In this document: piece after piece, positions 1 through 64,000 of the stretch | Layout: every line of letters starts with the position of its first letter | Position numbering within the stretch: position 1 is the first letter of the stretch | Virus record (IMG/VR): IMGVR_UViG_3300028676_000005 | Coordinates: 124,001 to 188,000 of that record | Strand: one strand, 5' to 3' | DNA length: 64,000 bases | Made by a program: the position numbers and the translations under genes | The notes under the pieces: model-generated | Told to the model about the DNA's origin: nothing | Seen by the model: the letters and a program-made list of their open reading frames with translations, nothing else | Databases searched by the model: none

Positions 1-346
1 TTTGAGGGATAGTCCCATCGACCAGAAAGTTTAACATTGGATTTAACTGTTTTAAAAGTTCGTCTATAGTCATGGGTTTAGTAATAAACGAGTTAGCAGT
101 CCAACGGAAAGTTACTCTAATAGTTCCCGGGCTTTCGCATGTCGGTAGTGATATGCAAAAACGAAGAGCGCGAGAGAGACCATCAGACCGGGTGTAATCA
201 AACATTGCTTCTTCGAGGTTACGACGGATGGTCGCAAGCCAGCAATTACTTAAATGACTTCCCAGCTTTCTACAAAAAGCTTCGTAAATAGCAGAAAGAT
301 CTTTTTCTGATGCAGTAACTTCTGGCACTTCAACCTTATCGGCCAT
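1..346 (-). CDS. hypothetical protein, truncated by window edge (MADKVEVPEV...)
   Basis: Hand-translated: ATG at 346 after AAGGA RBS, open to base 1. Confidence 0.75.
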   Translation of the reverse strand, partial: MADKVEVPEVTASEKDLSAIYEAFCRKLGSHLSNCWLATIRRNLEEAMFDYTRSDGLSRALRFCISLPTCESPGTIRVTFRWTANSFITKPMTIDELLKQLNPMLNFLVDGTIPQ

Positions 347-348
347 GA

Positions 349-774
349 TTAATCCTTTTTAGTTGCAAGTGACGTACCGTAAATAAACGCCTCTTCTGGG
401 GTCATCTTTTCTGTATTGGACACGTACATAATCCAACGCATGGAGATACCACCTTTGGAGGTAATCAGTTTAGGCGGCGGGAATAGATCTTCGGGGAAAC
501 CTTCAGCAATCTGTAAACGAACCTTACCAGCCAACAGGCGCCCAAACAACTGGATAGACAAGTCACCTATTCGTTTCTTTGGTTTTGGCTGACTGTTAAA
601 CGCAGGGCTGTTTAGAAAACCTTCCAAGGCATCGAACTTTTCAATGCCCTCCTGGATAGCAATTCCCAACATAACTGCACGATTTTCTTCAATCCATTGC
701 TGATTAACAACATCTGGTTTATCGCTAAAGACTGACACTGCGTCAGGATCAGGTAAGTAAAACTCTTTGCTCAT
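349..774 (-). CDS. hypothetical protein (141 aa)
   Basis: ORF packed in minus-strand operon, GGAG RBS. Confidence 0.75.
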   Translation of the reverse strand: MSKEFYLPDPDAVSVFSDKPDVVNQQWIEENRAVMLGIAIQEGIEKFDALEGFLNSPAFNSQPKPKKRIGDLSIQLFGRLLAGKVRLQIAEGFPEDLFPPPKLITSKGGISMRWIMYVSNTEKMTPEEAFIYGTSLATKKD

Positions 775-776
775 GA

Positions 777-1370
777 TTAGCTCCAGAAAGCCTTACCAGG
801 CTTAAAGTAGACTTGAGCACGATTAAATACGCAGTACTCAACCTCCCCCGCAGAGCCGTGCCCACTGCCGGCGTGAATAGCACCATCGTAGCCAGCTTGG
901 ACCAATCGACGTATTTCAAAGACGCTGTCGAAGAAACGATAAGCTTGGAAATAAAGATTATTGATATCTTCACCGGCTAACAAATAAGCTTTGACATCCG
1001 CATATTTATTATTAGCGTTAATCCGGTCTCGCCAATTATCAGTCTCCTCAATGTACTTTGAGAAGCGCAAGGCGATACGTTGGGCATCAATTGAACCCAG
1101 AGTGGCGGTAATGTGTTCAAACTCCAGGAACGCGCCCTGAGGTTGGTTAATGAACGGGTTTGCCATCAAGAGGTGCACTGGGAAAATGCGCGACGTATAG
1201 TAGTTACCGTCATTCTCGACAGTATCTGCATAAATCTCGGCGGTCTTAAGACTACCGAAGTAAATACGCCGCATGCGATAAAACGGTTCGATCTGATGCG
1301 GGTGGTTGCACTCACCCCGGTAAAGGGTAAGTGGATTGCCCTCCGCATCCTTAAGAAAGAAAGGATTCAT
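777..1370 (-). CDS. ADP-ribosyltransferase-like protein (ART-PolyVal-like)
   Basis: Motifs LYRG, IYFGS..TAEIYA, IFPVHL..ANP, GYDGAI, EVEYCVF...QV follow the ART fold pattern. Confidence 0.65.
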   Translation of the reverse strand: MNPFFLKDAEGNPLTLYRGECNHPHQIEPFYRMRRIYFGSLKTAEIYADTVENDGNYYTSRIFPVHLLMANPFINQPQGAFLEFEHITATLGSIDAQRIALRFSKYIEETDNWRDRINANNKYADVKAYLLAGEDINNLYFQAYRFFDSVFEIRRLVQAGYDGAIHAGSGHGSAGEVEYCVFNRAQVYFKPGKAFWS

Positions 1371-1372
1371 AC

Positions 1373-1996
1373 TTACTCCTGTTGTTCGCGACGTTCCGGG
1401 TTAAGTAGATACTCTAACTCAAGACGAGTTCTTTCGGCATCTTCTTTCTTGTAGACTTCCTGCAACTCAGCCCACGTCTGCTCGCTAAACTTGTGGTCTA
1501 CCGCCTGAGGGGTACCACTAAACCCAAACTGAGTAAACAACACCAGCCTGCCCTGGAAACGTTGACGACGTTCTTTGGCCATCCAGGTAAGTAAGACCTT
1601 GTCCATGATCTCATCTTCGTCTTCTTCAGTCCACCGGCCATCTTTAACAGGGTCGAGCCATTTCTCTCTGGTATCAACTACCACACCATAGATCTTGGCC
1701 CCTTCCATGATCATGCCGTGGTTACCGTCGTCAATCAGACCTTGCATAATTACCGGGTATGCATCCAGGTCTTGGAAGGCTTGCTTAAGGAAGCCAACTG
1801 GGTCACGAGTAGCACCCAGTTTCAGGCAAAGGTTTTCTTGCAAGAACAAAGGGAGCAGAGGACAAATATAGATATTCATCTTCTTAAGCTTTTTAGGATT
1901 GGTTGTGAAGTTCTCACGAAACCAGGCCAACACATGAAGCTCTTGTTCAAACGGTGTAAGGTCAGTGGGGAATACGTATTCTTTTGCAACGGCCAT
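1373..1996 (-). CDS. hypothetical protein, paralog of 2261-2848
   Basis: Shared NPKKL.KM, D.GNHG, RWT.EDE..IM, GFSG.P motifs. Confidence 0.8.
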   Translation of the reverse strand: MAVAKEYVFPTDLTPFEQELHVLAWFRENFTTNPKKLKKMNIYICPLLPLFLQENLCLKLGATRDPVGFLKQAFQDLDAYPVIMQGLIDDGNHGMIMEGAKIYGVVVDTREKWLDPVKDGRWTEEDEDEIMDKVLLTWMAKERRQRFQGRLVLFTQFGFSGTPQAVDHKFSEQTWAELQEVYKKEDAERTRLELEYLLNPERREQQE

Positions 1997-1999
1997 GAT

Positions 2000-2257
2000 T
2001 TAACCCTGCGGTAAGTCTGAGGTGATAAGCGTTACAGTGGCCTCGCCATCACGGGAAATTACAGCTTTGAATTGATCGCCAAGCTCACCATCTTCAATAA
2101 TTTGCTTTGCAGCCACATCAAGCAATTCATCGATAGGCAAGTTTTCTTTATACAACACATACCAACCTAACCAATCACGGGAAACAATCATCGCCCCTTT
2201 TTGATTATAGCTGTAAGACCGGGGTGCTTTTGGAATATTCTTAGTGCGCTTTTTCAT
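2000..2257 (-). CDS. hypothetical protein (85 aa)
   Basis: Fills gap between paralogs with tight spacing. Confidence 0.7.
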   Translation of the reverse strand: MKKRTKNIPKAPRSYSYNQKGAMIVSRDWLGWYVLYKENLPIDELLDVAAKQIIEDGELGDQFKAVISRDGEATVTLITSDLPQG

Positions 2258-2260
2258 ATG

Positions 2261-2848
2261 TTACCCCTTTACCTTGAGCTCACGATCAAATTTGTAAGGC
2301 ATGCCAGAGAAACCACATTCTGGGAACAACATTACTTTGCCCAGGAAATGAGTTACCCCATTTTCTTCTGCCCAGGTTTCGAATGCTTCTTCCATGATGT
2401 CCATTTCATCTTCCATCGTCCAACGGTCTTTAGCGCGCAGCCAGTTTTTGTTGGTCTTCAGGTTGATACCATAGACCTGATCATCAAAAAACAAAATACC
2501 GTGGTTACCTTCATCCAACATCTGCTTAATAATAAGCATCCAGTTGGTTTTCTCGCGGAAACATGCGATGAAATGAACTACCGGGTCTACTTCCCGATTG
2601 AGAACATTATCCAGTAATGACTTCTGGATAAACCGAGGAACCTGGGCATAAATACGCTTTACCATCTTGACCAACTTCTTGGGGTTGTCCACCCAGTTTT
2701 CGTGGAAGTAGTCGAGGATCTGGTTTTCCTGTTCCATTGGGGTGGTGTCAGGATTGAAAGTAAAGGGAGCTGGTGGGCGTGAGTGGTTTACTGGTTTATC
2801 GTAACCACGGATAGCTCTGGCAAGCTCAGCGTGCAGGTCTTGGGACAT
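2261..2848 (-). CDS. hypothetical protein, paralog of 1373-1996
   Basis: Same shared motifs; AGGAA RBS. Confidence 0.8.
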   Translation of the reverse strand: MSQDLHAELARAIRGYDKPVNHSRPPAPFTFNPDTTPMEQENQILDYFHENWVDNPKKLVKMVKRIYAQVPRFIQKSLLDNVLNREVDPVVHFIACFREKTNWMLIIKQMLDEGNHGILFFDDQVYGINLKTNKNWLRAKDRWTMEDEMDIMEEAFETWAEENGVTHFLGKVMLFPECGFSGMPYKFDRELKVKG

Positions 2849-2874
2849 TGTAAAGTTCCTTGTTTAAAATGTGC

Positions 2875-2898
2875 CTGTGGGGCTTGTGGGCCCCACAG
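2875..2898 (-). terminator. hairpin, possible intrinsic terminator
   Basis: CTGTGGGGC / GCCCCACAG 9-bp inverted repeat in intergenic gap. Confidence 0.5.
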
Positions 2899-2908
2899 AC
2901 GTTATTGG

Positions 2909-3352
2909 TTAAACTGTTTCAGGTACGTTTGCAGCTGGCGTAAGAACTCGGGTCAACGTTGCAAATGCTTCGTTATGGACCGCCTGAAGCCGGCTAGACT
3001 TAGTTGTGTAGCGAGCAAAGATTAACCAGCCTAAACTGATATGGCCGTCGTCAGTCAGGATAGGCGGAACCATGTTACCCAGGATTTCTGGATAACGTGG
3101 TGGTTCAACTACCAGCCAACGAATCAGCGAGTGCATTGCAAAAGAAATCTCACGAAGAGACATTTCCGGACTGAGTTTCTTTTTCCAGAGTACCCAAGGG
3201 TGTTTGGAATTTGGCAACTCGTAGAACGGAGATGGTTCACCTTCAGCCGGAGTGTAATGGTTAGTACGGTTAAAACGATATACCGGATGAAGCGCCAGCG
3301 ACTCATCGAAAGAAGAGCTAGCAGCAATGTTAAATCCCTTAGCCATGGTCAT
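2909..3352 (-). CDS. hypothetical protein (147 aa)
   Basis: ORF with AAGGA RBS in operon. Confidence 0.75.
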   Translation of the reverse strand: MTMAKGFNIAASSSFDESLALHPVYRFNRTNHYTPAEGEPSPFYELPNSKHPWVLWKKKLSPEMSLREISFAMHSLIRWLVVEPPRYPEILGNMVPPILTDDGHISLGWLIFARYTTKSSRLQAVHNEAFATLTRVLTPAANVPETV

Positions 3353-3355
3353 TCC

Positions 3356-3754
3356 TTAATTAGTAGTTGGTACCGGAAACTCTTTGTCGTTGTCGAGCAT
3401 GTGCGCCAGAGAACGCAACAAGGCATCCATCAACGGATCGGTGAGTTTGGATTCGCCGGCAAACAACGTGATGATTTGGTTGGTTTTATCTTTCTTTGCC
3501 TTACACACCGTGGCGAACGGAGTGTTAGTACCCAGGATCTGTTCGGCAATCATGATTGCGATCATGGGGGTGCCGTCTGGCTTGTTACCGGCGCTGGACA
3601 TGAACTGGAAGATGCGGTTCTTGAGTTCAGTCGGTACTTCGCCGTCGCCGAAGGTCAGCAGAGGGACCATGTTGTGAGCGGCGGTATAACGGGACAGCTT
3701 ACCGTGAATGGTGCCGAAGGAGTCTTGCTTAGGCTTGGATTTCTTAGAGGACAT
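3356..3754 (-). CDS. hypothetical protein (132 aa)
   Basis: ORF with AAGGAA RBS; C-ending codon bias. Confidence 0.8.
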   Translation of the reverse strand: MSSKKSKPKQDSFGTIHGKLSRYTAAHNMVPLLTFGDGEVPTELKNRIFQFMSSAGNKPDGTPMIAIMIAEQILGTNTPFATVCKAKKDKTNQIITLFAGESKLTDPLMDALLRSLAHMLDNDKEFPVPTTN

Positions 3755-3766
3755 TACTGTGATTCC

Positions 3767-4267
3767 TTAGTGAAGGGTTGGTTTACCGGAGACTCGCGTA
3801 ATCTGACTTCCATCTGGAACAGGAAGCCCTTTCAATTGGTCCAGTGGGGTTCCGGGTTCTGGTACCGGCATTACACTTTCTTCAATCCTGAACGGGCTGT
3901 CTTCAGCTTCCGTGTATCGAAGGTGTAACAGATTACACAAAGCGCGGATCTCATCACCAGTCAAGGTGGTGTCCGTAAACACTTCGCCATGAACGCCGAG
4001 TGTTTCATCGCTGTTCTCAGCAAAAGGCGACATCACACCGCATTGATGCAATCCTTCGTAGGTGAAGGTTTTCTTGATGTCTTCGCAGAACAACAAACCC
4101 AGTTCATTATTCTGGCCGGTCACAGGGATTACACAAAACATGCGATCGGCAAGCCCTGGGTAATCAACTATATCCGCAACCATGAAAATACCAGTCTGCT
4201 CATGAAGCAAGCAGGTATCTTTTACTTTTTGGATAATGTCGGAGAGCCAAGTAGCGGAAAGCGACAT
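3767..4267 (-). CDS. hypothetical early protein (166 aa)
   Basis: ORF directly downstream of TATATTAC promoter. Confidence 0.8.
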   Translation of the reverse strand: MSLSATWLSDIIQKVKDTCLLHEQTGIFMVADIVDYPGLADRMFCVIPVTGQNNELGLLFCEDIKKTFTYEGLHQCGVMSPFAENSDETLGVHGEVFTDTTLTGDEIRALCNLLHLRYTEAEDSPFRIEESVMPVPEPGTPLDQLKGLPVPDGSQITRVSGKPTLH

Positions 4268-4312
4268 GGGAAAGTTCCTTGCTGTTAATAAAGTTGTTGG
4301 TGTTACATGGTA

Positions 4313-4328
4313 GTAATATAGATCTGAG
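4313..4328 (-). promoter_or_regulatory. putative early (virion RNAP) promoter
   Basis: Minus strand CTCAGATCTATATTAC; TATATTAC is the phiKZ early promoter core. Confidence 0.75.
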
Positions 4329-4333
4329 TATCT

Positions 4334-4651
4334 TTACGGTTTCTTCTTTTTGGCGCTTGGTTTAGCCAGCACATTCACCAGTGGGATACTACCCCAGTGA
4401 TTAGGTTCGATTTTGTAGATTTTGCACAGGGCCGTAATCTGGGTAGTAATGTCAGGTTCACCACTGGCCAGTGCTTCGGCGGCTTCTGCCAGCTCTTTAC
4501 TAAGCTTAGCCAGATGTACCGCCAAATGTTCCATGGCTACTTCTACGGAGAGTTCGTGTTGTGCCGCATACACTGCCACCCAAACAGGGTTAGCTTGTGC
4601 TGGAGTGCGGTTATAACACACCGGGATAAACGTATTCGGTTTTTTACTCAT
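4334..4651 (-). CDS. hypothetical protein (105 aa)
   Basis: Overlaps upstream stop, GGAG RBS. Confidence 0.7.
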   Translation of the reverse strand: MSKKPNTFIPVCYNRTPAQANPVWVAVYAAQHELSVEVAMEHLAVHLAKLSKELAEAAEALASGEPDITTQITALCKIYKIEPNHWGSIPLVNVLAKPSAKKKKP

Positions 4652-4955
4652 TGGTTTTCTCCAGAGCGCTCACAGCTTCGGTTACCATTTGAAAGATTTC
4701 ATTTGGATCGCCGTAGGTAATGACTTCATCGGTTATTACAGTCTTGCAAGCAATTTTTGCTTTTACAGCAAGGATGGGCTCGCAAGTTACAATAACAGAA
4801 TAACTTTCCAGCCCATGGTGTTCTACACTGAGCTTTACATCCTTTACCTCGACATACTTTAACCATCGTTGGTCAGAAGCGGCATCGGGTTTGATAAGGC
4901 TTACTAAACGCAACAACGGGTCTGGTAGTTCGACCAGGACTTGCTCAATGTTCAC
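4644..4955 (-). CDS. hypothetical protein (103 aa)
   Basis: GTG start after AAGGAG. Confidence 0.7.
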   Translation of the reverse strand: MNIEQVLVELPDPLLRLVSLIKPDAASDQRWLKYVEVKDVKLSVEHHGLESYSVIVTCEPILAVKAKIACKTVITDEVITYGDPNEIFQMVTEAVSALEKTNE

Positions 4956-4971
4956 TTGATGCTCCTTGTTG

Positions 4972-5586
4972 CTAGACCAACCCTTGTTGGTGCAACATTG
5001 AATGAATTATTGTGTTGGTTTCTCGGTACGGAATGACACAAAACAAATGATTAACCGAACCGTCCATATTCCACCGAATTGACATTCTTTTACGAACAAC
5101 GTTATCCGTCACAATTTCAGCGTAATTTGTTGTGCCTAAGAAGGAAAAGCTCCATGTGTGCTCAGCAGTTTTAATGCTAAGTTTACCGCTACCAGATCTT
5201 TTCAATTTGTTAACGATCTCTAAAAGCATTGGCTCGAGAACAAAATGCCTCCAAACAAATTCTTCTAGTACGGCGTGAATCTCATTCCAGGGTCCGTAGC
5301 CATGGTGAACAACAGTTCCTGAATCGTGGGCCCAAATACCAAAATTCATCATGACCTTTGTACCACCAGAAATTATCCCAGGAGTAAACATGCCTGAAAC
5401 TTTCTTTATCAACTGGAGGTTATTAATTTCGCCACGATCGTTAACTTCCTCGGTAAAGTAATCAAGGGTATACTCACCAAAATTTACTTTAAGGGGGAGA
5501 TTAATAATCAGCAATTTAGCCATGGCTAAACAGCGGTTGATAGTTTCTTCTTGGCTAAACTTTGGTAAAGAGTCGATTGTAGTCAT
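4972..5586 (-). CDS. hypothetical protein (204 aa)
   Basis: ORF in operon. Confidence 0.75.
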   Translation of the reverse strand: MTTIDSLPKFSQEETINRCLAMAKLLIINLPLKVNFGEYTLDYFTEEVNDRGEINNLQLIKKVSGMFTPGIISGGTKVMMNFGIWAHDSGTVVHHGYGPWNEIHAVLEEFVWRHFVLEPMLLEIVNKLKRSGSGKLSIKTAEHTWSFSFLGTTNYAEIVTDNVVRKRMSIRWNMDGSVNHLFCVIPYRETNTIIHSMLHQQGLV

Positions 5587-5590
5587 GGTA

Positions 5591-5809
5591 TTATCCTTGT
5601 TTGATTACGCCACAGGTAATTGTTAGATAGACACCCTTGTTAGACGCCTTCATGGAAGAGTTAGACCAGCTCTTAATAAAAGACTCCAGCCCGTAACTTT
5701 TTACTACCTGCTCCATAGCTGGTTTACATTCTGGAGCGTAGAAAGTAGTGGTTACTGGGGCTGCACCTTGTACAGACAACACCGCAACAACAAAAGCACT
5801 TGCGCTCAT
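5591..5809 (-). CDS. small putative exported protein
   Basis: Hydrophobic N-terminus, two Cys, GAGGT RBS. Confidence 0.6.
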   Translation of the reverse strand: MSASAFVVAVLSVQGAAPVTTTFYAPECKPAMEQVVKSYGLESFIKSWSNSSMKASNKGVYLTITCGVIKQG

Positions 5810-5840
5810 GACAACACCTCTAAAAAGTAAAAGACAGTAA

Positions 5841-5870
5841 TAACCTGAGAGCCATCTGGCTCTCAGGTTA
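5841..5870 (-). terminator. intrinsic terminator
   Basis: TAACCTGAGAGCC / GGCTCTCAGGTTA 13-bp stem, T-rich tail on minus strand. Confidence 0.75.
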
Positions 5871-5877
5871 TATTCAG

Positions 5878-7161
5878 TTATGCACCAAACAGCCCACCCA
5901 GACCTGGGATACGGCTCAAGATCGAACCGCCTTCATTGCTGTCGCTATCGGTAGAAGCTGGTACGGTTGCAACGACGGTTGCGTCATCATCGTCCAGAAC
6001 TACTGGATTGCGGCCAGGGTAAACTGGAACGTCAACCAGGTAGCTACCCAGGCGAGAACCGCCGACGCCCATCGCACCACCCAGTGCTGCTGCCGCTGCG
6101 GTACGCAGGAAGGTATTGGAGATGTGCTCGTCCAACTGCTCTGCTGCAAAGAAGCTCAGACCAGCACCCACAAACGTACCGGCAATGGAGCCGACAGTGA
6201 ACCCACGCTGTACTTGATCCAGGCTACCCAGGATTACAGCCGAACCCACGGCACACCAGCCGCTGCGGATGCTGTTGTCGTTTTCGCGCAGGAAGCTGTA
6301 ACCGTCCGACTTGGAAGGTTTGTAATCCATTGCGAAAGTGACGAAGTCGGCGAGGTTCTTGACGTTGGAGCTGGAGGTCACGAGGAACATGCCGATAATC
6401 TGGTCCGACTTTTCGAACTGGCCATCAGCCGCTTTCATGAAAGCTTTGTATTCTTTCTTTAGCGACTTGTCGGAGGCGATCCAGGCATTGAACACTTCTT
6501 CCCGCTGGGCGGCGGTTTTCAGTGTGTCTTGTTCTTTGAGACCGGCGATCATCTTCTTCATGCTGTCTTTGATGAAGACGTAGAACTCGGCCAGGATGAC
6601 TTTGTTCAGGCCTTTGCTCAGCATGTCAAACTTGACGTGGTCGCTCTTCTTGCCGCTGCCTTTCTTGATGGCTTTGGCGAGTACGCTCTCGAAACCGGCA
6701 TCGTGGCTGTCTTGGGTTTTCACTTTGACTTTCTTAACGCCAGAAGTTGCCTGGGCGTTTGCCGCGGTGTTGTTGCCTTCTTCGATGGTTACGGTAGTGG
6801 TGTTCATGGTGGCAGTCTCGTTGTTCAGGGAGTGGGGGATTTGTTCGGCGGTGTCGTTACTGGCTGGTTTCAGGTTGAGGTTGACTTCACCTTTCAAACC
6901 GTCTACAGCAATCAGTTGTTCCTTTTCAGGAAGCGTGAACTCCAGCGTTTCCAGCAGGGCTGGGTTCGCTTTCTTGATAAAGGAAACAGAGTGTTTAGCA
7001 CCCAACTCCCTGTTCAGTTCCAACAGCAGAGGGCCGCGCTCAGTATTGTTGACATAAGCACTATCCATGAGATAGTGCTTAAGAACGGCAGGAACGGCAT
7101 CCATACGGTTAGCTGCTCGCAATTCTGCGATTGCCTTCTTAACTGTGTCAAGCTGATGCAT
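5878..7161 (-). CDS. early protein with Gly/Ala-rich hydrophobic C-terminal helices
   Basis: 427 aa; own promoter and terminator; strong codon bias; GxxxG-type segments. Confidence 0.8.
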   Translation of the reverse strand: MHQLDTVKKAIAELRAANRMDAVPAVLKHYLMDSAYVNNTERGPLLLELNRELGAKHSVSFIKKANPALLETLEFTLPEKEQLIAVDGLKGEVNLNLKPASNDTAEQIPHSLNNETATMNTTTVTIEEGNNTAANAQATSGVKKVKVKTQDSHDAGFESVLAKAIKKGSGKKSDHVKFDMLSKGLNKVILAEFYVFIKDSMKKMIAGLKEQDTLKTAAQREEVFNAWIASDKSLKKEYKAFMKAADGQFEKSDQIIGMFLVTSSSNVKNLADFVTFAMDYKPSKSDGYSFLRENDNSIRSGWCAVGSAVILGSLDQVQRGFTVGSIAGTFVGAGLSFFAAEQLDEHISNTFLRTAAAAALGGAMGVGGSRLGSYLVDVPVYPGRNPVVLDDDDATVVATVPASTDSDSNEGGSILSRIPGLGGLFGA

Positions 7162-7219
7162 GTCTTTACTCCTAATAATTTAACGCAGAGTATTAAAAAC
7201 TCTATTGTTACTCACCTAG

Positions 7220-7253
7220 GTAATATAGACATGAACCATGCTAGAAGTTAAAA
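7220..7253 (-). promoter_or_regulatory. putative early promoter, extended form
   Basis: Minus strand TTTTAACTTCTAGCATGGTTCATGTCTATATTAC; near copy at 44052-44085. Confidence 0.8.
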
Positions 7254-7263
7254 AGTTTTATGC

Positions 7264-7710
7264 TTAGACCTTAGGGGGTTTCTTATACCCAAAGTCCAGG
7301 TTATCAAAAATGAGCTGTCGGCCCATCCAGGTTGCAAATACCTGTTCCAGTGCAAGGTGGGTGTGTGGAGTCTCGTCATAGCACAAACTCATATGCCAGA
7401 GCGGAGTTCCGTAAGCGTGCACGTAACCTGCTTCTTTAAGCAGTCTGAACTCTTCTAGGAGTTCGCTGGAGGTAAGGTGGAACACATATGCGTCTCCAAG
7501 CTTACCCATGCCAATAACGTGTGCTCTAAACGTTTTGGTTAGGTCCAGTTCAATCAAGGGCTTGTCATGACCACGTTCATCAAACATGACGGTGGTATGA
7601 AGATGATGCTTATCGCTAGGAGCGGTACCAGCCTCCATTAAGCAAGCATAAATGTCTTCGACCATGTTGTCTTGCAAAGCGACATTGATATAACTGTAAT
7701 CACGTTCCAT
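7264..7710 (-). CDS. 2H phosphodiesterase, Acb1 / T4 gp57B-like (candidate anti-CBASS nuclease)
   Basis: Two catalytic motifs LHTTV (HxT) and WHMSL (HxS) about 70 aa apart; 148 aa. Confidence 0.75.
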   Translation of the reverse strand: MERDYSYINVALQDNMVEDIYACLMEAGTAPSDKHHLHTTVMFDERGHDKPLIELDLTKTFRAHVIGMGKLGDAYVFHLTSSELLEEFRLLKEAGYVHAYGTPLWHMSLCYDETPHTHLALEQVFATWMGRQLIFDNLDFGYKKPPKV

Positions 7711-7721
7711 GATCTTTCCTT

Positions 7722-7767
7722 AAACAAAAAAATAAAGATTGGTAAGTCACTACCCGAAGGTAGTGAC
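7722..7767 (-). terminator. intrinsic terminator
   Basis: GTCACTACC-cgaa-GGTAGTGAC (UUCG loop on minus strand) plus T tract. Confidence 0.75.
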
Positions 7768-7776
7768 CTATACGAT

Positions 7777-8040
7777 TTAACTGACGGGTAGTTTCTTCTT
7801 AAATATCCAGTCATGCAAATCTAGCGCAAACACTATTCCAAAAGCAGCGCCCAGTCCTCCGCTAATAGCCGTAGTCCAGCTGGTAGTAAGAACTAGTGTA
7901 AAGGTAGCTACGTTAAAGACAAACATAAAGAAGGACGTTACAAACAACGTCCACCTGTGTCCACCAATAACGTTCTTGTGCTGAAACCCCTTTATACCAG
8001 CTGCCAGAAAAGCCAGGATAAAACTATAAACGTATATCAT
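7777..8040 (-). CDS. small multi-pass membrane protein
   Basis: 87 aa with three hydrophobic segments. Confidence 0.7.
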   Translation of the reverse strand: MIYVYSFILAFLAAGIKGFQHKNVIGGHRWTLFVTSFFMFVFNVATFTLVLTTSWTTAISGGLGAAFGIVFALDLHDWIFKKKLPVS

Positions 8041-8049
8041 GCTAATTAC

Positions 8050-8394
8050 TCAACGTTTGCCAGCAGACAACATGCGGAAGTTATATTCCAGTTTACTAAC
8101 TGCTTTAGAAGCTATGGCGTGAAGTATTTCTATTTGTTCTTTTTGCCCTTCCGCGAACGTGCACTCATCTTTATCAAAAACCACCAAGGGAGTTTGAGCA
8201 AAGTTGAAATTGTACAATGCCACCTGAGTAGACTTAACCGGACTTAGAAAAACCAGATGATAACCCATGCCGATCAAAAGCACATCTAGATCGACAAAGC
8301 TAGGTTTCAACTCAAACAAGTTGGTTGAACGAACATGCAGACTGAGTATTTTCTCAGCCAGCAGTTTAAGTGATTCTTCTAAATTCGGTTCCAT
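8050..8394 (-). CDS. hypothetical protein (114 aa)
   Basis: ORF in operon. Confidence 0.65.
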   Translation of the reverse strand: MEPNLEESLKLLAEKILSLHVRSTNLFELKPSFVDLDVLLIGMGYHLVFLSPVKSTQVALYNFNFAQTPLVVFDKDECTFAEGQKEQIEILHAIASKAVSKLEYNFRMLSAGKR

Positions 8395-8398
8395 ATTC

Positions 8399-8869
8399 TT
8401 ATCTCAGCTGTGGGTTATACTTACTATAATTATCCACCAGTTCAATAAGAATACTGCGAAACTGATCCGGGTAAACAGCACGACCAGCTTTACCACTAAT
8501 AATCTGGGTTCCATCAAAAGCCATAAACGGTTCGCGGCAACGGGTATGATCAAACTTTTTACCTTTAATAAGGAACCGACGAGTAATCACCACTAAAGGA
8601 ATAGGGGTTTGGGTAACTGTGACACGATAGTCAATTTTGTTTGGAAGATGTGGACTTTCCCAAGGATCGTGTTTACTAGCTACTGTTACATTAAAGTACT
8701 GTAATTGTTTAGCAGTATCTTTAAAGAAACCAACCATGATAAGTCTATCAAAAGCTGTCTTAGCCAGGGCTTTAAGCTCTGGAGTACGCATGGCTTCTTC
8801 AGCAAAGTTACTAGGTTGCAATTTAAGACGACCCATACTACCCATTGTTCTATTTGGTATGTGCAACAT
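8399..8869 (-). CDS. hypothetical protein (156 aa)
   Basis: AGGAG RBS. Confidence 0.75.
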   Translation of the reverse strand: MLHIPNRTMGSMGRLKLQPSNFAEEAMRTPELKALAKTAFDRLIMVGFFKDTAKQLQYFNVTVASKHDPWESPHLPNKIDYRVTVTQTPIPLVVITRRFLIKGKKFDHTRCREPFMAFDGTQIISGKAGRAVYPDQFRSILIELVDNYSKYNPQLR

Positions 8870-8886
8870 AAAAACTCCTAATTAGA

Positions 8887-8916
8887 TAAACTACCTACCT
8901 TGCGGTAGGTAGTTTA
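8887..8916. terminator. hairpin terminator
   Basis: TAAACTACCTACC / GGTAGGTAGTTTA 13-bp stem. Confidence 0.65.
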
Positions 8917-8926
8917 CTTATGGTTA

Positions 8927-9304
8927 TTAACCTTGAAAAAACTCGGTACGGAGAAGCTCGTTAAATTGGTCCACAAGGTCATGGATAAGCTGACTGTCCA
9001 AAATAGCTGGGGGATTGTCAGGGTTATGCAGACCCATGTACTTAGCACCAACAAAGATTTCTGGATTCGTATTTGGATCCATTTCTTTGTAGATGTTTAC
9101 GTTGTAGCCAACTACCATCTGGTTCTCAAAAGCAAGACCAAGATAGTAGTCACCAATTGCAATACGGTTAGGAAACTTGATGCGTTCAAACTGAGGGTGA
9201 TCTTCATGGTCTTTTACAAAAGCATTTACTGCTTCTGCTTTAGCCATAGTCTTCTCATAAATAGGAACAACCCGCACGCAATGTTCACATTGATTACAGG
9301 TCAT
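8927..9304 (-). CDS. hypothetical protein with N-terminal CxxCxxC
   Basis: ATGA overlap with upstream gene. Confidence 0.7.
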   Translation of the reverse strand: MTCNQCEHCVRVVPIYEKTMAKAEAVNAFVKDHEDHPQFERIKFPNRIAIGDYYLGLAFENQMVVGYNVNIYKEMDPNTNPEIFVGAKYMGLHNPDNPPAILDSQLIHDLVDQFNELLRTEFFQG

Positions 9305-9774
9305 TTTTTTCTTACCGCCTCAACTTCAAAGTTTACAAACTTCCTGGCTTGGGCCTGTTCCCAGTTACGACGGTCATCAGCAATGCTACCAAAGCTGCGA
9401 CCACGAGGTGGTTGTTCAGTGTTAGGTACAGCCCAACCAGGCGGTGCGTCTCCACCCAGACCTTCTGATAACTTGAGTTTGTACTCATCGGAGATCTGGA
9501 TCATGCGATTTACCCAATCTTTAAAAATTGGCCTGAAGCATGCCAATTCAACAGCCGAGTCAAAATGAGTCGCTGTCTGACTAATCCTGATCCGACGGTT
9601 ACCCAGGTTTTTTACATAAACTGCAATTTCTTGATGGTCAGTTTTCCAATCACAAAGAACAAACAATACATCGCCGTTTTCAGGATCTGTTGAAAATGTT
9701 GGGAGACCAACAAGAGATCTGATAACATTAAACCCATCACGCAATACCGCCAGATCCGGATTTGCATTTTTCAT
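9301..9774 (-). CDS. hypothetical protein (157 aa)
   Basis: ORF in operon. Confidence 0.7.
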   Translation of the reverse strand: MKNANPDLAVLRDGFNVIRSLVGLPTFSTDPENGDVLFVLCDWKTDHQEIAVYVKNLGNRRIRISQTATHFDSAVELACFRPIFKDWVNRMIQISDEYKLKLSEGLGGDAPPGWAVPNTEQPPRGRSFGSIADDRRNWEQAQARKFVNFEVEAVRKK

Positions 9775-9776
9775 AG

Positions 9777-10736
9777 TTACACCTTACACAATTCGCTAGT
9801 AAAGCGTTGGTAATATTCAGATTCCAGATAAACGTGCGACATACCAAAACGGTCGTCGTCAAAGTCAATTTGGAAACCAGCTGCCTGCGGATGACCACCA
9901 CCGCCAAAGCGTTCGGCCAGTTTGTTAATGGCCTGGTCTTTATGACGAGAACGCAACGAGAACTGACGACCGTGCGGGGTGTCGATGTACGTGGCTACGA
10001 AATGTTCGTCTTGACCAAGCAAATCACCAACGTCACTAACCAGGAATGAGTTACAGTTGACAATGGGTACGTCAACACCATCCAGCACAAAACGTCGTGC
10101 ACCTTTAGCCACAGTAGCCACGTTGTTCTTCTGAACACGCATCAACCCTTTACCTTCGGCGATAACAGTAAACGGATCGGTGTTAATCAACATGTCAAAG
10201 TTTTCAACGGTCTTTTCATGACTGAACGCAACAGAGGTCCACTCACGGCTTTCTTTAATCTTCCAAGCCCACAGATCACGGTCCTGTACACAACGAATAC
10301 CAAATGGTGGAACTTCTTCAAAGAACCACATCCAGGCAAGCATTGCACCAGAGTAACGTTCATCAACAATGATGATCGATTCCTCGGGCTCCAGGCGCGT
10401 TTCCCAGGCTTCTGGGAAACCTCGGATATCAGTAGACGCAATTCCCTTCAAAGCTTCCACAGCGGTGTTGTGGTGATCCAAAAGGATCAAGGTGCAAACA
10501 CCAGCCAGGTACTTAACAGTTTCACGATCGAAACTGAAATCCAGGCAGTACACGGTCTTGCCAATCAGATTGGAAAAGCTTTCACCAAACATTTCTTCAA
10601 ACTTGTTGCCGTACTGAACAGCAACCAGATCGACCTTCTTATCAAAGGCTTTCCAGGCTACCCAAGCCGCACCCAAACCATCCAGGCAGTTCTTGTGGTA
10701 GAGTACAACTGTGTCATGTTCCAATTGAATCTGCAT
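9777..10736 (-). CDS. DHH/DHHA1 family phosphoesterase
   Basis: YHKNCLDG, LDF, LDHH, DRDLW, SLRS and GGGGHPQAAG motifs. Confidence 0.9.
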   Translation of the reverse strand: MQIQLEHDTVVLYHKNCLDGLGAAWVAWKAFDKKVDLVAVQYGNKFEEMFGESFSNLIGKTVYCLDFSFDRETVKYLAGVCTLILLDHHNTAVEALKGIASTDIRGFPEAWETRLEPEESIIIVDERYSGAMLAWMWFFEEVPPFGIRCVQDRDLWAWKIKESREWTSVAFSHEKTVENFDMLINTDPFTVIAEGKGLMRVQKNNVATVAKGARRFVLDGVDVPIVNCNSFLVSDVGDLLGQDEHFVATYIDTPHGRQFSLRSRHKDQAINKLAERFGGGGHPQAAGFQIDFDDDRFGMSHVYLESEYYQRFTSELCKV

Positions 10737-10747
10737 GTGTCTTTCCT

Positions 10748-11131
10748 TTAGAAGTCAGTACGTGTTTTGAGGAAGTGTGTTACAGGAGTGCCAAGAAACC
10801 CATTAGTTGGGAACCGTGGTAACTCTTGACCCTTACTCATCTTTTCACCAGCACTCATTATCAAGAAGATAAGAACGTCATTGATCACAATATTGTCAGG
10901 AACCAACGCTGGGAATCGTGGACCATTCTTATCAAAAATAAACAGAATGATGTTTTCGCCATCGTTCTCCAAGGTAGCAATAATCCGAGGAGTTGGTGTT
11001 TTCCACCCAATACACTGGAAACAGAACTTATTGTTTTCAGGAACATGGTACCCATCAGCATAACGAATGGTCAAAAGCTCTTCGAACTTTGCCATCAACT
11101 CTTCGTTAGAAACAATAGGTTCCATAATCAC
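10748..11131 (-). CDS. hypothetical protein (~125 aa)
   Basis: ORF in operon; start may be the second Met. Confidence 0.7.
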   Translation of the reverse strand: MIMEPIVSNEELMAKFEELLTIRYADGYHVPENNKFCFQCIGWKTPTPRIIATLENDGENIILFIFDKNGPRFPALVPDNIVINDVLIFLIMSAGEKMSKGQELPRFPTNGFLGTPVTHFLKTRTDF

Positions 11132-11298
11132 TCACCTTTATAGCGAGGATTTTTTACCCGGACAGCGACAATGGTGTTGCCCGTGATAATGCGCCGACGG
11201 ATACGATGTACAGCAGCTTCGATCATTTCTTCACGACCTTCATAAAGACCGTAACTGCTACCCCACGCACTAACTTCCAAACGATATTTGCTTTCCAT
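11128..11298 (-). CDS. small hypothetical protein (56 aa, MESKYRLEVSAWG...), absent from ORF track
   Basis: Hand-translated; AAGGAA RBS; fills the operon gap exactly. Confidence 0.65.
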   Translation of the reverse strand: MESKYRLEVSAWGSSYGLYEGREEMIEAAVHRIRRRIITGNTIVAVRVKNPRYKGE

Positions 11299-11307
11299 GA
11301 TAATTCC

Positions 11308-11634
11308 TTAAATACCTAAAACAAAGAATGAGTGTGCTTCTACAAGGATCTCTTTCAGTACCACAACTTGTTCAGCAATATGTTTCTCATTACCGTGGTA
11401 GCCCAATACCCCACTATCACGCACTTTGAACAGAGGGGTATTGCTCACGTCTTCTGCATCGTAGACACACAGCAGCCCACGAGGACTGCGACGATCAGGA
11501 TGTACGGTGAGGTCTTCGTCCACCTTTAATACAACTGCGTAACGACCATCAGCGGTAATCATGAACTTTGGCCGCTCACGGACATTGAAGATGCTGAGAA
11601 ACAAATCGTGAATACCGTTACTGGTGTGTTTCAT
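11308..11634 (-). CDS. hypothetical protein (108 aa)
   Basis: Abuts RNase H stop. Confidence 0.7.
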   Translation of the reverse strand: MKHTSNGIHDLFLSIFNVRERPKFMITADGRYAVVLKVDEDLTVHPDRRSPRGLLCVYDAEDVSNTPLFKVRDSGVLGYHGNEKHIAEQVVVLKEILVEAHSFFVLGI

Positions 11635-12246
11635 TTAATTCCCCTGGGACTGACTTTCCAAATAACCAAAATCTTCAGTGACAATAATGCCGTCACCATC
11701 TGTTTTAGCCTGAGCCAACAAAGAGGCGTCTTTGGATAAAGCCATTGCTTGGGCTTTAGCCAGCGTAGCGGCGCCTTTGGCCAATTGGTCAGCCCTTTCG
11801 TTAAGGGGATCACCAATGTGGGCAGCGACCTTAAAGAAGTTTACCTTGTTAAGCTTAAGCAGCTCGTCCAAGACCTTCCACAGATCAGCGTTCTTAACAG
11901 GGGTTCCAGACATTGCTGAAATCCACTCATTACGTATCCAGCCACGAAGCCACTCGGTGCAGCCATTAATGACGTACTGTGAGTCAGTACAGATCGTGAA
12001 ATGTTTACCCGGACCAAACTCTTCCAGGGCAACGATAACCGCCATGATCTCCATGCGATTATTTGTCGTAAGCGTGTAACCCTTCGACATGTCTACAACG
12101 ATATTGTCATAAATGGCAACTACACCATAACCGCCTGGACCTGGGTTCTCCAAAGCACTACCGTCTGTATAGATAATGTAGGAGTCTTTAGGCGGAGGTG
12201 GTGAGCGTTGCTGTTTAGCTTTTTTGCGGAAAAAAGGTTTGTGCAA
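11635..12246 (-). CDS. rnhA: ribonuclease HI
   Basis: IYTDGS..NPGPGG, TTNNRME, TDSQY, KNADLW, NERADQLA; TTG start after AGGAG. Confidence 0.95.
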   Translation of the reverse strand: MHKPFFRKKAKQQRSPPPPKDSYIIYTDGSALENPGPGGYGVVAIYDNIVVDMSKGYTLTTNNRMEIMAVIVALEEFGPGKHFTICTDSQYVINGCTEWLRGWIRNEWISAMSGTPVKNADLWKVLDELLKLNKVNFFKVAAHIGDPLNERADQLAKGAATLAKAQAMALSKDASLLAQAKTDGDGIIVTEDFGYLESQSQGN

Positions 12247-12259
12247 AATAGACTCCTAC

Positions 12260-12291
12260 TACTAACTGGGGATGTAAATCCCCAGTTAGTA
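12260..12291. terminator. hairpin between genes
   Basis: 14-bp stem TACTAACTGGGGAT / ATCCCCAGTTAGTA. Confidence 0.6.
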
Positions 12292-12300
12292 CAGTTGCGG

Positions 12301-13833
12301 TTAGTAGCTAACCAGGTCGTACAACGTATAACCAGATTGACCGGCGGTATTGCGAGTCAGGGCTTGAACCTCATCCAACAGACGAATACTCGCCAGACGA
12401 GCCATGATGGTGTCCACAGTATAACGTGCAACACTTTTGGCAATTACACCATTTTTGACAACTTGGTCGTCGCTGTGCCAAGGGCGGTGATCACCACCAG
12501 TTTGCACCCACTCTTTAATTGCCGTGCGCAGACTTTCGTCATCATCGGCAATTTTGATAACCAGGTTACCACTAGTTGAGCTATGACGATACAAGTTGAT
12601 GGAAGTTGGACTCTGGCGGACCATGTTGTAACCAGTGTAGTTGCTGTCTACCGCATCAAACTTGTTGATGCAAACTTTGGTAGGAGCAAATACATTTTCC
12701 AGATACAGATTTGCATTGTCCAATGTAAATCCTGACAACGCCAGCGAAGAACCGCTAAAGTTAGAATTCTGGAGCGATCCATCAACCAGCATTATCTGAC
12801 CCTTGGCCCGGATTGTAGAATCGTAGATCGATGCACGAACGATGGAGGAATGATGGCTTTCACCAAATTCCAGTGTACTACCACTAATGTGACAGTTTTG
12901 GTAATAACCGTTACCAAGCTTTGAGTCGGTAACACGGGTGTTGATGAGACTACCGCCGCGGTAAACAGGATGTTTGGTAACCGGCGCCGGGGTTTCTTGC
13001 AGAGTGCTGGCGAAGCCATGACGCGGGTGGCTGTCTTTAGCGTGCTGGTAACGCGAGTTGTTAAGATCGTAGTTGGAGAAATCGCCGTTCAGAATGCAGA
13101 CCGTGCCAATCAAGCCACAGTTTTTCAGATGGCTGTTTTCCAACAATGCAATGGCACCACCTTTAACAGTAACTTCTTCTGAATGCCGTGCGGTAGAAAA
13201 ATTGTGATGATTCCCGTTTTGGTGGTAGTAAGTGTCGCCAGCGAACCAGAACGAAGAATCGTGATCAAGCACCACCACCACGTTTTCGCCGTTCAGCTCA
13301 AACTGGTACACGTCAAATGGACCTGGGGCTGAGGCGTGCGAATAAACACTGTGCGGATACACCCCTTCCGGCAGATGGATACCGTGCTTGTTGGTAGACA
13401 GTGTTTGCAGTTCAAGATAGGGAATATCTTTAACAATTGGTTCCAAAAGAACGCCGTTAACTGCAACAGCGCCGGCCAGCAACTTGAATTCTTTATCAGT
13501 TACTGGCGCGCCAGTTTTGGACAGAACTTTTGCCATTTCATTGGCAGGCGAAGGACGTGCACGCCAGTTGTTATGATCGCTAGTAAAGCGAGCTGGTTCG
13601 CCCGATGCCGGAGCGGTAAACCGTTTACTTGGTCCGCCAAAGCGGCCGCCAAACATGTTACCTGGTCCTATTGGTGCCGAGTTTTGGAGTTTGGTAGTTT
13701 TGGTTTCTTTCTTTTCTTCTACTGCCGGAGTTTCCACAGTGGTAGTAACCTTTTCAACAACGGTTACTTTTGCCGGAGCTGGTTTGGTTGCGGATACATC
13801 GGTCAAAACTACTGCTTTCTTTTCGGGCTTCAT
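12301..13833 (-). CDS. hypothetical protein, low-complexity N-terminus and beta-helix-like repeats
   Basis: 510 aa; ~5-residue periodic N/D-S/C-x-I/L pattern in the C-terminal half. Confidence 0.75.
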   Translation of the reverse strand: MKPEKKAVVLTDVSATKPAPAKVTVVEKVTTTVETPAVEEKKETKTTKLQNSAPIGPGNMFGGRFGGPSKRFTAPASGEPARFTSDHNNWRARPSPANEMAKVLSKTGAPVTDKEFKLLAGAVAVNGVLLEPIVKDIPYLELQTLSTNKHGIHLPEGVYPHSVYSHASAPGPFDVYQFELNGENVVVVLDHDSSFWFAGDTYYHQNGNHHNFSTARHSEEVTVKGGAIALLENSHLKNCGLIGTVCILNGDFSNYDLNNSRYQHAKDSHPRHGFASTLQETPAPVTKHPVYRGGSLINTRVTDSKLGNGYYQNCHISGSTLEFGESHHSSIVRASIYDSTIRAKGQIMLVDGSLQNSNFSGSSLALSGFTLDNANLYLENVFAPTKVCINKFDAVDSNYTGYNMVRQSPTSINLYRHSSTSGNLVIKIADDDESLRTAIKEWVQTGGDHRPWHSDDQVVKNGVIAKSVARYTVDTIMARLASIRLLDEVQALTRNTAGQSGYTLYDLVSY

Positions 13834-15842
13834 TGTACTTCACCTTTGATGGTTTGGATGATCTTTTCGATGCTGGAACCGTCTACACCATTTACCATAG
13901 GTATACCCAGTTCAGTTGCTTTTAATATTTTGCTTTTACTTGGACGTTCTCCTTTTAAAAGGAATTGGCAATCCCTGGTCAAGTTGTCAACCAGCTCGAT
14001 ACCATGTCCGGCAAAGAACTCAATTAACTCCTCGCGAGATTGCCCCAGAGACCCAGTAACGACACCCTTAATAAGCAGGTCAGGGGACTCTTCGGACGTG
14101 GCATGCAGAATTCGCAAAATATCTCTTGCGTTTTCATAAGCATCTTCATTACGGAGCATTACAGCAATTGGTAATGCCAGCCCAGTAGAAAACCCAGGGA
14201 TGGCCATTACATTTTCCGGTTTGCTCAAAAAGCTGAGCACTTCTGTCTGAGCTGCTACTTGATGGATACCTGGAGCAATTGTGGTTACATCGCCATTGAT
14301 AATACTGCTAGGCAATGCATTTGCCAGTTTCTTGGCCCTTGTGAGATCAATGCCGGGCAACCCAAGTGCTTTAATAACGATATGCCAAGGTTGATACAAA
14401 GCAGCTTGAATGCGCTTGTAGATCTTCTCACCCACATGCTTTTCTTTAATGTGCCAAAGAACATCTGAGGTTTGTTCAATTACACCGGCGTCAATCAGTT
14501 GACCTAATTTAACCGGACCCAAATCTTCAATGTCTAAGCAACGTTTGTCTACTAATGCAGCACAACGCATTAACAACTGCGCAGGGCAACCAGCGACGTT
14601 ATTACAGACCAGTTCTGCACTGTTCTTGCTCTTACGCGTCTCCAGTACCGAAGAGCAGCTAGGGCACTCTGTAGGAGCTTCAAACAGTTTGCCTTTACCA
14701 TGTGTCACGATTTTGTGTAAACGTGGGATTACATCGCCATTGCGACTAACAATAATCACCGAATCTTGCCGAAGACCTAATGACAAGAACTGATAAATGT
14801 TATCCAGGCTTGCCCGATCACAAACCACCCCACCTAACTTAACAGGAAGGTAGTTTACACATGGTGTCACACGACCGGTTTTGCCAACCTGCCAATCAAT
14901 ACTTAAAGGAGAAGTTTCGACTTCTTCGTTAGGGAACTTGTAAGCAATGGCGTAGTTAGGATATTTGTTAGTAACACCCAATTCATCCCATCGCGCCAAT
15001 TTGTTAATTTTGCGGACAATCCCGTCCACTGGGATGTTGCGCAACTGCTTGTTATTTTCAATATCATTGGGGTGTGCTTCTGGCGCAACGTAAAACCCCA
15101 GTAAGGTCCACTTATGTCGTAAACCGGAATATTTTTCTGCACCAAAATTGGTGTCTGACCAGTAAACGTTGAAGTCCAGTAAGTTAAGCGCGTTTACGTC
15201 CATGTTCTTTTCCAAAGCACGGACAAACCCTGCCGCTGCATTACGCGGAGTTGTTTTCTTTTTGATAGCGATATCATTGTAGATTTCGAAATCAAAGATG
15301 GTCATGTACGCTTCACCGCGGACGACTATTGTGTCTGGGCAATTACTGATAGCACGAAGCTTCTTTGGAATATTCCGAAATAATGGCAGGGAGTGGGTTA
15401 CGTCTTCACCCTCTTCACCGTCACCACGAGTAGTCATGGACACTAGTTCCAATTCTTTATCGTTAAGCTTGCTGTACACTAGTTCTAATGCCAGACCATC
15501 CAACTTGTACTCATCAAAGAACTCATCGTCAACAAACTTTTCGCTAAAAGCTGTAAACTGTTCTTTGTTAATTGCTTTACGCAGGCTAAGCATCGGATTA
15601 GCAAATTTAACTACCTCTAATCCAACCCCAGTAGGTTCATGAATTGGCACCGGCTTGTTTTGGATTTCAAACATATCGTCAAACTCCGGGTGTTGCTCAC
15701 GGAGTTCGTTAAAACGAATTACTAAATCATCGTAAACATGATTCGGAATACTTGGTTTATCTTTGTTAAAGTACAAATGAGCATGGTGAAGAATCTCTTT
15801 GTTGAGTCTTTCCAACTCTGCAAACGGGGATTCGGTTGTCAT
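13830..15842 (-). CDS. ligA: NAD-dependent DNA ligase
   Basis: EYKLDGLA, TRGDG, VRGE, PRNAAAG, AIAYKFP, WQVGKTG, Cys4 Zn finger, BRCT-like C-terminus. Confidence 0.95.
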   Translation of the reverse strand: MTTESPFAELERLNKEILHHAHLYFNKDKPSIPNHVYDDLVIRFNELREQHPEFDDMFEIQNKPVPIHEPTGVGLEVVKFANPMLSLRKAINKEQFTAFSEKFVDDEFFDEYKLDGLALELVYSKLNDKELELVSMTTRGDGEEGEDVTHSLPLFRNIPKKLRAISNCPDTIVVRGEAYMTIFDFEIYNDIAIKKKTTPRNAAAGFVRALEKNMDVNALNLLDFNVYWSDTNFGAEKYSGLRHKWTLLGFYVAPEAHPNDIENNKQLRNIPVDGIVRKINKLARWDELGVTNKYPNYAIAYKFPNEEVETSPLSIDWQVGKTGRVTPCVNYLPVKLGGVVCDRASLDNIYQFLSLGLRQDSVIIVSRNGDVIPRLHKIVTHGKGKLFEAPTECPSCSSVLETRKSKNSAELVCNNVAGCPAQLLMRCAALVDKRCLDIEDLGPVKLGQLIDAGVIEQTSDVLWHIKEKHVGEKIYKRIQAALYQPWHIVIKALGLPGIDLTRAKKLANALPSSIINGDVTTIAPGIHQVAAQTEVLSFLSKPENVMAIPGFSTGLALPIAVMLRNEDAYENARDILRILHATSEESPDLLIKGVVTGSLGQSREELIEFFAGHGIELVDNLTRDCQFLLKGERPSKSKILKATELGIPMVNGVDGSSIEKIIQTIKGEVQ

Positions 15843-15870
15843 CGTAAAAACCTCTATGCAGCAATAAGGT

Positions 15871-15900
15871 TAACTGGTGAACCTCACGGTTCACCAGTTA
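15871..15900. terminator. hairpin terminator
   Basis: TAACTGGTGAACC / GGTTCACCAGTTA 13-bp stem. Confidence 0.65.
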
Positions 15901-15904
15901 GGTA

Positions 15905-16354
15905 TTAAGCAACTTCTTTGACGCAATGTTCTTCTTTGTAAACTTCATTCAATGCTGCGAGATCCAGAATGTCTTGATCTCGTTTAGCTTTAGGACGTTC
16001 GGGACGAGAGTACCCGCCACGCTTAAACACGATCATTGCGATCAGGTTGTAAACGTACAGCCCTCGAACTTTATCCGTCTTGAAGTACGGGTTGTACTTA
16101 CGAATCCAGATACCAGGGAATTCTGGCAGGTTCAGTGCAACGTCAACCATTGGATGCAAAAAGACACGATGTTCGTTAGCCAGCTTACGGAACTCTTCTT
16201 CCGCTACCCAGATATTCAGGTCTGCCGTACGATCGCGCATACCGCGCAACAGCAGGCAGGCACCACCACCAACTACGATGACGTCCTTACGAACACCAGT
16301 CTTTTCAGAAAACTCATCCAGAGCTTTAACTACGGCTTCGACTGATTCAAGCAT
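15905..16354 (-). CDS. nucleotidyltransferase-fold protein with DxN in place of DxD
   Basis: VVGGGA.LL.G.R..TADLNIWV; C-terminal K...R.K...D; paralog of neighbour. Confidence 0.6.
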   Translation of the reverse strand: MLESVEAVVKALDEFSEKTGVRKDVIVVGGGACLLLRGMRDRTADLNIWVAEEEFRKLANEHRVFLHPMVDVALNLPEFPGIWIRKYNPYFKTDKVRGLYVYNLIAMIVFKRGGYSRPERPKAKRDQDILDLAALNEVYKEEHCVKEVA

Positions 16355-16841
16355 GATTTATCTTTCGCTTATGTAAAGTGAGACCCGCCGCATCAAGTTC
16401 GGATCTGGTGTTATTGACATTATCAAGAAGCTCTTTTAGCGCCTTGATATCTTTAGTATCTTGTGGAATCTTTTCTTTGTTTCGCTTAGGATGGTCACGC
16501 ATCATTTCTTTCTGCGCAATCAAACGTTCAACTGAATAAATCTGAACACCTTGAACGTCAACAACGTCAGCACGGGTAAAATCATCCGGCAATCGATGTA
16601 GATCGGTAATGCCATCAAACGCAACAAAAGAACCAGTAAGCCCCTCTTGTTGCGGTTTACGCATCAGAGCCCGATCGTAATATTCAGCGGGCACATCTAC
16701 GTCAAGATCGTTGGTGTACTTGCGAAGACCGAGCATTACTAAGGCAGCACCGGCACTTAAAACAATGTGTCGATGATCCAGGTTTAGTACTACAGAAAGT
16801 TGCTTGTACGCAGTTACTACTGCTTTACGATCCAGACTCAT
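16347..16841 (-). CDS. nucleotidyltransferase-fold protein (AbiEii/pol-beta-like)
   Basis: LSAGAALVMLGLRKYTNDLDVDV; K....R..K...D. Confidence 0.65.
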   Translation of the reverse strand: MSLDRKAVVTAYKQLSVVLNLDHRHIVLSAGAALVMLGLRKYTNDLDVDVPAEYYDRALMRKPQQEGLTGSFVAFDGITDLHRLPDDFTRADVVDVQGVQIYSVERLIAQKEMMRDHPKRNKEKIPQDTKDIKALKELLDNVNNTRSELDAAGLTLHKRKINHA

Positions 16842-16845
16842 AAAA

Positions 16846-17157
16846 CTACCCCACCATATTTTCGTTCATGTGATGAATGATGTTTTCAATGCTCATGGCA
16901 TTGACAGCGCAGGCCACTGGATTCAACGAGGTATAGGCAATAGCCTTGGTCCCCATCGAATCAAACGATACCATTGCTTGATCCATCCCGGCAAAAGAGA
17001 TAACGGCGATTTTAGGATCACCATTATGCTTGATTGTAATAAATGCCTCACCGCCACCAATAGGCGAAGGGTGAAGTACCCCTAACGCGTCTTGGGTTAC
17101 TCGCACAGATACCCGCATAGGAGTTACCCCTCCAGAATGACTATTAAAAGAATTCAT
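16846..17157 (-). CDS. hypothetical early protein (103 aa)
   Basis: First ORF after TATATTAC promoter. Confidence 0.65.
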   Translation of the reverse strand: MNSFNSHSGGVTPMRVSVRVTQDALGVLHPSPIGGGEAFITIKHNGDPKIAVISFAGMDQAMVSFDSMGTKAIAYTSLNPVACAVNAMSIENIIHHMNENMVG

Positions 17158-17243
17158 ATAGCTGTGTTCCTAAAAAATGTTCATGATTAAAGGAACACGC
17201 CAACGGAGGGGTAGAATATTACTACTCTACTCCTTACACTCTA

Positions 17244-17260
17244 GTAATATAGGTTCAAAA
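17244..17260 (-). promoter_or_regulatory. putative early promoter
   Basis: Minus strand TTTTGAACCTATATTAC. Confidence 0.7.
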
Positions 17261-19729
17261 TTATATCACTAAACTGCTCTTGTTGGGTGTGCCTGGTAAA
17301 GTGAGCCCTTCGTACTTGAAGGCAATTACGTTAGGGTCTTTCAGAATACCATACTGCCCAAAATAGTGGGACACCATGAACAGCTGACGAGCGCCTTTGC
17401 TCTGGGTATATTCTTGAATGAAGTTAAAGAAGCGCCCGCGTTTGATTTCGTCAAACGAAACACCAACTTCATCCATTACCAATGGAGCAGGCCAACCAAT
17501 GTAGGAAGCCATTACAAAACGAAATGCCCAGTCAATCATATCAGACTCACCAGCGCTGCAATCAGATATATCAGGCGTAGGATCTGCTTCGCCAGTCACC
17601 ACTGGAAACTTGTAGTTAAGATCACCATTGTCATTGCTGCACGGTTTAACGTACAAAGTGGTATTCCACACTTGTCTGATTACGTTGTTGATGTTACCAC
17701 ACAGGGTATTAATGAAATCCAACATCATCTTGCCAATCAAACCCTTGTTAGGGCATAGACCGTCCATCAAAACAGTGATAGTTGCGAGACGACGTTTCAT
17801 CCGCTCAATATCAGCGGTGATGGATTCCACAACAGCCGTAAGACTCTTGGCATTAATAATCGAGGTCATGTGTTCATTCTTGGTCACTGACAATTCGGTT
17901 ACCCGGTCGTCTACCAAATCACGAAGCTCTGCGTTTACTTTGTTATCCATCGCAATGAACAACTCGTTACGCAACAGACCTAACTCAATAACCTCTTTCT
18001 GATAATCGTTAATGCTAGCCAACTCAGAAGTAAACAAGGTTACTTTACGACGATAAAAGTTAATAAAGCCATTTTCACGAGTAAGTTGTTTTTCAAGATC
18101 CTTAACGTGGTTAGCTACTTCCAAGAGATTGTCTTTGTTAACAAGCTCTACACGGTTGTCAGCTAGGGCTTTCTCTACCAGCAGGGTGTCTTTATAGCTA
18201 ATGAGTTTATGGCGTTCCAGGTAAACATCCAGGAGGTTACAGAGCCTGCTAGAAGGAACCTTGCCAATGTCATACTCACGGATCAATGCGTGCAGCACAC
18301 GAACGTTGCTGTTCTCACGAATAAACCCAAGCAACTGATTCATCGAGCTAAACCACTCCGCATCGTTTTCAATGAGATTGGCTAGTTCTTTGATACGATC
18401 TTCAATACGCTTAATGTTTTCGCGAATGTTAATAATCAACTCTTGGGTGGTGCTAATATCCTTAGCAGTAAACCCAATTTTAAATTTAGAGGTGCAATCA
18501 GGGCACTCTACTGTCTCGGCATTTTGATAATGCTTTAACTTGTGTTCCGCCTGACTAAGGTTAGACTTTACATGCCGTAATTCATTTGCCAGCTGGTCAC
18601 TTTCATTACCATACTGCTTGTATGCCAAACTGGTCAGGTTTTCATCACTAACCAAGATAACTTTGCTTAGCAGATCTCTGAATGCGTTGGCAACGTTCTC
18701 CAGACCTTCCATAGGCGCGTCTGGGTCATTAAAGACGGCTTGGTTTTCTAGCAGTCCGGTATGCCTGGCAATGCTAGCCTCAGTGCGCACCAGATCTTCA
18801 CTGATAACCTTGGCTTGCTCAGTAAAAGCAGTTGGGTCTTGCAGCAAGTCGTCTAACCCATCCAGAAAGCCAGAGTGCTCTGCGATAGCGCCTTTGAGCA
18901 CGTTAGCTTTATCTTGGTGAGAGTAGAGTAAATTCTCTGCCGTTTCAAGAGCACTAACATATTCGTCTTTGCTCATCTGAACACCGCTTAACTTGTTAAC
19001 TGTTAGTTTGGTAACCAACAATTTAAAACGAGCAAGTTTGGAATTCAGCTCCGGATCTAGTTTAGCACTCTCCAGACGACCACGAAGAAGCAACGCCTTA
19101 GTAAGTTCGCTATCAACCTCCTTGACACGTCGCTCAAGCTCTTCTACGCCACAACCGTTAATAACACTAAGCTTATTGCTTTCCGCTGTGTGACGAGCAA
19201 TCTGGTTCTTAATAGCGCCTTTGATATCGTTGCGCTCTTGACGGAGTTTATTGTAAACCCCCATCGCATAGCTGGTGTCGTTTGGATAGATCTGAAGAAT
19301 AACTTCTTTACGACGGTTAGCACTCATGGTAGAGAAACGGTCAATCATCTTAATGCCGTTAAGCACTCGAATGAGACCAGCGTCAATTGTACCAAAGTGA
19401 TTACGCACCAATTCGTTAAAAGCAGTACTGGTACCACCAGTGTTTAATTCAGGCCCGTTATCTATTTTAAAGCTATGGCCATTACCCACACCTGTTCTGC
19501 TGGTAAGTTTATAAGTCTTACCGTTCATCTTCCATTCGGTGTATTTACGGCCCGCTTTATAGTTACCGTTCTCAGCAGCCCATGGATTAAGTTCTCGTAG
19601 AACAGAACTCTTGCCGACACCGTTAGGAGCGATCAGCAAGTTAATCATATGTTTGGTGTCAAGTTCTACCTTGGTAATTCCACTAGAAAGTAGCGGAACA
19701 TAATTTTCTAAAATTACTTTTGTCAACAT
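17261..19729 (-). CDS. sbcC: SbcC/Rad50-like SMC ATPase (phiKZ gp165-like)
   Basis: Walker A APNGVGKS, coiled coils, CPDC zinc hook, signature CSAGE, Walker B LVMDE, VSH. Confidence 0.9.
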   Translation of the reverse strand: MLTKVILENYVPLLSSGITKVELDTKHMINLLIAPNGVGKSSVLRELNPWAAENGNYKAGRKYTEWKMNGKTYKLTSRTGVGNGHSFKIDNGPELNTGGTSTAFNELVRNHFGTIDAGLIRVLNGIKMIDRFSTMSANRRKEVILQIYPNDTSYAMGVYNKLRQERNDIKGAIKNQIARHTAESNKLSVINGCGVEELERRVKEVDSELTKALLLRGRLESAKLDPELNSKLARFKLLVTKLTVNKLSGVQMSKDEYVSALETAENLLYSHQDKANVLKGAIAEHSGFLDGLDDLLQDPTAFTEQAKVISEDLVRTEASIARHTGLLENQAVFNDPDAPMEGLENVANAFRDLLSKVILVSDENLTSLAYKQYGNESDQLANELRHVKSNLSQAEHKLKHYQNAETVECPDCTSKFKIGFTAKDISTTQELIINIRENIKRIEDRIKELANLIENDAEWFSSMNQLLGFIRENSNVRVLHALIREYDIGKVPSSRLCNLLDVYLERHKLISYKDTLLVEKALADNRVELVNKDNLLEVANHVKDLEKQLTRENGFINFYRRKVTLFTSELASINDYQKEVIELGLLRNELFIAMDNKVNAELRDLVDDRVTELSVTKNEHMTSIINAKSLTAVVESITADIERMKRRLATITVLMDGLCPNKGLIGKMMLDFINTLCGNINNVIRQVWNTTLYVKPCSNDNGDLNYKFPVVTGEADPTPDISDCSAGESDMIDWAFRFVMASYIGWPAPLVMDEVGVSFDEIKRGRFFNFIQEYTQSKGARQLFMVSHYFGQYGILKDPNVIAFKYEGLTLPGTPNKSSLVI

Positions 19730-19780
19730 GGTAGAAACACCTATTGAGTTTAATTCTCTCTAAAGTATTCGGAGCGCAGT

Positions 19781-20776
19781 ATGAGTTTATTATCGCCCTT
19801 GGGTATGGGGACAGTTACAGCGACTAAAGATACAGACACAAATGAGATTATGGTTTACGTTCCAGGACTGTTCCCGCAGGCTGAGGGTCGAACAGTTGCC
19901 AACGTAGAACGAGTAGAGCGCTCTAGTAAAAATGCTTATGGCGAAGACGTAAGTAGCATCAGCATGAAGTCCAACTCCATTCCAGCAGTTTGGAAGAAGA
20001 TGGACAACAGCAACCGGATATCCTCGCCAGACGTTCGAGAAGGTAGCCAGGTTGCCGTTTACAAGGCTTCCGGACAAAACCAGTACTATTGGACTCTTGA
20101 TGGGGTAAACCCTGAGACGTTCCGCTTAGAGACCGTCATGCATGGTTGGAGTGCTAACCCTAATCTTGATGAGAATACCCCGTTTGATGTAAACAACTTT
20201 TACATCTGGGTAATGGATACTCGAAGTGGGTTGGTGCAATTACGAACAACCCAGGCTAACGGTGAAGCAGCGGCTTTTGATATTCAGATTAATACGGCTG
20301 CCGGAACACTTACTGTTGGGACTAATGACTCGTTAACTACAATTAACGATCCAGATCAGTCATACACCTATCAGAACTCGGAAGGTGCGACGTTTAACAT
20401 TGCCAGGAAATCTGCTAGTCTTTATCTGCCAGAGAACTTACAGCTCTTTGCTGATGAAATGATTGCGATTAAAACTAAAGCCCTTTTTGTTCAAGCGGAA
20501 ACGGCTGAAGTGGATATCGGTCTTACCAAATGGAAAGGTAAGGTTGAACGAACTGGTGATACTGAACAAATTGGCAACTATACTCAGGTTGGCGATTACA
20601 CTCAAACTGGTATGTACAAACATATGGGTGACGTGGATCGTACTGGTAACAGTGTTAGCACTGGTACTGTTATTGGCATGACAGACGTTCGTACCATGAC
20701 TGTAAGTCTTAACTTCCACTTCCATGGTGGTGTTGACAACGGTAATGGTTACACTACTCCTCCTCTACCAAGTTGA
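19781..20776 (+). CDS. baseplate central spike (phiKZ gp164-like)
   Basis: 6-residue G-D/N-x-x-Q-x beta-helix repeats; C-terminal HFH (HxH) metal tip; divergent from sbcC. Confidence 0.75.
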   Translation: MSLLSPLGMGTVTATKDTDTNEIMVYVPGLFPQAEGRTVANVERVERSSKNAYGEDVSSISMKSNSIPAVWKKMDNSNRISSPDVREGSQVAVYKASGQNQYYWTLDGVNPETFRLETVMHGWSANPNLDENTPFDVNNFYIWVMDTRSGLVQLRTTQANGEAAAFDIQINTAAGTLTVGTNDSLTTINDPDQSYTYQNSEGATFNIARKSASLYLPENLQLFADEMIAIKTKALFVQAETAEVDIGLTKWKGKVERTGDTEQIGNYTQVGDYTQTGMYKHMGDVDRTGNSVSTGTVIGMTDVRTMTVSLNFHFHGGVDNGNGYTTPPLPS

Positions 20777-20788
20777 AACGCACCCATA

Positions 20789-20821
20789 CTACCCCTACAG
20801 GCTTTTGGCCTGTAGGGGTAG
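20789..20821. terminator. bidirectional terminator between convergent genes
   Basis: CTACCCCTACAGGC / GCCTGTAGGGGTAG 14-bp stem. Confidence 0.75.
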
Positions 20822-20831
20822 GGGTTTATAT

Positions 20832-23723
20832 TTAAATGCGGTCTCGTTGCGTAAAGAACTTGTTAGGTCCCAATGCGCCGTCATCTTCAAAGTAAGGCAC
20901 TGCGGTACCACGTCTTGAACTGCTCACCAAATGGTTAGCAACAACCAAGTAATTACGGTTCATTTCCAAGACACCGTTAGTAGCCACACCAAACATTACC
21001 TCAGAGTTGCTAACTTCACGAATCTTGTCAGACCCAAATGCAGACAACCCATACCCAGTTTTGGCCAGGTAGCAGTAAGTAACACCGCTAGGATTTACTT
21101 TGATGCTTTGTCCTTGGTAAATGGTGTAACCAGTACCTGCAATAACCACTTTAATCCCAGATGGCAAATAGACCCAACCACTGTCATTTTTGGAATAGGG
21201 ATCAAGAGTTACAGAAGGAGCCGACAACTGCACCATTAACGTAGAGAAGCGACTATCACGACTAGGGTCATAGATAAACAACCCAATTTCGTGCAGCACA
21301 AATGGTGGGTACAACTCTTCAACGATGTCCACAGACTTCATGTTGCTGTACAACCGAGCGGGGTTATTAACTCGTCCCACAACGGCTGGATTTGCTGTTG
21401 ACAATCCGGTAATGCGGAAACCCACATCTCCGTACACGTTACCATAGACACGGTTGATAGCGACATCAAAGGTATCCGAGCCAGAGCGATACGCAATAAG
21501 GTCACTGAAAACCATAGCAACACTGTCACCTGATGCCGAAGTACGCGAGTTACCGTACGGAGCGGTTACAGGAGCGGTTACAGGAGTTTGTGCCAGAGCA
21601 CCGTTAACAAAGTCCAATGTAAACAACCCATTAGCAATGCTGTACGGGGCAATACCAATTTCCACATAACCCAAACCGTCTGAGACAGCGTACACGGCTT
21701 TGTTGTAAGCCAGTGCATACACTTGAATCTGTAGCTCACGCAATGCCACCAGACGAGGGTCTGGGTTGACCACAGCAGCCCTGCCAATGAAATCTGCCGC
21801 TCGACTTTGAATAGACAAGAGACTAGATGGATTCAGTGCTACAGGGTTTTGCAATGTCAGTGTGCCGTCCACGTACGAAAACGTTTGATAACCCTTGTAA
21901 GAGTTATAACGGTTGAACACCAATGCGTTAGAGTTTATTGCCGTGTTGCCTTGGGCAATGTACGAGGAGGTCCCGCTAGGAAACGCCCACATGTCTTTTC
22001 GACCAATAATAGTCAAAGGTTCCTTAACACTGTAACGGTTATTAATCAGCGGGTCGTTAACATTGCCAACGTCCCAGATGAGTTCTAACCAGTTATATTT
22101 GCTAGTGTTAGGGTCCAGGCCATAAGCCAAATAGTTTGTCCCAATGTTGTTCTTACGCAAAGGGATAATTCGATCTGGCAAAGCAGTAAAGCTCAGATGT
22201 CTGGCCGGAGTTACGTGTTCCGTAAAAGCCCTTGACGCATGCACAAACGGTCTTGGTCCAGTAGCCCAGTCTTTAAAAGACTTAAAGGTGGTATCAAACC
22301 GCTTAACCCGCAGCGCGTTCTTTGTTGCAACACCACGCACCAGCTCACCAGTACCAAGCACAACACCAGGGTTATGAATAGGCGAGTTGATGTTGTAAGC
22401 ATCGAACAGCTCAAACCATTGGGCACCAGTCGAAAGAACGCCATTAGCGTCAATGGAATCCTGGACATAGGTACCCACCGTCTTAACAGAAGCCACCCCA
22501 CCTGCCCGCAGTGTCCCTGGAATGATGGAATCCATGAAACGGAGTGTAAGAGCAATCTGTTTACCATTAGCAAGAGTAACCATTACCTTTGCCGCGATAA
22601 ACACACGTGCCTCATAATCCAAAGCGTTCCAGAACATCCCAATGACAGGAGGTGTGGATGGATCAAAGACAGCCGTAGCGCCGGCAGGCAGGCTAAGGAA
22701 GTTGCCTACGTAATAAGAATGCGGTAATTGGAATGATGCGGTGGTGGTTACCCCAATGGTCGCATAATTAGCCTGGTAATCATTACCAATGATCGGGACC
22801 AGTGTTGGGTCCGCATCAAAGGCATTTACCTGAAACCCCTTATGCTCCACTAGCAGTGTATTAGCATCCGGCAATGATGCCGCGGCAGCCAGACCTTTAT
22901 AAACCGCATCGCCAAACGAGCTAAAGAGCAAATACGACCGAGCCAGACTGGCAGACATACCAAGCTGATCTTTAAATTCGTAAATGTGCTTATCCGAGAT
23001 AGACTTAAAGAAGTTTACTTTGCCAGTTGAGGATTTAGCAGCGATCCCATTCCAGCAAAGTCCTTCCAGGCTACCAACTACGTTTGGGATTTCTTCCAGT
23101 TGAGTCTTGCGGGTAACTAACGCAGGACCACTCAAGAACAAACTATCCCTGGCATATACGGTGTCGTCTTGAGGAACTGAGAACACCATGCGGTCAGCGT
23201 TAAGCAAGATGGTAGCCCGGTTGTCCATTCCTGCAACACCAAGATAACGTATTGCTTCTACCGTTGGAGGTGGGGAAGTCGGATAGCCGTCTGGATAAAA
23301 ATACGACGCCATTTGAAGGACGTTGTTTTGTTGGTAACCGTCACTATTAAAAACAGGCTGGTTTAGTGCAATAGACTGAAACGCACCTTGTACAGTAACA
23401 AAGGCGTTTACATCAGTCAGTGCGCGCTGTTCCGCGAGTGTAGCTGTGCGGTAGTTATCTTTCTTACCAAGGCCTACGGTTGTCTTTGTTTCTCCGTGGA
23501 CCGCCCCCTGCTTAGCAATGTGGTTAGCAATGGGGATTACCACATCATTGACGAATTTGTTAATGTTGCTTTGGAAATCTAACAGCTTTGTTTTAGTTGA
23601 ATCGTTGTAGCTAGCCGTTTGCTCTTGAACAACGTAAGCCAGGTCGTTGAGTTTTCTGATGACTCCGCCAAACCTTGGATTAGGTTCTTCTACAAAAGGT
23701 GGTTCTCCACCGTGAATAATCAT
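20832..23723 (-). CDS. tail fibre/baseplate-associated virion protein (paralog 1)
   Basis: H..HG.TK..VGLG..DN..TA motif; C-terminal domain related to neighbours. Confidence 0.7.
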   Translation of the reverse strand: MIIHGGEPPFVEEPNPRFGGVIRKLNDLAYVVQEQTASYNDSTKTKLLDFQSNINKFVNDVVIPIANHIAKQGAVHGETKTTVGLGKKDNYRTATLAEQRALTDVNAFVTVQGAFQSIALNQPVFNSDGYQQNNVLQMASYFYPDGYPTSPPPTVEAIRYLGVAGMDNRATILLNADRMVFSVPQDDTVYARDSLFLSGPALVTRKTQLEEIPNVVGSLEGLCWNGIAAKSSTGKVNFFKSISDKHIYEFKDQLGMSASLARSYLLFSSFGDAVYKGLAAAASLPDANTLLVEHKGFQVNAFDADPTLVPIIGNDYQANYATIGVTTTASFQLPHSYYVGNFLSLPAGATAVFDPSTPPVIGMFWNALDYEARVFIAAKVMVTLANGKQIALTLRFMDSIIPGTLRAGGVASVKTVGTYVQDSIDANGVLSTGAQWFELFDAYNINSPIHNPGVVLGTGELVRGVATKNALRVKRFDTTFKSFKDWATGPRPFVHASRAFTEHVTPARHLSFTALPDRIIPLRKNNIGTNYLAYGLDPNTSKYNWLELIWDVGNVNDPLINNRYSVKEPLTIIGRKDMWAFPSGTSSYIAQGNTAINSNALVFNRYNSYKGYQTFSYVDGTLTLQNPVALNPSSLLSIQSRAADFIGRAAVVNPDPRLVALRELQIQVYALAYNKAVYAVSDGLGYVEIGIAPYSIANGLFTLDFVNGALAQTPVTAPVTAPYGNSRTSASGDSVAMVFSDLIAYRSGSDTFDVAINRVYGNVYGDVGFRITGLSTANPAVVGRVNNPARLYSNMKSVDIVEELYPPFVLHEIGLFIYDPSRDSRFSTLMVQLSAPSVTLDPYSKNDSGWVYLPSGIKVVIAGTGYTIYQGQSIKVNPSGVTYCYLAKTGYGLSAFGSDKIREVSNSEVMFGVATNGVLEMNRNYLVVANHLVSSSRRGTAVPYFEDDGALGPNKFFTQRDRI

Positions 23724-23780
23724 AACCCACTCCTGTTAAAGCCCGGGGCAAGGGAAATCCCCCACCCCAGGTACATAAAG

Positions 23781-26700
23781 TTACGGAAGCAACTCGGACT
23801 CTTTCAAGAAGATAAAACTACCGTCTTCTTGTGGGAACCCAGAACTAATTGGAATGCTGCCACCTTGACGACTGTAACTCAACTCAAGATCACCGATCAT
23901 AAACGACTGGCGGCGTTCAATAGTCAAGATTTGGTTTGCACCAGTTTTAATAATCGCACCAAGGATCATTGTGTTGGAGTGACGAAGTTTGACGCTACTG
24001 ACTACATAACGTGTTGTCTGATCTTCTACCGTAGCGTATAACCAAAAGGTTTTATTCTGCGGTGCTGGATCAATATCACGTAAGTCAATAGTTCCAAGCG
24101 GCATCCGATAAAGAGTACCGTTAAACATCACCTCAACGTTTTCCAAAATGAAGATAGCCCAACCAACTTCCGGATAACTGGTGATCACTGAATAGTAGTC
24201 GGTTCCTCCGTCAGGGCGAACCAATGGCATCGTTCGAGATGAGCCACCCGATGGGTCAGTAGACACACCCGTGTTAGTCCAGTCTCTTACAGACGCGTTA
24301 TACGTATCAGGAGTATCGATACGGTATTTGGTCAACCCGGCTCTAGGGATTGCACAAACGATATCACCGACGCTAGCACCAGCATGATCGGCACCCAGTT
24401 GGCTAAAGGCGCCTGTTGCAATGTTCAGATCAAAAACAGTGCAATCAAAAGTACCCCCAAACGCAGTCATCCCAGAAGTTAGGAAGCATTTCAAAACATT
24501 TCCGTTCCGATAAAACGTAAAGAAAGGTCTGTTCGAGAAATGTACCTGCCCACCCATCAGCCCCACAGATAAACTGTAATGTTGCAGATAAACCTGGGTA
24601 TTCCCAACAATCTGGAAGTCAGTGATCAAATGACAACCTGGGTGAGCTGAAGTAGGAGCTTCTACTACTAAGTTAACCAAGAATATTTGAGCGTCATAAG
24701 TACCGGTATTCGCGGCTGCGGTGGTCGGGTACTTAACATACAGCAACGCTTTATTCATTCCCTGGAAAACACCGCCGGCCTCATCGTTTAAAACAAACAA
24801 CGAAAATGACCAGTAGGCACTTTGCTTAGCCGCTGGAATAAGCGCTCTCGCTTTATCCTTTATGCTTGGAGCCAGCCCGTAGTAATCGTTTGGCGTATAC
24901 ATCATGCGCTGATTAATGACATCCAGCTTTTTGGTGAAGGTCTTAGGAAAAGACAGGAACGCACCTTGCTCATTAAGCGCCCGAAATGCAGCACTCGGGA
25001 ACGTAGTTAGTGGTGCGTAGCTTGGGTAAGCAGCGGATGAGAACCCGCACGCACTCAAGCTCATGGTCCCACAGTCCACACCACGACTAGCCAACTCAGC
25101 AGCAGTACCAGTCCCGGAGATAACTCCTTCAAGGTTAGACATGTTTGTCTTGTAAACCTTGTTAGTAAGCGGTCTCGAGTACAACGGCGCCAGCTCCTTG
25201 TTAAAGACAGCCGGACGAATTGCATACCCGCCGCTTACTTCCCGGCAAACAATTTCCGGATAAGGCAACCCTGCCGCTTTATCAGCAACAATAGTCGTCT
25301 GGGTCATGAAGTTCTCTCCATCCCCCTCATAAGCAACCCAACGGTTAGCAACACCAATTGGGATAGGAGTCTGAATACTTCTTGACCTTACGTTCCAGGC
25401 ATTTACTTTAAGCCGGTCGTAACTGAGATCGCCAGACAACAGCTGTTCTGCTGTGGTAAGGTGTGTTCCATTAATGAGATCGAATGTGTGGTACTCAATC
25501 ATTGAGTTAAGTGGAGACACCTCTTGGTTGGGTGCCGTCGAACTCATTAACTTTTCCCCATTCGGTGTAACGATTGTGGCTACCGAATGATATCTAACCA
25601 TAGACCCGTACCAAGGGGCAAATTTGTTGAGGTCAACAGTTGCAACGTTACCGCCCAAATCGTTTACAAAGTCAACGTTTAGTGGAGGCTGCTTGTAAAC
25701 AAGTGTCATTACCCCCGTGTCAACGTTAAACTCATAAACCATGTGGGTTGCGGTTCGAGAACTGTTAAACCCTGTGCCAGGCACAACCCATGACAAAAGG
25801 GTATAACCCAACCAACTGTAGTAGTAAACACTAGGCGCGTTAGATTTCTTGGCGTAAAGGTTTACTCCTCGATAGTTAAACGAGCCGACATTGGCTGGTG
25901 GTTGAAGTTGGTTGAAGGTGTATCGCCCCCATTTGCTAACCAGGCTATTGTTCACAACCTTAGACGCGTAGTTCCAGCTGTTAACGTTTGTATATTGAAC
26001 TCCGTCGTAATCCTGATAGGTGACCTTAAGAAGCTGCCAGGTAGCTGGAGTTCCGTCAATCAAAGATTTCTTTGGAATACGGAAACGAACAATACGACCT
26101 TGCTGGCCGTACAGATTTGGGTTGGTAGGCGCTGCATCAACCGTTAGCACCGCCCAGTCGCCCATCAAGTCAATCTTGAACTGCCAGTGATAGGGTTTCC
26201 CACTACCCCACATGCCTGCCGCATTAGGAGTCCCGCATTCCGCAAAGACGTTAGCCATATTCGTTTCAATATAGCGGTGCGAGCTTGGGTCAAAAGTGTT
26301 GCTAGTTAACGCAACAAACCAATGGTCATTTGTGGCTGGGTTGGCGTTCTTTGCATTACCAGTCATGATAATGTCATTTCCGCTACCCATGACGATGGCA
26401 TTCGGGGTTATCCCAATGTTGGTCAATACCGGCGGTTCATACTTGTAAGCAGTAAATTCAAAACTAAACGGGTTCTTTACATCCAGTGGTTTCTTTGCAT
26501 CAGAAAGCACAGAGAAGTACAGGCCTTCCGTACGACCGTCGTAGTGGTTCTGGATCAAAACAACACGACCATCGGCTTCCAGGCAAATACCCATGCATTC
26601 GCTGCGGCTACCCAGTCCTTCAAAAGAACCAGTAATGCTTGGCGGGATGTACCCGGTGGTGCCAAAACGACTGAGAGGCAGTAAGCCTGCTTTCATAATC

Positions 26701-27515
26701 TCCGACGTATCAGGAGACGACTCTTCCAAGACTGTTTGAACACCTTGAACGGTAGCAAACAAATCCGCACGAGTACCCTGGCGATGTTGATCAATCGTAC
26801 CAGTGGCAAGGTTCTCATGGTTGCCCAAGAGTACATCACCTTTGCTGGTACCATGCGGGCGGTTATAGTTACTGCCGTGTGCACGCAATGCTTGGAACTG
26901 GGAATCACGGGTTTGATACAACTTATCAAAAGCTGCACGAATGGCCGCATCAACCCCAGCTTCAATTGTAGGGTCCTTGGTAGAAATGGTTGCTTCCAGA
27001 TATTTAAAGAACCAGGTAAATTCAAACCAGTCCCCAATTTCTGTTTTAACGTTGTGGCTGTGCCATTCGCTTGGAAGGGTGGGCGGTACGTTAAATACCT
27101 TACTCCAAGGGATAGGAGTAACACCATCACGAATCTTTGTTACCCATTCTTCCAGGCTGTTGCGAGGAACAAAGTAAGCACCAACACTGCGGTAACTGAT
27201 TTTGATTTTGGTGTTAGCTTCCAAAATCTCGTCACTAAGACGAACAAAACAAACAATGGGGCGTCCGGTGACTTCTGTGAGAGGGATGAACTCCTCTTCT
27301 AGCCAGTAGTCGCGGTCTCGTACCATTTCGGCACCAGACTCATCATAGACGGTTGTAAGAGGTAACTGACCAGGGGCTGGATAGTCACCAAAGAAAGGGG
27401 AGCCGTTTGGGATAACCCACGGGCATTTATCTTTGAGTGGAATTTCTTCCAAGTCAATCTTGTTAATTGGTTTGACGCCACGGACGTCAAATTCAACAAC
27501 GCGTAGAGTATCCAT
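23781..27515 (-). CDS. tail fibre-like virion protein (phiKZ gp145/146-like, paralog 2)
   Basis: PHGTSKGDVLLGNHENLAT; GSFEG; C-terminal YPEVGW...GTIDLRDI.P.PQNKTF. Confidence 0.75.
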   Translation of the reverse strand: MDTLRVVEFDVRGVKPINKIDLEEIPLKDKCPWVIPNGSPFFGDYPAPGQLPLTTVYDESGAEMVRDRDYWLEEEFIPLTEVTGRPIVCFVRLSDEILEANTKIKISYRSVGAYFVPRNSLEEWVTKIRDGVTPIPWSKVFNVPPTLPSEWHSHNVKTEIGDWFEFTWFFKYLEATISTKDPTIEAGVDAAIRAAFDKLYQTRDSQFQALRAHGSNYNRPHGTSKGDVLLGNHENLATGTIDQHRQGTRADLFATVQGVQTVLEESSPDTSEIMKAGLLPLSRFGTTGYIPPSITGSFEGLGSRSECMGICLEADGRVVLIQNHYDGRTEGLYFSVLSDAKKPLDVKNPFSFEFTAYKYEPPVLTNIGITPNAIVMGSGNDIIMTGNAKNANPATNDHWFVALTSNTFDPSSHRYIETNMANVFAECGTPNAAGMWGSGKPYHWQFKIDLMGDWAVLTVDAAPTNPNLYGQQGRIVRFRIPKKSLIDGTPATWQLLKVTYQDYDGVQYTNVNSWNYASKVVNNSLVSKWGRYTFNQLQPPANVGSFNYRGVNLYAKKSNAPSVYYYSWLGYTLLSWVVPGTGFNSSRTATHMVYEFNVDTGVMTLVYKQPPLNVDFVNDLGGNVATVDLNKFAPWYGSMVRYHSVATIVTPNGEKLMSSTAPNQEVSPLNSMIEYHTFDLINGTHLTTAEQLLSGDLSYDRLKVNAWNVRSRSIQTPIPIGVANRWVAYEGDGENFMTQTTIVADKAAGLPYPEIVCREVSGGYAIRPAVFNKELAPLYSRPLTNKVYKTNMSNLEGVISGTGTAAELASRGVDCGTMSLSACGFSSAAYPSYAPLTTFPSAAFRALNEQGAFLSFPKTFTKKLDVINQRMMYTPNDYYGLAPSIKDKARALIPAAKQSAYWSFSLFVLNDEAGGVFQGMNKALLYVKYPTTAAANTGTYDAQIFLVNLVVEAPTSAHPGCHLITDFQIVGNTQVYLQHYSLSVGLMGGQVHFSNRPFFTFYRNGNVLKCFLTSGMTAFGGTFDCTVFDLNIATGAFSQLGADHAGASVGDIVCAIPRAGLTKYRIDTPDTYNASVRDWTNTGVSTDPSGGSSRTMPLVRPDGGTDYYSVITSYPEVGWAIFILENVEVMFNGTLYRMPLGTIDLRDIDPAPQNKTFWLYATVEDQTTRYVVSSVKLRHSNTMILGAIIKTGANQILTIERRQSFMIGDLELSYSRQGGSIPISSGFPQEDGSFIFLKESELLP

Positions 27516-27536
27516 TACTTAGCCTTTTTAAGTTAA

Positions 27537-27565
27537 AATGGGTGCGGGTTATCCCGGCACCCATT
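27537..27565. terminator. intergenic hairpin
   Basis: AATGGGTGC...GCACCCATT stem. Confidence 0.5.
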
Positions 27566-27573
27566 CTTAACAG

Positions 27574-30500
27574 TTAAGTTAGCAGCTCGTCATTACGCAA
27601 CCATGGCAGTTGGCCTTCTTCGTTAGCAAGACCTGAACTAGCGGGGATACAGTTACCACGCTTGGTCTCAGACACACGGTTACCGTTCATGGCAAACACG
27701 TTGAAGCGCTCAATGGTGAGGATTTGAGAATCCCCAGTCACTACTTTACTGGCCCACAGTTGGAAAGGAGTTTCCAGTCGCTTCTCCTCAACAACTTCGT
27801 AAATAGGAACACCATTCCTGAGCGCTGCGTAAACATAAAACGTTTTGTTTTGTGGGGAAGGGGATATATCACGCAGGTCAATAGTACCAGAAGGAAGAAC
27901 AAAAGGTTTTCCATTGAAGACTACTTTGATGTCAGTCTTAAAGAAGATCACCCAGCCTACTTCTGGATACACGGACCCAACTACAGGTCTGTTTACAACC
28001 CCATTGACAATAGTGGCCGCACCACCGGTTGTGTTAGCCCAGTCGTACATCGTTGCAATACCGTTATCAGGAGTTATAAACACCCCACCGCCTGCACTAC
28101 TGTTACCTTGCTGAGAAGCACTAGTCCAACGACGAGTGTTTCGGTTGTTATAAGCAAAGTTAAAGTTTGAGGTGTACGCGTCCCCTGTGGTGTTGCCCAT
28201 TACCCCACTGTTAAGGTGGCAAGACAGACTATTGCCGTTTAGATAATAGAACGCCCTCATTGGACCAAGGGTTGACTGCGGAGATTCAGGGCCGTTGGCG
28301 TAACCACCAAAGACGCGAATCTGGTCAATAGCCGCGGAGTCTGCCCACCAGTTAAATTTATCCGTAACCGTAAACCCAGTAACCTCTTTTCGGCCTTGGG
28401 CATTAGTGATGTATGTAGGTTGGATAACCATATACGTCGCGTGCATTCTTGCACGAATCGCACTGTTTTCCGCGTCGACATAGGTAACCGCCGCAATAAT
28501 TGGCAGCCACCCAAAACGTTCGAGTGAAGAAAACGTTGGGTCGGTCACGGTAACAATGCAATCACGGCTACGGTTCTTAATATCTAAGAACTCAACCTGG
28601 TTTTTCAGCTGTTCCACAATTGCCGACGGATAAAGAATCTCAGCCGTTGGAACAATTGTTATGGTTCCGTCTGGTTCGATACGTCGGTTGTAATCAGAGA
28701 TCAACAGAATGTCATTGTCTCCGACAGGCGCCCCCCATCCAGTACCGACTTTGTCAAGCTGGTTGTACTTTTTCTGACTGTTTGTGCAGAACATTGATTC
28801 ACCAACATCAATACCATAAGTATCAAGCTGGCTTGAAGGCACACTGACTGTAGCCCCACCAATACCAGGCAAAGCGTTAACTTTGCGGATACTAGTTGTC
28901 AATGGACGCGAAACAACGTTATTCAGAAAAAGATTTGTCACTTCTGGACGTGCCGCAAACTTCCCGTTGATATCTTTCCAGAAAAGTTCCAGCTTACCAA
29001 GGTCTGTACGGTCAGCCGCAATGTAATGCTCACCACCTGGACGATACAGTAACCCACGGACGTTAATAGACGACATTAACGGGCTGGCAATAGTTTCTTG
29101 CCAAGACCCGAAGTTAGACATCTCATCCCAACCACGTCCCCAGAATTTAGAAATGGTTGCGTATTTTGTTTTGGCGTTAACAATCTCAAAGAGAGTGCCG
29201 ACTCTAGGGAACCCGCTGAACCCCATTGCTGCGGAACTAGCGATCCGTCCGTCTGGCAATACGTTAATACCTTGCCCGGCGTAGCTAAACACCAGCGAAT
29301 AAAAAACGTTGTTTTGAACGTATTCACTAGGGAGTATAGGCGACCCCAAAATGTTCAGTGTGGGTGGTATTGCTGTTTTAGACGTGAGTGTCATTACTCC
29401 AGTTACTGGATCAAAATCATAGTTAATCTCTGGGACAAAGTTGAACTGCCCTTGGCCCGTTGGTGTGGAGTGAGAACCGTAATACGCAGATAGGAACTTC
29501 ATCGCGTAGATGCCCTTACGGGAAGGGTCCTCAGCAACCATGACCGGGAGTGAACGATAGTTACCGATAACTCCGTTAGCCGGGGTTGGCGAATAAGTAA
29601 ACAATGCTTTAGAAGTTAACCCGTTAGCGTTCACAAAAGAATACCAACGGAAGTAAGTGGAGTTATTCCACTGTACCCCATCCGCGTCAACAAAGGAAAC
29701 CAATTGTAGAGTTGGAGTAACGTTAATGGTCGCTTGAACGTCAGCCAGCTTAACCCTGAAGAACTGTTTACCAACTAGCGGGTAACCAACACCTGGAGCT
29801 AGACCGCTACCTTTACTTGAGGACTGAATCAAGTAAATCCATTCACCCATTAAAGCAACGCTCAGCATTGGGAACAAACTTGATGGCATTATGTTTGTCC
29901 CACCGCCAAATGTTGCGTCGACGATTGGCTGCAAGTTAACTTTGGAGTAAACGTGTTTTGCTGGATCAAGAGACCCGTTCGTCACACCAACGTAAAACAA
30001 GTTCTTACGACTATCCCCCACCAGGATTACTTCGTCCCCACTACCCTGTGCAATACGGTCGACACTCGCGTTATCCGCATCAAACTTAGGGTGCTCGTAT
30101 TTAAAGCCGGAGTACACAAGCTTAGTTTTGGCGTAATCTTCCGTGTCTTGCATTACACTGTAATACAAACCAGCAGTACGACCATCCATACGGTTCCACA
30201 GGAAAGTAATAGTCCCGTCACTCTCTAAGCACATGCCGCCCGCTTCAGTAACACCACCGAAACCTTCAAAAGAACCGTCAATGTTAGCCGGGATGAAGTT
30301 AGTGTTACCAAAGCTGCTCAACGGCACCTTGTTACTGGCCAGCAACTCTGGGGCGTTAAAGCTCAGGGTGTTGATGATGGTTTTAAGACCACCCGGTGTC
30401 AGGTGCATGTCGTTGTTAGGTTTGAGCAGATCATCACCACGAGCTGTGGCAAAGTTGTCCACTAAAGGCAGCCCAATCTGGCCTTTGGTCAAACCATGCG

Positions 30501-31152
30501 CGTCATAGCTACCTTCATGTCGTGCCAAACTCTTAAGCAACTCAGTCCGGTATACCGTAATGTAGTTGTTAAGCAAATCAAGGTAATGCTCAATCTTGAT
30601 CTGGGTTGGGGTACGCGAGTTAGCGTTGAGGTAATCAAGAAGCAGGGTAATAAGTTCTACCATATCGCCAAAAGCGATCATGTCGTAGATCAAACTCATG
30701 CCGTGCAGTTCTGGTGGGAATACAACAGGTTTGTCCCGCAGGTTTTCCCAGTAGACCGGACGGTTGTCTTCGGCGGTCTCAAGAATCAAGCGCAACAGTG
30801 TGTTATCAAACAAACTGAAGTGCCCAACAATGTCGTAATCAAAGAACCCATCAGTTACGTCTGGGTTCAAGATCTCGATCATGCAGCCGACTGGTTTAGC
30901 AGTAAGCTCGGTCAAACCACCCATGATCTTGTACATGCGCCAATCACCAACACCTTCATCGTCTGCTTTGGTAAGCGGTTCCATGTTGGCGTTGTACAGG
31001 CGCAAAGACTTAACAAAGAAAGGAGCGTGAACTGGAATAACAATACGACTACCAGGACCTTTGATTACCTTAAAGGGCTCACCCAATACACGGTTCTCGG
31101 GGTTCTGGTTAAGAATGTCGTTACGGTATTCGTGAACAATAGGAAAATTCAT
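27574..31152 (-). CDS. tail fibre-like virion protein (phiKZ gp145/146-like, paralog 3)
   Basis: AHGLTKGQIGLPLVDNFATA; GSFEG; same C-terminal domain as 23781-27515. Confidence 0.75.
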   Translation of the reverse strand: MNFPIVHEYRNDILNQNPENRVLGEPFKVIKGPGSRIVIPVHAPFFVKSLRLYNANMEPLTKADDEGVGDWRMYKIMGGLTELTAKPVGCMIEILNPDVTDGFFDYDIVGHFSLFDNTLLRLILETAEDNRPVYWENLRDKPVVFPPELHGMSLIYDMIAFGDMVELITLLLDYLNANSRTPTQIKIEHYLDLLNNYITVYRTELLKSLARHEGSYDAHGLTKGQIGLPLVDNFATARGDDLLKPNNDMHLTPGGLKTIINTLSFNAPELLASNKVPLSSFGNTNFIPANIDGSFEGFGGVTEAGGMCLESDGTITFLWNRMDGRTAGLYYSVMQDTEDYAKTKLVYSGFKYEHPKFDADNASVDRIAQGSGDEVILVGDSRKNLFYVGVTNGSLDPAKHVYSKVNLQPIVDATFGGGTNIMPSSLFPMLSVALMGEWIYLIQSSSKGSGLAPGVGYPLVGKQFFRVKLADVQATINVTPTLQLVSFVDADGVQWNNSTYFRWYSFVNANGLTSKALFTYSPTPANGVIGNYRSLPVMVAEDPSRKGIYAMKFLSAYYGSHSTPTGQGQFNFVPEINYDFDPVTGVMTLTSKTAIPPTLNILGSPILPSEYVQNNVFYSLVFSYAGQGINVLPDGRIASSAAMGFSGFPRVGTLFEIVNAKTKYATISKFWGRGWDEMSNFGSWQETIASPLMSSINVRGLLYRPGGEHYIAADRTDLGKLELFWKDINGKFAARPEVTNLFLNNVVSRPLTTSIRKVNALPGIGGATVSVPSSQLDTYGIDVGESMFCTNSQKKYNQLDKVGTGWGAPVGDNDILLISDYNRRIEPDGTITIVPTAEILYPSAIVEQLKNQVEFLDIKNRSRDCIVTVTDPTFSSLERFGWLPIIAAVTYVDAENSAIRARMHATYMVIQPTYITNAQGRKEVTGFTVTDKFNWWADSAAIDQIRVFGGYANGPESPQSTLGPMRAFYYLNGNSLSCHLNSGVMGNTTGDAYTSNFNFAYNNRNTRRWTSASQQGNSSAGGGVFITPDNGIATMYDWANTTGGAATIVNGVVNRPVVGSVYPEVGWVIFFKTDIKVVFNGKPFVLPSGTIDLRDISPSPQNKTFYVYAALRNGVPIYEVVEEKRLETPFQLWASKVVTGDSQILTIERFNVFAMNGNRVSETKRGNCIPASSGLANEEGQLPWLRNDELLT

Positions 31153-31162
31153 CGGTTATCCC

Positions 31163-31927
31163 TTAATCGAGTTTTGCAGTACCGTCACGCAGTTGCCGAC
31201 CAAATGCTTTCATTACATTCATGGTCACGGCTACGTTGCCATCGGCACCGGCCAGGTCTGCTTCAGTAGACGGGCGAAGGTTAGCTACGTCTGGGATACC
31301 AATATCACCAGTGGATGCGGCATGTGCTTCTGGAAGACGTTTTTTCAGGTGGTCTTCCAAAAGGGCCAGTGCGTCACCTTGGGCCGCTTTATCAGTCATG
31401 ACAATGATAAGTGACTTAAGAGCAGCGTAAGCTTCCAGCCAGTCGTAAGTCTGTTCCAAAGGCTGTTCGTGTGGATCTGCTGGGAATGCGGTGGGAACGC
31501 CAATGAGGGAATCCCAGCTTGCCTGACGAGGGCTGTTAGCAACGTTAGCGACCAAGGTAGCAAATGCTACGTCATCAAGGATGAATGGTCCGCCAATGGT
31601 GTCATAGCTCGCTACAAGCACTTCACCAGGAAATGGCTTCAGCAAGACAAAAGCACCGTAAACATTTCGTTTGTACTTGTCCATGAAACGGTCAAAGGTA
31701 TTGCAGAAAGCGTAGTCAACACCCAGTTCCAATTCAACATTGCTAGACTGGCGTTTCAGAACAAACTTCTTGGCTGCCCCGTTATTACGAGCCGCACTAA
31801 AGAACGGACCAGCCCGAACTACAAACACGCGACGGGTAGTATCGTTGGCTACCTTGACTACTTCGTTTTCAACGCGGCAATCGATGCGTTCTTGAAAGGG
31901 GTTCCAGTTGTAAATTGGTGCAGGCAT
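31163..31927 (-). CDS. virion/baseplate protein related to the fibre N-terminal domain
   Basis: GPFF, W..L.G.P..FP...H motif shared with fibre N-termini. Confidence 0.65.
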   Translation of the reverse strand: MPAPIYNWNPFQERIDCRVENEVVKVANDTTRRVFVVRAGPFFSAARNNGAAKKFVLKRQSSNVELELGVDYAFCNTFDRFMDKYKRNVYGAFVLLKPFPGEVLVASYDTIGGPFILDDVAFATLVANVANSPRQASWDSLIGVPTAFPADPHEQPLEQTYDWLEAYAALKSLIIVMTDKAAQGDALALLEDHLKKRLPEAHAASTGDIGIPDVANLRPSTEADLAGADGNVAVTMNVMKAFGRQLRDGTAKLD

Positions 31928-32051
31928 GGGTGTTGCTCCTGTTAATAATTACTGGAGTAGTTCGCATTTTATAGCCTACCCCTTAAAGTACGTTAAGGAC
32001 TATAGATAAACCCCCTTAACAATTTCATAGAATCCACTGGAGTCAGTCCCT

Positions 32052-33290
32052 ATGTACAGCTATAAAAGGGCTGTTGGTGTTAGTCGTCGTTCTCCCAAAG
32101 GAGATGAGTTACTGGATATTGCAGGTATTCCCTGTAATACACTTTTTACTGAATACAGTCGTTTGATTATTGTTGTGACCGATGTGTACAGTAATAAGGA
32201 CGTAGCAATAGACCTTCAGTACTATTTGGTAGACCTTGGGGTCTTCCCTGGTAACATACAGGCGTGGTTAGACACAAAGGCAACCACACCCCTCAAGATT
32301 GAAGATACTGTCCCTGGTGACCGTTATCGCTTCGTCACAACTCATGACATCCAGTACAAAGGGTTTAGCCTTTTGCCTGGTAATGCCCTGGCTGGTGACG
32401 ATCGACAAGACATGTACAACACAGCAGACGCTCCGGACATTCGTGTAGTTAAGACCGATAACTCCGAAGTAGATTTTGATGCATTGGTAACCCGCGGGTT
32501 GTGGACAATCAATGGTCACCTTGTTCGTGCTGTAAAAGGTAATCGTTGTGTGTACCTTCTCAATGCAGGCAAACACTTTAATGTGGATGATAACATCCAT
32601 GTTAATTACTTGAACTTCAATACGGTGAGTAAGCTTACTACTCGTCCTATTGCTGCTGAAGATATTAAGTTTGAGATTATTGGGGATGTCAAATATCTTC
32701 ATGTTTCAAGCAAGGTGTCTTTAAAGGACAAAACCGTCTGGATGAGTATCGGAGGGAGACTCTACCAGAACGATGTAGTCCAACCAAGAGGTAACGACAG
32801 TTTTGCTATCAAGCTCAATAAGGTAGACTGGTTCTCTGCTATCTTTGACTCTAAGCAACTGATCGATTTAAGTTCTGTTATAGACAAGGACCGTGATGTG
32901 GTAGGTAAGGATTTCTTCAGTACTGAGGAGTTCTTCACTAAGCTGCTTACAGATCTTTCTTCGTTTATGGTAATTTTTGATAATCCTCGGTTATATGCCT
33001 CGCTAGTACCACTGGTGAGTTATTTGTACCCGTTTACTTACCACACGGAAGAAACAAAACAGATCCCGTTACTCACGGGCAACGGCTTGCTTCCTAAGTA
33101 CTACGTCCGACGGATTATTAACCGTAGACTCTTGGACATTGATATTGGTGTTCAACGTGTTTACGCAAACAAAACAACCGGCATCCATAATGAGGGCAAC
33201 CTCTATCATGGTTTCACTAATCGACATGACCCTAGCAAACTGCACAGCGGATACCTGCTGTACATAAGGGCTATTGTCCAGGGGGATTAA
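32052..33290 (+). CDS. putative virion structural protein (possibly phiKZ gp130-like)
   Basis: 412-aa ORF, GGAG RBS; synteny only. Confidence 0.55.
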   Translation: MYSYKRAVGVSRRSPKGDELLDIAGIPCNTLFTEYSRLIIVVTDVYSNKDVAIDLQYYLVDLGVFPGNIQAWLDTKATTPLKIEDTVPGDRYRFVTTHDIQYKGFSLLPGNALAGDDRQDMYNTADAPDIRVVKTDNSEVDFDALVTRGLWTINGHLVRAVKGNRCVYLLNAGKHFNVDDNIHVNYLNFNTVSKLTTRPIAAEDIKFEIIGDVKYLHVSSKVSLKDKTVWMSIGGRLYQNDVVQPRGNDSFAIKLNKVDWFSAIFDSKQLIDLSSVIDKDRDVVGKDFFSTEEFFTKLLTDLSSFMVIFDNPRLYASLVPLVSYLYPFTYHTEETKQIPLLTGNGLLPKYYVRRIINRRLLDIDIGVQRVYANKTTGIHNEGNLYHGFTNRHDPSKLHSGYLLYIRAIVQGD

Positions 33291-33294
33291 ACCC

Positions 33295-33909
33295 ATGGGA
33301 CAGGAGATCAAGGCATTGTTATTTTTCGACAAGTTTCGATCAATAGCGACCTTCTTCGTTGTTCTTATTCTGGCTGTAATACTTGGAGTTCAATACTTCT
33401 TTCCTCGGCCGGTTAAGTTGGACCAAGAAGCACTCGCTTCGCTGCGTGATGCAACTGAGCAGATTCGTCAGATGGTAAAGACCGCTGACAACTTTGCTCA
33501 GGAGGATCAAGCGTTTAAGACAACCCTCCAACAGCGCATTACCGCGCAAAGCAAATTGAGAGGAGACAACTATGCCACGCTGGCTAGAATGTATGGTGTC
33601 CCGGATTTGGATGACGGTACTCTTGCTACCAATGGTGGCATTAATTACGGCATGCAACCACAACCCGACGGTCTCGGAAGCAAATACCTACCTCCAGGTA
33701 CAAGCGACCCAGGCCCAGTACGACACGTACAGCAACCAACTGACCTTACTGCAAAAGCAACTGACCCAGGTATCGCCGGAGTTTCGGGAGGTGACTCCAG
33801 ACCCACCTTCGGGGCGCGTATCGGAACTCTCCTCATTTCTGGAACGCAACAACTGTCTCCGCCAGGATCTCAGTCTTCCGGAAAAGGACCAGTGCTACCA
33901 GATCACTAG
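33295..33909 (+). CDS. putative i-spanin (Rz-like)
   Basis: Single N-terminal TM (IATFFVVLILAVILGVQYFF), coiled coil, P/G-rich tail; ATG 33295 after GGGGA. Confidence 0.7.
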   Translation: MGQEIKALLFFDKFRSIATFFVVLILAVILGVQYFFPRPVKLDQEALASLRDATEQIRQMVKTADNFAQEDQAFKTTLQQRITAQSKLRGDNYATLARMYGVPDLDDGTLATNGGINYGMQPQPDGLGSKYLPPGTSDPGPVRHVQQPTDLTAKATDPGIAGVSGGDSRPTFGARIGTLLISGTQQLSPPGSQSSGKGPVLPDH

Positions 33910-34060
33910 GGTAATTCTCATCCAGACCACACAAGTATTGGATGAGAAGGATATAACCCTCTGGGGCGCTAAGCAGACAATTCAGCAATTGGTCAAGAAC
34001 ATGAACCGTATCATTGACCTTGCCCCACGTCAGCCGACCACAACACTTAAACCACCCTAA
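33572..34060 (+). CDS. putative o-spanin (Rz1-like) lipoprotein
   Basis: Own AGGAG RBS; signal peptide with lipobox ITA-C (Cys28); +1 frame overlap with i-spanin. Confidence 0.75.
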   Translation: MPRWLECMVSRIWMTVLLLPMVALITACNHNPTVSEANTYLQVQATQAQYDTYSNQLTLLQKQLTQVSPEFREVTPDPPSGRVSELSSFLERNNCLRQDLSLPEKDQCYQITRVILIQTTQVLDEKDITLWGAKQTIQQLVKNMNRIIDLAPRQPTTTLKPP

Positions 34061-34089
34061 TTAGTAAAGATGCAAACATAAACCATATA

Positions 34090-34121
34090 CCCTCTAGGAG
34101 CCTGCAAGGGCTCCTAGAGGG
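34090..34121. terminator. bidirectional terminator
   Basis: CCCTCTAGGAGCC / GGCTCCTAGAGGG 13-bp stem between convergent genes. Confidence 0.75.
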
Positions 34122-34155
34122 GTTATAGCTGCATCGGCACATAACTAGTCAACTT

Positions 34156-34542
34156 CTACTGTTGTCTGTCATCAGGTTGGGCTGGTGGGCTTGGAGCAAT
34201 GATGTTAGCTACACGGCTACGGAAACGAGTCATGCTGCTGGCACCATTAAACAAAGTCTTCAGGGTCTGGTTAACAGACATCCAACTCCAGGCAATAAGG
34301 ACTGGCCCGACAACCATGATAAACATGCTCGTCTCGCTAGGCCATACATTGTGATCCCGAACGGAAAGGTAAATTACAGCAGAGTTGATCAGAGCAGTAA
34401 TACAAACCGTGATAGACGCAGTAAGACCACCCAGGTTACGAAGACGAACAGTCTCTCCCCCGAATACTTCTTTCTCTACGTCATTTTGGGTTTCGACAAG
34501 GCACTTCCCAGAAAGGCAGTTGTCATGCACTTGATCACTCAT
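34156..34542 (-). CDS. two-TM membrane protein, holin candidate (128 aa from MSDQVH)
   Basis: Two hydrophobic helices, basic C-terminal region, next to spanins. Confidence 0.5.
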   Translation of the reverse strand: MSDQVHDNCLSGKCLVETQNDVEKEVFGGETVRLRNLGGLTASITVCITALINSAVIYLSVRDHNVWPSETSMFIMVVGPVLIAWSWMSVNQTLKTLFNGASSMTRFRSRVANIIAPSPPAQPDDRQQ

Positions 34543-35173
34543 GAAAAACCCCATAGTGTTTGGCAAGCATTTCACAACGATACAGTGTAACAGCAACGCT
34601 ATCAGCACTGTGCTCGTCAATTACAGTGAGATCAAACCCCGTAGAGTCTAGATGCTCGTAAGCCATAACACCCTTGTGAACATCCTCTTTCTGGCTACCT
34701 TTAAAGTTAGCCCCAACAATGTCCTTTGCTGGATTAGGGAGAACACTACTCACATGAATGCCGCGACTAATGTAAGCATTTTGAGCCAAAGACACAAACT
34801 GGATCAACTGCTTAAAGGTTAAAACACCAGCCCCTAAGAAGTTGTCCTCGATGATACCCGTTAGATGACGTTCACGAAGTTCCATCTCTCCATCGTCATG
34901 TAACACAAACTCTGTGGTATAGTAGTCTAAAAGCTCTCCTAGAGCCCTGGCCAAGCACCAGCTGCGAGCAGCCACAGATGTTCCATTGGTATCGTCGTAT
35001 TGCACGGGTATGTCGTAGAGGACTTTATCTCCCTTGATGGTGTTTAAATACACCAGCTTGTAAGGAGTCTTAACTGTCAGATCCACATCAATAATGCACA
35101 CACCCATGTTTGTGGTAGAAGGGTCAATTCCTATGACCCTTACTATCTCAGGAGTTTTTAAGTCCTTAGACAT
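34535..35173 (-). CDS. ruvC: RuvC-like Holliday junction resolvase
   Basis: VIGIDPS...G, IIED, K...K..V, DEHSADSVAV. Confidence 0.85.
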   Translation of the reverse strand: MSKDLKTPEIVRVIGIDPSTTNMGVCIIDVDLTVKTPYKLVYLNTIKGDKVLYDIPVQYDDTNGTSVAARSWCLARALGELLDYYTTEFVLHDDGEMELRERHLTGIIEDNFLGAGVLTFKQLIQFVSLAQNAYISRGIHVSSVLPNPAKDIVGANFKGSQKEDVHKGVMAYEHLDSTGFDLTVIDEHSADSVAVTLYRCEMLAKHYGVFHE

Positions 35174-35778
35174 ATGTGGCCCTTAACGTTACCACAGTGC
35201 AGCTTGATGATAGCCACCAAAGGCGATAATCCAACTACAAAGTCTTTTGGGGCTTTCTTGCTATCCCCCAAATAAACCAATTCAAACCCACAAGCTGAAA
35301 ACTCACCAAAGGTCCCAGACATCCAGCGACCGTTGTAGTTATAGTTGTTTAAGAGGGTTGCCAATTCGTAAGACTCGGTGTTAACCGTTTCAAACTGTGG
35401 TAGCGGAACGCCCATAGGAAGTTTTTTCAAGAACTCCAGTTCTTCCGCCATGTCCACTTTAAGAGGCTCAAACAAAAAGGAGATGACTTCTTTAGGTGGT
35501 GTCAGACCATCTGGACCACCTTTGACTGGACCAGAGACCATGTTGATAAACGTCATCAACGAGTTACCAGTCTCAGCTTCAATAATGTCAATAACCAACT
35601 TGCCTTCAGTATTGCGATACGCTTGGCTTACCGCATATTTGGTTTGATCCAAACGGAAAGCCGGCATGTAAATGGTGCTAATCAGCTCAATGGCATCGTA
35701 GCTGTACATCCCCTCAGTAAGTGGGAGATGCGCATTAACGGAACCTAGCTGATCAGCCAAGGCGGCTAATGCGTCCAT
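35158..35778 (-). CDS. putative virion protein (206 aa)
   Basis: In structural operon; C-terminal W...VYLG...C.N..G pattern. Confidence 0.55.
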   Translation of the reverse strand: MDALAALADQLGSVNAHLPLTEGMYSYDAIELISTIYMPAFRLDQTKYAVSQAYRNTEGKLVIDIIEAETGNSLMTFINMVSGPVKGGPDGLTPPKEVISFLFEPLKVDMAEELEFLKKLPMGVPLPQFETVNTESYELATLLNNYNYNGRWMSGTFGEFSACGFELVYLGDSKKAPKDFVVGLSPLVAIIKLHCGNVKGHICLRT

Positions 35779-35780
35779 GA

Positions 35781-36728
35781 TCAGTTTCCTTGCGAAGCCG
35801 CACCGGCGGTAGAGTTAGTGAAGATCAGCATTGGTTCGCTGGCACCGTGGTCGTAGTCCATGTTCAGACGTTCGTTGTTCAGTGCACTACGTGCGTCACG
35901 TTCGGTGATGTAGTGTGCAGCAACAGCACTCTGTACTTCTGCAAAACGAATGGTACCACCGCCACCAGTTTGGCCGTCGATTTGAGTATCAACACCCCAG
36001 CAGACCATGGTCTCGTTGATAGCCGCATAACTGGCATCACCGTACTTCTTCTGGCAAGCGTTAGCCAACTCTTGCAGGTCGCCTTGGTTAAAGCTGCAAC
36101 CAAGAACAGCCGACGAGTTGATGTAGGTGTTGGAAACAGGAACGCTACCTTCGCTAGTAGTGGAGACAGGCTGTGGGTTAAACAGGCTGTCACGACTTGG
36201 CACGAACGGTACTGGCAGTTCGTTACCATTCTCGTCACGAGTAATCTTGTTGACTTCCGGGTTGTAGCGAGAGAAGTCAATCAGACGCAGGTAGTAGAAC
36301 ACGTAAGCTTGGCCATCGAAACCGTTCTCGATAACCCGCAGTCGATACTTGCCACGGTTAATGTTGTCAAAATCGTTATCAACCGGACGGCAGGCAACCG
36401 GGATATGAACAAACAAGTTCATGTCGATTGGTTGGTGCTGGTTAACCTTCATGATGGTCACACCCAGCGGGTTCTGACCAATGGCATTAGCACCACGGAT
36501 ACCAACACCAAAATACTTCAGCTCGAAGTTAGTCGGCATCTTTGGCCCGATAGATTCTTCGGCCATGATGTCGTAACGTTCATTGAGGGTGGAGTACTTT
36601 GGCAGGGTGAACCCTTGGCGCGTGGCCAGGCACTTCATGATAATGTTGCCGTAAGGCGTGTTGGTGGTTGTTTGTGTAGGTACTTCCGACCGGTTCTGGT
36701 CTTGAATTTCAGAGGCGGACAAAGCCAT
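35781..36728 (-). CDS. virion/baseplate protein (phiKZ gp139-like)
   Basis: STLNE, YFGVG..G, H.P, YYL, INE, ASEP; codon bias; synteny. Confidence 0.65.
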   Translation of the reverse strand: MALSASEIQDQNRSEVPTQTTTNTPYGNIIMKCLATRQGFTLPKYSTLNERYDIMAEESIGPKMPTNFELKYFGVGIRGANAIGQNPLGVTIMKVNQHQPIDMNLFVHIPVACRPVDNDFDNINRGKYRLRVIENGFDGQAYVFYYLRLIDFSRYNPEVNKITRDENGNELPVPFVPSRDSLFNPQPVSTTSEGSVPVSNTYINSSAVLGCSFNQGDLQELANACQKKYGDASYAAINETMVCWGVDTQIDGQTGGGGTIRFAEVQSAVAAHYITERDARSALNNERLNMDYDHGASEPMLIFTNSTAGAASQGN

Positions 36729-36739
36729 GGGTGAATTCC

Positions 36740-37153
36740 TTATGAACGAATAAGTTGGAAGCTTGATTTAAAGCGCATAGAATCTGAGGAGATCACCACT
36801 AAAACATTGTCACGATCGACTACCAACCGACTAATGTCTTCTTCTTGCAACTCATGACCGGTTCGGCGATAAATCCAATCGGCCATGAGAGCTTTATTAG
36901 TTGTGATGTCGACATCGGAAGTCTTACGTGGTGGAATTACCAGGGACTTAAGTTTGTTAAGCCCTGATAGGTCTACCTTGCGTACTTCGTGATAGACTGT
37001 TTCTGAACCTGGTCTGCTAACCTGAAAGACATTGTTGCCTCTACGGTTAACAGTTACCAAGTCGAATTGCGTTGCCGCAATGATGTCTTTATCAGTAATG
37101 CGCAAGTCTTCAAAGTATTTCTTTTTGATGAGCTGCGTGGCTTTGTTACTCAT
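36740..37153 (-). CDS. small virion-type protein, paralog of 61388-61741
   Basis: VRKVDL..L...VIP...DVDIT...W vs VKKVNL..L...VIP...EVDVT...W. Confidence 0.65.
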   Translation of the reverse strand: MSNKATQLIKKKYFEDLRITDKDIIAATQFDLVTVNRRGNNVFQVSRPGSETVYHEVRKVDLSGLNKLKSLVIPPRKTSDVDITTNKALMADWIYRRTGHELQEEDISRLVVDRDNVLVVISSDSMRFKSSFQLIRS

Positions 37154-37155
37154 GA

Positions 37156-39444
37156 CTAGTTACCATCCTTCTTAGGAGGAGTCTGTTTAGCCAACACTCC
37201 GTAATAAGTTTTAGGGAGGTTAAACGTGTCATCAGGCGGCGTCAACAACCCGTAGTAAGTCCTTGGGATGTAGAACGTATCGTCAGGTGTGCCCAAAATG
37301 CCGTAATACGTGTCAGGTATTATGAAGTAGTTAATTGGGTCGTCATTACCAATAGAACGGATGTACGAGTTATCTTGAACCTTAACAGTGTATTCAAAAG
37401 AGTGCTTGAACTTGTCAACACTCTTAATGAAGTTGTTATCTTTCAGCTTGATGGTCGAAGCCATGTCCGCTTCAATAGTAGGCCTATCTGGAAACAAAAA
37501 GGCCAATACAGATTCAAGTTCTCGGATACCGTCCATGTTGGATTGGACGTTAAGCATCACGTTTCCAAAGTCAGCATCAAGACTATTGCCAGGGCCTGTC
37601 AGTTTACTGTCACCAACTGACACTTCGTTTGGAAGTTCGGTAACACCGATCTCATCAGCCATCTCTTTAATGAAATGGATGGTGTACGAAGAGAGCCGAG
37701 ACATGATATCGATAAGGTCGCTTTGCTTGACCCGCATGTTTGGTTGGATATTGGTATCCCAGCCAGTCACACGTTTAAAGATATCCCAGGCAAACGTTTT
37801 GCACTCAGCCGCTGAGTAGTCAGAGAAGTCCAGGTTGTAATCACGCAACAACAGATCGTACTTGGTATATTCGCCAAGCTTAACGAAACCTGAATCGTAA
37901 ACTGTCTTAGTGGCGTTTTTAACTCGAGCACGTTTATTCAGATCGTAAAACTGACTGTACATCTTCTTGTGTTTCCACATCGCCTCATAAACCTCAAAGG
38001 CGTACTGGACAAGATAGTCAGGGGCTACAAAGTTAGCAACTGGAAACCAAATGTTGCGGATATCGTAGGCAAGGTATTCGGGGTAAATAAAGTTCTTACC
38101 GCCAGCCTCATAGACGTCTGCAAGACTAGGTGGCTTAATTCGCATCACGTTCTGGTAATAAACTGGACCAATGTCAACAGGGTGGAACCCATTGCTATAA
38201 TCGACCAGATACCGCCAAATGTGATACGCATCGGCAACTGTCATCTTGATTTGTTTGCCAGTCTTTGGATCAGACACGACAACACGACCAGTGAACTTGT
38301 TATTGCCAACCAGATAGATCCATTCGTTATACACAACAGACATCAAAGTATCAGCATGGCGGTTGGTGTAGTCACGCATGCTAGATTCTAAGACTTTAGT
38401 AGGTAGTTCCGAGTGAAGACTGTACTTACCACGTTCTAAGGCGTCCTGTTGATAGATGGCCGTTTGATCGTAGTTGTCCCTGGCTAACAACTGCTGTTTA
38501 AGAATAATCTGTTCAGTGGTGTTGTAGGTGGGTTCCCGGCCGTAGTCCTCAATGAGATTAAGGTTAAGACGGCGATACAACGGAGTTGGACTAAGATCTT
38601 CCAGCTGCGTTGCGGTACCTTCCACCATGTCAAACTTAGCCAGCGGAATATTTGCAATAGTCAGCAAATTCTCCATCAGCTTATTAAACGTCAACGTCTG
38701 CCCGGGGTTATTCTTAATCCAGGCAATGTTACGAAACAACCACATGGTTTGTTCGCGGTTAAGACTATTTTTATATTTGGAGAAATCCCCGTAGGAATCA
38801 ATGTGGCTCCAGATATAAAAGTCATGACTGTGCCGAGTGTACATGTCTTCAATGCGAATTGTGTGAATTGCTTTGATGACGTCAGCCATAAGCAAACGGC
38901 TCATGGTAGGGAGAAACAAGTTATCCGTACCGATATATTCGTTGTTAAAAAGCTGACTGACTTCAGACTTAATAAAGTTTTGAAGCTTTGGAATTAACTG
39001 GTCCTCGTTCCACAATACTAACTTTTCATTGTACCGAAGAATCTTATAGTCATCGGCGGGAATCGTTTCCGCATAAGGGATCGGGGAGAGTATGCCGCGT
39101 ATCAGTGTTGGTTGAGCTGGATAACGTTCGGTAAGCCGTTTAAACCAATAACCGCCCTTAGCGTATTCACGGAAAGTAATCAGGTGAACACGCAGGTTCT
39201 CTTTGTTAAAGACGATTTCTTCGTCGTTATCCAGAGAGTTAACGGTCATTGGTACGTCGGTCTCATGATAGTCCCCGTTAAGGTTCATGTAGTACCGCCA
39301 AGTAGCTTTATCTTCTTTTACAATATAACCCACACGCTCTAGGGCCTGGTTATATCGTTTTGCTAACGCCTCATTTTTGATAACCATGGTTCTTGCAAGG
39401 GAAAAGATGTCCCTGAAGTACCTGTCTTTATCAGCATTATTCAT
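37156..39444 (-). CDS. baseplate wedge-type virion protein (phiKZ gp128-like) with three C-terminal TYYG repeats
   Basis: WRYY.NLNGDYH..D, HSHDF, TKVLES, LSSYT; divergent from portal. Confidence 0.7.
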   Translation of the reverse strand: MNNADKDRYFRDIFSLARTMVIKNEALAKRYNQALERVGYIVKEDKATWRYYMNLNGDYHETDVPMTVNSLDNDEEIVFNKENLRVHLITFREYAKGGYWFKRLTERYPAQPTLIRGILSPIPYAETIPADDYKILRYNEKLVLWNEDQLIPKLQNFIKSEVSQLFNNEYIGTDNLFLPTMSRLLMADVIKAIHTIRIEDMYTRHSHDFYIWSHIDSYGDFSKYKNSLNREQTMWLFRNIAWIKNNPGQTLTFNKLMENLLTIANIPLAKFDMVEGTATQLEDLSPTPLYRRLNLNLIEDYGREPTYNTTEQIILKQQLLARDNYDQTAIYQQDALERGKYSLHSELPTKVLESSMRDYTNRHADTLMSVVYNEWIYLVGNNKFTGRVVVSDPKTGKQIKMTVADAYHIWRYLVDYSNGFHPVDIGPVYYQNVMRIKPPSLADVYEAGGKNFIYPEYLAYDIRNIWFPVANFVAPDYLVQYAFEVYEAMWKHKKMYSQFYDLNKRARVKNATKTVYDSGFVKLGEYTKYDLLLRDYNLDFSDYSAAECKTFAWDIFKRVTGWDTNIQPNMRVKQSDLIDIMSRLSSYTIHFIKEMADEIGVTELPNEVSVGDSKLTGPGNSLDADFGNVMLNVQSNMDGIRELESVLAFLFPDRPTIEADMASTIKLKDNNFIKSVDKFKHSFEYTVKVQDNSYIRSIGNDDPINYFIIPDTYYGILGTPDDTFYIPRTYYGLLTPPDDTFNLPKTYYGVLAKQTPPKKDGN
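37192..37326 (-). repeat. three copies of a 17-aa-period motif
   Basis: FIIPDTYYGIL / FYIPRTYYGLL / FNLPKTYYGVL. Confidence 0.95.
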
Positions 39445-39469
39445 AAGTTAACTCGCTAAGGGAATTCAC

Positions 39470-42400
39470 ATGTCGTATAGATCTAGGTCCACTACGGTGG
39501 GCAATACCCCCGTAGATATCACTCAGGTACGGCAAAACTTTAGTAACATGCCTACGTATATTCGGTCCACTCTTCGCAACGCTGTTCCTCTTAATGGCGT
39601 GTCACCAGAAAAAGGTGATGTTGGCGGTGTAGAAACCGTTAACCAATATAAGTTACAGCGTCTCAGTGACGTTTTAAGCAACAACATCAATGCGGTGACT
39701 GACCTACGTGCCATTACGCCGTATGTGGACAAAGCAGAGCTGATTTGGGACACTATCTTGCTTTACCCTAACGGTAAGCAGGACAAGATTCTTACGTACA
39801 GCACGCTGCCTTCCAAGCTGAAGAACGTCGCATTGCATACAGAACTGCTTAAGGTGTGGGAAGAATACTTCACCAACGACTATAAGATCGAGGAAGATCT
39901 TAGCAAAATGATTAAGGATATCCTCTGGAATACGGGGAGTTACGTCCTTTTTAATCTTAGTCGTCCTGGTCTTGATTACCTGATTAATGGTAGTGAAGTT
40001 GACCCTAAACACAATTCTGAAAATGAGCCTCTTGACGCCAAAGCTAGAGAAGGTGCCGAGGCTTTCCAGCTTTACGAGCGTAAGTTCCGTGAAGCAGCTA
40101 TGAACGAGTTTAACAACTCGTTTGCAAACGACCCTACCAATAACAAGGTAAAGGTTCGTAACCTCGGTAAATTCATTAAAGACCCTAACAAGAAAGCCGC
40201 CCCGTCTGTTATTAACGGTTTGGAGCGCTTGCTTAAGGATGCCGGGTCTGTTCAGGAAGACGAGTATCGTCTGTTTGATAATGAGTTTGACCCTTCCAAC
40301 GATATTGATATCACAATTACGGATAACCCTGCTTGCTTGTTCCTACCTCGCTTTCACCAGAAGCGTCGAGAAGAGCAACTGGGTAGTGTAGTTGGTCAAG
40401 AAAACATCAACATGATGGTGGAACGCGCTCTTAAGAAAGACAAAGATCGCGATCCAATCGGTCCTAACGACACAGACAAAAAAAGAAAGAAGGCTGCTCC
40501 ATCTGACGCGACTACCCAAAACCTGGATTCGCATCAGGTTGCTGAGATTGCGCGGGAACTTTACCCAAGCCGAAACATTCGTTCTCAATCGATGCAGTTT
40601 GTTAAAAGCATTGATACTCTGTCAGTAGCACCTTACGGTCGTGGGTTGGTTTTCCATATCCCTAGTGAGGCATGTATCCCTATTCATCGTAATGGTGTAC
40701 GCCGGGCGAATCCGGATATCATTGTTCTGATGGATCGTGATACTGGTGAGTTCCTTAAGAACACTACCGACCCTGAGTACTATCAGTCCACTTCAGCTGT
40801 TAGAGGCGGGCTCAGTAACAAGAACAAGACTGGTAGCGAGAACGCTATCATCTCTAGTCTTCGTACTGTTCAGTCTGGTAAACCATGTGATTTCGACATG
40901 CGTGAGTTTGCAGACATTAACCGGTCTAACCTCATTCGTCAGTTCACGTCGGCTGTTATTAGCGACAAGGCTGATTCGGTAAGCATTACTCTGGACGAGG
41001 AAGTCAACAAGATCTTCTTGTCTCGTATGTTTGCTAAACAGGGTGTTCGTTGCTTGTATATCCCTGGTGAGGCTATTACCTACATGGCGCTGAAGTATAG
41101 CGAACTTGGTACCGGTCAATCGCTTACACAACTGGCTAAGATGCATATTGCCCGTCTGGCTGCTTTTGACGTCGCTGACACCCTGGCTAACCTCGAGGCT
41201 GCGCAACCCCATACGTTGATGAACATCACGCATGGTAAAGAGGATGGGGACCCTGAGAACACGGCTGCTATTGCACGGGCTTCGTTCTACGATAACAACC
41301 CTGGTCTTCATAGTCTGATTTCCTCTGCACAGCTTTCAGTACCAAGCATTGTGGAATCGATGCGTAACTCGTCGTTGACTATTAAAGTTAACGCCGGTGA
41401 TAACCCATTGGTAGCCGTTCCTGAAATCGACATGCAGCATATGGAGAAGAACCACTTTAAACCGGTGGATGACACTTCGCGTCAAAAAGTTATGAATGAC
41501 ATTGCTAACTACTTCCACACTCCTCGCAGTTGGTTGGACGTTAGTGACGATTCTAATAACTTCAAGATTGAAGCAATTACTGAACACGACATGGTTGTTA
41601 ACCAAGCTGCTAACTGGCAGGATACCTTGGCTGACTTCGTTGTGGACTTCATGCGTAAACATACTCGTGTAAACGAGCCTCTGTTGAACGCATTGGTCGA
41701 AGTAATTGTAAAAAACAAGAAGCTTTGGAAGCCAGAAGGTAGTAAAGAAACTATCGCTGGTGATGAGGGTCAAGTTGTAAACATGTTGTTGGCTGACTTC
41801 TTTACTGCGGTTAAGGTTAGTTTCCCTATTCCGTCCAGCATTGAGTCTACTGACAAACTGAAGAACCAGTTGGAAGCTGTTGATGCACTGGTTACTAAGT
41901 GGATGGAGATTGCAAGTGGTGGGGCTATCCTCACTGACATCGCTACCGGCCTTGGATTTACCGATGGCAAGGCAAGCGGTGAAACAATCCTCAAACATGT
42001 TAAAGCTTACTTTTACACCGAAGCATTTAAACGTTACAACATTCCAATGCCATTTGACGATGTTGTCAATGATGGTAAGAGTGGTGGTATTGCTTCTCTG
42101 GTACATGGTATTATTCATCAGCAGGCTAACTCGCAAGAGTTCTTTGTTCAATACATGACCGAGAAACTCAAGAATGATAAATCATTCCTGAAGTCTCACA
42201 AGGCTTTGCTGGATAAGCTGCGCAGCGACATTGATGAAGCCAGCGGCGAAGAAGAAGAAACTCAAGATGGTGGTTTAGACGGCGAGACTAGTCTGACTGG
42301 TGATGTTGAACCAGGTACTGGTGGCGATAACCTCGACGTTGATGCAGAACCTCCTGCTGAAGAAGAGGAAACTGAGGAGACTGGTGATACCAAACCAGGT

Positions 42401-42508
42401 ACTGAAGAAGGCGAAGAAACTGGTACTGATGAACCCGCTGACGACGGTAACTCTGGTAGCAGTGATCCAACTTCTCCAGACTACAACCCTTGGAAAGGCA
42501 AAAAATAA
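39470..42508 (+). CDS. portal protein (phiKZ gp129-like)
   Basis: 1012 aa; L..TGSY, P.EACIP.H, G.G.SL motifs; acidic C-terminal tail; synteny. Confidence 0.75.
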   Translation: MSYRSRSTTVGNTPVDITQVRQNFSNMPTYIRSTLRNAVPLNGVSPEKGDVGGVETVNQYKLQRLSDVLSNNINAVTDLRAITPYVDKAELIWDTILLYPNGKQDKILTYSTLPSKLKNVALHTELLKVWEEYFTNDYKIEEDLSKMIKDILWNTGSYVLFNLSRPGLDYLINGSEVDPKHNSENEPLDAKAREGAEAFQLYERKFREAAMNEFNNSFANDPTNNKVKVRNLGKFIKDPNKKAAPSVINGLERLLKDAGSVQEDEYRLFDNEFDPSNDIDITITDNPACLFLPRFHQKRREEQLGSVVGQENINMMVERALKKDKDRDPIGPNDTDKKRKKAAPSDATTQNLDSHQVAEIARELYPSRNIRSQSMQFVKSIDTLSVAPYGRGLVFHIPSEACIPIHRNGVRRANPDIIVLMDRDTGEFLKNTTDPEYYQSTSAVRGGLSNKNKTGSENAIISSLRTVQSGKPCDFDMREFADINRSNLIRQFTSAVISDKADSVSITLDEEVNKIFLSRMFAKQGVRCLYIPGEAITYMALKYSELGTGQSLTQLAKMHIARLAAFDVADTLANLEAAQPHTLMNITHGKEDGDPENTAAIARASFYDNNPGLHSLISSAQLSVPSIVESMRNSSLTIKVNAGDNPLVAVPEIDMQHMEKNHFKPVDDTSRQKVMNDIANYFHTPRSWLDVSDDSNNFKIEAITEHDMVVNQAANWQDTLADFVVDFMRKHTRVNEPLLNALVEVIVKNKKLWKPEGSKETIAGDEGQVVNMLLADFFTAVKVSFPIPSSIESTDKLKNQLEAVDALVTKWMEIASGGAILTDIATGLGFTDGKASGETILKHVKAYFYTEAFKRYNIPMPFDDVVNDGKSGGIASLVHGIIHQQANSQEFFVQYMTEKLKNDKSFLKSHKALLDKLRSDIDEASGEEEETQDGGLDGETSLTGDVEPGTGGDNLDVDAEPPAEEEETEETGDTKPGTEEGEETGTDEPADDGNSGSSDPTSPDYNPWKGKK

Positions 42509-42520
42509 AAGACTAGAGAC

Positions 42521-42554
42521 TACTACTCCTACCGCTTGCGCGGTAGGAGTAGTA
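42521..42554. terminator. bidirectional terminator
   Basis: TACTACTCCTACCGC / GCGGTAGGAGTAGTA 15-bp stem. Confidence 0.8.
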
Positions 42555-42560
42555 TATCTT

Positions 42561-43472
42561 TTATTTGTTTACGTTTGCCAGAACCCAGTGGACATTTGGC
42601 ATGTCTTTGAGATCGTGCAGCTCAGTTACGGCGATCATGCCAGGAACTTGTTCTTCGGTTGCAAACAAGATCAAAGCGCTTTCGTTGTAGCCGAACTCTT
42701 CCGGCTCGTGCATTGTTGCCAGGTTGGTGATGAACGCCATGAAGTTCTTGGCAAACTCTTGTGCGTCGCCGAAAGCTTCTGGCCAGTTACCGGCCTGAAA
42801 CACGTTGTGCAAATGACCAACCACAGTTTCTGGTTTGATAGTTGCCGTTTCGTCGGTGTATTCCAGGATATCGGTGAGTTTCACTACCATTGGAAAGGTG
42901 GTAGGGATTTCGTCACCCTGGTCGAGTTGGACTTCGGTGGCGATCTTGTTCAAACGATCGAAGTCGATCTTGTGAAACAGGGCCATTGCTTCGTCAACTT
43001 CCACCGGCGTTGGTTCGAAAGTTTTGTTGACGTACAGGTAAGCCCAGTACTGCGTCTTGGCGCCTTGCGCGGCATTCATGCTGGCGATGGAGTCGATGAC
43101 GTTGTTGGTGTTTGGTGGTGCCATGAAGAAGATGCAGTTTTCGGAGAAAGCTTCTGCTTCGTTCATGTCCAGGATGTTCAGCAGTGTCGCGGTGATACGC
43201 TCCAACAGGTTTTCCAGCCGCAGGAAGTCTTTAGGCCAGTTACCGACCCGGCGGATATCTGCAAAGGCTTGTGCGATAACAGAGACGTCCACGTAGGGAT
43301 GTCCGGTGTCACCACGTTCTTTGAAAAGCAGGCGGCCAGGAATGGTAATTGGAAAACTGTTAAAACGTGGGATCTCGCCAGTGTCCAGGAACGCGTCCAG
43401 GACCGGGCGGCTGAAAGTGAATACTTTCTGGAAATCTTCTTGGGAGGCAAACTTTGGTTGTGCATTTTCCAC
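42561..43472 (-). CDS. early protein with internal domain duplication
   Basis: GNWP..F and W.....VNK each occur twice; GTG start after AGGAG. Confidence 0.75.
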   Translation of the reverse strand: MENAQPKFASQEDFQKVFTFSRPVLDAFLDTGEIPRFNSFPITIPGRLLFKERGDTGHPYVDVSVIAQAFADIRRVGNWPKDFLRLENLLERITATLLNILDMNEAEAFSENCIFFMAPPNTNNVIDSIASMNAAQGAKTQYWAYLYVNKTFEPTPVEVDEAMALFHKIDFDRLNKIATEVQLDQGDEIPTTFPMVVKLTDILEYTDETATIKPETVVGHLHNVFQAGNWPEAFGDAQEFAKNFMAFITNLATMHEPEEFGYNESALILFATEEQVPGMIAVTELHDLKDMPNVHWVLANVNK

Positions 43473-43509
43473 GGTGTTTCTCCTGATTTAAAATCGTTGG
43501 TTTTTTACT

Positions 43510-43537
43510 AAAAAGAAAAGCCCCAGTTAGGGCTTTC
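43510..43537 (-). terminator. short hairpin with T tract
   Basis: AAAGCCC / GGGCTTT. Confidence 0.45.
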
Positions 43538-43547
43538 CCGGATGGGA

Positions 43548-44000
43548 CTATTTGACGTCACGAGCTTTCCAAGCGTCATAACCTTCTTTTACTTTTGCTT
43601 GCAGCTCTGCCAGCTTTTCTGGAGATACCAGATCAACTGCTTGCAGCTTACCGTCGACCAGGAAATGGACGTCGGAGATGAAGCTTGCTGTGATGATGTT
43701 GGTGGATTGGTTTTCGTTGTAGTCGAGAATGGATTGCTCCATGGTTTTGTCAAACTTCTCAACTACACCGCCGCAGCTATCACGGCTGATATGTGGCAGG
43801 TTGAACGAGTCGACGTACATCGCGTTAAGCGAGAAGTAACGCGCATCGTGCAGGCTAACGGTGAATTCTTTATTGCCGGTAACCAGTTTAGCGAGACCGA
43901 AGATATTGCGCATACCGCCGCACGCATGGTCATCTTTGCAAGAACCGGCGGAGGTGTTTACTGCGGCCAGTACTGCTGCGAAATTGTTAACTACTTGCAT
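43548..44000 (-). CDS. hypothetical early protein (150 aa)
   Basis: AGGAG RBS, directly after early promoter. Confidence 0.75.
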   Translation of the reverse strand: MQVVNNFAAVLAAVNTSAGSCKDDHACGGMRNIFGLAKLVTGNKEFTVSLHDARYFSLNAMYVDSFNLPHISRDSCGGVVEKFDKTMEQSILDYNENQSTNIITASFISDVHFLVDGKLQAVDLVSPEKLAELQAKVKEGYDAWKARDVK

Positions 44001-44051
44001 GATAGAACTCCTGATTAGTAATCAAATGATTTACTGTTGTTATCTACCCAA

Positions 44052-44085
44052 GTAATATAGACTTGAACCATTTCAAAAGTTAAAA
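44052..44085 (-). promoter_or_regulatory. putative early promoter, extended form
   Basis: Minus strand TTTTAACTTTTGAAATGGTTCAAGTCTATATTAC. Confidence 0.8.
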
Positions 44086-44094
44086 CAATAGTGT

Positions 44095-44130
44095 ATAACT
44101 CTACTGGCCTTTGTGGGCCAGTAGAGTTAT
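44095..44130. terminator. hairpin terminator
   Basis: ATAACTCTACTGGCC / GGCCAGTAGAGTTAT 15-bp stem. Confidence 0.7.
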
Positions 44131-44136
44131 TTACAG

Positions 44137-46488
44137 TCAATCAGTTTTCAACAGTACCAAAGGTTTTTCGGCATTGATGTGACGCAGTGTTGCCACGTTA
44201 CGATCTTCGACGCTGTAGCTGAACAGCCACAAGTGTTCGGTGCTGCTGAAACGGATCAGGTGATCACGATAACCAGTGAGGCAATCTTCACCCTCTACTT
44301 CTACCTGCACTTCTACCAATTGGAAGAGTTCTGGAAGAACACTACGTTTGATGTACTGTGCAACGTTTGTTTCGGCATGAATCGGACCGCCGTCGTTTAC
44401 AACGTTAGCGATATAGAAATCGCGAATGAAGTAAACATTGTTGTCGTCTTTCAACTTGTCAATAGCTGACATGTTTTCCGGACTTTGGATGAAGCGGTTA
44501 ACTTTGTGGAACATTTTGAGGTGACTGGTAATGTAGTTGTCAGCTTCACTATCAATCAGGATGTTCCAAACCAGGGCGTCTTTGCCACGCAGGTGATCAT
44601 TGAGATCCTGAATGTCGTTAACGAAGTTCTTGATCTGAAGCTTGCCGCCACCGCCCTTACCTTCAAGAGCGTTGTAACCGCAGCTGTTTACCAGCCATTG
44701 GTTAGTGACATCAGTCAAACGACCGTTGATGAAATCGGCCAGCTTTTCTGGGATGATACCTTGTTCAAAGTAATGACGCAACAGCGCACCGGCTTCCACC
44801 AAGTTTGGACGCACATCCATTTCGCTGTCGGCGAAGAGGAATGGTAGGTCCTGGAACAATCGGGTTTTGATTTCCGGGCGTTCTACTTCGTACACGTCCC
44901 AAGAGCTGACGTCAGTGAACACGCAAGCAGCTTGGCCTTTCAGGCTGGAAGTTACTTTGTTGGTGATCAGATTGATGTCGGCGAGGATTGCACGCGAATC
45001 AGTGGACACCACTGGATCAGATACAACAATGGCTGGAGTGCCTTTGCCGTGTTTCTTGATCAGAGGGATTTTCACTACCAGGTCTTTGTCTGCGGCTTCT
45101 TCCAAAGATACTGGAACAATCGGCGGATACGAATCGCCGTCTGCGCGCATTTTGTCGAGCGGTGGTAACAGGAGTGCTGGGTTCTGGATGAGGATTGGCA
45201 CGTCAACGTTCTCCAAACGTACTGGGTAGCTAAACCAGCCATCATTCTTTTCCAGGTCGATGACAACTACGCGATAAATGTTGTGCGCAATTGCATGTTC
45301 TTGACGCTGGTCTGGATGCCGGCGGAACACGCGCTGAATGTACTTCCAGTCACCTTCTGCCACGTAATAGTGGTTAGTCCGGCCGGTGAACTTGAAGTAG
45401 TGGTTCAGATCGAACGTGTGTTTGTTTTGTATGTCGAGATTTTCCAGATCGTTACGGAAGTTACCCCAAGTCATATTGACCTCTTCATGTTGTGGTTGGC
45501 TAGCGGCCTGATATTGGTGTTCTTGATAACCACCGGTGTTGAACTCTTGTGCATTACGGCGAATCATTTCAAAAGTCTTTTGCAGCTCAATGTTTTGGCT
45601 GCTTGCATCTACCTTGCGGCCTGGTGTGAACCCAAGGAATTCTGCATATGTATCTGGATCGTTAAGTCGTGCATATTCAAGCGGTGTACTGATACGTTTT
45701 ACAAAGTCAAGCTGTTGATATGGGAAAGGTGCATCAAAGAAATCCCACATGATACTGAACTGCTCTTTGAATCTGTCCAGGTTGCTAAGAATATCTTCCA
45801 GTCGCTTTGGCAACCGATTAATCCAACCTTGACCTTTCTTGGTGTAGCAAATCCAGCTAAGGAACTCCAGGAGTAGCAAATGGCTAACAGCTAACTGCAC
45901 ACCATTAAAATAATCCTGCTGAGTCCACTCTTCTTTATTACTGCGACGCAACTCTTCGATCAGGATATAACCAAAGATAATCATACCCTGGTTTGCCACT
46001 GTCTTGATAAACTCAGGACGACGACTTATCTCATCTACAAAGTCTTTCTTTATTGGATCTACCGCACCGGTGATGTTGTCGAGAATAAACGAGTCACGAA
46101 CGGTGATGTAGTTGTGATAGAACAGCTTTTGTTCACGACGCATCATGAAGTTAAAGAACTGCACCATCGGGTACTCTGCCTTGGAGATGTAATACTCTTG
46201 GCTACCGGCATCAATCCCCCCACCGGCCTCCAACATCCCTGCTAGCACTTCGTTAGTTTCAATACCACCAGCACCAGTACGCCAGTTAAACCCGCCTACT
46301 GGTTGTCCATTGCGCTCAGCAGCACCACCCATGATTGCGCGGATAGTGCTGCCAGGGGCCATAGCACCTGATTGTACACCTAACGGTTGTTGCCCTCCCA
46401 TACCACCAATACCACGATGCTGGGCTGGCGGGTTTGCGTTGTCCAGATTTACCCCAAACTGTCTAGTAGAACGCAGTGAATCACTCAT
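44137..46488 (-). CDS. large hypothetical protein coupled to nvRNAP subunit gene
   Basis: 783 aa, ATGA overlap. Confidence 0.7.
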   Translation of the reverse strand: MSDSLRSTRQFGVNLDNANPPAQHRGIGGMGGQQPLGVQSGAMAPGSTIRAIMGGAAERNGQPVGGFNWRTGAGGIETNEVLAGMLEAGGGIDAGSQEYYISKAEYPMVQFFNFMMRREQKLFYHNYITVRDSFILDNITGAVDPIKKDFVDEISRRPEFIKTVANQGMIIFGYILIEELRRSNKEEWTQQDYFNGVQLAVSHLLLLEFLSWICYTKKGQGWINRLPKRLEDILSNLDRFKEQFSIMWDFFDAPFPYQQLDFVKRISTPLEYARLNDPDTYAEFLGFTPGRKVDASSQNIELQKTFEMIRRNAQEFNTGGYQEHQYQAASQPQHEEVNMTWGNFRNDLENLDIQNKHTFDLNHYFKFTGRTNHYYVAEGDWKYIQRVFRRHPDQRQEHAIAHNIYRVVVIDLEKNDGWFSYPVRLENVDVPILIQNPALLLPPLDKMRADGDSYPPIVPVSLEEAADKDLVVKIPLIKKHGKGTPAIVVSDPVVSTDSRAILADINLITNKVTSSLKGQAACVFTDVSSWDVYEVERPEIKTRLFQDLPFLFADSEMDVRPNLVEAGALLRHYFEQGIIPEKLADFINGRLTDVTNQWLVNSCGYNALEGKGGGGKLQIKNFVNDIQDLNDHLRGKDALVWNILIDSEADNYITSHLKMFHKVNRFIQSPENMSAIDKLKDDNNVYFIRDFYIANVVNDGGPIHAETNVAQYIKRSVLPELFQLVEVQVEVEGEDCLTGYRDHLIRFSSTEHLWLFSYSVEDRNVATLRHINAEKPLVLLKTD

Positions 46489-48143
46489 GCAATAGTTTCT
46501 CTAAATTTAAGGCGTCTATCAAACTGTTCATAAGCCTCCTTAAACTTAGGGTTCAAGGCGGTTACTTTTTCGTTTATCAGATAGATGCTAGGTAGGAGAT
46601 AACCCCGCCCATCTGGACAGGGAGAAGATACCTTCAAATGGCTGTTTACAAACAGCTGCGAGGTATGGATGAATGTCGAGCTGTCATTAGCATCGAAGTC
46701 ACCTTTCTTCCTGTTACGAGACGAACTAGTAAACACCTTGTCCTGAGACATGCAACCCAGCATGTAGTCCACAAACGGAACGTCAGTCGGGGTAGCTTCC
46801 TGGATAAGGTTGGTATAACGTGCGTTGTCGATTTCTTTTGCATGGAACCGACTATTCATGAAACGTGAAACTTTCTTGTGGCTTAACTCTGAATTGTTCT
46901 TAATGTCGTGCTTAAAGCTGTTGGCTGCCGTGATGAGTTTGTCCATCGTGAATTCGACACTTGCCAGCTCTTTGTGAAACATTGTCGCGCGATCTGTTGT
47001 CTGAACAATCTCACTACGGTTAGTAATGATGTAATTGAACAGATCAAAGATATTGCTGGCCATGATGTTCTGGGCCGCAAATCGTTTGATAGAGTCGTCA
47101 TCCAGATACTCGTTGATCGAGATGAAGTGATCATTCATCAGGCGCATGATGTATTCATTTGGATCGCCTGCTTTAACCGACGTACGGCCAATCAGGAGTT
47201 TCCAGTAGCTTGGATCGTCAATCCGGGATTCGTCAAAGTAACTTGACATGCAATCCGCCACAAACTGTAAAGACGCTGCATACTGCAACCCAAGCGTGTT
47301 CAACGTAGTACGTTTACTAGACTTGTTACGGATTGCTACTCCGTAATCCAAACTGATGAACTCGCCCAAGAACTTGGGATTGTTCGTGCTAGACTTGGTA
47401 ATGATTTCCCAGCGGTCTTTAGCCTTGCAGTCACTAACTAGAGCTTCTACCGGGCCAAGCTCGTACTCACACTCCCCAAACATATCCATTGCTTTGCTAA
47501 AGCCCATGTCTGCGAACACGTACCAGGCAAGTAGTGGAGTTGGAACATTTTTACTGGTTATCTTCCGTGAGTTGGTAGGACTGTAGAACCGGTTGCTAGC
47601 AAGGTTAATACCTGCCGTCCGATACTTGGTCTGCCCACTGAGGTCAAACACATAATCATAGTTATAATGTTCAACACCAATCTTGAATTTAAAGCCCAAG
47701 ACCTTAACAAACAGAGAACCATCTTTAGCAACTGGCAAACCTTTCTCTGCCAGAACCACTTGTAAACTGTAGTGCACCCCACGCAACCAAATGTCGCCAT
47801 ACCTGTCACAGTACGGAAGCATGGTGTAAGCATGCATCGGGATCATCTGCCCGCCTTTATCACGATACTCAAAGTTGAGCCGGACAGGGAACAGTGTTTC
47901 TTTGTGAATGTCGTACACACGGGTGCTGCTTGCGGTCAGGTAGCGAATATATTCGCGAGGGGACACCCGTACCACATTAAGGAAGAATACGCCTCGGCTT
48001 TCGATACTCTTAAAGATAGCCTTTAGAGAGTTTTCGTAATACCGCTGCACTCCTTCAAATTCCTTTAAGTGAAACCCATCCATCAGAGTTTGGTTAAAGG
48101 GTGGATACTCCGCTTTAATTGCATCGGCTATCAAGTGAAACAT
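46485..48143 (-). CDS. non-virion RNA polymerase beta subunit, N-terminal part (phiKZ gp123-like)
   Basis: P.FN.....G, VSPREY, LPY.D..G, Y.D...motifs; ~550 aa; position near MCP; ATG 48143 after GAGGT. Confidence 0.75.
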   Translation of the reverse strand: MFHLIADAIKAEYPPFNQTLMDGFHLKEFEGVQRYYENSLKAIFKSIESRGVFFLNVVRVSPREYIRYLTASSTRVYDIHKETLFPVRLNFEYRDKGGQMIPMHAYTMLPYCDRYGDIWLRGVHYSLQVVLAEKGLPVAKDGSLFVKVLGFKFKIGVEHYNYDYVFDLSGQTKYRTAGINLASNRFYSPTNSRKITSKNVPTPLLAWYVFADMGFSKAMDMFGECEYELGPVEALVSDCKAKDRWEIITKSSTNNPKFLGEFISLDYGVAIRNKSSKRTTLNTLGLQYAASLQFVADCMSSYFDESRIDDPSYWKLLIGRTSVKAGDPNEYIMRLMNDHFISINEYLDDDSIKRFAAQNIMASNIFDLFNYIITNRSEIVQTTDRATMFHKELASVEFTMDKLITAANSFKHDIKNNSELSHKKVSRFMNSRFHAKEIDNARYTNLIQEATPTDVPFVDYMLGCMSQDKVFTSSSRNRKKGDFDANDSSTFIHTSQLFVNSHLKVSSPCPDGRGYLLPSIYLINEKVTALNPKFKEAYEQFDRRLKFRETIA

Positions 48144-48155
48144 GTGACACCTCAA

Positions 48156-49292
48156 TCAGGAGAAGAGGAGTTTAAATCCTGTCAAGAATATACCGACCAG
48201 GCTACCTACGCCTTTAAGTAGCTCACCCCAGCCACTCAGGTTATTATGCTTCCTGGTATGATCAAGGGTAACTTTGGCATAGAACTCTTTATTACGCATT
48301 TCAAATTTATTGCGATCTGCTTCTTCTTTGCTGCTAATTTCCGAGCGAGAAGACTTATGAGCCGCAGCAGCTGCGTCCATTCTTAGTTTCTCTAATGCGT
48401 TCTTGTGATCTTGTTTCATGAACGTCATTTGGGTATTAGCTTCGTCTAGTTGTCTCTCCAGCTTGGACAGTTTAGCTTGTGCTTCACGCAACTCTTCAGA
48501 CTTGCGCTCTAGCGCTTTAGAGATGTCCTTCAACTTGCCTTCAGCTTCAACATACCGTTCGGTGTTACCACCTTTAGTAGCCTCAGCCTTGTTCATGAAC
48601 ACGCCAAGCTTTTCGAGGGACTCTTTGTCCAAGCCATCGAAACTGTAAAATAGAATATCTGGTGAAGTATTACCGCTGTCAACTCCAACGTAGAGTCCGG
48701 CGTTAGTACCCGCGTCATGTTCTACTGGCACTTCAGTAGCCTTACCGCCCAGGTTTACGTAATACGGATGTTGCGTTCTACCCGGATCATTTACATAAAC
48801 ACAGTAATATGCCATGCGACGTTTGCCGGTTGAATCTTTTAACGCAGTAAGGACATCCCCAATTGTTGCTTTTGGAACATTCATAGGACTTCTGGAAAGA
48901 TAGCCGCTTCCACGATATAAAGTCATACCTAGCATTTCACTGTGAATGTATCCACCGTCTTCTGCTAAGTCTCCTGTTAACTTAACGTAGATTACCATGT
49001 TCATTGGCATGGTAGGAAAATAGGAGGCTCCCCGCCCCTTCTCTTCTTCCAGCTTTCCTTTGAATGCTTCCATCACATATTTGTCAAACTTTGTTGTTGC
49101 CTGGTCTGGATCAAATTCAATGCAGGTTGGAATAACCCCATTCATCCTGAGAACGACGACATCGCCAGTTGGAGAGTAATCAGCTTCTTTACGACGCTTG
49201 ATAATGTAACTCAATCCACCTTTTATCTTTACGACAATGTCACTCGAAGAAGATCCATTAATAACTTCGCGCTCCAGCTTGAAACTATTCAT
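48156..49292 (-). CDS. core hypothetical protein with coiled coil and hydrophobic C-terminus
   Basis: 378 aa between MCP and nvRNAP genes. Confidence 0.65.
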   Translation of the reverse strand: MNSFKLEREVINGSSSSDIVVKIKGGLSYIIKRRKEADYSPTGDVVVLRMNGVIPTCIEFDPDQATTKFDKYVMEAFKGKLEEEKGRGASYFPTMPMNMVIYVKLTGDLAEDGGYIHSEMLGMTLYRGSGYLSRSPMNVPKATIGDVLTALKDSTGKRRMAYYCVYVNDPGRTQHPYYVNLGGKATEVPVEHDAGTNAGLYVGVDSGNTSPDILFYSFDGLDKESLEKLGVFMNKAEATKGGNTERYVEAEGKLKDISKALERKSEELREAQAKLSKLERQLDEANTQMTFMKQDHKNALEKLRMDAAAAAHKSSRSEISSKEEADRNKFEMRNKEFYAKVTLDHTRKHNNLSGWGELLKGVGSLVGIFLTGFKLLFS

Positions 49293-49326
49293 ATTCCAAA
49301 CTACCTTTATTAGTATGTCCTACCTT

Positions 49327-49344
49327 GATAATTTAGGTTTGAAA
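49327..49344 (-). promoter_or_regulatory. degenerate early/middle promoter
   Basis: Minus strand TTTCAAACCTAAATTATC resembles the TATATTAC element. Confidence 0.45.
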
Positions 49345-49361
49345 TATTCTTTGTGATTAGC

Positions 49362-49416
49362 AAAATGCAAAAAAAAGGAATCAACTACCCCACTCCCTTT
49401 TAAAGGAGTGAGGTAG
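49362..49416 (-). terminator. MCP transcript terminator
   Basis: CTACC.CACTCC / GGAGTG.GGTAG stem followed by T8 tract. Confidence 0.75.
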
Positions 49417-49445
49417 AAGAGACCAGATGCAACTAACCTAAACGC

Positions 49446-49535
49446 GCCTCATCGACAGTGTCAAGAGGGGTACTAGGCAGGCCCCTCTAACAGACCGTAG
49501 TAGGTCGATGGAAGGATGAGGCCTACGGGTTTCCC
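49446..49535 (-). other. putative -1 programmed ribosomal frameshift cassette
   Basis: G_GGA_AAC at 49535-49529 in frame; 6-nt spacer; paired segments GCCUCAUC/GAUGAGGC and AGAGGGG/CCCCUCU; -1 frame stops at 49473-49475. Confidence 0.8.
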
Positions 49536-51721
49536 GCTTCGATGGCGCCTTGGATGCCAGCCAGAGCTGGAGCCAGACCTTCGATGGCGATGCGCTGTTT
49601 TGCCAGCTTGGTCAGCAGACCGTTATCACCCAGGAACTCTGCGGCGTCAGTGATCTTCAGCGAACCGATGATCGGGTTGAGCGCCCAGTGTTTGTAGGTA
49701 GGGATGGTCATGACCACACCGAAGTCCTGCTGATCACGAGTCACGTTACCTTGTACAACGATGTTCTCTTTCGAGACAACGACGCCGACACCGCCCAGTG
49801 GGTTGATGTAATCGGAAGTCGAATCGTTTTGGGTAACGATCAGGATCTCACCGATCTGGCTGTCGAAGTTGGTTTCGACGGCTTTCATGGTGGTCAGAGG
49901 ACCCAGGGTACGAGCGTCGCCCAGACGGAGCAGGAAGCGGCACAGGTTCTGGTGAGCGATGATGTTCCACTTCGGAGAAGTAGCACCGCCGTATTCGGCG
50001 ATCGCGGCGATACCGGACTTGGTAGTCAGGGCCGAAACGATGTCGCTGATTTCGTTGGTGAACACGGCGCAGACTGCTTCCAGCACACCGGTGCTGTCTT
50101 GGGTCGATACGACGTCGGCCAGGGTGATCTTGCGGTTTACTGCGGCAGCTTGCACGTAGTGCATGCCTGGCAGGACGTTGGAACCCTGGTTGTTCGAGAC
50201 CACAGCATGGCCGTCGATGGAGGTGATGTACGCCAGGTGCTCAGCAGCCATGTCGAACGCTTTACGCGAGCACTGGTTGTTGATCGCCACCGACATTTGC
50301 TCGATCGCGTAGTCCAGGGAGCCCTGGTTCACGTCTTGCTTGTCGATTGGGTATTTCACAGACACCGGGTCGCCACGTTTGACGGACAGGTGCTTGTCGG
50401 CATCGAACACTTCGATACGGTAGCCGAAGTTACCGCGCGAGTTGTTGGTCACGTTACCGGTGATTTCGATACCGGATACGGAACCGTTGGTCAGGGTGCG
50501 GAACAGTGATTTCTGAGCGTCATCAGCGCGATCACGAGTGATCACGTTACCGGTTGGGATGTGCTGGAGAGCAGTGATCGAAACCTGGCCGCCGTTCAGG
50601 CGCATGACGTTCTTTTGACGCTGGTAGTTGCCGTCCATCGACACGTCCAGCAGAGGGCGGTAGCCAGCTGCTTTCAGATCGGCGAACAGGGTCTCACCAA
50701 CTTCCAGGCCGTCTTTGTCCTGTACAGCAAAACCGTTGTGACGGTTCAGCAGGATGGCCATTTTGCGGTCATCGGACGATTGGCCGTTCGAAGTCGGGAT
50801 GAAGGTGTTGTTCGACATCGCCTTGGTGTTGATGAAGAACGTCTTGACAGTGCCCTTGATAGTAGCGGTCAATTGCAGAGTCTGACCGGTGAGCGAGTTG
50901 GACTCGATCTCGTCGGTAGCGGTGTACGGACGCTGGCCAGGGGTTTCGCACAGGCCCAGGAAGTTCGGAATGACGCTCGGAACTTTCAGGAAGCTGGTCA
51001 GGTGGTTTTCGCGGCCCAGGGCATCAGCTTCCATGTAGGTAGCGGTCCATGGGGTACGGTCGGCGGCTGGAACGAACAGCTCGCGGGTGTCGTCGGTGTC
51101 CGACTCAGGGTACACAGGGTGTACAGCCAGGGCGGATTCGGCGAACATTTTGCCGGAACGCAGCAGACCGAAGATCGGTTGCAGTTCGGAGGCGGACTGC
51201 CAGGCGCTGTTGCCGTAAGCGTAAGTACCCAGACCAGCGGCACGAACCTTCATCAGGACGCCTTCGTCTTCGTAACGAACGGTCAGGGTGGCGAACAGTG
51301 CTTCGGCGCCAGGAGTCTGCAAGTGGCTCTGGGCGTTGAGGGCCATGTTCAGAGCTTTGACGGTGGTTTCCGAGCCTTCCCAGTTCTGCATCGAGAAGCC
51401 TTCCAGGCCATCGACGGTACCGTAGAAGCTTTCGGTACGTTCAACGATGTCTTTCAGCTCGCTCGGAGCAATGTTGGTGGTACGGCCGAACGAGGATTGG
51501 AACGCGGCGAAGTTCTTGTCGTTCAGACGAGTGGCCAGCATGCCATTCAGCGATTGGCTCTCAGCGCCTTGAACACGAGCCAGGTCGAACTTGCTCGAGA
51601 AGCCAGAAAAGTTTTCCTGGCCTTGCACCGCGGTCAACGATTCGTTCTTCAGTGCATCAGCGATCAGCTGAACAAGGTTACCCTCGTTCTTGAGACCCAT
51701 CTTAATCTGTTTGTAAGCCAT
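49523..51721 (-). CDS. major capsid protein (phiKZ gp120-like)
   Basis: 732 aa; strongest codon bias; N-terminal G-x-E processing sites; Q...AEALF.T, TNNSRG motifs; synteny with helicase. Confidence 0.85.
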   Translation of the reverse strand: MAYKQIKMGLKNEGNLVQLIADALKNESLTAVQGQENFSGFSSKFDLARVQGAESQSLNGMLATRLNDKNFAAFQSSFGRTTNIAPSELKDIVERTESFYGTVDGLEGFSMQNWEGSETTVKALNMALNAQSHLQTPGAEALFATLTVRYEDEGVLMKVRAAGLGTYAYGNSAWQSASELQPIFGLLRSGKMFAESALAVHPVYPESDTDDTRELFVPAADRTPWTATYMEADALGRENHLTSFLKVPSVIPNFLGLCETPGQRPYTATDEIESNSLTGQTLQLTATIKGTVKTFFINTKAMSNNTFIPTSNGQSSDDRKMAILLNRHNGFAVQDKDGLEVGETLFADLKAAGYRPLLDVSMDGNYQRQKNVMRLNGGQVSITALQHIPTGNVITRDRADDAQKSLFRTLTNGSVSGIEITGNVTNNSRGNFGYRIEVFDADKHLSVKRGDPVSVKYPIDKQDVNQGSLDYAIEQMSVAINNQCSRKAFDMAAEHLAYITSIDGHAVVSNNQGSNVLPGMHYVQAAAVNRKITLADVVSTQDSTGVLEAVCAVFTNEISDIVSALTTKSGIAAIAEYGGATSPKWNIIAHQNLCRFLLRLGDARTLGPLTTMKAVETNFDSQIGEILIVTQNDSTSDYINPLGGVGVVVSKENIVVQGNVTRDQQDFGVVMTIPTYKHWALNPIIGSLKITDAAEFLGDNGLLTKLAKQRIAIEGLAPALAGIQGAIEAGNP

Positions 51722-51809
51722 GGAAGGAATTCCTTTTTAAGCGTTGGACGTTTAACAAATATATATATTTGTGTATCTACTACACATAACATACATATTG
51801 AAACGAGGT

Positions 51810-52358
51810 TTAAGGGTTTTGATTGCCCAGCAGTTTGTAAACTTCAGCCATGGTGAACTCACCTACTTTACTGTCCACAATCGCACCGAAATGAGATTCC
51901 ATGAAACCGTGAACATGCAAGATGGCCTCCAACAATGCACCAGAGAATGTTAGCGCAGAAGCCTTACTCCAGCTGGGCGGTGTTGTTTGGTTCTCGTCGT
52001 TAATAACAACCACGAGTTGATTACTTTTGAAAGAGCTGTATCCAAAAGATGTTGCGTCGGTAAACGCGGCGGATAAGCTTTTACTGTCGACACTATTAAA
52101 TGCCGCTTTTAACATCTCACCTTCATAATCTTTACTGAAGATTAAATCTGGGTCGAGCAAAGCAACACCGAGTTCTTTTGCAGCGCGGTATTGCATAGAA
52201 ATGATTTGAGCAATTTCACCGTAAGTTGCCTTTTGATGATATGTCTCAATCGTCGATAAGTTGCTCAACGGAATGCCGACCTTAGCCAACAACTTAACCA
52301 TAGAGTTGGTCAAGAAGAATACTTCGATCGGGGAACCGTTAGGTGTCCTGAGAATCAT
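51810..52358 (-). CDS. putative head-associated protein (phiKZ gp119 position)
   Basis: Between helicase and MCP; AGGAG RBS. Confidence 0.55.
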   Translation of the reverse strand: MILRTPNGSPIEVFFLTNSMVKLLAKVGIPLSNLSTIETYHQKATYGEIAQIISMQYRAAKELGVALLDPDLIFSKDYEGEMLKAAFNSVDSKSLSAAFTDATSFGYSSFKSNQLVVVINDENQTTPPSWSKASALTFSGALLEAILHVHGFMESHFGAIVDSKVGEFTMAEVYKLLGNQNP

Positions 52359-52386
52359 AGCGTTACTCCTGGGGAGTTTGTTTTAA

Positions 52387-53919
52387 ATGAATGACTTACT
52401 GGTATTAGTCAAATTGCTTTCAGCAATGTACCAAGCCAAGAAACTTAAAGATAAGGTTCTGCTAAAAGAACTGGAGGAGCTTTACGAGGAACTCCCACCG
52501 CCGCCACAGGAAGTGTTTGTCCAGAATAAAGAACTCCGTGACAGCATTAAAGCATCCGTACTTTGGCTCCTCAAAGAGCCTGACGATGAGCCGATCATAA
52601 AATTAGCACTTATGCAACGGGTTCGTCTGTTTTGTGTTGGTCAAGACGATATCAAACTTGCAATTGAAGACGGTCTGGAAGACTTTGACGACGACTTGAT
52701 GACGCGTAAAGTAATCTACAAACAGATTACCGATATCCGTCTGAGCTTTGAAGACAAAGGTTTCTCGGATAAATGGAAGCGGGCAACTAAAGCTTACTTC
52801 TACAAAGACATCCATGAAATTACAAAAGACGACTGGGTAAAGTTATCCGATCTCATCAACGAACGCATGGGTACGTTGTACGAAGATAAACAGTCAGAAG
52901 TACTTTGCGAAATCAGCACCGAGTCGCCAACTAGTTTCCATGAAGTTATTGCACTGGCAAAGAAAGAAAACAGTAAAGAAGGTATTATCAAAACTGGTAT
53001 TCAGGCGCTCAATAAAGCACTGAGTCCGGATGGTGGCTTTCGTCGTAGTAAGTTCTACTTGCTTAACGCACTGACTAACCGTGGTAAGTCGCTTACTGTA
53101 GCGCACATGGTAGCCTCTGTAGGGCTCTATAACAAGCCTCAGTTGCGTAACCCGTCTAAGATACCGACTATCCTCTTGGAATCGGCAGAAGACACCATGG
53201 ACCTTATTATCCAGCGTATGTATAAGCTAGCTATTACTGTTAACAGTGACAACGTTCCAGATTTCAACATTGCTGCTCAAGATGACATCGTCGAAGCTAT
53301 TTGCAGTTGCTTTAAAGCAAATGGTTGGGTATTGATTATTAAGGTGATCGACTCCAACAAAGATGATTGCAATCAGATGTTTGACCGCATTCGTCGTATG
53401 GAACTCAAAGGCCACGAGATCATCTTCTACGCCTATGACTACCTGGCTCTGCAAAACTTTGACAAGCTCCCTGGTGAGACTAAATCAGACAAGCTACAGT
53501 TGTTGTTCCGTAAGGTTCGTTCCTTCATCATCAACCGCGGCATCTGCTTTATCACCCCACACCAGCTGAGTCCAGATGCTAAGAAGCGTCTACAAGAGTC
53601 TGATGAAGAATCAGAAGTTTACTTTGCTCGTGAAGTTGCTGGTAAGTCTTACACCGAGACTTCCACTAAAATCACCAACGAAGTAGACGTAGAGATTACC
53701 TTCCACGTTGCCAAGACGTCCTTTAAGAGTTACTGGACCTTCTGTATTGGTAAACAGCGTGGTGAAGGTTGTGCACCAGAAGATCGCTTTGCTATCTACG
53801 ACATTGATCCAGTAATGGGGCTCCGTCATGATATCAATGGTAAACCTCGTTTCAGGAGAAGTCTGCAGACTAGTCTGGACGATAATGGTAACGTGGTAAA
53901 AGACTTTGACTCTATCTAA
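52387..53919 (+). CDS. dnaB: DnaB-like replicative helicase (phiKZ gp118-like)
   Basis: IKTGIQALN, GGFRR, Walker A ALTNRGKS, SAED, YDYL, HQLS, GKQRG. Confidence 0.85.
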   Translation: MNDLLVLVKLLSAMYQAKKLKDKVLLKELEELYEELPPPPQEVFVQNKELRDSIKASVLWLLKEPDDEPIIKLALMQRVRLFCVGQDDIKLAIEDGLEDFDDDLMTRKVIYKQITDIRLSFEDKGFSDKWKRATKAYFYKDIHEITKDDWVKLSDLINERMGTLYEDKQSEVLCEISTESPTSFHEVIALAKKENSKEGIIKTGIQALNKALSPDGGFRRSKFYLLNALTNRGKSLTVAHMVASVGLYNKPQLRNPSKIPTILLESAEDTMDLIIQRMYKLAITVNSDNVPDFNIAAQDDIVEAICSCFKANGWVLIIKVIDSNKDDCNQMFDRIRRMELKGHEIIFYAYDYLALQNFDKLPGETKSDKLQLLFRKVRSFIINRGICFITPHQLSPDAKKRLQESDEESEVYFAREVAGKSYTETSTKITNEVDVEITFHVAKTSFKSYWTFCIGKQRGEGCAPEDRFAIYDIDPVMGLRHDINGKPRFRRSLQTSLDDNGNVVKDFDSI

Positions 53920-53941
53920 CTGAACCAAAGCGAACATAACC

Positions 53942-53976
53942 TATACTCTCCTACCCGATAAGGGTAGGAGAGTATA
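53942..53976. terminator. bidirectional terminator
   Basis: TATACTCTCCTACCC / GGGTAGGAGAGTATA 15-bp stem. Confidence 0.8.
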
Positions 53977-54002
53977 TAAGGTTTATTTTGCATTTTCTTT
54001 TA

Positions 54003-54356
54003 TTAGCTAAACTCAATTACTGACTCGCGTGCACATTTGGCTTCGCCAATACCGATGGTAAAGTGAAGTCTAACCCCTGTCAATTTCCCTTCTTCAGTGG
54101 TTCTGGCGGAAGTCGTGACGTCGATTGTTACCCCATCGTTTATCGATGTGAAGTCTCTGGCCGCTGTACCAGCACGATCCTCAAATTTCACAAGCATTTG
54201 CGCAAGGGTAAGATTAGTAAGCCCCAAGACGTCTTGTGACAAAGTGATGGTCTGTTTAGTAACAGATGTAACAATCAAATGAGCCATGCTAGCTACATGT
54301 TCTTCAAAACTTCTTTCTACACTTGAAAGTTCTACATCAGTAGTCATGTTGTTCAC
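54003..54356 (-). CDS. hypothetical protein (~115 aa)
   Basis: ORF converging on helicase; start uncertain. Confidence 0.55.
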   Translation of the reverse strand: MNNMTTDVELSSVERSFEEHVASMAHLIVTSVTKQTITLSQDVLGLTNLTLAQMLVKFEDRAGTAARDFTSINDGVTIDVTTSARTTEEGKLTGVRLHFTIGIGEAKCARESVIEFS

Positions 54357-54479
54357 CTGGGTTCATTATCAATAGGGAGGTCGCTTACGCTCCGCTATAC
54401 AGAAATAGACCTAACCGTCCCCACCCGCTTCCGCAGATAGTTTTATCAAGTCTTATAAGCTACCTCCCTCAGTTGATAA

Positions 54480-55820
54480 TTACTTAACCGAGAACTCTTC
54501 AATACCAATAGTCAAAGACAACACGCTGTGCTCTCTGAAGATGGTGTTAACACTTTCAGTATCAGGTTGGTAGACAGTCCGCAGACCACCCACGCTACCT
54601 TCACGATACATCAATGCCTCACTACCACTCATGTAGTAATAACGAACTGGCATGCACGGATCAATGAGTGCTGCGTTAGAGTTGTGCCAGGACAACCCAG
54701 TGATACTTACATCGTTCTGAGCGTTCTCTGAAAGATGCTTGCAGAGGTTACCAGTCGGAGTCAATACCGTAGGGACCCACTCTTCCCCAGAAGCACGGCT
54801 GACCGTCTTGTACTCAGACAAGGAGTCTCCTCGCGTTGTTGCAGCGACACCCTTGTTGTAGTAACGACCTGTTTCGCCCATTGCCGCATCGACAGAGATA
54901 ATCCTTTTACCAACGCCATGTTCCTGTCGGTCAATATCAGTAGTCTCACTGTTGTGGGCACCACCGGTTGAAAAGACAGTAATGGACTTGTCATCCATGA
55001 TCCAGCTATTGTGCAGGGTGGGAAAAACGTTCTCTGGTAACCGGTATACGTTTAGTACTCGCCGAGCCTTCTCATAACGACCCATGCGGAACAATGGATA
55101 GACACGCCACAATCCCTTCCGGTAGTACATACCTAGTCCGGTATTGTAGATGCCATACTCCTCGTTCATTTGAAGGAATTCCCCCAAGTCGATAAGACGG
55201 TTACCAAAAGGGATGACCACTTGCTTAAATACCCGATCGTTATCAATTGGGTATTCGATGTCAACTCCTTTCCAGGCGTCAGGCCCGGTTAACCCCAGCT
55301 TAGATCCGCTCTCAGTTAACTTGTCATGGAGAACGTTATCCATGCTGGACATGAGGTAAATGTCACTGACAGGCTCGTTACGGATCTTGGCAAACCCTAA
55401 CTCTAAGAGCTGGAAGTCTACCGTGATCATGTTCATGTTATCTTTACTAGCCAAGTCGGCCAACGCACTGTGACCGCCTTGCATTTGAGGATCGTTTCCT
55501 GTTAAGGGGATCGCCCTGAACCGGTACTTGATCTGGCTAGCCTTCTCACGCTCCACAATCTCGATGATAAGGTTATCTCGAAAAGGAAGTATCTTGTTAG
55601 TGTAAACACCTGGTTGCGTCTGTACGCGGATCGTAGCGTCGTCAGACCGACCACTAGTAAACAGACAGTTACGACTAAACCCCGAAGGCATGAGCAAAGG
55701 GATTTGGTCGTTAGGAGTTACCGCAGTAGCCTCCATCTGAAAGAGTCGTTCATTACGCTGGGTGTTTTCAACATAACGAACGAAATCTATCAGATTTTGT
55801 AAGGAACGGGGAGCTTCCAT
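54480..55820 (-). CDS. baseplate hub-like virion protein (phiKZ gp101-like)
   Basis: GIYNTGLG.Y...W..YP; W.NSN..LI.P.MP; synteny. Confidence 0.65.
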   Translation of the reverse strand: MEAPRSLQNLIDFVRYVENTQRNERLFQMEATAVTPNDQIPLLMPSGFSRNCLFTSGRSDDATIRVQTQPGVYTNKILPFRDNLIIEIVEREKASQIKYRFRAIPLTGNDPQMQGGHSALADLASKDNMNMITVDFQLLELGFAKIRNEPVSDIYLMSSMDNVLHDKLTESGSKLGLTGPDAWKGVDIEYPIDNDRVFKQVVIPFGNRLIDLGEFLQMNEEYGIYNTGLGMYYRKGLWRVYPLFRMGRYEKARRVLNVYRLPENVFPTLHNSWIMDDKSITVFSTGGAHNSETTDIDRQEHGVGKRIISVDAAMGETGRYYNKGVAATTRGDSLSEYKTVSRASGEEWVPTVLTPTGNLCKHLSENAQNDVSITGLSWHNSNAALIDPCMPVRYYYMSGSEALMYREGSVGGLRTVYQPDTESVNTIFREHSVLSLTIGIEEFSVK

Positions 55821-55823
55821 TTA

Positions 55824-56585
55824 TTAACCTGCTGTAAAGATCCAGTTGGGATTAGTAGCGTGTGCGTCTTCTTGTTGAAACAACGAATCTGAAGACTGCA
55901 CTGCTTGCGGATAAAACATTTGTTGCTGCTCTTCGTAATTGAACGCACGTGGAGTGTACATTGGTGCGCCCATAGTGCCGCTTGGTGGCTCAAAGGCATC
56001 CAGGTGGCTGAAGAAGCTTAAATCGCCAATACGGTGAGTATTGATTACGCTGTCGCCCAAAAAGAGCGCAGCAAAGCCTGCAAGGCCTTTACCGTTAAGT
56101 TCTGTTTCTTGCTCCAGCATCTTCTTGTTCGATTCACGATTCTTAAACGGTTTGATCCGTTTGTATTCGGTAAACAGGATGAACGCCAGGTTTTCTAATT
56201 TACGCAATTCGCTAAATTCAGGACGTTTACATTCCGGTGCGTTTCGGGCAATTTCACACCAGAGTCCAATGAACTCTTGAATTGCATCATAGACCTCAAC
56301 AATAGTCTTAGTCGGCTTTTCAAAATTAAAGTCATGAACTGACTCAATGTTGGTGAGCAGGTCAAAGATCTGTGGGATTTTGTAGCGGCGCTTTTGTCGA
56401 GTTGTATAAAAATCTGTGTCGTTGGAATACCCCTCTTTGTGATAGCTAGGGCGGCTACGAATTTGATCCAAAGACATTAGTTTCTCAGGGGCAATCCAGA
56501 CGTCGAAGAGTTTGAGGAAACAGATGTCATACAACTCAATCAATCGTGCACGGACTTCGCCATAACGTTCGAGGGGCATAAGCAT
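55824..56585 (-). CDS. core hypothetical protein (phiKZ gp100 position)
   Basis: 253 aa; synteny. Confidence 0.55.
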   Translation of the reverse strand: MLMPLERYGEVRARLIELYDICFLKLFDVWIAPEKLMSLDQIRSRPSYHKEGYSNDTDFYTTRQKRRYKIPQIFDLLTNIESVHDFNFEKPTKTIVEVYDAIQEFIGLWCEIARNAPECKRPEFSELRKLENLAFILFTEYKRIKPFKNRESNKKMLEQETELNGKGLAGFAALFLGDSVINTHRIGDLSFFSHLDAFEPPSGTMGAPMYTPRAFNYEEQQQMFYPQAVQSSDSLFQQEDAHATNPNWIFTAG

Positions 56586-57892
56586 TACGAGGGTACTCCG
56601 ATTTTGCGGCTAACGTTAATCAAAAAGATAATGATACCGCCGTAGTAAAGCTGTTTAAGCTTAGGCAGCGCAAAGTATTCATCTTTGCAATACTTGAGGA
56701 GCGCCTTACGGTCGATTACTTTATTCTTAAGACTTTGATAGAGAATCTTCTCAAATGTTTCTTGAGGACTCCCATTGTAAAATTCTTCCGAAAACATGTA
56801 GGTGACTTTCTTTTCTGGTGCAGGACGCAGAATAGGGTAACCATCCATGTTGTAATAAGCTTTGGAAACCTTGTACTCTTCTGGGTCAGTCGTAATGAAA
56901 TACCCAAACTTACTAGAGCGCAAGTTACCGTAGAGTCGAGTTCCGTTTAAACGGTCAACCCCGATCATAGCAGCTTCAGCGTTTTTGCACATTGGTAGCA
57001 GGTTAATGTCCCCACGCAGGATAACATCCCAAATGTTGACAACACCGTACGTACCAAGAGCACGCCCGCCATACTGGGTTGAGTAACGACCAATAACTGG
57101 GTAACCACCTCTCATATCAGGGGTGATGACCGCAGACAGGAAATCCACCAAGTACTGGTCGTAGCAGTAAGTGCCACGGGTACCTGTTTGATCCATGGCC
57201 ACTGGATAGGCAATGGTCTCTTCCGGACGCCACCACCAGTTACGCATAATCCAACTAGAGATGGTTTGTGTCCAGGAGAAAAGTTCACCCATTGTGTTGA
57301 AGTCATCTGGGTTAACCAGACCAACGCCGCCACTTAAAGCGGAGTCAATGGAATAAACCAATTCTTGCTGAACACGGCGTTCCAGTTCTTCAGCCCAGTC
57401 TTTCTGCAAGATACCTACCATGTGAATGGTAATGCGGTAGACCTTGTTTGCGGTGAACTCTACAATCTCTGGCTGCTCAACAAGTTGAAACAAACCAGCA
57501 CGACCATCCGTAATCTCGGCAATAAACACATCACCACGAATTGGTGCTACATCGCAAGTAATCCAGCCGGAGTACATGGTAGAACTTTCACCCTTTTCAG
57601 GATTAAAGTTAAAGGCCCCATTACCTTCCAGTTTAATGATCAACTCACGGATACGTGTGTAAGGTTGATATGTAGCTGTGTTGTTTGGATCAAAAGGAGC
57701 AGGTTCTTCACTGCCGCGCAAACGCTGACGGTAATACTCCACAACAACCGGGGTACCTTGCACCAAAGTAATGAGTGAGGTCTCTGGTTGATAGGCACCT
57801 TGAACAATGGAATGTTGATATTGTTCAGAGTAGATCTTTGGAGCTTCTGGTTGAGGAGGTATCACACTCCCCAGCGGATCAATGTCAAACAT
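56585..57892 (-). CDS. virion structural protein (phiKZ gp99-like)
   Basis: G.P..V.YY.Q, P..GD.FIA...DGR.GLF, YD.YL..F, Y.FS..FY; ATG 57892 after GAGGA. Confidence 0.65.
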   Translation of the reverse strand: MFDIDPLGSVIPPQPEAPKIYSEQYQHSIVQGAYQPETSLITLVQGTPVVVEYYRQRLRGSEEPAPFDPNNTATYQPYTRIRELIIKLEGNGAFNFNPEKGESSTMYSGWITCDVAPIRGDVFIAEITDGRAGLFQLVEQPEIVEFTANKVYRITIHMVGILQKDWAEELERRVQQELVYSIDSALSGGVGLVNPDDFNTMGELFSWTQTISSWIMRNWWWRPEETIAYPVAMDQTGTRGTYCYDQYLVDFLSAVITPDMRGGYPVIGRYSTQYGGRALGTYGVVNIWDVILRGDINLLPMCKNAEAAMIGVDRLNGTRLYGNLRSSKFGYFITTDPEEYKVSKAYYNMDGYPILRPAPEKKVTYMFSEEFYNGSPQETFEKILYQSLKNKVIDRKALLKYCKDEYFALPKLKQLYYGGIIIFLINVSRKIGVPS

Positions 57893-59417
57893 TGCGCACG
57901 TCCTCAATAAACAAATACGCGTTAAGCCCAATAGAGGCCATGTAACGGTTAAAGTCGTAATCTTTCAATCCACGACCTTTATTGATACCTTTACAGATCT
58001 CTCTGGAATGTTCAGCCCAGGGCTTAGGAAGGTTAACCCAATCAAAGCCAGGAAACAGTCCTGGAAGCATGGCTTCGTCATCAGGGTTATGAAGCAGGTC
58101 CGTCCAAAACGAATCCTGATAATCCCTGACAGCGAAATCGCACACAACCACAAGTCTGTATCGATTTGCCATGTTTGGAGCCGTCAGCAAGCTTACAACC
58201 CCTTCCTCGTCCATTTCTAAACGGTTAGGGTCTACTTGGATATCTTCCGACCAAACAGTAATGTAGAAAGGACTTTTAGATTGCTTAAACACAACGTCAC
58301 GTCTGCGAATGATGTAGTTCTTGACTTGCTCATTCCAGCGGTATCCAGGGATCATAAAAATGTTCCCTAGTTTTTGTGTTTCGACGTTGGCAATCTTTAA
58401 CCGTACTTGGATAATTGGTTGCAACCAATCACCACCAGTAAACTTCCAAGGATCGTAATCTGGAAGTCTTAGGTAGTCGGTACCTTCCCCAGTGCGGGTG
58501 CCGGATATATGACGACCAAAGCTGTACTCAGGGTTTACCCGAATATTGAACTTCTTCTTAAACCCATCGTCTGGACGTGGAATCCAAACAGCCCGGATGT
58601 CATCTTGATAAACGCTAAGCGGGTATTGCAACTCCCAACCAACAAACTCGTTAAAATAGAAGTAGTAACTAAGTTCAACTTCGTATTTGCCAAAGACATC
58701 GGCATTACGGGATTTGCTCACTTTAGAAGATTTAAAGTAAATACCTATTTCGTCCATGCTCATTGGTACGGCAAGACGCGAGTTCTTACCAGACTCATCA
58801 CTTACATAAACAAACGGAACTTTGTGGTATTGCTTAAACCAATCACTAAAACTAACCGGAGTGGTGTCCGGTTCATTCTTGAGATAAAGCTCGTGCAAAT
58901 TAGAAAGCATAGCGACGATAGTGTTGTTAACTGGTAAATGAACTACCGCACTAAAGTTAAACGCCACAGCCTGCTCATCTTGCGCCCGGTTAATACGACG
59001 CTGAAATTGATCGGCCTGCTTCTTTGAGTTGAAGTTTGCAATAACAGAAACGTTAACAACCAACCCACTCAAAGATGGGTAAATCATCGACGGCTCTTTG
59101 TGATTAGTCATCCACACAGGGCGTTCAGTCATTTCCCGACGCTGGTTAGAAAAGCCTGAGTTGAAATTAGTTTCTTCGAACTCTGCTTTAACAAACAACT
59201 TATTACGAAAAACGCCGTCTGTGTAAATGTTGGTACGAATCTGGTCAGAGGTATTACTACCAACCAGTTTAGCAATTTCATTGTTGCCGTTATAAAAGAT
59301 CTCGGCTGTACTTTCCAAACCGTAGAACTTCAGCATACGGCGCAAGGAGTCATAGACCGCAGGACGAGTAACCGTCTTGTAATCTTCCTCTGACTGTACG
59401 GTTGCTCTTAGAAGCAT
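57885..59417 (-). CDS. virion structural protein (phiKZ gp98-like)
   Basis: TVTRP, YP....Q, P.YD.W motifs; synteny. Confidence 0.6.
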   Translation of the reverse strand: MLLRATVQSEEDYKTVTRPAVYDSLRRMLKFYGLESTAEIFYNGNNEIAKLVGSNTSDQIRTNIYTDGVFRNKLFVKAEFEETNFNSGFSNQRREMTERPVWMTNHKEPSMIYPSLSGLVVNVSVIANFNSKKQADQFQRRINRAQDEQAVAFNFSAVVHLPVNNTIVAMLSNLHELYLKNEPDTTPVSFSDWFKQYHKVPFVYVSDESGKNSRLAVPMSMDEIGIYFKSSKVSKSRNADVFGKYEVELSYYFYFNEFVGWELQYPLSVYQDDIRAVWIPRPDDGFKKKFNIRVNPEYSFGRHISGTRTGEGTDYLRLPDYDPWKFTGGDWLQPIIQVRLKIANVETQKLGNIFMIPGYRWNEQVKNYIIRRRDVVFKQSKSPFYITVWSEDIQVDPNRLEMDEEGVVSLLTAPNMANRYRLVVVCDFAVRDYQDSFWTDLLHNPDDEAMLPGLFPGFDWVNLPKPWAEHSREICKGINKGRGLKDYDFNRYMASIGLNAYLFIEDVRNV

Positions 59418-59440
59418 AACACACCTCTTTCATAAATAGT

Positions 59441-59472
59441 CTATAACGAGAGGGGCAACCCTCTCGTTATAG
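59441..59472. terminator. hairpin terminator
   Basis: CTATAACGAGAGGG / CCCTCTCGTTATAG 14-bp stem. Confidence 0.7.
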
Positions 59473-59484
59473 TTACTAAACCAG

Positions 59485-59943
59485 TTACTTAGGCAACGCC
59501 TTTTTAAATGGTTCCAGATCTACTTCCCAAACTTTTGCTGCCTTGGGTTTCGAAGGAACCATGTCAAATGAAAGTGTGCCAATAAAAAGCAGGGAGCTAT
59601 CCAGTAGCACCACACTAGCCAGTTTGCCAATCTCAGCAGAACCAACTGGTGTGTAATCAACGTCTTTAAGGATAGGGAACCCATACAGTTTAGAGAACCG
59701 TTGGATAACATCATCCATAGGCTCACCGTTAACAACTTCCACAGTCAAAGGATAAGCACCCAACCGACTTACAACTGAAGTCTTTTCAAAAGGAATGGTT
59801 ACCTCTTGACCCTCAGATCGAGAAAAGACAACTTTGCTAGTAGTTGGACTTACCACTTCAGCGTTGATAAATTCACAGCCCACCGGCAAACTACCCAGCA
59901 GGATTTTAAGTTGTTGCGGGTGAATGGTATCTTTGTTCATCAC
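59485..59943 (-). CDS. small virion-type protein, distant member of the 36740/61388 family
   Basis: LYG..I..D...S.LFIGTL pattern. Confidence 0.55.
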   Translation of the reverse strand: MMNKDTIHPQQLKILLGSLPVGCEFINAEVVSPTTSKVVFSRSEGQEVTIPFEKTSVVSRLGAYPLTVEVVNGEPMDDVIQRFSKLYGFPILKDVDYTPVGSAEIGKLASVVLLDSSLLFIGTLSFDMVPSKPKAAKVWEVDLEPFKKALPK

Positions 59944-61379
59944 TCAGTACCTTTTTTAGGTGGAGTTTTAGCTTTAGGGGCTTTCTCTTCACCAGCGCCA
60001 GCGTCGTTACCACCCTTGGTAAAGATCTTGGGGGTAATGCCTCTGATGGCTTTCTTAACACCGTTAACGATTTTCTTTTGGGCACCGGCCTGTGCCTTAA
60101 CTTCTTTAAGCGCTTCTTTGGCCTTGGCAATCTTGTCGCTTACATCAGTTTTGGTATTAGCGGCAACGTCTTTATTGTCACCGCTAGTACTTGATGCTTT
60201 GCTGTTAGATGCTTTGAGATCGTCTAGAGCTTTTTGGGCTTTAGCAATCTTTTCACCCAGTTTACCGCTTTTACCCAATTGTTTACTAAGAAATCCCGTA
60301 AGGCCATCGATGACACGACTACCATCACCAGCAGTATTGAGAGAAGAAACAATACGAGCCATGGCTCCGGTACTATCGGTAGTCTTCGCGAGCTGTAGGA
60401 TTCCTGCTTTGGCGGCGTCATTAATCCGTACCCCTTTATCCGTCATGGATTGGATGGCTTTCTTATTGTTCTCGCCAACTTCGGCGTTGTCCTTGACCTC
60501 CTCTTCGGCGGCTTCTGAACTGAACAAATCAATGAAAGACTTGAGGGCATCACGACACCACTCATATGCTTTGGTTCCCATCTCTTTGATGGAATCCATT
60601 ACTCCTTCTTCGTTACCTTGCAGCAAGCGCAGCTCAAGACTGTTAGCAAAGAACACACCGGCTGCGTAATGCGCCGCTGGGGTGCGCTTATTGTTCAACA
60701 GGTCTTCAAGCCCTTCCAACACCATTGTGGGGTGTTCCAAAGAGCAACCGCACTCACAGCCAGCAGTTTCGCTACACTCAACCCCAGCAACAAAATCAGG
60801 CTCTTCATCAAGGGCCAAACTACTGTAATCACCTGGTGCAAATTCTTCAACCCCAGCGAGCATGCCATTGTGCGAAACAATAAACGTATCGACAATTTCC
60901 AACACACGTTCGCAGTAAGCAAACCGACCAATCAGGTAATGTAGATTATCGAGTTGATCAAGACCATCGAAACGCCCTTTAAGGTCCATGATGAGCGAGT
61001 TGGCTTCATCGATCCAAAGCTCAACACCAGAATCCTGATCTTTATCTTTACTGCGGTTACCCGCCGCACATGCCATGATAGCAATAGTGCGGAAATCTTC
61101 ACGGATGCCATTTGTCATGTTGAGATGCAACGTTACCAGGTAGCTGTTAAGCGCCTTGTTAACTTTCATCTCATTGGCATCAAAGTAAGCAATATCGTTA
61201 GACATTGCACTTAGTACTTGATAAGCCCGTTCCAAACGATCCTGGTCAGTTACCTCAGAATCTAAATCCATCCCTGCGTTACTAAACATCCGCCACAGGA
61301 CTGGGTTACCCTCTCGCGTTGGATGTTCCTTAGACGAGAGGAGGAGACCCAATAGCTCCAATTCAAATTTAGCTTTCAT
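59940..61379 (-). CDS. inner head protein (phiKZ gp93-97-type family)
   Basis: G-x-E sites (LAGVE, VAGVE, LEGLE, LQGNE) then amphipathic helix and K/A-rich C-terminus. Confidence 0.65.
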   Translation of the reverse strand: MKAKFELELLGLLLSSKEHPTREGNPVLWRMFSNAGMDLDSEVTDQDRLERAYQVLSAMSNDIAYFDANEMKVNKALNSYLVTLHLNMTNGIREDFRTIAIMACAAGNRSKDKDQDSGVELWIDEANSLIMDLKGRFDGLDQLDNLHYLIGRFAYCERVLEIVDTFIVSHNGMLAGVEEFAPGDYSSLALDEEPDFVAGVECSETAGCECGCSLEHPTMVLEGLEDLLNNKRTPAAHYAAGVFFANSLELRLLQGNEEGVMDSIKEMGTKAYEWCRDALKSFIDLFSSEAAEEEVKDNAEVGENNKKAIQSMTDKGVRINDAAKAGILQLAKTTDSTGAMARIVSSLNTAGDGSRVIDGLTGFLSKQLGKSGKLGEKIAKAQKALDDLKASNSKASSTSGDNKDVAANTKTDVSDKIAKAKEALKEVKAQAGAQKKIVNGVKKAIRGITPKIFTKGGNDAGAGEEKAPKAKTPPKKGTE

Positions 61380-61387
61380 GAGTCACC

Positions 61388-61741
61388 TTATTTAGTTTTC
61401 AAAACCAAGACACCGGTGTAGATCGGCGACTTAGTAATCTCTACATTGACAATGTTCGCATCACCGCTGAGAACCACTTCACTGACTGCCAGGTCGTCGA
61501 TACCAAAGTAAGCAACCCATGCTTTAAATACAGCGGTGTAATCGGTAACATCTACTTCCTCGTAGATCTTCCCCGCAGGGATAACCTGGGTACCAAACAG
61601 GTTTTCCAGATTTACTTTCTTGACTACAATTACTTCACTTTGTGTAACGATCTTAAACAAAGAACCGTTAACGTTAACAACACGCCCTGGGGTATCTTTG
61701 ATGAACTGATCGACGATAAGAGCTTTGCTAATAACGGTCAT
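61388..61741 (-). CDS. small virion-type protein, paralog of 36740-37153
   Basis: Shared motifs; ATGA coupling. Confidence 0.65.
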   Translation of the reverse strand: MTVISKALIVDQFIKDTPGRVVNVNGSLFKIVTQSEVIVVKKVNLENLFGTQVIPAGKIYEEVDVTDYTAVFKAWVAYFGIDDLAVSEVVLSGDANIVNVEITKSPIYTGVLVLKTK

Positions 61742-62814
61742 TTGTCTTCGCCCTCTTTCTTGGAAGGTTTGTCAACAGCTACAGTGGCTACTGACAAAGC
61801 GGAGTTAATAGCTTTGAAGAAAACAGTCTCCAAAGTCTTGATGTTTGCCATCGCCATGTTGACAATTTGTTTAGTATCGTCAGCAACCTTTTTGGCAGTG
61901 GCTGGATTATCAATCTCCAACTGTTGCCCTACAGCAATTGCTTTATTGAGCGTGGCGATTAACACATTTTCCAGCTCAGTAATTTCTTTAGTGTAATCAC
62001 CAAAGTCATCATTAGTCTTGCTGATTGCATTAATGGCGCCGTTAACCGAGCTAGTGGTAGCTTTATATTTCAAACCGTTGACGGCTTTAGTAATACCGGC
62101 AGTAGGCTTGGCAACCAGACGGCCTTTAGGGTTAACGGTCAGCGTAACACCGCCAACAAAAGCACCTGGCTTGACTACCTTACCAAGATTAGTAACAAAC
62201 TCGGTCTCTGCATTCTTAAAGCCTTCAGCAGCATGACTGAGCTGGCCTTCGTTAATAGTCAGACCATTGATCTTCTGAACATATTCTTTAAGACACTTAA
62301 TGTAACCAACACCAACTTCATTGATTGCTTTACCAACTTCAGCAACCTTAGTTGGAACCCAGTTGATGTCACTACCTGGCTTACCTGGGGCATTCCAAAT
62401 AGCGGTGTAGTCTTTAGGGTAAAGAACATCACCTTCCTTAACACCAACTTCTTTAACAACCTTGATGAGCTTTTCAGTGGCTTGATCGGTAGCACGTTTC
62501 TTGCTGGTAAAGAAACTGAAGAGCCATTTAAAGAACTTCTTAATGTTCTCAACCATGTAGGTTAGACCACTCTTAATGGTAGACCAAATGCCTTCGTTAC
62601 CTGCAACGTCAGGAGTTACATGTTGGAGGTTACGCTGCAAGAACTGATAGTAGGCTTCCTTACCGGCAACCTCACCATTACCGTTGTACTCGTCGGCAAG
62701 TTCTTGTACATCGGCATCGCTTTCAACCAGCCCGGAATCAGGGTTGCTTGCTTCCCATACCTCTTTTACGGTTGGGGTGTTTACATAACGCAAATTAAGC
62801 ACAGTATCGGACAT
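61738..62814 (-). CDS. inner head protein
   Basis: VAGKE, VAGNE then GIWSTIK...IKKFFKWLFSFF helix; probable start MSDT at 62814. Confidence 0.65.
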   Translation of the reverse strand: MSDTVLNLRYVNTPTVKEVWEASNPDSGLVESDADVQELADEYNGNGEVAGKEAYYQFLQRNLQHVTPDVAGNEGIWSTIKSGLTYMVENIKKFFKWLFSFFTSKKRATDQATEKLIKVVKEVGVKEGDVLYPKDYTAIWNAPGKPGSDINWVPTKVAEVGKAINEVGVGYIKCLKEYVQKINGLTINEGQLSHAAEGFKNAETEFVTNLGKVVKPGAFVGGVTLTVNPKGRLVAKPTAGITKAVNGLKYKATTSSVNGAINAISKTNDDFGDYTKEITELENVLIATLNKAIAVGQQLEIDNPATAKKVADDTKQIVNMAMANIKTLETVFFKAINSALSVATVAVDKPSKKEGEDK

Positions 62815-62884
62815 GATAGAAATACCTGGCAATGAATAGAGGCGACCTATAGCATTTAAATAAAAATGCAAAAAAAAGAAATAG

Positions 62885-62922
62885 TAAATACCACCACCAG
62901 GTTTCCCCAGTGGTGGTATTTA
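62885..62922 (-). terminator. intrinsic terminator
   Basis: TAAATACCACCAC / GTGGTGGTATTTA stem followed by T tract. Confidence 0.75.
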
Positions 62923-62938
62923 TTTAGAGCAGACCAGC

Positions 62939-64000
62939 TTAAGCAGCGTTGCCGAAGCCGATGTGAGCGCTGACGCTGTCCAGGATAGCGCCGATACCGT
63001 TCAGCACGGTACGTTCTACGTTGGAAGTCATCTTGGCGGCCAGGCCGTAGGTTGCTTTAACAACAGCAACTTTGCTTGCCACGTCGGATTTCTTGTCAGC
63101 GTCGCCGGCGGACAGGTTGTTCAGCTTGCCGATGATCTGATCGCGAGTAGTGTTGGTGAGCTGTTTGCTCAACTTGCTGTCGCGAGCAGCGGCGATACCA
63201 GCCTTGGCGTTGTCCAGGGCGGAGATCAGGCCGGACTTGTCGGCTTTGGCTTTGACTTCAGCGCCGGAAGTCAGTTTCTTGGCTTCTGGAGCTTTACCAA
63301 CCGACACGGATACCGAGCGGATTGCCGAAGCAGCTTCAGCCAGGGTGGTGATCGAAGGATCGGAGAAGCTGGCAACCATGCGGATACCGGCCGACTGAGA
63401 CAGAGCAACGTCTTTCGAACCTTGCTTCTTCTCGTTGTACTTGCCGAACGCGCGGGCGTCTTCCTTGATGCCGGAGACCAGTTCGCTGTAGGCGGATTTC
63501 ACGCCTGCAACGGAGATGCCGTCGACTTTGGCAGCTTCAGCAACCAGAGCACCGATGCCTTTACCGATACCAGCACCGCCGGCGCCTTTGGTTTTCACGC
63601 CTTGACCGGTCAGGCCGGAAGTGGCGTAGTCGATATGGGCGTTCCAGCTACCCAGTTTGATCTTGTCCTTCAGCTTCGCGCCACCGTTGATACGGGTACG
63701 CAGGTTGGCTTCTTGCTTGGCCAGGCCGTCCAGCTTGTTGAACAGGCTGGTGAAGAAACCGATGATGACGTTGAAGATGTGCTTGATGAAGTTGACCGCG
63801 CCCGAGGCCCAGTTCTTCAGGGTTTCACCGATGGCTTCGATGCCGGAGCGAATGTGCATGTTGGCGGTAGCGGCGTCGGACATCGACTCAGCACCAACGC
63901 GGCCAGCTGCGAATTCGCAACCCAGTTTCTCGCCGAGTTTGACCATGCGGTTGTAGGTCGAAGCGGCCGACACGGAGTTGAAGTTGCCGGAGCTCAGCAG
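62939..64000 (-). CDS. abundant inner head protein, 5' end outside window
   Basis: Frame open to 64000; VGAE and SGIE sites then FIKHIFNVIIGFF helix; strong codon bias. Confidence 0.7.
   Translation of the reverse strand: MLSSGNFNSVSAASTYNRMVKLGEKLGCEFAAGRVGAESMSDAATANMHIRSGIEAIGETLKNWASGAVNFIKHIFNVIIGFFTSLFNKLDGLAKQEANLRTRINGGAKLKDKIKLGSWNAHIDYATSGLTGQGVKTKGAGGAGIGKGIGALVAEAAKVDGISVAGVKSAYSELVSGIKEDARAFGKYNEKKQGSKDVALSQSAGIRMVASFSDPSITTLAEAASAIRSVSVSVGKAPEAKKLTSGAEVKAKADKSGLISALDNAKAGIAAARDSKLSKQLTNTTRDQIIGKLNNLSAGDADKKSDVASKVAVVKATYGLAAKMTSNVERTVLNGIGAILDSVSAHIGFGNAA

What the first reader, a model, noticed from the sequence alone, without database searches (positions are those of the whole stretch)
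33295..34542. Overlapped two-component spanin facing a holin candidate, with no endolysin alongside
Seen: a single-TM protein overlapped over 338 nt by a lipoprotein gene with its own AGGAG RBS and ITAC lipobox; a two-TM gene converges on the same bidirectional terminator. The i-spanin has no Cys; the o-spanin has two periplasmic Cys. Known: Rz/Rz1 architecture. Automated annotation often drops one overlapped gene, and lysis genes of phiKZ-like phages are poorly defined.
Basis: partly seen in the sequence, partly recalled or inferred. Interest (0 to 1): 0.6.

Follow-up and report, generated by a model that had tools for sequence, protein, structure and literature searches.

The report
Jumbo-phage spanin pair, possible holin
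This is a real, conserved pair of overlapping phage genes that most likely break the host's outer membrane at lysis; the same pair was already catalogued in related jumbo phages, and the facing two-helix membrane gene is only an untested candidate for the missing holin.

Summary
There is a 204-aa protein with one N-terminal TM helix and no Cys (33295-33909). A 162-aa lipoprotein gene sits in the +1 frame (33572-34060), with AGGAG 6 nt upstream and an ITA|C lipobox, and overlaps it by 338 nt. A GC-rich hairpin lies at 34090-34121, and a convergent 2-TM gene at 34156-34542.

The window comes from a 229-kb EL/RisingSun-like jumbo phage found in peat metagenomes. About 35 related loci keep the same layout: +1 frame, invariant lipid Cys, two further invariant Cys, hairpin, and a 2-TM gene after RuvC. 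Substitutions in the overlap spare the lipoprotein frame.

The pair is homologous to the EL and OBP spanins listed by Kongari et al. 2018 and to phage Miami's annotated i-/o-spanin. None of this family has been tested experimentally. It shows no detectable homology to the verified phiKZ spanins, but lies next to the same DUF7208-RuvC genes.

The endolysin, an EL gp188 homologue, is 112 kb away.

The 2-TM protein has class II holin-like topology and conserved linkage, but no holin homology and no test.

Verdict: a new member of a known kind, of modest interest.

The parts
32052..33290 (+). Upstream gene of the same transcription unit: a 412-aa protein annotated as a putative virion structural protein in relatives (phrog_3337). 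Its stop lies 5 nt before the i-spanin ATG.
   Evidence: E 5e-103. Homologues precede the spanin pair in every related locus.
33295..33909 (+). i-spanin candidate, 204 aa. N-terminal TM helix at residues 17-35 (33343-33399), one periplasmic helix at about 44-99, a conserved Y-x-x-L-x-x-x-Y-G motif at 94-102, then an unstructured Pro/Gly/Ser-rich tail of about 105 aa. No Cys.
   Evidence: phrog_21243, E 9e-14. EL gp111 homologue. Alignment A3. AF2 model with mean pLDDT 51 and tail below 50.
33561..33565 (+). AGGAG Shine-Dalgarno sequence, 6 nt upstream of the o-spanin ATG, inside the i-spanin reading frame.
33572..34060 (+). o-spanin candidate, 162 aa, in the +1 frame. Signal peptide at residues 1-27, lipobox I-T-A-C at 33644-33655 (lipid Cys28), Asn at +2, invariant Cys95 (33854-33856) and Cys108 (33893-33895). 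The mature part is predicted helical (34-65, 83-92, 102-150).
   Evidence: phrog_17307, E 8e-31. 67 phage records by tblastn. Alignments A1 and A2. AF2 mean pLDDT 71.
33572..33909 (+). The 338-nt overlap of the two reading frames, the longest among the loci compared (range 53-338 nt).
   Evidence: In a comparison with a 91%-identical relative, 16 of 24 differences are silent in the o frame but change the i frame, and 3 are the reverse.
34090..34121 (.). GC-rich perfect hairpin in the 95-nt gap between the convergent genes. Probable transcription terminator, with a T-rich tail on the minus-strand side only.
   Evidence: MFE -37.8 kcal/mol, z -6.6. An equivalent hairpin is present in all 24 relatives' gaps that were folded, z -4.9 to -10.1.
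34156..34542 (-). 2-TM membrane protein, 128 aa (132 aa from the alternative ATG at 34554). Holin candidate. TM segments at 43-61 and 72-90, predicted N-in/C-in, basic C-terminal tail. It is the last gene of the leftward operon, and its start overlaps the RuvC stop.
   Evidence: phrog_14084, E 2.5e-37, function unknown. 67 phage records. Alignment A4. Charge distribution. 56 representatives in 1.84 billion proteins.
34535..35173 (-). RuvC-like Holliday junction resolvase, homologue of phiKZ gp140. Syntenic anchor.
   Evidence: phrog_159; tblastn against phiKZ gp140, E 8e-6.
35158..35778 (-). 206-aa protein of unknown function (phrog_20103) in the same leftward operon, between the DUF7208 gene and the RuvC gene.
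   Evidence: E 3.4e-30. Homologues occupy the same place in Miami, RisingSun, OBP and other relatives.
35781..36728 (-). DUF7208 protein, homologue of phiKZ gp139. Syntenic anchor.
   Evidence: PF23838, E 4e-92; E 1e-34.

Best explanation
The locus is the outer-membrane-disruption module of an EL/RisingSun-like nucleus-forming jumbo phage (Chimalliviridae). Its endolysin is encoded elsewhere in the genome.

Two genes are transcribed with a late virion gene and translated from overlapping frames. The i-spanin is a type II inner-membrane protein: an N-terminal TM helix, one periplasmic helix of about 55 aa, and a long flexible tail. The o-spanin is an outer-membrane lipoprotein of 134 mature residues that is mostly helical and carries two invariant Cys.

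The inferred mechanism follows lambda Rz/Rz1 and T4 PseT.3/PseT.2. The two proteins meet across the periplasm through the peptidoglycan meshwork. They are held apart until the endolysin removes the wall. They then collapse and fuse the inner and outer membranes. The o-spanin Cys pair would supply the covalent homodimer links, as in T4, where the i-spanin also has no Cys.

This family differs from the lambda type in one respect. The long helices sit mainly on the lipoprotein side, and the i-spanin contributes a weakly constrained, disordered tail.

The convergent 2-TM protein is the best positional candidate for the holin of this clade, with a class II-like N-in/C-in hairpin. That assignment is an inference at about 0.35 probability. 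The confidence of 0.75 given here is for the spanin reading of the pair.

Shown here: gene anatomy, conservation, which frame is under selection, homology to catalogued spanins, synteny, and the remote endolysin. Inferred: membrane localisation, binding between the two proteins, membrane fusion, and holin function.
For: **Anatomy.**

**Conservation.** About 35 loci were compared: 15 GenBank phages, 7 metagenome contigs, and 13 IMG/VR loci. Wherever an o-spanin was identified, they keep:
- an i-gene with one N-terminal TM directly after the phrog_3337 gene;
- an o-gene in the +1 frame with an invariant lipobox Cys and never Asp at +2;
- exactly two further Cys.
The i-protein has no Cys in 26 of the 31 scored loci. 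Sources.

**Which frame is constrained.** In the overlap the o frame is the one under selection: 16 differences silent in o only, against 3 silent in i only. The alternative-frame ORF is therefore a real gene.

**Uniqueness.** It is the only credible lipoprotein ORF in the genome.

**Homology to catalogued spanins.**
- EL gp111 plus its overlapped o-spanin, and OBP_140/139, are listed as overlapped spanins in the Kongari 2018 supplements.
- Miami CPT_Miami_052/051 are annotated i-/o-spanin with a LipoP SPII site.
- BLAST E-values are 1e-30 for o against EL and 5e-9 for i against EL.

**Cys pattern.** It matches T4, where the i-spanin has none and the o-spanin has two, both required (PMC6139136).

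**Synteny.**
- In phiKZ, the DUF7208 (gp139) and RuvC (gp140) homologues are followed by the experimentally verified lysis cassette gp141-144.
- In PCH45, the gene after the phrog_3337 homologue is a different 1-TM protein with an apparently embedded Rz1-like lipoprotein ORF. It is called an Rz spanin and scored essential in a Tn-seq preprint.
- The same slot therefore holds spanins of unrelated sequence in different lineages.

**Structure.** AF2 gives a helical o-spanin, and a helix plus disordered tail for the i-spanin.

**Endolysin.** It lies at G000 44613-45521. It is 47% identical to the EL locus at 201495-202355, which I take from memory to be gp188. It matches a PDB lytic transglycosidase at E 1e-18.

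**2-TM protein.**
- It is found in a phage set of the same size and near-identical host make-up as the o-spanin's (67 records each), next to the spanin pair in every locus inspected.
- It has positive-inside charges.
- It is translationally coupled to a late operon.
- It sits next to the spanins even in distant members whose spanins have diverged beyond recognition.
Against: - No member of this spanin family has been tested. The Kongari curators flagged the OBP pair as 'doubtful'.
- There is no Pfam or NCBIfam match to any spanin family. The PHROG families carry no function.
- Profile comparison finds no homology to phiKZ gp141 or gp141.1 beyond the TM and signal segments.
- The i-spanin has a single modest-confidence helix and a weakly constrained tail, unlike the two-helix Rz.
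- SignalP and LipoP were not available, so the SPII site rests on pattern and conservation.

For the holin:
- no homology to any holin, including phiKZ gp142;
- it is not next to the endolysin;
- the genome holds several other small TM proteins, for example at G000 39427-39891, 81773-81997 and 111752-111994;
- the family is unusually well conserved for a holin and exists as a fused 4-TM tandem duplicate in OBP-like phages;
- the phage-lysis specialists who annotated Miami left it 'hypothetical';
- its constant neighbour is RuvC as much as the spanins.
Confidence: 0.75

Rival explanations
1. The 2-TM protein is not the holin. It is some other conserved late membrane protein, such as an antiholin or lysis-timing regulator, a membrane anchor tied to DNA processing or packaging with RuvC, or a superinfection-exclusion factor. 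The real holin would be one of the other small TM proteins elsewhere in the genome.
For: - No holin homology.
- It always follows RuvC.
- It has strongly conserved soluble-face motifs, E-x-E-v-F-G and the V-W-P-S-E loop, which suggest a specific partner.
- A tandem-fused 4-TM form exists.
- There are many other small TM ORFs in the genome.
- Left 'hypothetical' by the Miami annotators.
Against: - The N-in/C-in hairpin with a basic tail is classic class II holin topology.
- It occupies the position directly after RuvC where phiKZ begins its proven lysis cassette.
- It stays next to the spanin pair across the whole family.
- No TM protein lies next to the endolysin.
Confidence: 0.6
2. The lipoprotein is not a spanin. 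It is a periplasm-facing protein with another role, for example a receptor-masking or entry-exclusion lipoprotein like T5 Llp or Cor, and its overlap with the TM protein gene is just gene packing.
For: - The mature protein is large and helical, unlike the small proline-rich Rz1.
- The curators' 'doubtful' comment on OBP.
- A far sub-threshold NCBIfam match to an Exc2 entry-exclusion lipoprotein (E 0.11, 13 bits against a cut-off of 35).
Against: - The strict pairing with a type II TM protein in the +1 frame is kept in all loci.
- The Cys pattern is T4-like.
- It is co-transcribed with a gene annotated as a virion structural protein in relatives (inferred late), not with early genes.
- Non-homologous spanins occupy the same slot in PCH45 and nearby in phiKZ.
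- It is the only lipoprotein candidate in the genome, so the phage would otherwise lack an o-spanin.
Confidence: 0.12
3. The long overlap is an artefact. The i-spanin really ends functionally near residue 100, and the remaining 105 codons are an unselected read-through of the o-spanin gene in another frame.
For: - Substitutions in the overlap are mostly non-synonymous in the i frame: 19 of 24.
- The tail is low-complexity, varies in length (total protein 128-204 aa) and is predicted disordered.
Against: - Every relative keeps the i frame open at least 53 nt into the o gene.
- The tail keeps a recurring basic/Gly motif in OBP-like phages.
- A 112-codon open alternative frame is unlikely by chance.
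- In known spanins the i-spanin C-terminus is the part that contacts the o-spanin (established for lambda Rz/Rz1).
- This rival concerns only the tail. It does not affect the identity of the pair.
Confidence: 0.3

Closest known systems
Overlapped spanin pairs of Pseudomonas phages EL (gp111 plus an extended ORF110) and OBP (OBP_140/OBP_139), catalogued by Kongari et al. 2018 (PMC6139136), and Klebsiella phage Miami CPT_Miami_052/051
   Same: - Sequence homologues: o-spanin 33-37% identity with E down to 1e-30; i-spanin about 25%.
- Same +1 overlap, same lipobox position, and the same two Cys.
- Same neighbours: the phrog_3337 gene upstream, then a hairpin and the convergent 2-TM and RuvC genes downstream.
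   Different: - The window's i-spanin has a longer tail: 204 aa against 130-163 aa, giving a 338-nt overlap against 119-227 nt.
- Identity is low enough to count as a distinct genus-level lineage from peat.
- None of these pairs has been tested experimentally.
phiKZ gp141/gp141.1 spanins within the gp141-144 lysis cassette (Manohar et al. 2026, PMC12894885)
   Same: - Overlapped i-/o-spanin pair in a nucleus-forming jumbo phage.
- It lies beside homologues of the same DUF7208 (gp139) and RuvC (gp140) genes.
- The phiKZ o-spanin was also mis-annotated as too short.
   Different: - No detectable sequence homology.
- In phiKZ the spanins, holin, regulator and endolysin are contiguous on one strand after RuvC.
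- Here the spanins are on the opposite strand, the endolysin is 112 kb away, and gp142 and gp143 have no homologue found by tblastn.
T4 PseT.3 / PseT.2 spanins
   Same: An i-spanin without Cys, and an o-spanin with two periplasmic Cys about 11-13 residues apart (T4: 87 and 98; here: 95 and 108). A relatively large o-spanin.
   Different: The T4 genes are separated rather than overlapped. There is no sequence homology, and the disulphide chemistry is not tested here.
Lambda Rz / Rz1
   Same: Functional design: a type II inner-membrane protein plus an outer-membrane lipoprotein, encoded from shared DNA in the +1 frame.
   Different: - Rz1 is embedded, small and proline-rich.
- Rz has two helices and two Cys.
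- There are no Pfam matches to the Rz or Rz1 families here.
Class II holins (for example S21 of phage 21) and the phiKZ class III holin gp142
   Same: The 2-TM protein is small, has an N-in/C-in hairpin and a charged C-terminal tail, is apparently a late gene (inferred from its operon), and lies next to other lysis genes.
   Different: - No sequence relation to either.
- It has a conserved cytoplasmic N-terminal motif.
- It occurs as a 4-TM tandem fusion in some phages.
- It is not adjacent to an endolysin, and its function is untested.

Membership tests
Two-component spanin (functional class, criteria of Summer 2007 and Kongari 2018) | i-spanin: a single N-terminal TM domain with type II topology and the bulk of the protein in the periplasm | tested here: met
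   One hydrophobic segment at residues 17-35, K/R before it, and 169 residues after it. The same holds in all relatives.
Two-component spanin (functional class, criteria of Summer 2007 and Kongari 2018) | i-spanin periplasmic domain is alpha-helical or coiled-coil | tested here: inconclusive
   AF2 predicts one helix at 44-99 with pLDDT about 50-64, then about 105 disordered residues. Kongari's tables list no coiled coil for the OBP i-spanin homologue but two for its o-spanin.
Two-component spanin (functional class, criteria of Summer 2007 and Kongari 2018) | o-spanin: SPII signal with lipobox Cys and no Asp at +2 (outer-membrane sorting) | tested here: met
   The pattern L-I-T-A-C with Asn at +2. 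The Cys is invariant in all relatives, and +2 is S, N, T, A or G, never D. The Miami homologue has a LipoP SPII call. LipoP and SignalP were not run here.
Two-component spanin (functional class, criteria of Summer 2007 and Kongari 2018) | o-spanin gene embedded in, overlapping, or immediately after the i-spanin gene | tested here: met
   Overlap of 338 nt in the +1 frame. The +1 frame and an overlap of 53-338 nt are found in all loci scored.
Two-component spanin (functional class, criteria of Summer 2007 and Kongari 2018) | Periplasmic Cys available for intermolecular disulphide links | tested here: met
   Cys95 and Cys108 of the o-spanin are invariant. The i-spanin has none, which is the T4 pattern.
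Two-component spanin (functional class, criteria of Summer 2007 and Kongari 2018) | i- and o-spanin bind each other through their C-terminal parts | tested here: inconclusive
   The complex prediction scored 0.24 against a mark of 0.34. The tool's verdict is 'no answer': neither for nor against.
Two-component spanin (functional class, criteria of Summer 2007 and Kongari 2018) | Required for outer-membrane disruption; complements lambda Rz-am Rz1-am | not testable with these tools
   This is a bench test. It has been done for phiKZ gp141/141.1 but not for any member of this family.
Lambda Rz / Rz1 sequence families (Pfam) | Significant match to the Rz or Rz1 profile | tested here: not met
   No Pfam family at E up to 0.1, apart from one chance hit. 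This is not a member of the lambda families.
EL/OBP-type spanin family (phrog_21243 + phrog_17307) | Sequence homology of both partners, plus shared synteny | tested here: met
   PHROG E-values of 9e-14 and 8e-31. BLAST against EL gives 5e-9 and 1e-30. Synteny.
Holin (for the 2-TM protein) | Small membrane protein with at least one TM domain and a charged C-terminal tail | tested here: met
   128 aa, 2 TM segments, and a mean of 4.1 K/R in the 25 residues after TM2.
Holin (for the 2-TM protein) | Homology to a described holin family | tested here: not met
   No Pfam or NCBIfam match. The PHROG family has no assigned function. No hhalign match to phiKZ gp142. Source names are absent among relatives.
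Holin (for the 2-TM protein) | Encoded in a lysis cassette | tested here: inconclusive
   It is adjacent and convergent to the spanin pair in essentially all relatives, but 112 kb from the endolysin.
Holin (for the 2-TM protein) | [quoted passage not shown] | not testable with these tools
   Bench test only.

The most novel reading that the evidence does not exclude
The conserved 2-TM protein (phrog_14084, with its 4-TM tandem-fused form in OBP-like phages) is a new holin family. It would serve the whole EL/OBP/RisingSun/Miami branch of nucleus-forming jumbo phages. It is unrelated to the phiKZ class III holin gp142. It would work with a remote endolysin and with a spanin whose long helices sit on the lipoprotein side. 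Jumbo-phage lysis would then have been rebuilt at least twice around the same RuvC-adjacent locus.
Probability: 0.35. Interest if true: 0.5.

Novelty: new member of a known kind. Interest (0 to 1): 0.3.

Why it matters
Lysis genes of jumbo phages matter for phage therapy, for engineering and for timing of burst. Outside phiKZ they are still mostly labelled 'hypothetical'.

This analysis gives three things:
1. A clean rule for annotating the spanin pair across a large clade: the gene after the phrog_3337 homologue, plus a +1-frame lipoprotein ORF that gene callers routinely drop or truncate.
2. Evidence that the spanin slot beside DUF7208-RuvC is shared between phiKZ-like, PCH45-like and EL-like lineages, even though the proteins are unrelated.
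3. One specific, cheap-to-test candidate for the unidentified holin of the EL-like clade.

It does not reveal a new kind of system.

Tried and rejected
- **Megablast** of the 4-kb region against GenBank phages found no match. The phage has no close cultured relative.
- **Pfam and NCBIfam** scans of the three proteins gave only chance-level hits.
- **ESM Atlas** look-alike search for the 2-TM protein returned only unnamed viral clusters with scores of 0.82-0.84, which is uninformative.
- **The search for related loci** with the single o-spanin found only the same phage. An alignment was needed to reach further.
- **Complex prediction** on the periplasmic parts of the i- and o-spanin gave 'no answer' (0.24 against a mark of 0.34). 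This is not evidence either way.
- **hhalign** of the three family alignments against phiKZ gp141, gp141.1 and gp142 matched nothing beyond TM and signal segments.
- **hhalign** of the 2-TM family against the PCH45 2-TM protein gave a weak match (probability 16%), which is inconclusive.
- **tblastn** of phiKZ gp142, gp143 and gp144 against the whole genome found nothing. The endolysin here is of the EL gp188 type.
- **SLT (PF01464)** has no match in the genome. PG_binding_1 gave only a weak hit, which nevertheless pointed to the endolysin.
- **The gene inserted between the 2-TM gene and the o-spanin in relative L024** was checked as a possible endolysin. It is an HNH homing endonuclease.
- **The Tn-seq preprint's supplements**, which might say whether the PCH45 2-TM gene is essential, are not held.
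- **The look-up of sequencing runs** showed the phage in many peat metagenomes. The only RNA runs hold about 5% of the sampled words.

No other genetic code was used.
Full report
**Where the window lies**

The window is bases 124001-188000 of a 229,429-bp virus record with 46% G+C, estimated complete by CheckV. Its genes match the nucleus-forming jumbo phages. Closest are Pseudomonas phage EL and Erwinia phage RisingSun, then Miami, OBP and the Aeromonas and Vibrio jumbo phages. No cultured phage is close at the DNA level. Near-identical DNA occurs in many peat metagenomes and in a lake and a biofilm sample.

**Check of the observation**

- The i-spanin candidate runs 33295-33909. It is 204 aa, has one hydrophobic segment at residues 17-35, and has no Cys.
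- The o-spanin candidate runs 33572-34060 in the +1 frame and is 162 aa.
  - AGGAG lies 6 nt before its ATG.
  - The N-terminus is a signal peptide ending in L-I-T-A-C28.
  - Cys95 and Cys108 lie in the mature part.
- The overlap is 338 nt.
- A perfect GC-rich hairpin at 34090-34121 lies in the 95-nt gap before the convergent 128-aa gene at 34156-34542.
- That gene has two hydrophobic segments (43-61 and 72-90), and its start overlaps the stop of a RuvC-like gene.
- The hairpin has a T-rich tail only on the minus-strand side, so 'bidirectional' is not fully shown.

This is not chance. A six-frame scan of the whole genome finds three ORFs with a lipoprotein-like N-terminus, and the other two look spurious.

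**Conservation**

I compared the locus in three sets of relatives:
- 15 GenBank phages;
- 7 complete metagenome contigs found through relatives of the 2-TM protein;
- 13 IMG/VR loci found with an o-spanin alignment.

Where an o-spanin could be identified, the layout is the same:
- a homologue of the 412-aa phrog_3337 protein (annotated as a virion structural protein in several relatives);
- then a protein with one N-terminal TM helix;
- then a lipoprotein ORF in the +1 frame, overlapping by 53-338 nt;
- then a strong hairpin in a gap of 44-98 nt (24 of 24 gaps folded, z -4.9 to -10.1);
- then the convergent 2-TM gene and RuvC.

The lipid Cys and two further Cys are invariant. The residue after the lipid Cys is never Asp. 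The i-protein lacks Cys in 26 of the 31 scored loci. The one GenBank locus where BLAST and my pattern scan found no o-spanin, Proteus phage 10, was not examined further.

Two distant members (L045, L046) have spanins that diverged beyond recognition and lack the extra Cys. They still keep the overlapped lipoprotein and the same neighbours.

**Which frame is under selection**

I compared the window with a relative about 92% identical over this stretch (64 of 766 nt differ) (L023). The overlap holds 24 nucleotide differences:
- 16 are silent in the o frame but change the i frame;
- 3 are the reverse.

The lipoprotein ORF is therefore a real, constrained gene. The last 105 or so residues of the i-spanin are only weakly constrained. 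This fits two other results. The tail is low-complexity and varies in length among relatives. AlphaFold2 predicts a TM helix, one helix at 44-99, and a disordered tail for the i-spanin (mean pLDDT 51). The o-spanin is predicted to be largely helical, at 34-65, 83-92 and 102-150 (mean pLDDT 71).

The window and L023 have the longest overlap seen. This comes from a tail extension rather than a different design.

**What is already known**

This family is not new.
- The supplements of Kongari et al. 2018 (PMC6139136) list EL gp111 with an overlapped o-spanin, and OBP_140/139, as overlapped two-component spanins. Each is a singleton family. A curator's note calls the OBP pair 'doubtful'. The tables show coiled-coil segments in the OBP o-spanin but none in its i-spanin.
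- GenBank calls the OBP genes 'lambda Rz1-like'.
- The Center for Phage Technology annotated the Miami homologues as i-spanin and o-spanin with a LipoP cleavage site.
- PHROGs v4 carries both families without a function.
- I found no experimental test of any member.

The Cys arrangement parallels T4 PseT.3/PseT.2, where both o-spanin Cys are required.

**Relation to phiKZ**

Manohar et al. 2026 (PMC12894885) showed by complementation that phiKZ gp141/gp141.1 are spanins, gp142 a class III holin, gp143 a regulator and gp144 the endolysin.

phiKZ gp139 and gp140 are homologues of the window's DUF7208 and RuvC genes. The phiKZ cassette therefore begins exactly where the window has its 2-TM gene.

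The spanins and holin themselves show no detectable homology between the two lineages.

In Serratia phage PCH45, the gene after the phrog_3337 homologue is yet another 1-TM protein, with what looks like an embedded, proline-rich lipoprotein ORF. A Tn-seq preprint calls it an Rz spanin and scores it essential.

Unrelated spanins in the same slot are good indirect evidence that the window's pair has that function.

**The endolysin**

The genome's soluble endolysin candidate is a 302-aa protein at G000 44613-45521, directly downstream of a virion RNA polymerase beta-subunit gene.
- It is 47% identical to the EL locus at 201495-202355. I take this from memory to be the characterised endolysin gp188.
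- It matches a solved lytic transglycosidase at E 1e-18.
- It lies 112 kb from the spanins.
- EL shows the same separation: spanins near 116 kb, endolysin near 201 kb.

A second lytic domain (GH19) sits in a 2645-aa virion protein near 58 kb.

**The 2-TM protein**

It belongs to phrog_14084, which has no assigned function. It occurs in a set of phages of the same size and near-identical host make-up as the o-spanin's (67 records each), always as 'hypothetical protein'. It has only 56 cluster representatives among 1.84 billion proteins, so the family is confined to this phage lineage.

Points in favour of a holin:
- an N-in/C-in hairpin by the positive-inside rule, and a basic C-terminal tail;
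- last position in a presumably late operon;
- constant proximity to the spanins;
- positional equivalence to the start of the phiKZ cassette;
- no TM protein next to the endolysin.

Points against:
- no homology to any holin;
- strongly conserved soluble-face motifs;
- a tandem-duplicated 4-TM fused form in OBP, D3, PS2, Kc263, pEt-SU, Survivor, Yubaba and ZPAH34, whose two halves are 31% identical in OBP;
- several other small TM ORFs in the genome;
- its constant neighbour is RuvC as much as the spanins.

I put the holin reading at about 0.35.

**Annotation behaviour**

In all 7 complete metagenome loci, the gene caller kept only one of the two overlapping genes: the i-spanin five times and the o-spanin twice. 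In 9 of 15 GenBank relatives, the o-spanin is cut down to its non-overlapping 3' part or is missing.

**Verdict**

However, it is a new member of a family catalogued in 2018 and annotated in several genomes. What remains open is experimental proof for this family and the identity of the clade's holin. The facing 2-TM gene is a reasonable, testable candidate for that holin.

No alternative genetic code was invoked.

Noticed in passing
L016:3165-3815 (OBP_138); also D3, PS2, Kc263, pEt-SU, Survivor, Yubaba, ZPAH34 loci: In OBP-like and Aeromonas jumbo phages, the 2-TM protein exists as a single polypeptide of about 216-236 aa made of two tandem copies (4 TM). The two halves are 31% identical in OBP (E 2e-12). 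This suggests the 2-TM form works as a dimer.
   Followed up: partly
L024:3972-4937: One metagenomic relative carries a 321-aa HNH homing endonuclease inserted in the convergent gap between the 2-TM gene and the o-spanin. It widens the gap to 1120 nt.
   Followed up: yes
L044:20186-20722 (Serratia phage PCH45): At the syntenic position PCH45 has a different 178-aa 1-TM protein. An apparently embedded, proline-rich lipoprotein ORF (S-L-V-G-C box) lies within about 20215-20652 and is not annotated in GenBank. A 167-aa 2-TM gene (L044:18448-18951) lies between RuvC and this pair.
   Followed up: partly
G000:C1:44613-45521 (outside the window; L006:880-1788, minus strand): The probable endolysin (EL gp188-like, with two N-terminal PG-binding-like repeats and a lytic transglycosylase domain) is the gene immediately after a virion RNA polymerase beta-subunit gene. 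RisingSun shows the same adjacency (its endolysin match adjoins an RNA polymerase beta-subunit gene).
   Followed up: partly
G000:C1:58086-58244 (outside the window; L007): A glycoside hydrolase family 19 domain lies inside a 2645-aa open frame. It is probably the virion-borne cell-wall-piercing lysin, analogous to phiKZ gp181.
   Followed up: no
window 34535-34554: The 2-TM gene has two in-frame ATGs (34554 and 34542), both embedded in the last codons of RuvC. The pair recurs in several relatives (M-G-F-x-M). This may simply reflect conservation of the RuvC C-terminus rather than a holin/antiholin dual start.
   Followed up: partly
window 7777-8040 (G000 131777-132040) and G000 39427-39891, 81773-81997, 111752-111994, 119266-120768: Several other small ORFs with 1-3 predicted TM segments are scattered through the genome. 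Two adjacent 2-TM ORFs lie 5 kb downstream of the endolysin. These are alternative holin or membrane-protein candidates and were not examined.
   Followed up: no
L045:5591-6377 and L046:5504-6311: In two distant lineages, gene callers cut the o-spanin at an internal Met, so the pair looks 'separated'. Extending the frame upstream restores a signal peptide and lipobox and an overlap with the i-spanin. These o-spanins lack the two extra Cys.
   Followed up: partly
window 32000-36000: Near-identical DNA is held by many peat metagenome runs from separate studies, plus one lake-water and one biofilm run. The host is unknown.
   Followed up: no

Follow-up and report, generated by a model that had tools for sequence, protein, structure and literature searches.

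A peptide motif repeated on the tail of a jumbo phage baseplate wedge protein and encoded in a conserved putative -1 frameshift extension of its capsid protein: a likely docking site for DUF7941 fibre proteins

We analyzed a 64,000-nt window, that is, positions 124,001 to 188,000 of the IMG/VR virus record IMGVR_UViG_3300028676_000005. The minus-strand ORF at 37156-39444 encodes a 762-aa protein (phrog_3222), which was identified as the homologue of the phiKZ baseplate wedge protein gp128 and Goslar gp35. A phmmer search against PDB gave 9xqs_C (PHIKZ128; E 5.9e-79), 36za_sR (E 3.4e-86), and 11lx_Bh (E 1.1e-86), with homology over residues 1-598. The role of the protein is taken from phiKZ, where gp128 is one subunit of the wedge heterotrimer, together with two gp87-type subunits in the inner baseplate, and contacts the gp139 spoke (PMC13250141); assembly of such a heterotrimer was not examined for the window protein. 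The gene neighborhood is also conserved. The portal gene (39470-42508, +; 9xpe_M PHIKZ129, E 1.2e-30) is divergent from the wedge gene, as in phiKZ, and a 315-aa baseplate spoke protein of the phiKZ gp139/Goslar gp32 family (DUF7208) is encoded at 35781-36728 (-) (9xpg_A PHIKZ139, E 1.6e-33; PF23838, E 4e-92).

Between the wedge and spoke genes, starting 2 nt after the wedge stop codon, lies a gene for a 137-aa protein (36740-37153, -) with an N-terminal-domain-only architecture, which is DUF7941-like. In ESM Atlas, its three best clusters carry DUF7941 (scores 0.96/0.95/0.95; 218/206/206 shared features), and its predicted structure gave TM values of 0.86/0.88 to a cluster in which a third of members carry DUF7941. 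On the other hand, the assignment rests on embedding and predicted structure only: Pfam hmmscan found no hit at E 0.01 or better, and hhalign against a DUF7941 (PF25613) alignment was weak (E 0.021, probability 2%), although it aligned SDSMRFKSSF with PDSLRFVGEF of gp127. The gene occupies the position of the DUF7941 genes next to the wedge gene in phiKZ and Goslar, and it is conserved directly downstream of the wedge gene in nearly all loci of the clade.

The wedge protein ends in ...NYFIIPDTYYGILGTPDDTFYIPRTYYGLLTPPDDTFNLPKTYYGVLAKQTPPKKDGN*, with three 17-aa units carrying [FYN].[IL]P.TYYG[ILV]L. The three cores are FIIPDTYYGIL (37294-37326, -), FYIPRTYYGLL (37243-37275, -), and FNLPKTYYGVL (37192-37224, -), with a period of 17 aa (51 nt) and PDDT linkers between copies 1-2 and 2-3. 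The observation of three such copies in the preliminary description is therefore correct, as is its remark that codons differ between them: the units are 45-61% identical at the nucleotide level, and 3-7 of the amino acids shared by each pair use different codons, indicating conservation at the protein level. A six-frame search had been proposed there as a test, and we scanned the entire 64 kb for [FLIVMY].[ILVM]P.TYYG[ILVM]L and for plain TYYG. Only one further copy was found, LILPSTYYGLL at 49488-49520 (-). By a rough estimate without computation, far fewer than one match to the strict pattern is expected by chance in 128,000 codon positions. The Pfam scan of the wedge protein showed no hit to the cell-wall/choline-binding 'YG' repeats (PF01473), and the single copy at the capsid gene also argues against a solenoid repeat.

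The repeats lie in a C-terminal tail (37159-37647, -; about residues 600-762) beyond the region homologous to gp128. An AlphaFold2 model showed pLDDT of about 30 and no secondary structure from residue 583 on, but the model of the full protein is poor (mean pLDDT 52), so that this is only weak evidence for an unstructured tail. The length and sequence of the tail vary among relatives. Absence of conservation of the repeats, together with an unchanged virion composition after their deletion, had been named in advance as an outcome against the docking-motif inference; relatives carry 0 to 4 copies on the wedge tail, and two have none while keeping the capsid copy. Thus, three sites per subunit is not a fixed property, and the wedge copies are dispensable in some lineages. 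[quoted passage not shown] The tail of phiKZ gp128 has no TYYG or RYLE repeat, and the repeated docking tail is specific to this clade, although the Goslar gp35 tail has its own tandem repeats. Miami, OBP, VP4B, and ZPAH34 lack both the MCP extension and the wedge motif.

The fourth copy (LILPSTYYGLLEGPA*) lies in the -1 frame relative to the MCP gene (49523-51721, -; 732 aa; PF25620 PhiKZ_MCP, E 1.7e-129; 51-56% identical to the EL and RisingSun MCPs), immediately 3' of its TAG stop codon. A slippery heptamer, G_GGA_AAC (49529-49535, -), is present in the MCP 0 frame one codon before the stop. A -1 shift here would add PVGLILPSTYYGLLEGPA before a TAG (49473-49529, -) and yield an MCP of 749 aa instead of 732, ending ...PSTYYGLLEGPA. 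We compared 39 complete MCP 3' ends from relatives, including EL, RisingSun, FishSpeaker, and IMG/VR contigs (45-100% aa identity). All 39 have a -1 ORF encoding the motif, open from the shift site. In 36 of them, a canonical X_XXY_YYZ heptamer (C_CCA_AAC, C_CCA_AAT, G_GGA_AAC, A_AAA_AAC, or A_AAC_CCG) is located in frame 0-3 codons before the stop, whereas the other three read A_ACC_CCG, which is not canonical. The recoded sequences would read ...KPDPN-RRSVSPANYGRLEYPELP in EL and ...TDPN-RLIPSTNYGRLG in RisingSun. In the -1 frame, Tyr, Gly, and Leu are invariant with 2, 4, and 6 different codons, respectively. No start codon precedes the motif in 25 of 32 unique relatives, and in several the -1 frame opens only 2 codons upstream, which pins the shift to this site. 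Independent assemblies from lake water, wastewater RNA, and a 2023 run showed no indel between the heptamer and the -1 ORF, and their substitutions there are synonymous or fall on variable motif positions: TTA>CTA (Leu), TAC>TAT (Tyr), Y>F, and L>Q. Sequencing error as the cause of the frame change is excluded by the 39 independent assemblies and three isolates. Transcriptional slippage is unlikely, because the window has only three A's in a row.

The RNA just 3' of the heptamer (49436-49526, -) is a candidate frameshift stimulator. Its MFE is -34 kcal/mol and it is more stable than dinucleotide shuffles (z -2.49; mean z -3.3 over 34 relatives). A long-range helix starts within about 2-13 nt (commonly 5-8 nt) after the heptamer in 31 of 34 relatives, with unrelated arm sequences. 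Covariation did not decide whether this structure is a conserved stimulator: in an alignment of 20 divergent 3' ends, MAFFT could not align the 3' arms and zero pairs were predicted, whereas a close subgroup gave a conserved 26-bp structure with one-sided changes only and no double compensatory change. The trans-frame product was not assayed here. No such product has been reported; the RisingSun and EL proteomics papers do not mention one, and a literature search for a frameshift or readthrough in chimallivirus capsid genes, covering few subscription journals, found nothing relevant. The signals nevertheless fit a programmed -1 ribosomal frameshift with respect to the heptamer and the protein-level selection on a -1 ORF that is not independently initiated.

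The wedge tail and the MCP copy are not the only carriers in the genome. A protein of roughly 200 aa encoded beside the phage chaperonin (EL gp147 family) ends in IP.TDYG.L in 21 contigs of the clade, including the parent contig of the window (at L136:11652-12248, where L136 denotes sequence of the parent contig outside the window). In an AlphaFold2 model, residues 1-181 are folded (block-mean pLDDT mostly 73-93) and the tail, residues 182-209, is coil with block-mean pLDDT falling to 54-61 at the end. The tail is left free in the EL gp147 model, and intramolecular docking of the motif on its own domain was therefore rejected. The domain had no significant fold match in PDB, and the family had no PDB sequence match. 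ESM Atlas places the family nearest to DUF7941 clusters, but only at 0.85-0.89, which counts as a lead. Pfam hmmscan gave no hit even at E 10 or better, and hhalign gave a probability of 0.5%, whereas the phiKZ controls gp127, gp126, and gp143 did hit the Pfam model. The architecture resembles a globular N-terminal domain with a disordered tail, but docking was not tested, and the data do not settle whether it belongs with the head-to-tail docking DUF7941 proteins.

Other lineages show a parallel arrangement. The MCP genes of phiKZ, PhiPA3, 201phi2-1, Noxifer, and Goslar all end in TGA followed by a 26-30 codon in-frame ORF; the extended sequences would read ...ADLKP-X-AGKGYRYLENGTIRYLEDGNARKLEE in phiKZ and ...PVQTN-X-TTVAASLDDILDDNVADGFIAPDIHPAP in Goslar. 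In the four lineages checked, the motif of the extension equals the C-terminal tail of that phage's own DUF7941 protein, namely the RYLENG repeats of phiKZ gp143, 201phi2-1 gp228, Noxifer gp141, and DNVADGF of Goslar gp23; the DUF7941 tail of PhiPA3 was not included. A bioRxiv preprint on Goslar (10.64898/2026.04.21.720040) reports AlphaFold3 models and negative-stain filaments, and proposes that DUF7941 proteins (Goslar gp22/gp23; phiKZ gp126, gp127, gp143) form filaments in which the disordered region of one protomer docks on the N-domain of the next. It places anchoring only at the peripheral baseplate, and mentions neither recoding of the MCP nor wedge-tail repeats. The motif of the present clade, P.T.YG.L, differs in sequence from the phiKZ and Goslar tail motifs, so that the analogy rests on architecture and co-variation, not on motif homology.

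From these results, we consider it more likely than not that the TYYG unit (clade consensus [ILV]-P-x-T-[Y/D/N/F]-Y-G-x-L) is a short linear docking peptide for DUF7941-type proteins, displayed on flexible C-terminal tails. In this view, the three copies on the wedge tail would provide up to 18 sites per baseplate, assuming six wedges as in phiKZ, with the product of the adjacent 137-aa gene as a candidate receptor. One copy would be carried by a sub-population of MCP subunits, made when ribosomes slip -1 at the heptamer with the help of the downstream stem-loop, and one by the gp147-like protein, which could chain head to tail. The wedge tail and the recoded MCP would then be anchor points that fix fibre or adaptor subunits to baseplate and capsid. 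In phiKZ, MCP C-terminal arms form the capsomer center and bind the outer protein gp244 in pentons (PMC11297242), and by homology the MCP arm here can reach the outer surface. What our analysis establishes is the sequences, their conservation at the protein level, the recoding signals, and the cross-lineage match between MCP extensions and DUF7941 tails, whereas the occurrence and rate of frameshifting, binding of the peptide to a DUF7941-type N-domain, and exposure of the tails on the virion are inferences; no experiment or complex prediction here shows the peptide binding anything. The interpretation in the preliminary description, a short linear docking motif giving three attachment sites per subunit of a baseplate-type protein, is partly supported: the baseplate identity and the docking-motif character hold up, the fixed number of sites does not, and the hidden copy after the MCP stop matters more than was recognized.

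Several alternatives were considered. The peptide may dock on a different shared partner, such as another fibre, adhesin, or depolymerase subunit or a groove on a lattice protein, recruited to capsid, baseplate, and the small adaptor proteins. This is the least unlikely of the alternatives, as three carrier classes have the motif on flexible C-terminal tails, membership of the gp147-like family in DUF7941 is unproven, and the carriers in RisingSun and FishSpeaker lie inside clusters of other virion and fibre paralogues. However, the MCP extension matches specifically the tail of a DUF7941 protein in four other lineages, and the specific candidates failed: the roughly 300-aa FN3-like paralogues in those clusters (RisingSun gp196-204) are widespread in chimalliviruses that lack the motif; the Kelch-like protein EL gp153 is present only in EL-type phages and unrelated jumbo phages, not in RisingSun or FishSpeaker; and the MCP has no clade-specific insertion that could form a pocket. 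It is quite unlikely that the motif is instead a recognition tag for the phage-encoded GroEL-like chaperonin, acting in folding or assembly of large structural proteins with the gp147-like protein as a cofactor. Every large contig of the clade encodes the chaperonin, in most of them with the motif-bearing gp147-like gene immediately downstream; the EL chaperonin has no known co-chaperone and its cognate substrates are largely unknown (PMC7185714). The aromatic-Gly-x-Leu core loosely resembles peptides that bind GroEL apical domains, a resemblance not tested here. Yet only the frameshifted minority of MCP would carry the tag, OBP has a chaperonin but no motif, the carriers in RisingSun and FishSpeaker lie 8-16 kb from the chaperonin at the end of a fibre-like cluster, and the apical groove of the EL chaperonin is described as narrow and shallow (PMC7185714). 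phiKZ and Goslar have analogous MCP extensions without encoding a chaperonin, although their genomes were not searched in full here.

Direct action without a phage-encoded partner, as weak multivalent adhesins for host surface polymers or as self-associating aromatic strands that bundle tails, fibres, or particles, would suit the tyrosine-rich core and an inferred multivalent display on capsid and baseplate, but is also very doubtful. The invariant Y-G-x-L with a fixed Pro and Thr upstream is typical of a specific protein-protein contact, and the quite different sequences in the same positions in other lineages (RYLENG, DNVADGF) fit co-evolving phage partners better than a common host ligand. 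Least probable is that the copy after the MCP stop is not translated and the region is conserved as an RNA element such as a terminator or stability hairpin, resembling the wedge repeats by coincidence. The region is strongly structured and TACGG is conserved at the nucleotide level in all relatives, but this reading is opposed by synonymous codon turnover at the invariant Gly and Leu, the -1 frame open in 39 of 39 relatives, heptamers in the correct frame, the same peptide in two other protein families of the same genomes, and the parallel in-frame extensions in the phiKZ and Goslar lineages.

The arrangement can be compared with known systems. In T7/T3, a -1 slip on an X_XXY_YYZ heptamer near the end of gene 10 (CCCAAAG in T3, close to the CCCAAAC of most relatives here) gives the minor capsid protein 10B with a surface-exposed C-terminal extension of unknown function; the extension here is only 12-20 aa, consists essentially of a motif shared with baseplate and fibre-type proteins, and is conserved across a whole jumbo-phage clade. 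UGA readthrough of the coat gene in the RNA phage Qbeta, producing the minor protein A1, is the closest analogue of the phiKZ, PhiPA3, 201phi2-1, Noxifer, and Goslar arrangement, but the A1 extension is a folded domain of about 200 aa rather than a linear peptide of 26-30 aa, and the clade of the window uses a putative -1 frameshift. In adenovirus, a short Pro/Tyr-rich peptide on the flexible N-terminal tail of the fibre (FNPVYPY) docks on the penton base; here the polarity would be reversed, with the structural platform carrying the peptide, the proteins are unrelated, and adenovirus involves no recoding. Programmed frameshifts also add Ig-like domains to phage structural proteins and act in the capsid and tail genes of Listeria phages A118/PSA, decorating a fraction of subunits with an accessory module, whereas the module here would be a peptide ligand for another virion protein, not a folded adhesion domain.

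A broader reading, which we hold only tentatively, is that across Chimalliviridae the MCP gene is routinely recoded at its 3' end so that a fraction of capsid subunits display the lineage's own DUF7941 docking peptide, by a -1 frameshift in the EL/RisingSun/FishSpeaker clade and by UGA readthrough in the phiKZ, PhiPA3, 201phi2-1, Noxifer, and Goslar lineages, with the wedge protein tail carrying tandem copies of such peptides. If so, the recently proposed DUF7941 'fibre cloud' is anchored on the head as well as on the baseplate, and two different recoding mechanisms would have been recruited for one structural purpose, with the peptide and its receptor co-evolving lineage by lineage. The 12-30 codon extensions are missed by all current annotations of these genomes. 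Our analysis adds a deeply conserved putative -1 frameshift site, and probably a UGA readthrough site, in model phages (EL, phiKZ, Goslar) where neither is annotated, in a rare case in which the function of the extension can be guessed. Chimalliviruses, which are nucleus-forming jumbo phages, are intensely studied, and structural atlases of phiKZ and Goslar appeared only in 2024-2026 and leave open how the thousands of DUF7941 subunits per virion are attached; the Goslar preprint assumes six baseplate sites. Our data suggest concrete anchors, that is, repeated peptides on the wedge tail and a recoded minor form of the capsid protein. If this holds, the capsids of these phages are 'hairy', which affects models of host encounter, adsorption kinetics, and copy-number estimates.

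The phage is an uncultivated phiKZ-like (chimallivirus) jumbo phage, and its parent record, IMG/VR contig 3300028676_000005, to which its capsid and wedge genes are 100% identical, is 229 kb long. The closest isolates are Pseudomonas phage EL and Erwinia phages RisingSun and Joad, at about 51-56% amino-acid identity. Near-identical sequence occurs in peat, lake-water and wastewater runs.

The 762-aa ORF at 37156-39444 (-) ends with three 17-aa units, FIIPDTYYGILGTPDDT, FYIPRTYYGLLTPPDDT and FNLPKTYYGVLAKQTPP. [quoted passage not shown] The copies are 45-61% identical in DNA and use different codons for shared residues. The observation of a triple TYYG motif on the tail of a baseplate-type protein, with differing codons and a further copy hidden after the MCP stop, is confirmed in full.

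Residues 1-598 of the carrier protein match the solved wedge proteins phiKZ gp128 (9xqs_C, E 6e-79) and the Goslar-type chain 11lx_Bh. In phiKZ, gp128 is one subunit of the wedge heterotrimer and touches the gp139 spoke (PMC13250141). The neighboring genes fit this assignment: the portal gene lies divergently, and a gp139 homologue lies two genes downstream. The repeats lie in a tail beyond the homologous region, which varies in length among relatives and has no predicted secondary structure, although the model is poor. The tail of the RisingSun wedge protein gp89 (sequence L003:12756-15050) and RisingSun gp201 (sequence L098:32499-34163) share a second, degenerate unit, DLGDI[TA].KQ, which looks like a decayed copy of the YG.L motif; the last repeat in the window ends similarly (GVLAKQTP).

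The MCP gene ends GCG GGA AAC CCG TAG, in which G_GGA_AAC is a canonical slippery heptamer in the 0 frame. After a -1 slip, the ribosome would read PVGLILPSTYYGLLEGPA and then stop. EL, RisingSun and FishSpeaker have C_CCA_AAC or C_CCA_AAT within the last 2-4 codons, and their -1 ORFs encode RRSVSPANYGRLEYPELP, RLIPSTNYGRLG and SINPYYYGNLGTDVNQDVGV. Among 42 IMG/VR loci, all 39 with a complete 3' end have such an ORF, and 36 have a canonical heptamer. Over 34 unique sequences, the -1 frame shows invariant Tyr (2 codons), invariant Gly (GGT 13, GGG 13, GGA 6, GGC 2) and invariant Leu (6 different codons). We regard the frameshift as very likely, although its efficiency is unknown. Of 32 unique -1 ORFs, 25 contain no ATG, GTG or TTG before the motif, and in RisingSun and several contigs the -1 frame opens only two codons before the shift point. 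The peptide can therefore only be made by ribosomes arriving in the MCP frame.

The 85 nt downstream fold better than dinucleotide shuffles (mean z -3.3; window z -2.49). A long-range helix usually begins within about 2-13 nt (commonly 5-8 nt) after the heptamer, and its arm sequences are unrelated between subgroups; the analysis did not yield formal covariation, and a stimulatory role for this structure is undecided. A separate terminator-like hairpin (CACTCC...GGAGTG followed by a T run) at window 49369-49410 (-) lies about 60 nt beyond the -1 stop, so that the stem-loop next to the heptamer is not the only candidate transcription terminator for the MCP transcript. Contigs from independent samples have no indel between the heptamer and the -1 stop, and their substitutions are synonymous or hit variable motif positions. 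A wastewater metatranscriptome contig (X17, about 96% identical) has a +1/-1 indel pair 6 nt apart at window 49547-49553, within the last codons of the MCP and upstream of the heptamer. The pair restores the frame, which is consistent with the variable, linker-like MCP C-terminus.

To examine the distribution of the motif, we compared relatives of the phage. Their wedge tails carry 0-4 copies, and two lineages have none but keep the MCP copy. In the EL subgroup the motif is longer (P.T[ND]YG[RQ]L.[FYW]P), and this form appears in both the wedge tail and the MCP extension. The more distant chimalliviruses Miami, OBP, VP4B and ZPAH34 have neither feature. Whole-genome scans identified the MCP extension, the wedge (three copies) and gp147 as carriers in EL, and the MCP extension and two small proteins in FishSpeaker; in RisingSun, of which 68 kb were examined, gp197, gp205 and gp206 were also carriers. 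These extra carriers share an N-terminal domain. In 21 clade contigs (among sequences L120-L144), including the parent contig of the window (L136:11652-12248, outside the window), a 193-224-aa member lies shortly downstream of the phage GroEL-like chaperonin and ends in [VI]IP.TDYG.L. In EL this is gp147, and the adjacency to the chaperonin may be synteny only. An AlphaFold2 model of EL gp147 has a folded domain (residues 1-181) and a free, low-confidence tail.

A second conserved member of the gp147-like N-domain family (190-195 aa; L110:6001-6573 and orthologues in the sequences L100-L114) lacks YG.L. It ends instead in a duplicated [YH][DN]G[TK].....DG[TS] unit (for example YDGTYKYDGTITY) and sits directly upstream of a 1223-aa ORF that looks fibre-like; this may be a different docking code. 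In RisingSun gp196-gp204 (L098:27022-36901) and in FishSpeaker (149427-153249), paralogous proteins of about 300 aa with an FN3-like start and a conserved C-terminal P[VI]LEL[ILV] ending alternate with the motif-bearing proteins. This family is widespread in other chimalliviruses (SPN3US 'virion structural protein 14/16/17').

While checking outgroups, we found that the phiKZ MCP gene ends in TGA followed in frame by AGKGYRYLENGTIRYLEDGNARKLEE (phiKZ sequence L052:8510-8590). The MCP genes of PhiPA3, 201phi2-1, Noxifer and Goslar (sequences L200, L201, L202 and L203) also end in TGA followed by a 26-30 codon in-frame ORF, and the peptide is conserved among the first three. This suggests UGA readthrough producing a minor extended capsid protein. 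A 2026 preprint on Goslar (10.64898/2026.04.21.720040) describes chimallivirus-specific DUF7941 proteins, which have an N-terminal globular domain plus a disordered linker. They are predicted, and seen by negative stain, to form head-to-tail filaments in which the disordered part of one protomer docks on the N-domain of the next, and they are proposed to be anchored at the peripheral baseplate.

Where we compared them, the MCP extension matches the C-terminal tail of a DUF7941 protein from the same phage. In phiKZ, the gp143 tail is TIRLLENGAARYLENGQIRYLES and the MCP extension is GYRYLENGTIRYLEDGNARKLEE; in 201phi2-1, the gp228 tail is WTRYTESDLIRYTEVGVERELEH and the extension is GFRYMEDGTTVRYEESGIARRLER; in Noxifer, the gp141 tail is AYRLLEDGTVRLLEDGTKRRLEDE and the extension is SSRKFEDGSLRSTEGGVPRTLES; and in Goslar, the gp23 tail is ATVLADNVADGFVKPTVSVVG and the extension is LDDILDDNVADGFIAPDIHPAP. 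The PhiPA3 tail was not included in this comparison. So in four lineages with quite different motifs, the putatively recoded capsid extension copies the tail of a DUF7941 protein, and the EL-type clade shows the same relation between its MCP extension and the gp147-like tails. In the window, the 137-aa gene that starts 2 nt after the wedge stop is DUF7941-like by language-model features (0.96) and by predicted structure (TM 0.86), whereas HMM methods do not detect it. The gp147-like family is nearest to DUF7941 clusters only at the level of a lead (0.85-0.89), and searches with Pfam and hhalign did not assign it to DUF7941. The wedge protein of Goslar, gp35 (sequence L204:19467-21878, -), has its own tandem repeats in its tail (LDGLWLAP, LQGLWIEP, LRGLTVTP, LNRLIVKP), which by eye resemble a L.GL[NK][FY] stretch just after the N-domain of the Goslar DUF7941 proteins gp31, gp33 and gp34. 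Repeat-bearing wedge tails may therefore be general in chimalliviruses.

The main alternatives to docking on DUF7941 proteins are that the motif binds another shared partner, that it is a tag for the chaperonin, that it is a direct adhesin, or that the region after the MCP stop is an untranslated RNA element. The chaperonin idea rests on gene adjacency and on open questions about the EL chaperonin (PMC7185714), and it is weakened by OBP and by the phiKZ and Goslar parallels.

Recoded minor capsid proteins (T7 10B, Qbeta A1), docking peptides and DUF7941 filaments are each known or proposed. In the literature that could be searched, we found no mention of frameshifting or readthrough in chimallivirus capsid genes, of wedge-tail docking repeats, or of a capsid anchor for DUF7941 proteins. 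The reading given here is immediately testable in model phages.

The simplest model is that these peptides are ligands of DUF7941-type N-domains. The proposal in the preliminary description that the repeats form a short linear docking motif with three attachment sites per subunit is only partly supported, given the 0-4 copies on the wedge tails of relatives. While the sequences and their conservation were observed directly, binding, exposure and stoichiometry are all inferred. In this model, the wedge tail would offer up to three docking sites per wedge, and proteins that combine an N-domain with a tail can chain. The frameshifted MCP would offer sites on the head, since in phiKZ the MCP C-terminal arm sits at the capsomer centre and contacts an outer protein in pentons (PMC11297242).

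Follow-up and report, generated by a model that had tools for sequence, protein, structure and literature searches.

The region of interest lies on the minus strand of a 64,000-nucleotide stretch (hereafter, the window) of the IMG/VR virus record IMGVR_UViG_3300028676_000005, positions 124,001 to 188,000. It carries the major capsid protein (MCP) gene of an EL/RisingSun-like jumbo phage and the gene of a baseplate wedge protein. The elements discussed below are the following.

49523..51721, minus strand: major capsid protein gene, 0 frame, 732 aa (PhiKZ_MCP family).
49529..49535, minus strand: heptamer G_GGA_AAC, in phase, 3 codons before the stop.
49526..49532, minus strand: overlapping second in-phase heptamer A_AAC_CCG, followed by C_CCG next to the TAG stop (49523-49525); these are alternative slip positions that give the same product.
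49473..49529, minus strand: -1 frame tail of 18 codons (P then VGLILPSTYYGLLEGPA) plus a TAG stop at 49473-49475; it adds 17 residues, giving 749 aa.
49446..49522, minus strand: long imperfect stem-loop (outer arms GCCUCAUC at 49515-49522 and GAUGAGGC at 49446-49453, with inner hairpins) that starts 6 nt after the heptamer and encloses the tail-coding region; candidate frameshift stimulator.
49369..49416, minus strand: separate GC-rich hairpin (49385-49416) followed by a T-run; likely transcription terminator of the MCP transcript.
37156..39444, minus strand: baseplate wedge protein gene, 762 aa, homologue of phiKZ gp128, EL gp104 and RisingSun gp89.
37192..37320, minus strand: three C-terminal repeats of the wedge protein carrying [IL]P-x-TYYG-[ILV]L, the same motif as the MCP tail.

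The identity of the capsid gene is clear. The 732-aa protein matches phrog_3231 (major head protein, E 4e-161) and Pfam PF25620 PhiKZ_MCP (E 2e-129), and the best PDB matches of its AlphaFold model are phiKZ gp120 (8y6v, E 8e-34 with Foldseek) and phiKp24. A megablast of the MCP region against GenBank phages found nothing, and relatives had to be reached by protein searches. The nearest GenBank phages are Erwinia phage RisingSun (56% aa identity), Pseudomonas phage EL (51%) and Shewanella phage FishSpeaker (48%), and an IMG/VR contig of 229 kb carries the identical gene. Another homologue, in Pseudomonas phage vB_PQ1 (PQ516283.1), matches in five separate pieces annotated as five major head protein CDSs. 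The wedge homologue of this phage is also split, and these genes are interrupted, perhaps by introns, inteins or homing endonucleases, or by assembly problems. Elsewhere in the window, four adjacent ORFs of 963, 1244, 1192 and 254 aa (20832-31927, minus strand) share an N-terminal module (phrog_2163, with tail-fibre PHROGs). They resemble the phiKZ gp131-gp135 paralogues whose N-termini build the hetero-hexameric fibre base, and are likely the tail-fibre set of this phage.

The MCP gene ends GCG GGA AAC CCG TAG, and the -1 frame after the heptamer encodes 17 additional residues containing LPSTYYGLL. The initial annotation had claimed that the gene hides a -1 frameshift that puts a baseplate motif on the capsid protein, and the sequence anatomy it described is correct. 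In the six-frame translation of the window, TYYG occurs only four times, in the three repeats of the 762-aa protein and in this tail, and the longer pattern [ILVMF]P.TYYG[ILVM]L matches the same four places. However, the window alone is weak evidence for recoding. An in-phase heptamer within 5 codons of a stop occurs in 4 of 77 long ORFs, and the -1 frame stays open for at least 16 codons after 31% of stops, such that the combination of a heptamer with an open frame is near chance. The motif match is unusual, but it was noticed after the fact. The 157-aa ORF at 9301..9774 (minus strand) ends AGA AAA AAA TGA, with an in-phase A_AAA_AAA heptamer two codons before the stop (9301-9325), and its -1 frame runs straight into the next gene (8927..9304, 125 aa, ATGA overlap), so that a slip would fuse the two. 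Both proteins lack any PHROG match, and this could be a second recoding site or just an A-rich ribosome-binding region. The 182-aa gene upstream of the MCP ends with an in-phase A_AAC_CCT heptamer two codons before the stop (51810-51830, minus strand) and a 49-codon open -1 frame, which may be due to chance.

The comparison with relatives is decisive. We collected MCP loci from IMG/VR, GenBank and other metagenome assemblies (loci are labeled L followed by a number). In 35 IMG/VR loci, 3 GenBank phages (EL, RisingSun and FishSpeaker) and 5 further metagenome contigs, with MCP identities between about 45% and 100%, the sequence after the MCP stop encodes, in the -1 frame and never in another, 12-20 residues containing the motif [IL]-P-x-T-x-[Y/L]-G-x-L, of which the [Y/L]-G-x-L core is invariant. 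Examples of these tails are LPGTYYGVL in L004 and L027, IPSTNYGRL in RisingSun, SPANYGRL in EL, NPYYYGNL in FishSpeaker and PPADLGEL in L124. An in-phase heptamer lies 2-5 codons before the stop in all but four of these relatives, and it changes identity while staying slippery: C_CCA_AAC is the most common, and we also found G_GGA_AAC, A_AAA_AAC, C_CCA_AAT, G_GGA_AAA, C_CCA_AAG, G_GGA_AAG and A_AAC_CCG, the latter being the only heptamer in L019, L020, L022 and L035. The four relatives that lack a canonical heptamer (L023, L024, L040 and L126) keep ACC CCN followed by the stop, a P-site slip context, and they keep the tail.

The tails bear the signature of selection on the peptide, not on the nucleotides. 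In 30 unique cores Y-G-x-L is invariant, while Gly is written with GGT, GGG, GGA and GGC and Leu with six codons, and entropy is concentrated at the third positions of the -1 frame. The 95%-identical relative L122 has changed the heptamer to G_GGA_AAA and two variable tail positions (Y to F, L to Q), but its core is untouched. In contrast, five outgroup phages with an MCP 41% identical or less (PDCC-1, USC-1, Miami, AhC3_1 and AH04) have no heptamer, early -1 stops, no motif, and only a terminator after the gene. Two clade members with shorter MCPs (Logan contigs L125 and L127, 709 and 711 aa), which end before the usual P-N-P region, also lack the heptamer, the tail and the hairpin, and are apparent losses of the cassette. 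We also searched for relatives with the tail fused in frame to the MCP, which would have been independent proof that it is a protein part, but none of the 98 database homologues has it.

We then analyzed the RNA downstream of the shift site. In the window, the 77-nt stem-loop folds with a z of -4.0. Across 32 unique relatives, the 85 nt after the site fold much better than dinucleotide shuffles (mean z -3.1, with 81% of sequences below -2), and a long-range helix starts 2-9 nt (mode 5-7) after the site in 30 of 38 unique sequences, against 239 of 1140 shuffles (21%). The stems have unrelated sequences in different lineages. RNAalifold on a MAFFT alignment of 14 diverged cassettes predicted no structure, because the 3' arms misalign, but one subgroup alignment shows six pairs with compensatory changes, and a closer subgroup keeps a 26-pair structure with only G-C/G-U-type changes. 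There is no Rfam family at this place. The likely terminator hairpin and T-run that follow were not called by a strict terminator scan, although the same arrangement is seen in relatives. Heptamer, 5-7-nt spacer and stable structure together form the canonical -1 frameshift arrangement, even if the hairpin could serve mRNA stability as well as, or instead of, stimulating the shift.

The initial annotation was also right in calling the repeat-bearing protein a baseplate protein. The 762-aa protein (phrog_3222) matches the phiKZ gp128 wedge protein (PDB 9xqs_C, E 6e-79) over residues 8-596, and the C-terminal roughly 160 residues that carry the tags lie outside the match. In the phiKZ structural atlas, gp128 forms the wedge heterotrimer with two copies of gp87 and contacts the gp139 band of the outer baseplate (PMC13250141). 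In 27 related genomes the wedge protein has 0-4 copies of the tag, and the variable positions of these copies follow the MCP tail of the same genome: TYYG-x-L-x-P-E types go together, and so do [ND]YGRL-x-[YFW]-P types, as in EL, where the wedge has three copies of [ND]-Y-G-R-L and the tail has ANYGRLEYPE. When the invariant residues are excluded, same-genome identity is 0.40 against 0.31 +/- 0.02 for permuted pairings, and 0 of 5000 permutations reach the observed value. Relatedness among genomes inflates this test, but lineage-linked co-variation is the point. Distant wedge homologues have no tags, and some genomes have the MCP tail but no tag on the wedge protein.

The motif is not restricted to these two proteins. 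A six-frame scan of the whole EL genome finds [NDYFS]-Y-G-[RQ]-L only five times: in the MCP tail, three times in gp104, and at the extreme C-terminus of gp147, a 209-aa protein encoded next to the phage chaperonin. In RisingSun, gp89, gp197, gp205 and gp206 carry the motif at their C-termini. The last three belong to a paralogous family with the same N-terminal domain as gp147 (F-L-D-[KR]-F..N..R-Y) and end in IP-[DE]-TDYGDL. However, gp147-like proteins (L109-L121 and RisingSun gp201) end either in the [Y/L]G-x-L tag or, in most lineages, in a tandem [YH]-[DN]-G-T..[YH]-[DN]-G-T..Y motif. No gp147 homologue lies in the window, and the one found elsewhere in the same genome (L110:2495-3067) has this different ending (YDGT..YDGT..Y). 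The C-terminal tags look interchangeable on one scaffold, and the set of tagged proteins is not fixed. We tried to place the EL gp147-like family in a solved virion, but neither a PDB sequence search nor an AF2 model (pLDDT 69) compared with Foldseek gave a meaningful match. Finally, seven paralogous virion structural proteins of RisingSun of about 290 aa (gp196, gp198-gp200 and gp202-gp204, in L063, RisingSun 171923-196492) all end in another conserved motif, [FWY]-x-P-[VI]-[FLY]-E-L-[VILM] followed by 1-3 residues. This may be another docking tag, of which no copy was found in the window.

The position of the tail on the capsid is inferred by homology. The model of the window MCP has a low-confidence C-terminal arm, with pLDDT of about 50-65 over the last 30 residues and a short helix at 716-728. 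In phiKZ the equivalent arm (gp120 residues 728-747) is a helix in hexons and a long loop in pentons, where it reaches between subunits of gp244, a protein on the outer capsid surface (PMC11297242). Relative to gp120, the window MCP runs about 26 residues past the last aligned position (query 706, residue 742 of the 747-residue gp120). The tail is therefore most likely an exposed, flexible appendage near capsomer centres.

Considering these results, we propose that the MCP gene carries a programmed -1 ribosomal frameshift cassette at its very end. Most ribosomes would terminate and make the 732-aa MCP, whereas a minority would pause on the hairpin and slip back one base, on G_GGA_AAC, on A_AAC_CCG, or on CCG at the stop, adding 17 residues that end the protein with ...LPSTYYGLLEGPA. 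The tail would most likely act as a docking peptide for one common partner, and frameshift efficiency would then set how many capsid subunits carry it. The co-variation among tagged proteins argues that all copies bind one partner whose binding site drifts between lineages, which could be a fibre or adhesin, a decoration protein, or an assembly or trafficking factor, although none was found. The idea of the initial annotation, a docking tag whose dosage is set by recoding, fits this co-variation and the outward-facing arm of gp120. Yet, it remains an inference: there is no direct evidence that the shifted protein exists, and the published RisingSun lysate mass spectrometry was searched against annotated proteins only. 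The initial annotation also described GGGAAAC as an established slippery sequence, which holds mainly for eukaryotic systems. Most heptamers of these phages have AAC or AAT in the A site, which E. coli ribosomes tolerate poorly (PMC4066793), and the efficiency is expected to be low and may be very low. On a shell of the phiKZ class (1620 MCP copies), 1-5% would still give tens of tags per capsid. We put the probability of recoding plus a tag-type function of the tail at about 0.78, that of the recoding being about 0.9 and that of the docking role with a common partner about 0.55.

Among the alternatives, the one that survives best, although we regard it as unlikely, is that the frameshift product is real but the tail acts within the shell, as a cementing strand that binds neighboring MCP or decoration subunits at particular lattice positions such as pentons, the wedge repeats doing the analogous job inside the baseplate. 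In line with this, the phiKZ MCP arm changes conformation between hexons and pentons and binds the vertex protein gp244, phiKZ baseplate proteins such as gp26 insert C-terminal peptides into neighbors, and the tail is short and beta-prone. However, this does not explain why the tail and wedge tags co-vary within a genome, nor why small non-capsid proteins (EL gp147, RisingSun gp205 and gp206) carry the same tag, and a stochastic minority isoform fits poorly with fixed lattice positions. It is very unlikely that the same product arises by RNA polymerase slippage. Some relatives have A6 at the site (AAAAAAC in L011-L013) and chimalliviruses use unusual multisubunit RNA polymerases, but most sites have runs of only three identical bases, too short for efficient transcriptional slippage, and the in-phase X_XXY_YYZ arrangement with a hairpin 5-7 nt downstream is the hallmark of ribosomal -1 shifting. 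Least likely of all is the absence of recoding, with the -1 peptide a by-product of an RNA element (3' stabiliser or terminator) or of chance, since, even if the region is strongly structured and the window alone is near chance expectation, the stems are not conserved in sequence while the peptide core is, the frame is always -1, the heptamer is maintained through changes of identity, and the same peptide occurs in ordinary ORFs of the same genomes and co-varies with the tail. Translation of the tail as a small ORF was rejected because there is no conserved start codon and the frame is open upstream into the MCP, and sequencing error because the 0-frame stop and the shift are present in independently sequenced isolates and in many metagenomes.

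Frameshift-derived C-terminal extensions of major capsid proteins are established for T7/T3 gene 10, Lactobacillus phage A2, and Listeria phages A118, A500 and PSA (reviewed in PMC5009743), where they add domains of about 50 or more residues, often Ig-like. In T7/T3 a -1 shift at the end of gene 10 makes a minor, extended subunit incorporated beside the main form. T7 appears to use G_GUU_UUC-type sites with a distant stimulator in the terminator and to add about 50 residues (an Ig-like domain in T3), whereas here the hairpin is adjacent, the addition is a linear motif of 12-20 residues shared with baseplate proteins, and the shell is a jumbo T=27-class shell. In the A2 major head protein (gp5A/gp5B), a -1 shift near the end of the gene with a downstream stem-loop gives two forms that are both in the capsid (PMC5009743), but A2 is a siphovirus of a Gram-positive host, its extension is a large Ig-like domain reported to be essential, and no motif is shared with tail proteins. 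In the Listeria phages, recoding at the 3' end of capsid (cps) and tail (tsh) genes gives two C-terminal variants, with shifts on proline codons next to a stop or a pseudoknot (PMC5009743), which resembles the ACC CCN variants found here. Yet, the direction is +1 in PSA, the extensions are longer, and there is no conserved short motif common to capsid and baseplate. The lambda-type tail chaperone G/GT frameshift uses a heptamer of the G_GGA_AAG class, as in L124, and gives a fixed low ratio of two products, but in a different gene, where the product is probably an assembly chaperone absent from the virion. Finally, phiKZ has the same MCP fold and the same wedge protein family, and C-terminal peptides of its structural proteins dock into partners (the gp120 arm with gp244, the gp26 C-terminus with gp157 and gp130-gp139), but phiKZ-type and other distant chimalliviruses show no frameshift tail and no [Y/L]G-x-L tags. 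We found no published description of the present case in full-text literature searches, and the GenBank records of EL, RisingSun and FishSpeaker annotate a single MCP CDS, without a join feature.

More tentatively, EL/RisingSun-like jumbo phages may use a small code of C-terminal peptide tags to address structural proteins to common docking partners, the [Y/L]G-x-L tag being one and the YDGT..YDGT..Y and P-[VI]-x-E-L endings of paralogous virion proteins possibly being others. Ribosomal frameshifting would then be the dosing device that places a few tens of [Y/L]G-x-L tags on the capsid, and the same fibre, adhesin or assembly/trafficking factor that binds the baseplate wedge would also bind the head.

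These results predict an unannotated second form of the most abundant virion protein in a whole clade of nucleus-forming jumbo phages, which includes the cultured phages EL (Pseudomonas), RisingSun/Joad (Erwinia) and FishSpeaker (Shewanella). They extend capsid-gene recoding to jumbo phages, and to a case where the added piece is a short linear motif rather than a domain, and they provide a natural low-copy display site on a jumbo capsid. The motif links the capsid to the baseplate wedge protein and to small gp147-like proteins through co-evolving copies, which points to an unknown common partner. The results also offer a handle on how chimallivirus capsids are decorated, trafficked, docked or bundled.

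Follow-up and report, generated by a model that had tools for sequence, protein, structure and literature searches.

The major capsid protein gene and its 3′ end

The window analysed here is a 64,000-nt stretch of the virus record IMGVR_UViG_3300028676_000005 (229,429 bp), positions 124,001–188,000, and it is part of a phiKZ-like jumbo phage. Near-identical sequence occurs in peat and lake-water DNA runs and in wastewater RNA-seq contigs. The open reading frame at 49523..51721 on the minus strand encodes a 732-aa phiKZ-type major capsid protein (MCP) (PF25620 PhiKZ_MCP, E-value = 1.7e-129; phrog_3231, E-value = 4.1e-161; PDB 8y6v gp120, E-value = 1.3e-5). Its neighbours are typical of phiKZ-like jumbo phages. 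The nearest named phages are EL-like Pseudomonas phages, Erwinia phage RisingSun and Shewanella phage FishSpeaker, at about 60% MCP identity. No tRNA or tmRNA gene is present in the window.

The gene ends ...GCG GGA AAC CCG TAG. The features of the region, all on the minus strand, are the following.

49523..51721, MCP gene, 0 frame, 732 aa, ending ...A G N P stop (TAG at 49525–49523)
49529..49535, slippery heptamer G_GGA_AAC in X_XXY_YYZ register; a second in-register heptamer, A_AAC_CCG, overlaps it at 49526–49532
49523..49528, 6-nt spacer CCGUAG, containing the 0-frame stop
49473..49535, −1-frame reading from the heptamer, GKPVGLILPSTYYGLLEGPA and then a stop (TAG at 49475–49473); it gives a net 17 residues beyond the 0-frame end and carries the motif LPSTYYGLL
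49515..49522, 5′ arm of the predicted basal stem, GCCUCAUC
49446..49453, 3′ arm of the predicted basal stem, GAUGAGGC, non-coding
49493..49506, small predicted side hairpin in the three-way junction, GACC / loop UACUAC / GGUC; the loop and 3′ arm encode the conserved Y-Y-G
49459..49492, predicted apical stem-loop, core AGAGGGG (49488–49482) / CCCCUCU (49470–49464), enclosing the −1 stop
49369..49416, separate terminator-like hairpin, stem 49416–49403 / 49398–49385, followed by U8 at 49376–49369, which marks the end of the unit
37156..37330, C-terminal tail of the baseplate-wedge protein (gp128 homologue, open reading frame 37156..39444), with three tandem copies of the motif: IPDTYYGIL, IPRTYYGLL and LPKTYYGVL

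The initial annotation described four inverted pairs after the slippery site, and its observation holds: all four are in the sequence exactly as given. These are 49515–49522/49446–49453 (GCCUCAUC/GAUGAGGC, 8 bp), 49504–49510/49450–49456 (CAUCGAC/GUCGAUG, 7 bp), 49482–49488/49464–49470 (AGAGGGG/CCCCUCU, 7 bp) and 49523–49528/49495–49500 (CCGUAG/CUACGG, 6 bp).

The RNA was folded as a ribosome on the heptamer would leave it exposed, i.e. from 6 nt after the heptamer (49522 to 49440, 83 nt). The result is a 77-nt branched hairpin with an MFE of −32.6 kcal/mol (z = −3.95), and 1 of 200 dinucleotide shuffles folds as well. The 8-bp pair forms the basal stem with a probability of about 1.0. The 7-bp pair around the −1 stop forms the apical stem, with a probability ≥0.99 for six of its seven pairs and 0.53 for the outermost. 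When upstream sequence is included, however, RNAfold gives a different MFE structure, and the basal stem probability falls to about 0.6. The 7-bp pair that competes for the 3′ arm has a probability of 0.00 in every context folded. The 6-bp pair is not in the MFE and lies in the spacer, which a ribosome on the heptamer would cover. Two of the four pairs therefore make up the element and two look incidental.

The element is distinct from the terminator-like hairpin further downstream, as the initial annotation stated. That hairpin has an MFE of −28.5 kcal/mol (z = −6.74). A simple terminator scan of 49250–49600 found nothing; the downstream hairpin was not called because its U run starts 8 nt after the stem. 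No U tract follows 49446, and the element does not have the form of an intrinsic terminator. An Rfam scan of 48800–50000 at permissive E-values gave best hits of E ≥ 1.3, far below the gathering scores. None lies within 49446–49528; the nearest end at 49427 or begin at 49647.

Shift site, −1-frame peptide and hairpin in related phages

A scan of viral contigs with an alignment of MCP C-termini gave 41 loci. A scan of genome contigs for MCP relatives found none, and a metagenome scan added only one new relative. Together with the isolate genomes, which include phages EL, RisingSun, FishSpeaker and PQ1, about 33 distinct sequences could be compared, with MCP C-termini 52%–98% identical.

An in-register heptamer equivalent to G_GGA_AAC occurs in 29 of 33 relatives, 0–3 codons before the 0-frame stop. 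It is C_CCA_AAC in most; C_CCA_AAU, A_AAA_AAC and G_GGA_AAC also occur. One subgroup has A_AAC_CCG or A_ACC_CCG directly before the stop. The A_ACC_CCG of four relatives (L011, L028, L033 and L058 in the numbering of the loci) is not a canonical heptamer.

In every relative the −1 frame across the MCP stop encodes a short conserved peptide. It is GKPVGLILPSTYYGLLEGPA in the window, PKRRSVSPANYGRLEYPELP in EL, PKRLIPSTNYGRLG in RisingSun and PKSINPYYYGNLGTDV... in FishSpeaker. YG.L is invariant, the consensus over the longer stretch is pK..[li][ps].t.YG.L, and the core may be written [IL]-[PS]-x-T-x-Y-G-x-L, or in short [IL]P.T.YG.L. Variable sites in the −1 frame fall 22/18/39 at codon positions 1/2/3, and there are 28 synonymous-only codon columns against 21 that change an amino acid. 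The YG.L residues are kept with varying codons (UAC/UAU and GGU/GGG/GGA/GGC). EL and PQ1 differ by three substitutions in the extension, all synonymous. Contigs of close relatives in public runs show only four kinds of change in the element: UAC>UAU and UUA>CUA (both synonymous), UAC>UUU (Y>F, seen in other lineages) and CUG>CAG (the free position of YG.L). The variants are thus synonymous or within the variation the motif allows. The heptamer and the stems show no change although the flanks differ at dozens of sites, and no run shows an indel at the heptamer. In a diverged relative seen in one of these runs (X17; 39 differences in 801 nt), no substitution falls in the heptamer or the stems.

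In 8 relatives a −1-frame stop abuts the heptamer, so that the frame can be entered only within 10–13 nt; the entry window is ≤21 nt in 14 of 33. In 25 of 33 there is no ATG, GTG or TTG in the −1 open reading frame before the motif, and an independent small open reading frame was rejected for this reason. Transcriptional slippage was rejected because most sites have only three A's. Assembly error was rejected because the same arrangement occurs in about 33 distinct sequences from isolate genomes and metagenome assemblies, without an indel at the heptamer in any run.

Each relative folds into a 52–77-nt hairpin of −18 to −43 kcal/mol. Spacer lengths across the 33 relatives are 5 nt in 9, 6 nt in 14, 7 nt in 6, 8 nt in 2, 9 nt in 1 and 10 nt in 1; thus the first pair lies 5–7 nt after the shift site in 29 of 33. 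The −1 stop lies inside the hairpin, after the motif, in all 33. A fixed 80-nt stretch from +5 has a mean z of −3.24, with 27 of 33 below −2, whereas coding control stretches from the same loci average −0.23. Six relatives (L041–43, L047, L048 and L055) have only weak predicted structure, with z above −2. In the subgroup with A_AAC_CCG or A_ACC_CCG, whose shift site lies 3 nt further downstream, the stem also starts 3 nt further downstream, so the spacer stays at 6 nt.

The basal arms differ completely between lineages. The 5′ and 3′ arms are GCCUCAUC and GAUGAGGC in the window, UCCCUUCAACC and GGUUGAAGGGA in RisingSun, CCGUGAG and CUCACGG in EL, and ACCCUUAUUAC and GUAAUAAGGGU in FishSpeaker; by eye there are about 14 different arm sequences. 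The 3′ arm of the window is identical in the 98%-identical relative L002, although the flanks differ, and is unchanged in the X17 relative.

Covariation in relatives had been proposed in the initial annotation as a check on the structure, and the comparison supports maintenance of the stems. In a cross-pairing test of each 5′ arm, the sequence's own 3′ region ranks first among 23–32 unrelated partners in 17 of 33, with a mean z of −2.2. A close subgroup keeps 21 of its 23 consensus pairs in every sequence, with only one-sided compatible changes; the other two pairs are U-U in one sequence. In a more divergent subgroup the apical stem shows two-sided changes. A MAFFT alignment of 32 divergent elements aligned the coding 5′ half but not the 3′ arms, and RNAalifold on a divergent subgroup therefore missed the basal stem; there is no formal per-column count for this stem, and per-sequence folding, fixed-window z-scores and the cross-pairing test were used instead. 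The stems overlap the −1 coding sequence on their 5′ side, so some conservation there serves both purposes. At the small side hairpin, conservation is explained by the peptide, because codon third positions vary.

The signal is absent from more distant MCP relatives (≤49% identity): Klebsiella phages Miami and phiKp_32, Vibrio and Photobacterium phages, Aeromonas phage AhC3_1, Shewanella phage SXP01, Pantoea phage Survivor and Pseudomonas phage OBP. In most of these a terminator hairpin follows the stop closely. The signal is therefore a trait of one clade.

Other occurrences of the C-terminal motif

A motif search of all six reading frames of the whole genome found the motif in only a few other places, and all are at the C-terminal ends of real open reading frames. 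Three tandem copies end the 762-aa protein at 37156..39444 (minus strand). This protein is the homologue of phiKZ gp128 (PDB 9xqs_C PHIKZ128, E-value = 5.9e-79), which is a baseplate-wedge protein in phiKZ (PMC13250141). One copy ends a 198-aa protein at genome positions 106522–107118 (minus strand). It belongs to phrog_18233, which shares an N-terminal domain with phrog_21620, a family annotated as "virion structural protein".

The same pattern holds in other genomes. The motif ends the gp128 homologue in EL, RisingSun and seven metagenomic genomes, and phrog_18233-family proteins in EL, RisingSun, FishSpeaker and five metagenomic genomes. Flanking residues match within a genome. In EL, for example, the MCP extension has SPANYGRLEYPELP, gp104 has DPANYGRL and LPETNYGRLVFKEL, and the small protein has IPETDYGRLEFKEI. 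Summed identity is 48 within genomes against 37.7 between genomes (permutation p = 0.002, not corrected for phylogeny). The gp128 homologues of pTD1 and OBP, which lack the frameshift signal, lack the motif. That of Klebsiella phage YC1 has only a partial SSSYGLL; the MCP end of YC1 itself was not read, but its 49%-identical relatives Miami and phiKp_32 lack the signal.

A PDB sequence search with the ~200-aa protein found nothing. An AlphaFold model of the 198-aa protein (pLDDT 88.6) has as its only notable PDB match a chain of the phiKZ outer baseplate (Foldseek E-value = 0.04; VIA-align Z = 6.2 over 127 of 150 residues), which is a weak lead. A complex prediction of the ~200-aa protein with the 20-aa extension gave no answer and counts neither for nor against binding. 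The motif resembles the sortase motif LPxTG, but this reading was rejected: the spacing differs (T-x-Y-G), there is no following membrane anchor, and the known hosts are Gram-negative. The phiKZ prohead-protease site (S/A/G-X-E) does not fit the motif.

Interpretation and comparison with known frameshift signals

The region is very probably a −1 programmed ribosomal frameshift (PRF) signal at the 3′ end of the MCP gene of an EL/RisingSun-clade jumbo phage, and confidence in this explanation is high. In this view most ribosomes read ...GGA AAC CCG and stop at TAG, giving the 732-aa MCP. A fraction, with P and A sites on G_GGA_AAC, would be held up by the 77-nt branched hairpin, whose basal helix starts 6 nt downstream at the mRNA entry channel. 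These would slip back one base, read GGG AAA CCC GUA ... through the hairpin and terminate at the −1 stop in the apical loop. The product would be MCP with ...AGNP replaced by ...AGKPVGLILPSTYYGLLEGPA. What the comparison of relatives shows is conservation of the shift site, the spacing, the hairpin and the coding character of the −1 frame; that the hairpin is the stimulator, and that the product is a minority species, is inferred. There is no direct evidence of the trans-frame protein, from proteomics, ribosome profiling or a reporter assay, and dependence of shifting on the heptamer and the structure was not assayed. X_XXA_AAC is a weaker shift site in E. coli than X_XXA_AAG.

The reading in the initial annotation is thus partly supported. 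Its core inference, a frameshift stimulator after the MCP slippery site, has strong comparative support, but its suggestion of a pseudoknot or switch does not. That the element sets the tagged fraction is a reasonable inference, although efficiency was not measured.

An alternative is that the extension is translated but the hairpin is mainly an mRNA 3′-end element (stability, processing or termination of the very abundant MCP transcript), slippage depending on the heptamer and the nearby stop codon alone. The hairpin does sit in the 3′ region of a highly expressed gene, just upstream of a second strong hairpin. The six relatives with weak predicted structure keep the heptamer and the peptide, and many relatives have a CCN codon before the stop, which could allow P-site slippage at a slow stop codon. 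This appears unlikely, since a stability element has no reason to keep the spacing seen in 29 of 33 relatives or to move by 3 nt with the site. In addition, no U tract follows the hairpin, and a separate terminator-like hairpin lies downstream.

A pseudoknot, or a two-state switch tuning the fraction of extended MCP, is less likely still. The 3′ arm GUCGAUGAGGC can pair with either GCCUCAUC or CAUCGAC, and upstream sequence changes the MFE. However, the alternative pair has zero predicted probability and arises from a local CAUC repeat. The folds of relatives with a different sequence here show no obvious counterpart, as judged by eye and not tested formally; the two closest relatives are identical over this stretch. 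Pairing between the hairpin interior and the 35 nt downstream is no better than with other phages' sequences (mean z = +0.10, 0 of 33 below −2), a weakly negative result as folding was not pseudoknot-aware.

The absence of any recoding, with a purely RNA element or a coincidental heptamer, is very improbable: although 3 of 297 long open reading frames in this genome have an in-frame heptamer in their last 6 codons and the product has not been seen, the third-position bias, the varying YG.L codons, the placement of the −1 stop after the motif and the occurrence of the motif in ordinary open reading frames of the same genomes argue against it.

The signal works like that of phage T7/T3 gene 10, where a −1 frameshift near the end of the major capsid gene gives a less abundant, C-terminally extended protein (10A and 10B; PMC5592923). 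It does not belong to that lineage, as the MCP families are unrelated. The T7 extension is about 53 aa and 10B is non-essential; here the extension is 11–19 aa and carries a short motif shared with baseplate proteins. T7 uses G_GUU_UUC with distant 3′ sequence, so the shift site and RNA element also differ. E. coli dnaX, IS911 and IS3 family signals likewise have an X_XXY_YYZ heptamer, a short spacer and a downstream stem-loop, and IS911 uses a branched three-way-junction structure like the fold predicted here. In the present case the A-site codon is AAC or AAU rather than AAG, the 0-frame stop lies inside the spacer, and the whole −1 extension is encoded within the hairpin. An upstream Shine-Dalgarno-like enhancer was not sought. 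The G/GT frameshift of the tail assembly chaperone in long-tailed phages is also a conserved PRF in a structural-gene module that sets the ratio of a short and a long product, but the gene and role differ, and the long form adds a whole domain rather than a short linear motif.

In phiKZ the C-terminal arms of gp120, which is of the same MCP family, form a six-helix bundle around a ~9 Å pore at each hexamer centre, and at pentons they bind the vertex protein gp244 (PMC11297242). This places the extension at capsomer centres. The alignment to gp120 ends near residue 706 of the 732-aa protein, at residue 742 of 747 in gp120; this clade's MCP therefore has a longer 0-frame tail plus the frameshift extension. 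The end of the phiKZ gene was not examined.

A further inference, which has not been shown, is that [IL]P.T.YG.L is a short docking peptide, displayed at capsomer centres for the same partner that the baseplate proteins bind. In its fullest form this proposal is possible but doubtful. The frameshift would exist to place a sub-stoichiometric peptide at hexamer centres. The same peptide ends the baseplate-wedge protein (1–3 tandem copies) and several small proteins that are probably baseplate-periphery proteins, so that one partner, e.g. a fibre or adaptor protein, would be recruited to both baseplate and head. Six C-termini converge on a narrow pore, so only a minority of subunits could carry the extension, and PRF efficiency would set that number. 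This would be a recoding-controlled short-linear-motif network in virion assembly.

Full-text searches found no paper describing a frameshift in EL-like or other chimallivirus capsid genes, and the shared motif is apparently unreported as well. Current annotations of EL, RisingSun, FishSpeaker and the metagenomic relatives list only the 0-frame MCP (the records read here were those of the three named phages). A second, extended capsid protein would change how their virion proteomes and cryo-EM maps are read, and would add a well-supported bacterial-virus case to the few known capsid-gene frameshifts. The signal is compact: heptamer, 6-nt spacer and a hairpin of about 60–77 nt contain the entire extension open reading frame, and the many natural variants of the stem make it a convenient system for the study of hairpin-stimulated −1 PRF in Pseudomonas and related hosts. 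The C-terminal motif shared by MCP, baseplate wedge and small virion proteins suggests a common docking partner, and gives a directly testable lead to an unknown interaction in jumbo-phage assembly or host attachment.

Proteins ending in the motif of the proposed MCP extension, or in a similar sequence

Window 37156-37330, minus strand: C-terminus of the ORF 37156..39444, the baseplate-wedge protein (phiKZ gp128 homologue).
G000:C1:106522-107118, minus strand, in the same genome but outside the window (L128:2025-2618:-): a 198-aa phrog_18233 protein.
RisingSun NC_042018.1 120461-121009 (L111:2261-2806): an RNase H (PF00075).

The baseplate-wedge protein ends in three tandem copies of the motif carried by the MCP -1 extension, i.e. 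IPDTYYGIL, IPRTYYGLL and LPKTYYGVL. The copy number is 0-3 in relatives, and two genomes (those of the relatives L021 and L040) lack the tail altogether. The 198-aa protein ends in EIPDTDYGQLAGAEPVA. Its paralogues in related genomes end either in this motif or in a different repeat, HDGTY.HDGT.TY. An AlphaFold model of the protein shows a weak resemblance to a chain of the phiKZ outer baseplate (9xqd_0, Z 6.2). The RNase H of RisingSun displays a motif-like C-terminus, ...TDTDYGYLK, which may be due to chance, on a protein that is not obviously structural.

Sequences flanking the probable frameshift element

Window 49547-49589, minus strand: MCP C-terminal tail in the 0 frame, just upstream of the heptamer.
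Window 49369-49416, minus strand: strong hairpin after the frameshift element.
Window 49328-49340, minus strand: motif AAACCTAAATTAT, upstream of the next gene (ATG 49292-49290).

The 0-frame tail is a variable stretch. Both the relative L002 and the relative found in the sequencing run X17 carry many substitutions there, and X17 also has a +1/-1 indel pair at 49547/49553. The following ~120 nt, however, are almost invariant.

The hairpin has a predicted folding energy of -28.5 kcal/mol (z -6.7). Its stem sequence, CUACC.CACUCC...GGAGUG.GGUAG, is nearly the same in EL, RisingSun and the relatives L003 and L011, and this is unusual for a terminator. The U8 run starts 8 nt after the stem, and thus the hairpin is not called by a simple terminator scan. 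The motif upstream of the next gene is conserved as AAACCTA[AC]ATTAT in EL, RisingSun, L003 and L011, and in EL it coincides with a feature annotated as a “putative phage promoter”.

Other heptamers, MCP ends without the probable frameshift, and occurrence of the phage

Window about 9310 (genome 133310), minus strand: A_AAA_AAA near the end of the ORF 9301..9774(-).
Genome 114622, minus strand: A_AAA_AAC in a 315-aa ORF outside the window.

These two other long open reading frames have an in-register heptamer (conservation and structure were not examined) within their last six codons.

Relatives without the frameshift (L012-L017, i.e. Klebsiella phages Miami and phiKp_32, and Vibrio and Photobacterium phages) end their MCP in the 0 frame with G[KQ]LP-stop. 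The nt sequence (GGT AAA CTA CC) resembles the -1 reading GGG AAA CTG... of phages of the type of the relative L049 (GKLIILPST...). This may represent a remnant of the extension or a coincidence.

Near-identical phage sequence is found (runs X1-X20) in peat and lake-water DNA metagenomes and in wastewater RNA-seq contigs. It is also present in a 2023 run labelled with a single organism (coded “organism A”), which might point to a host or an enrichment culture.
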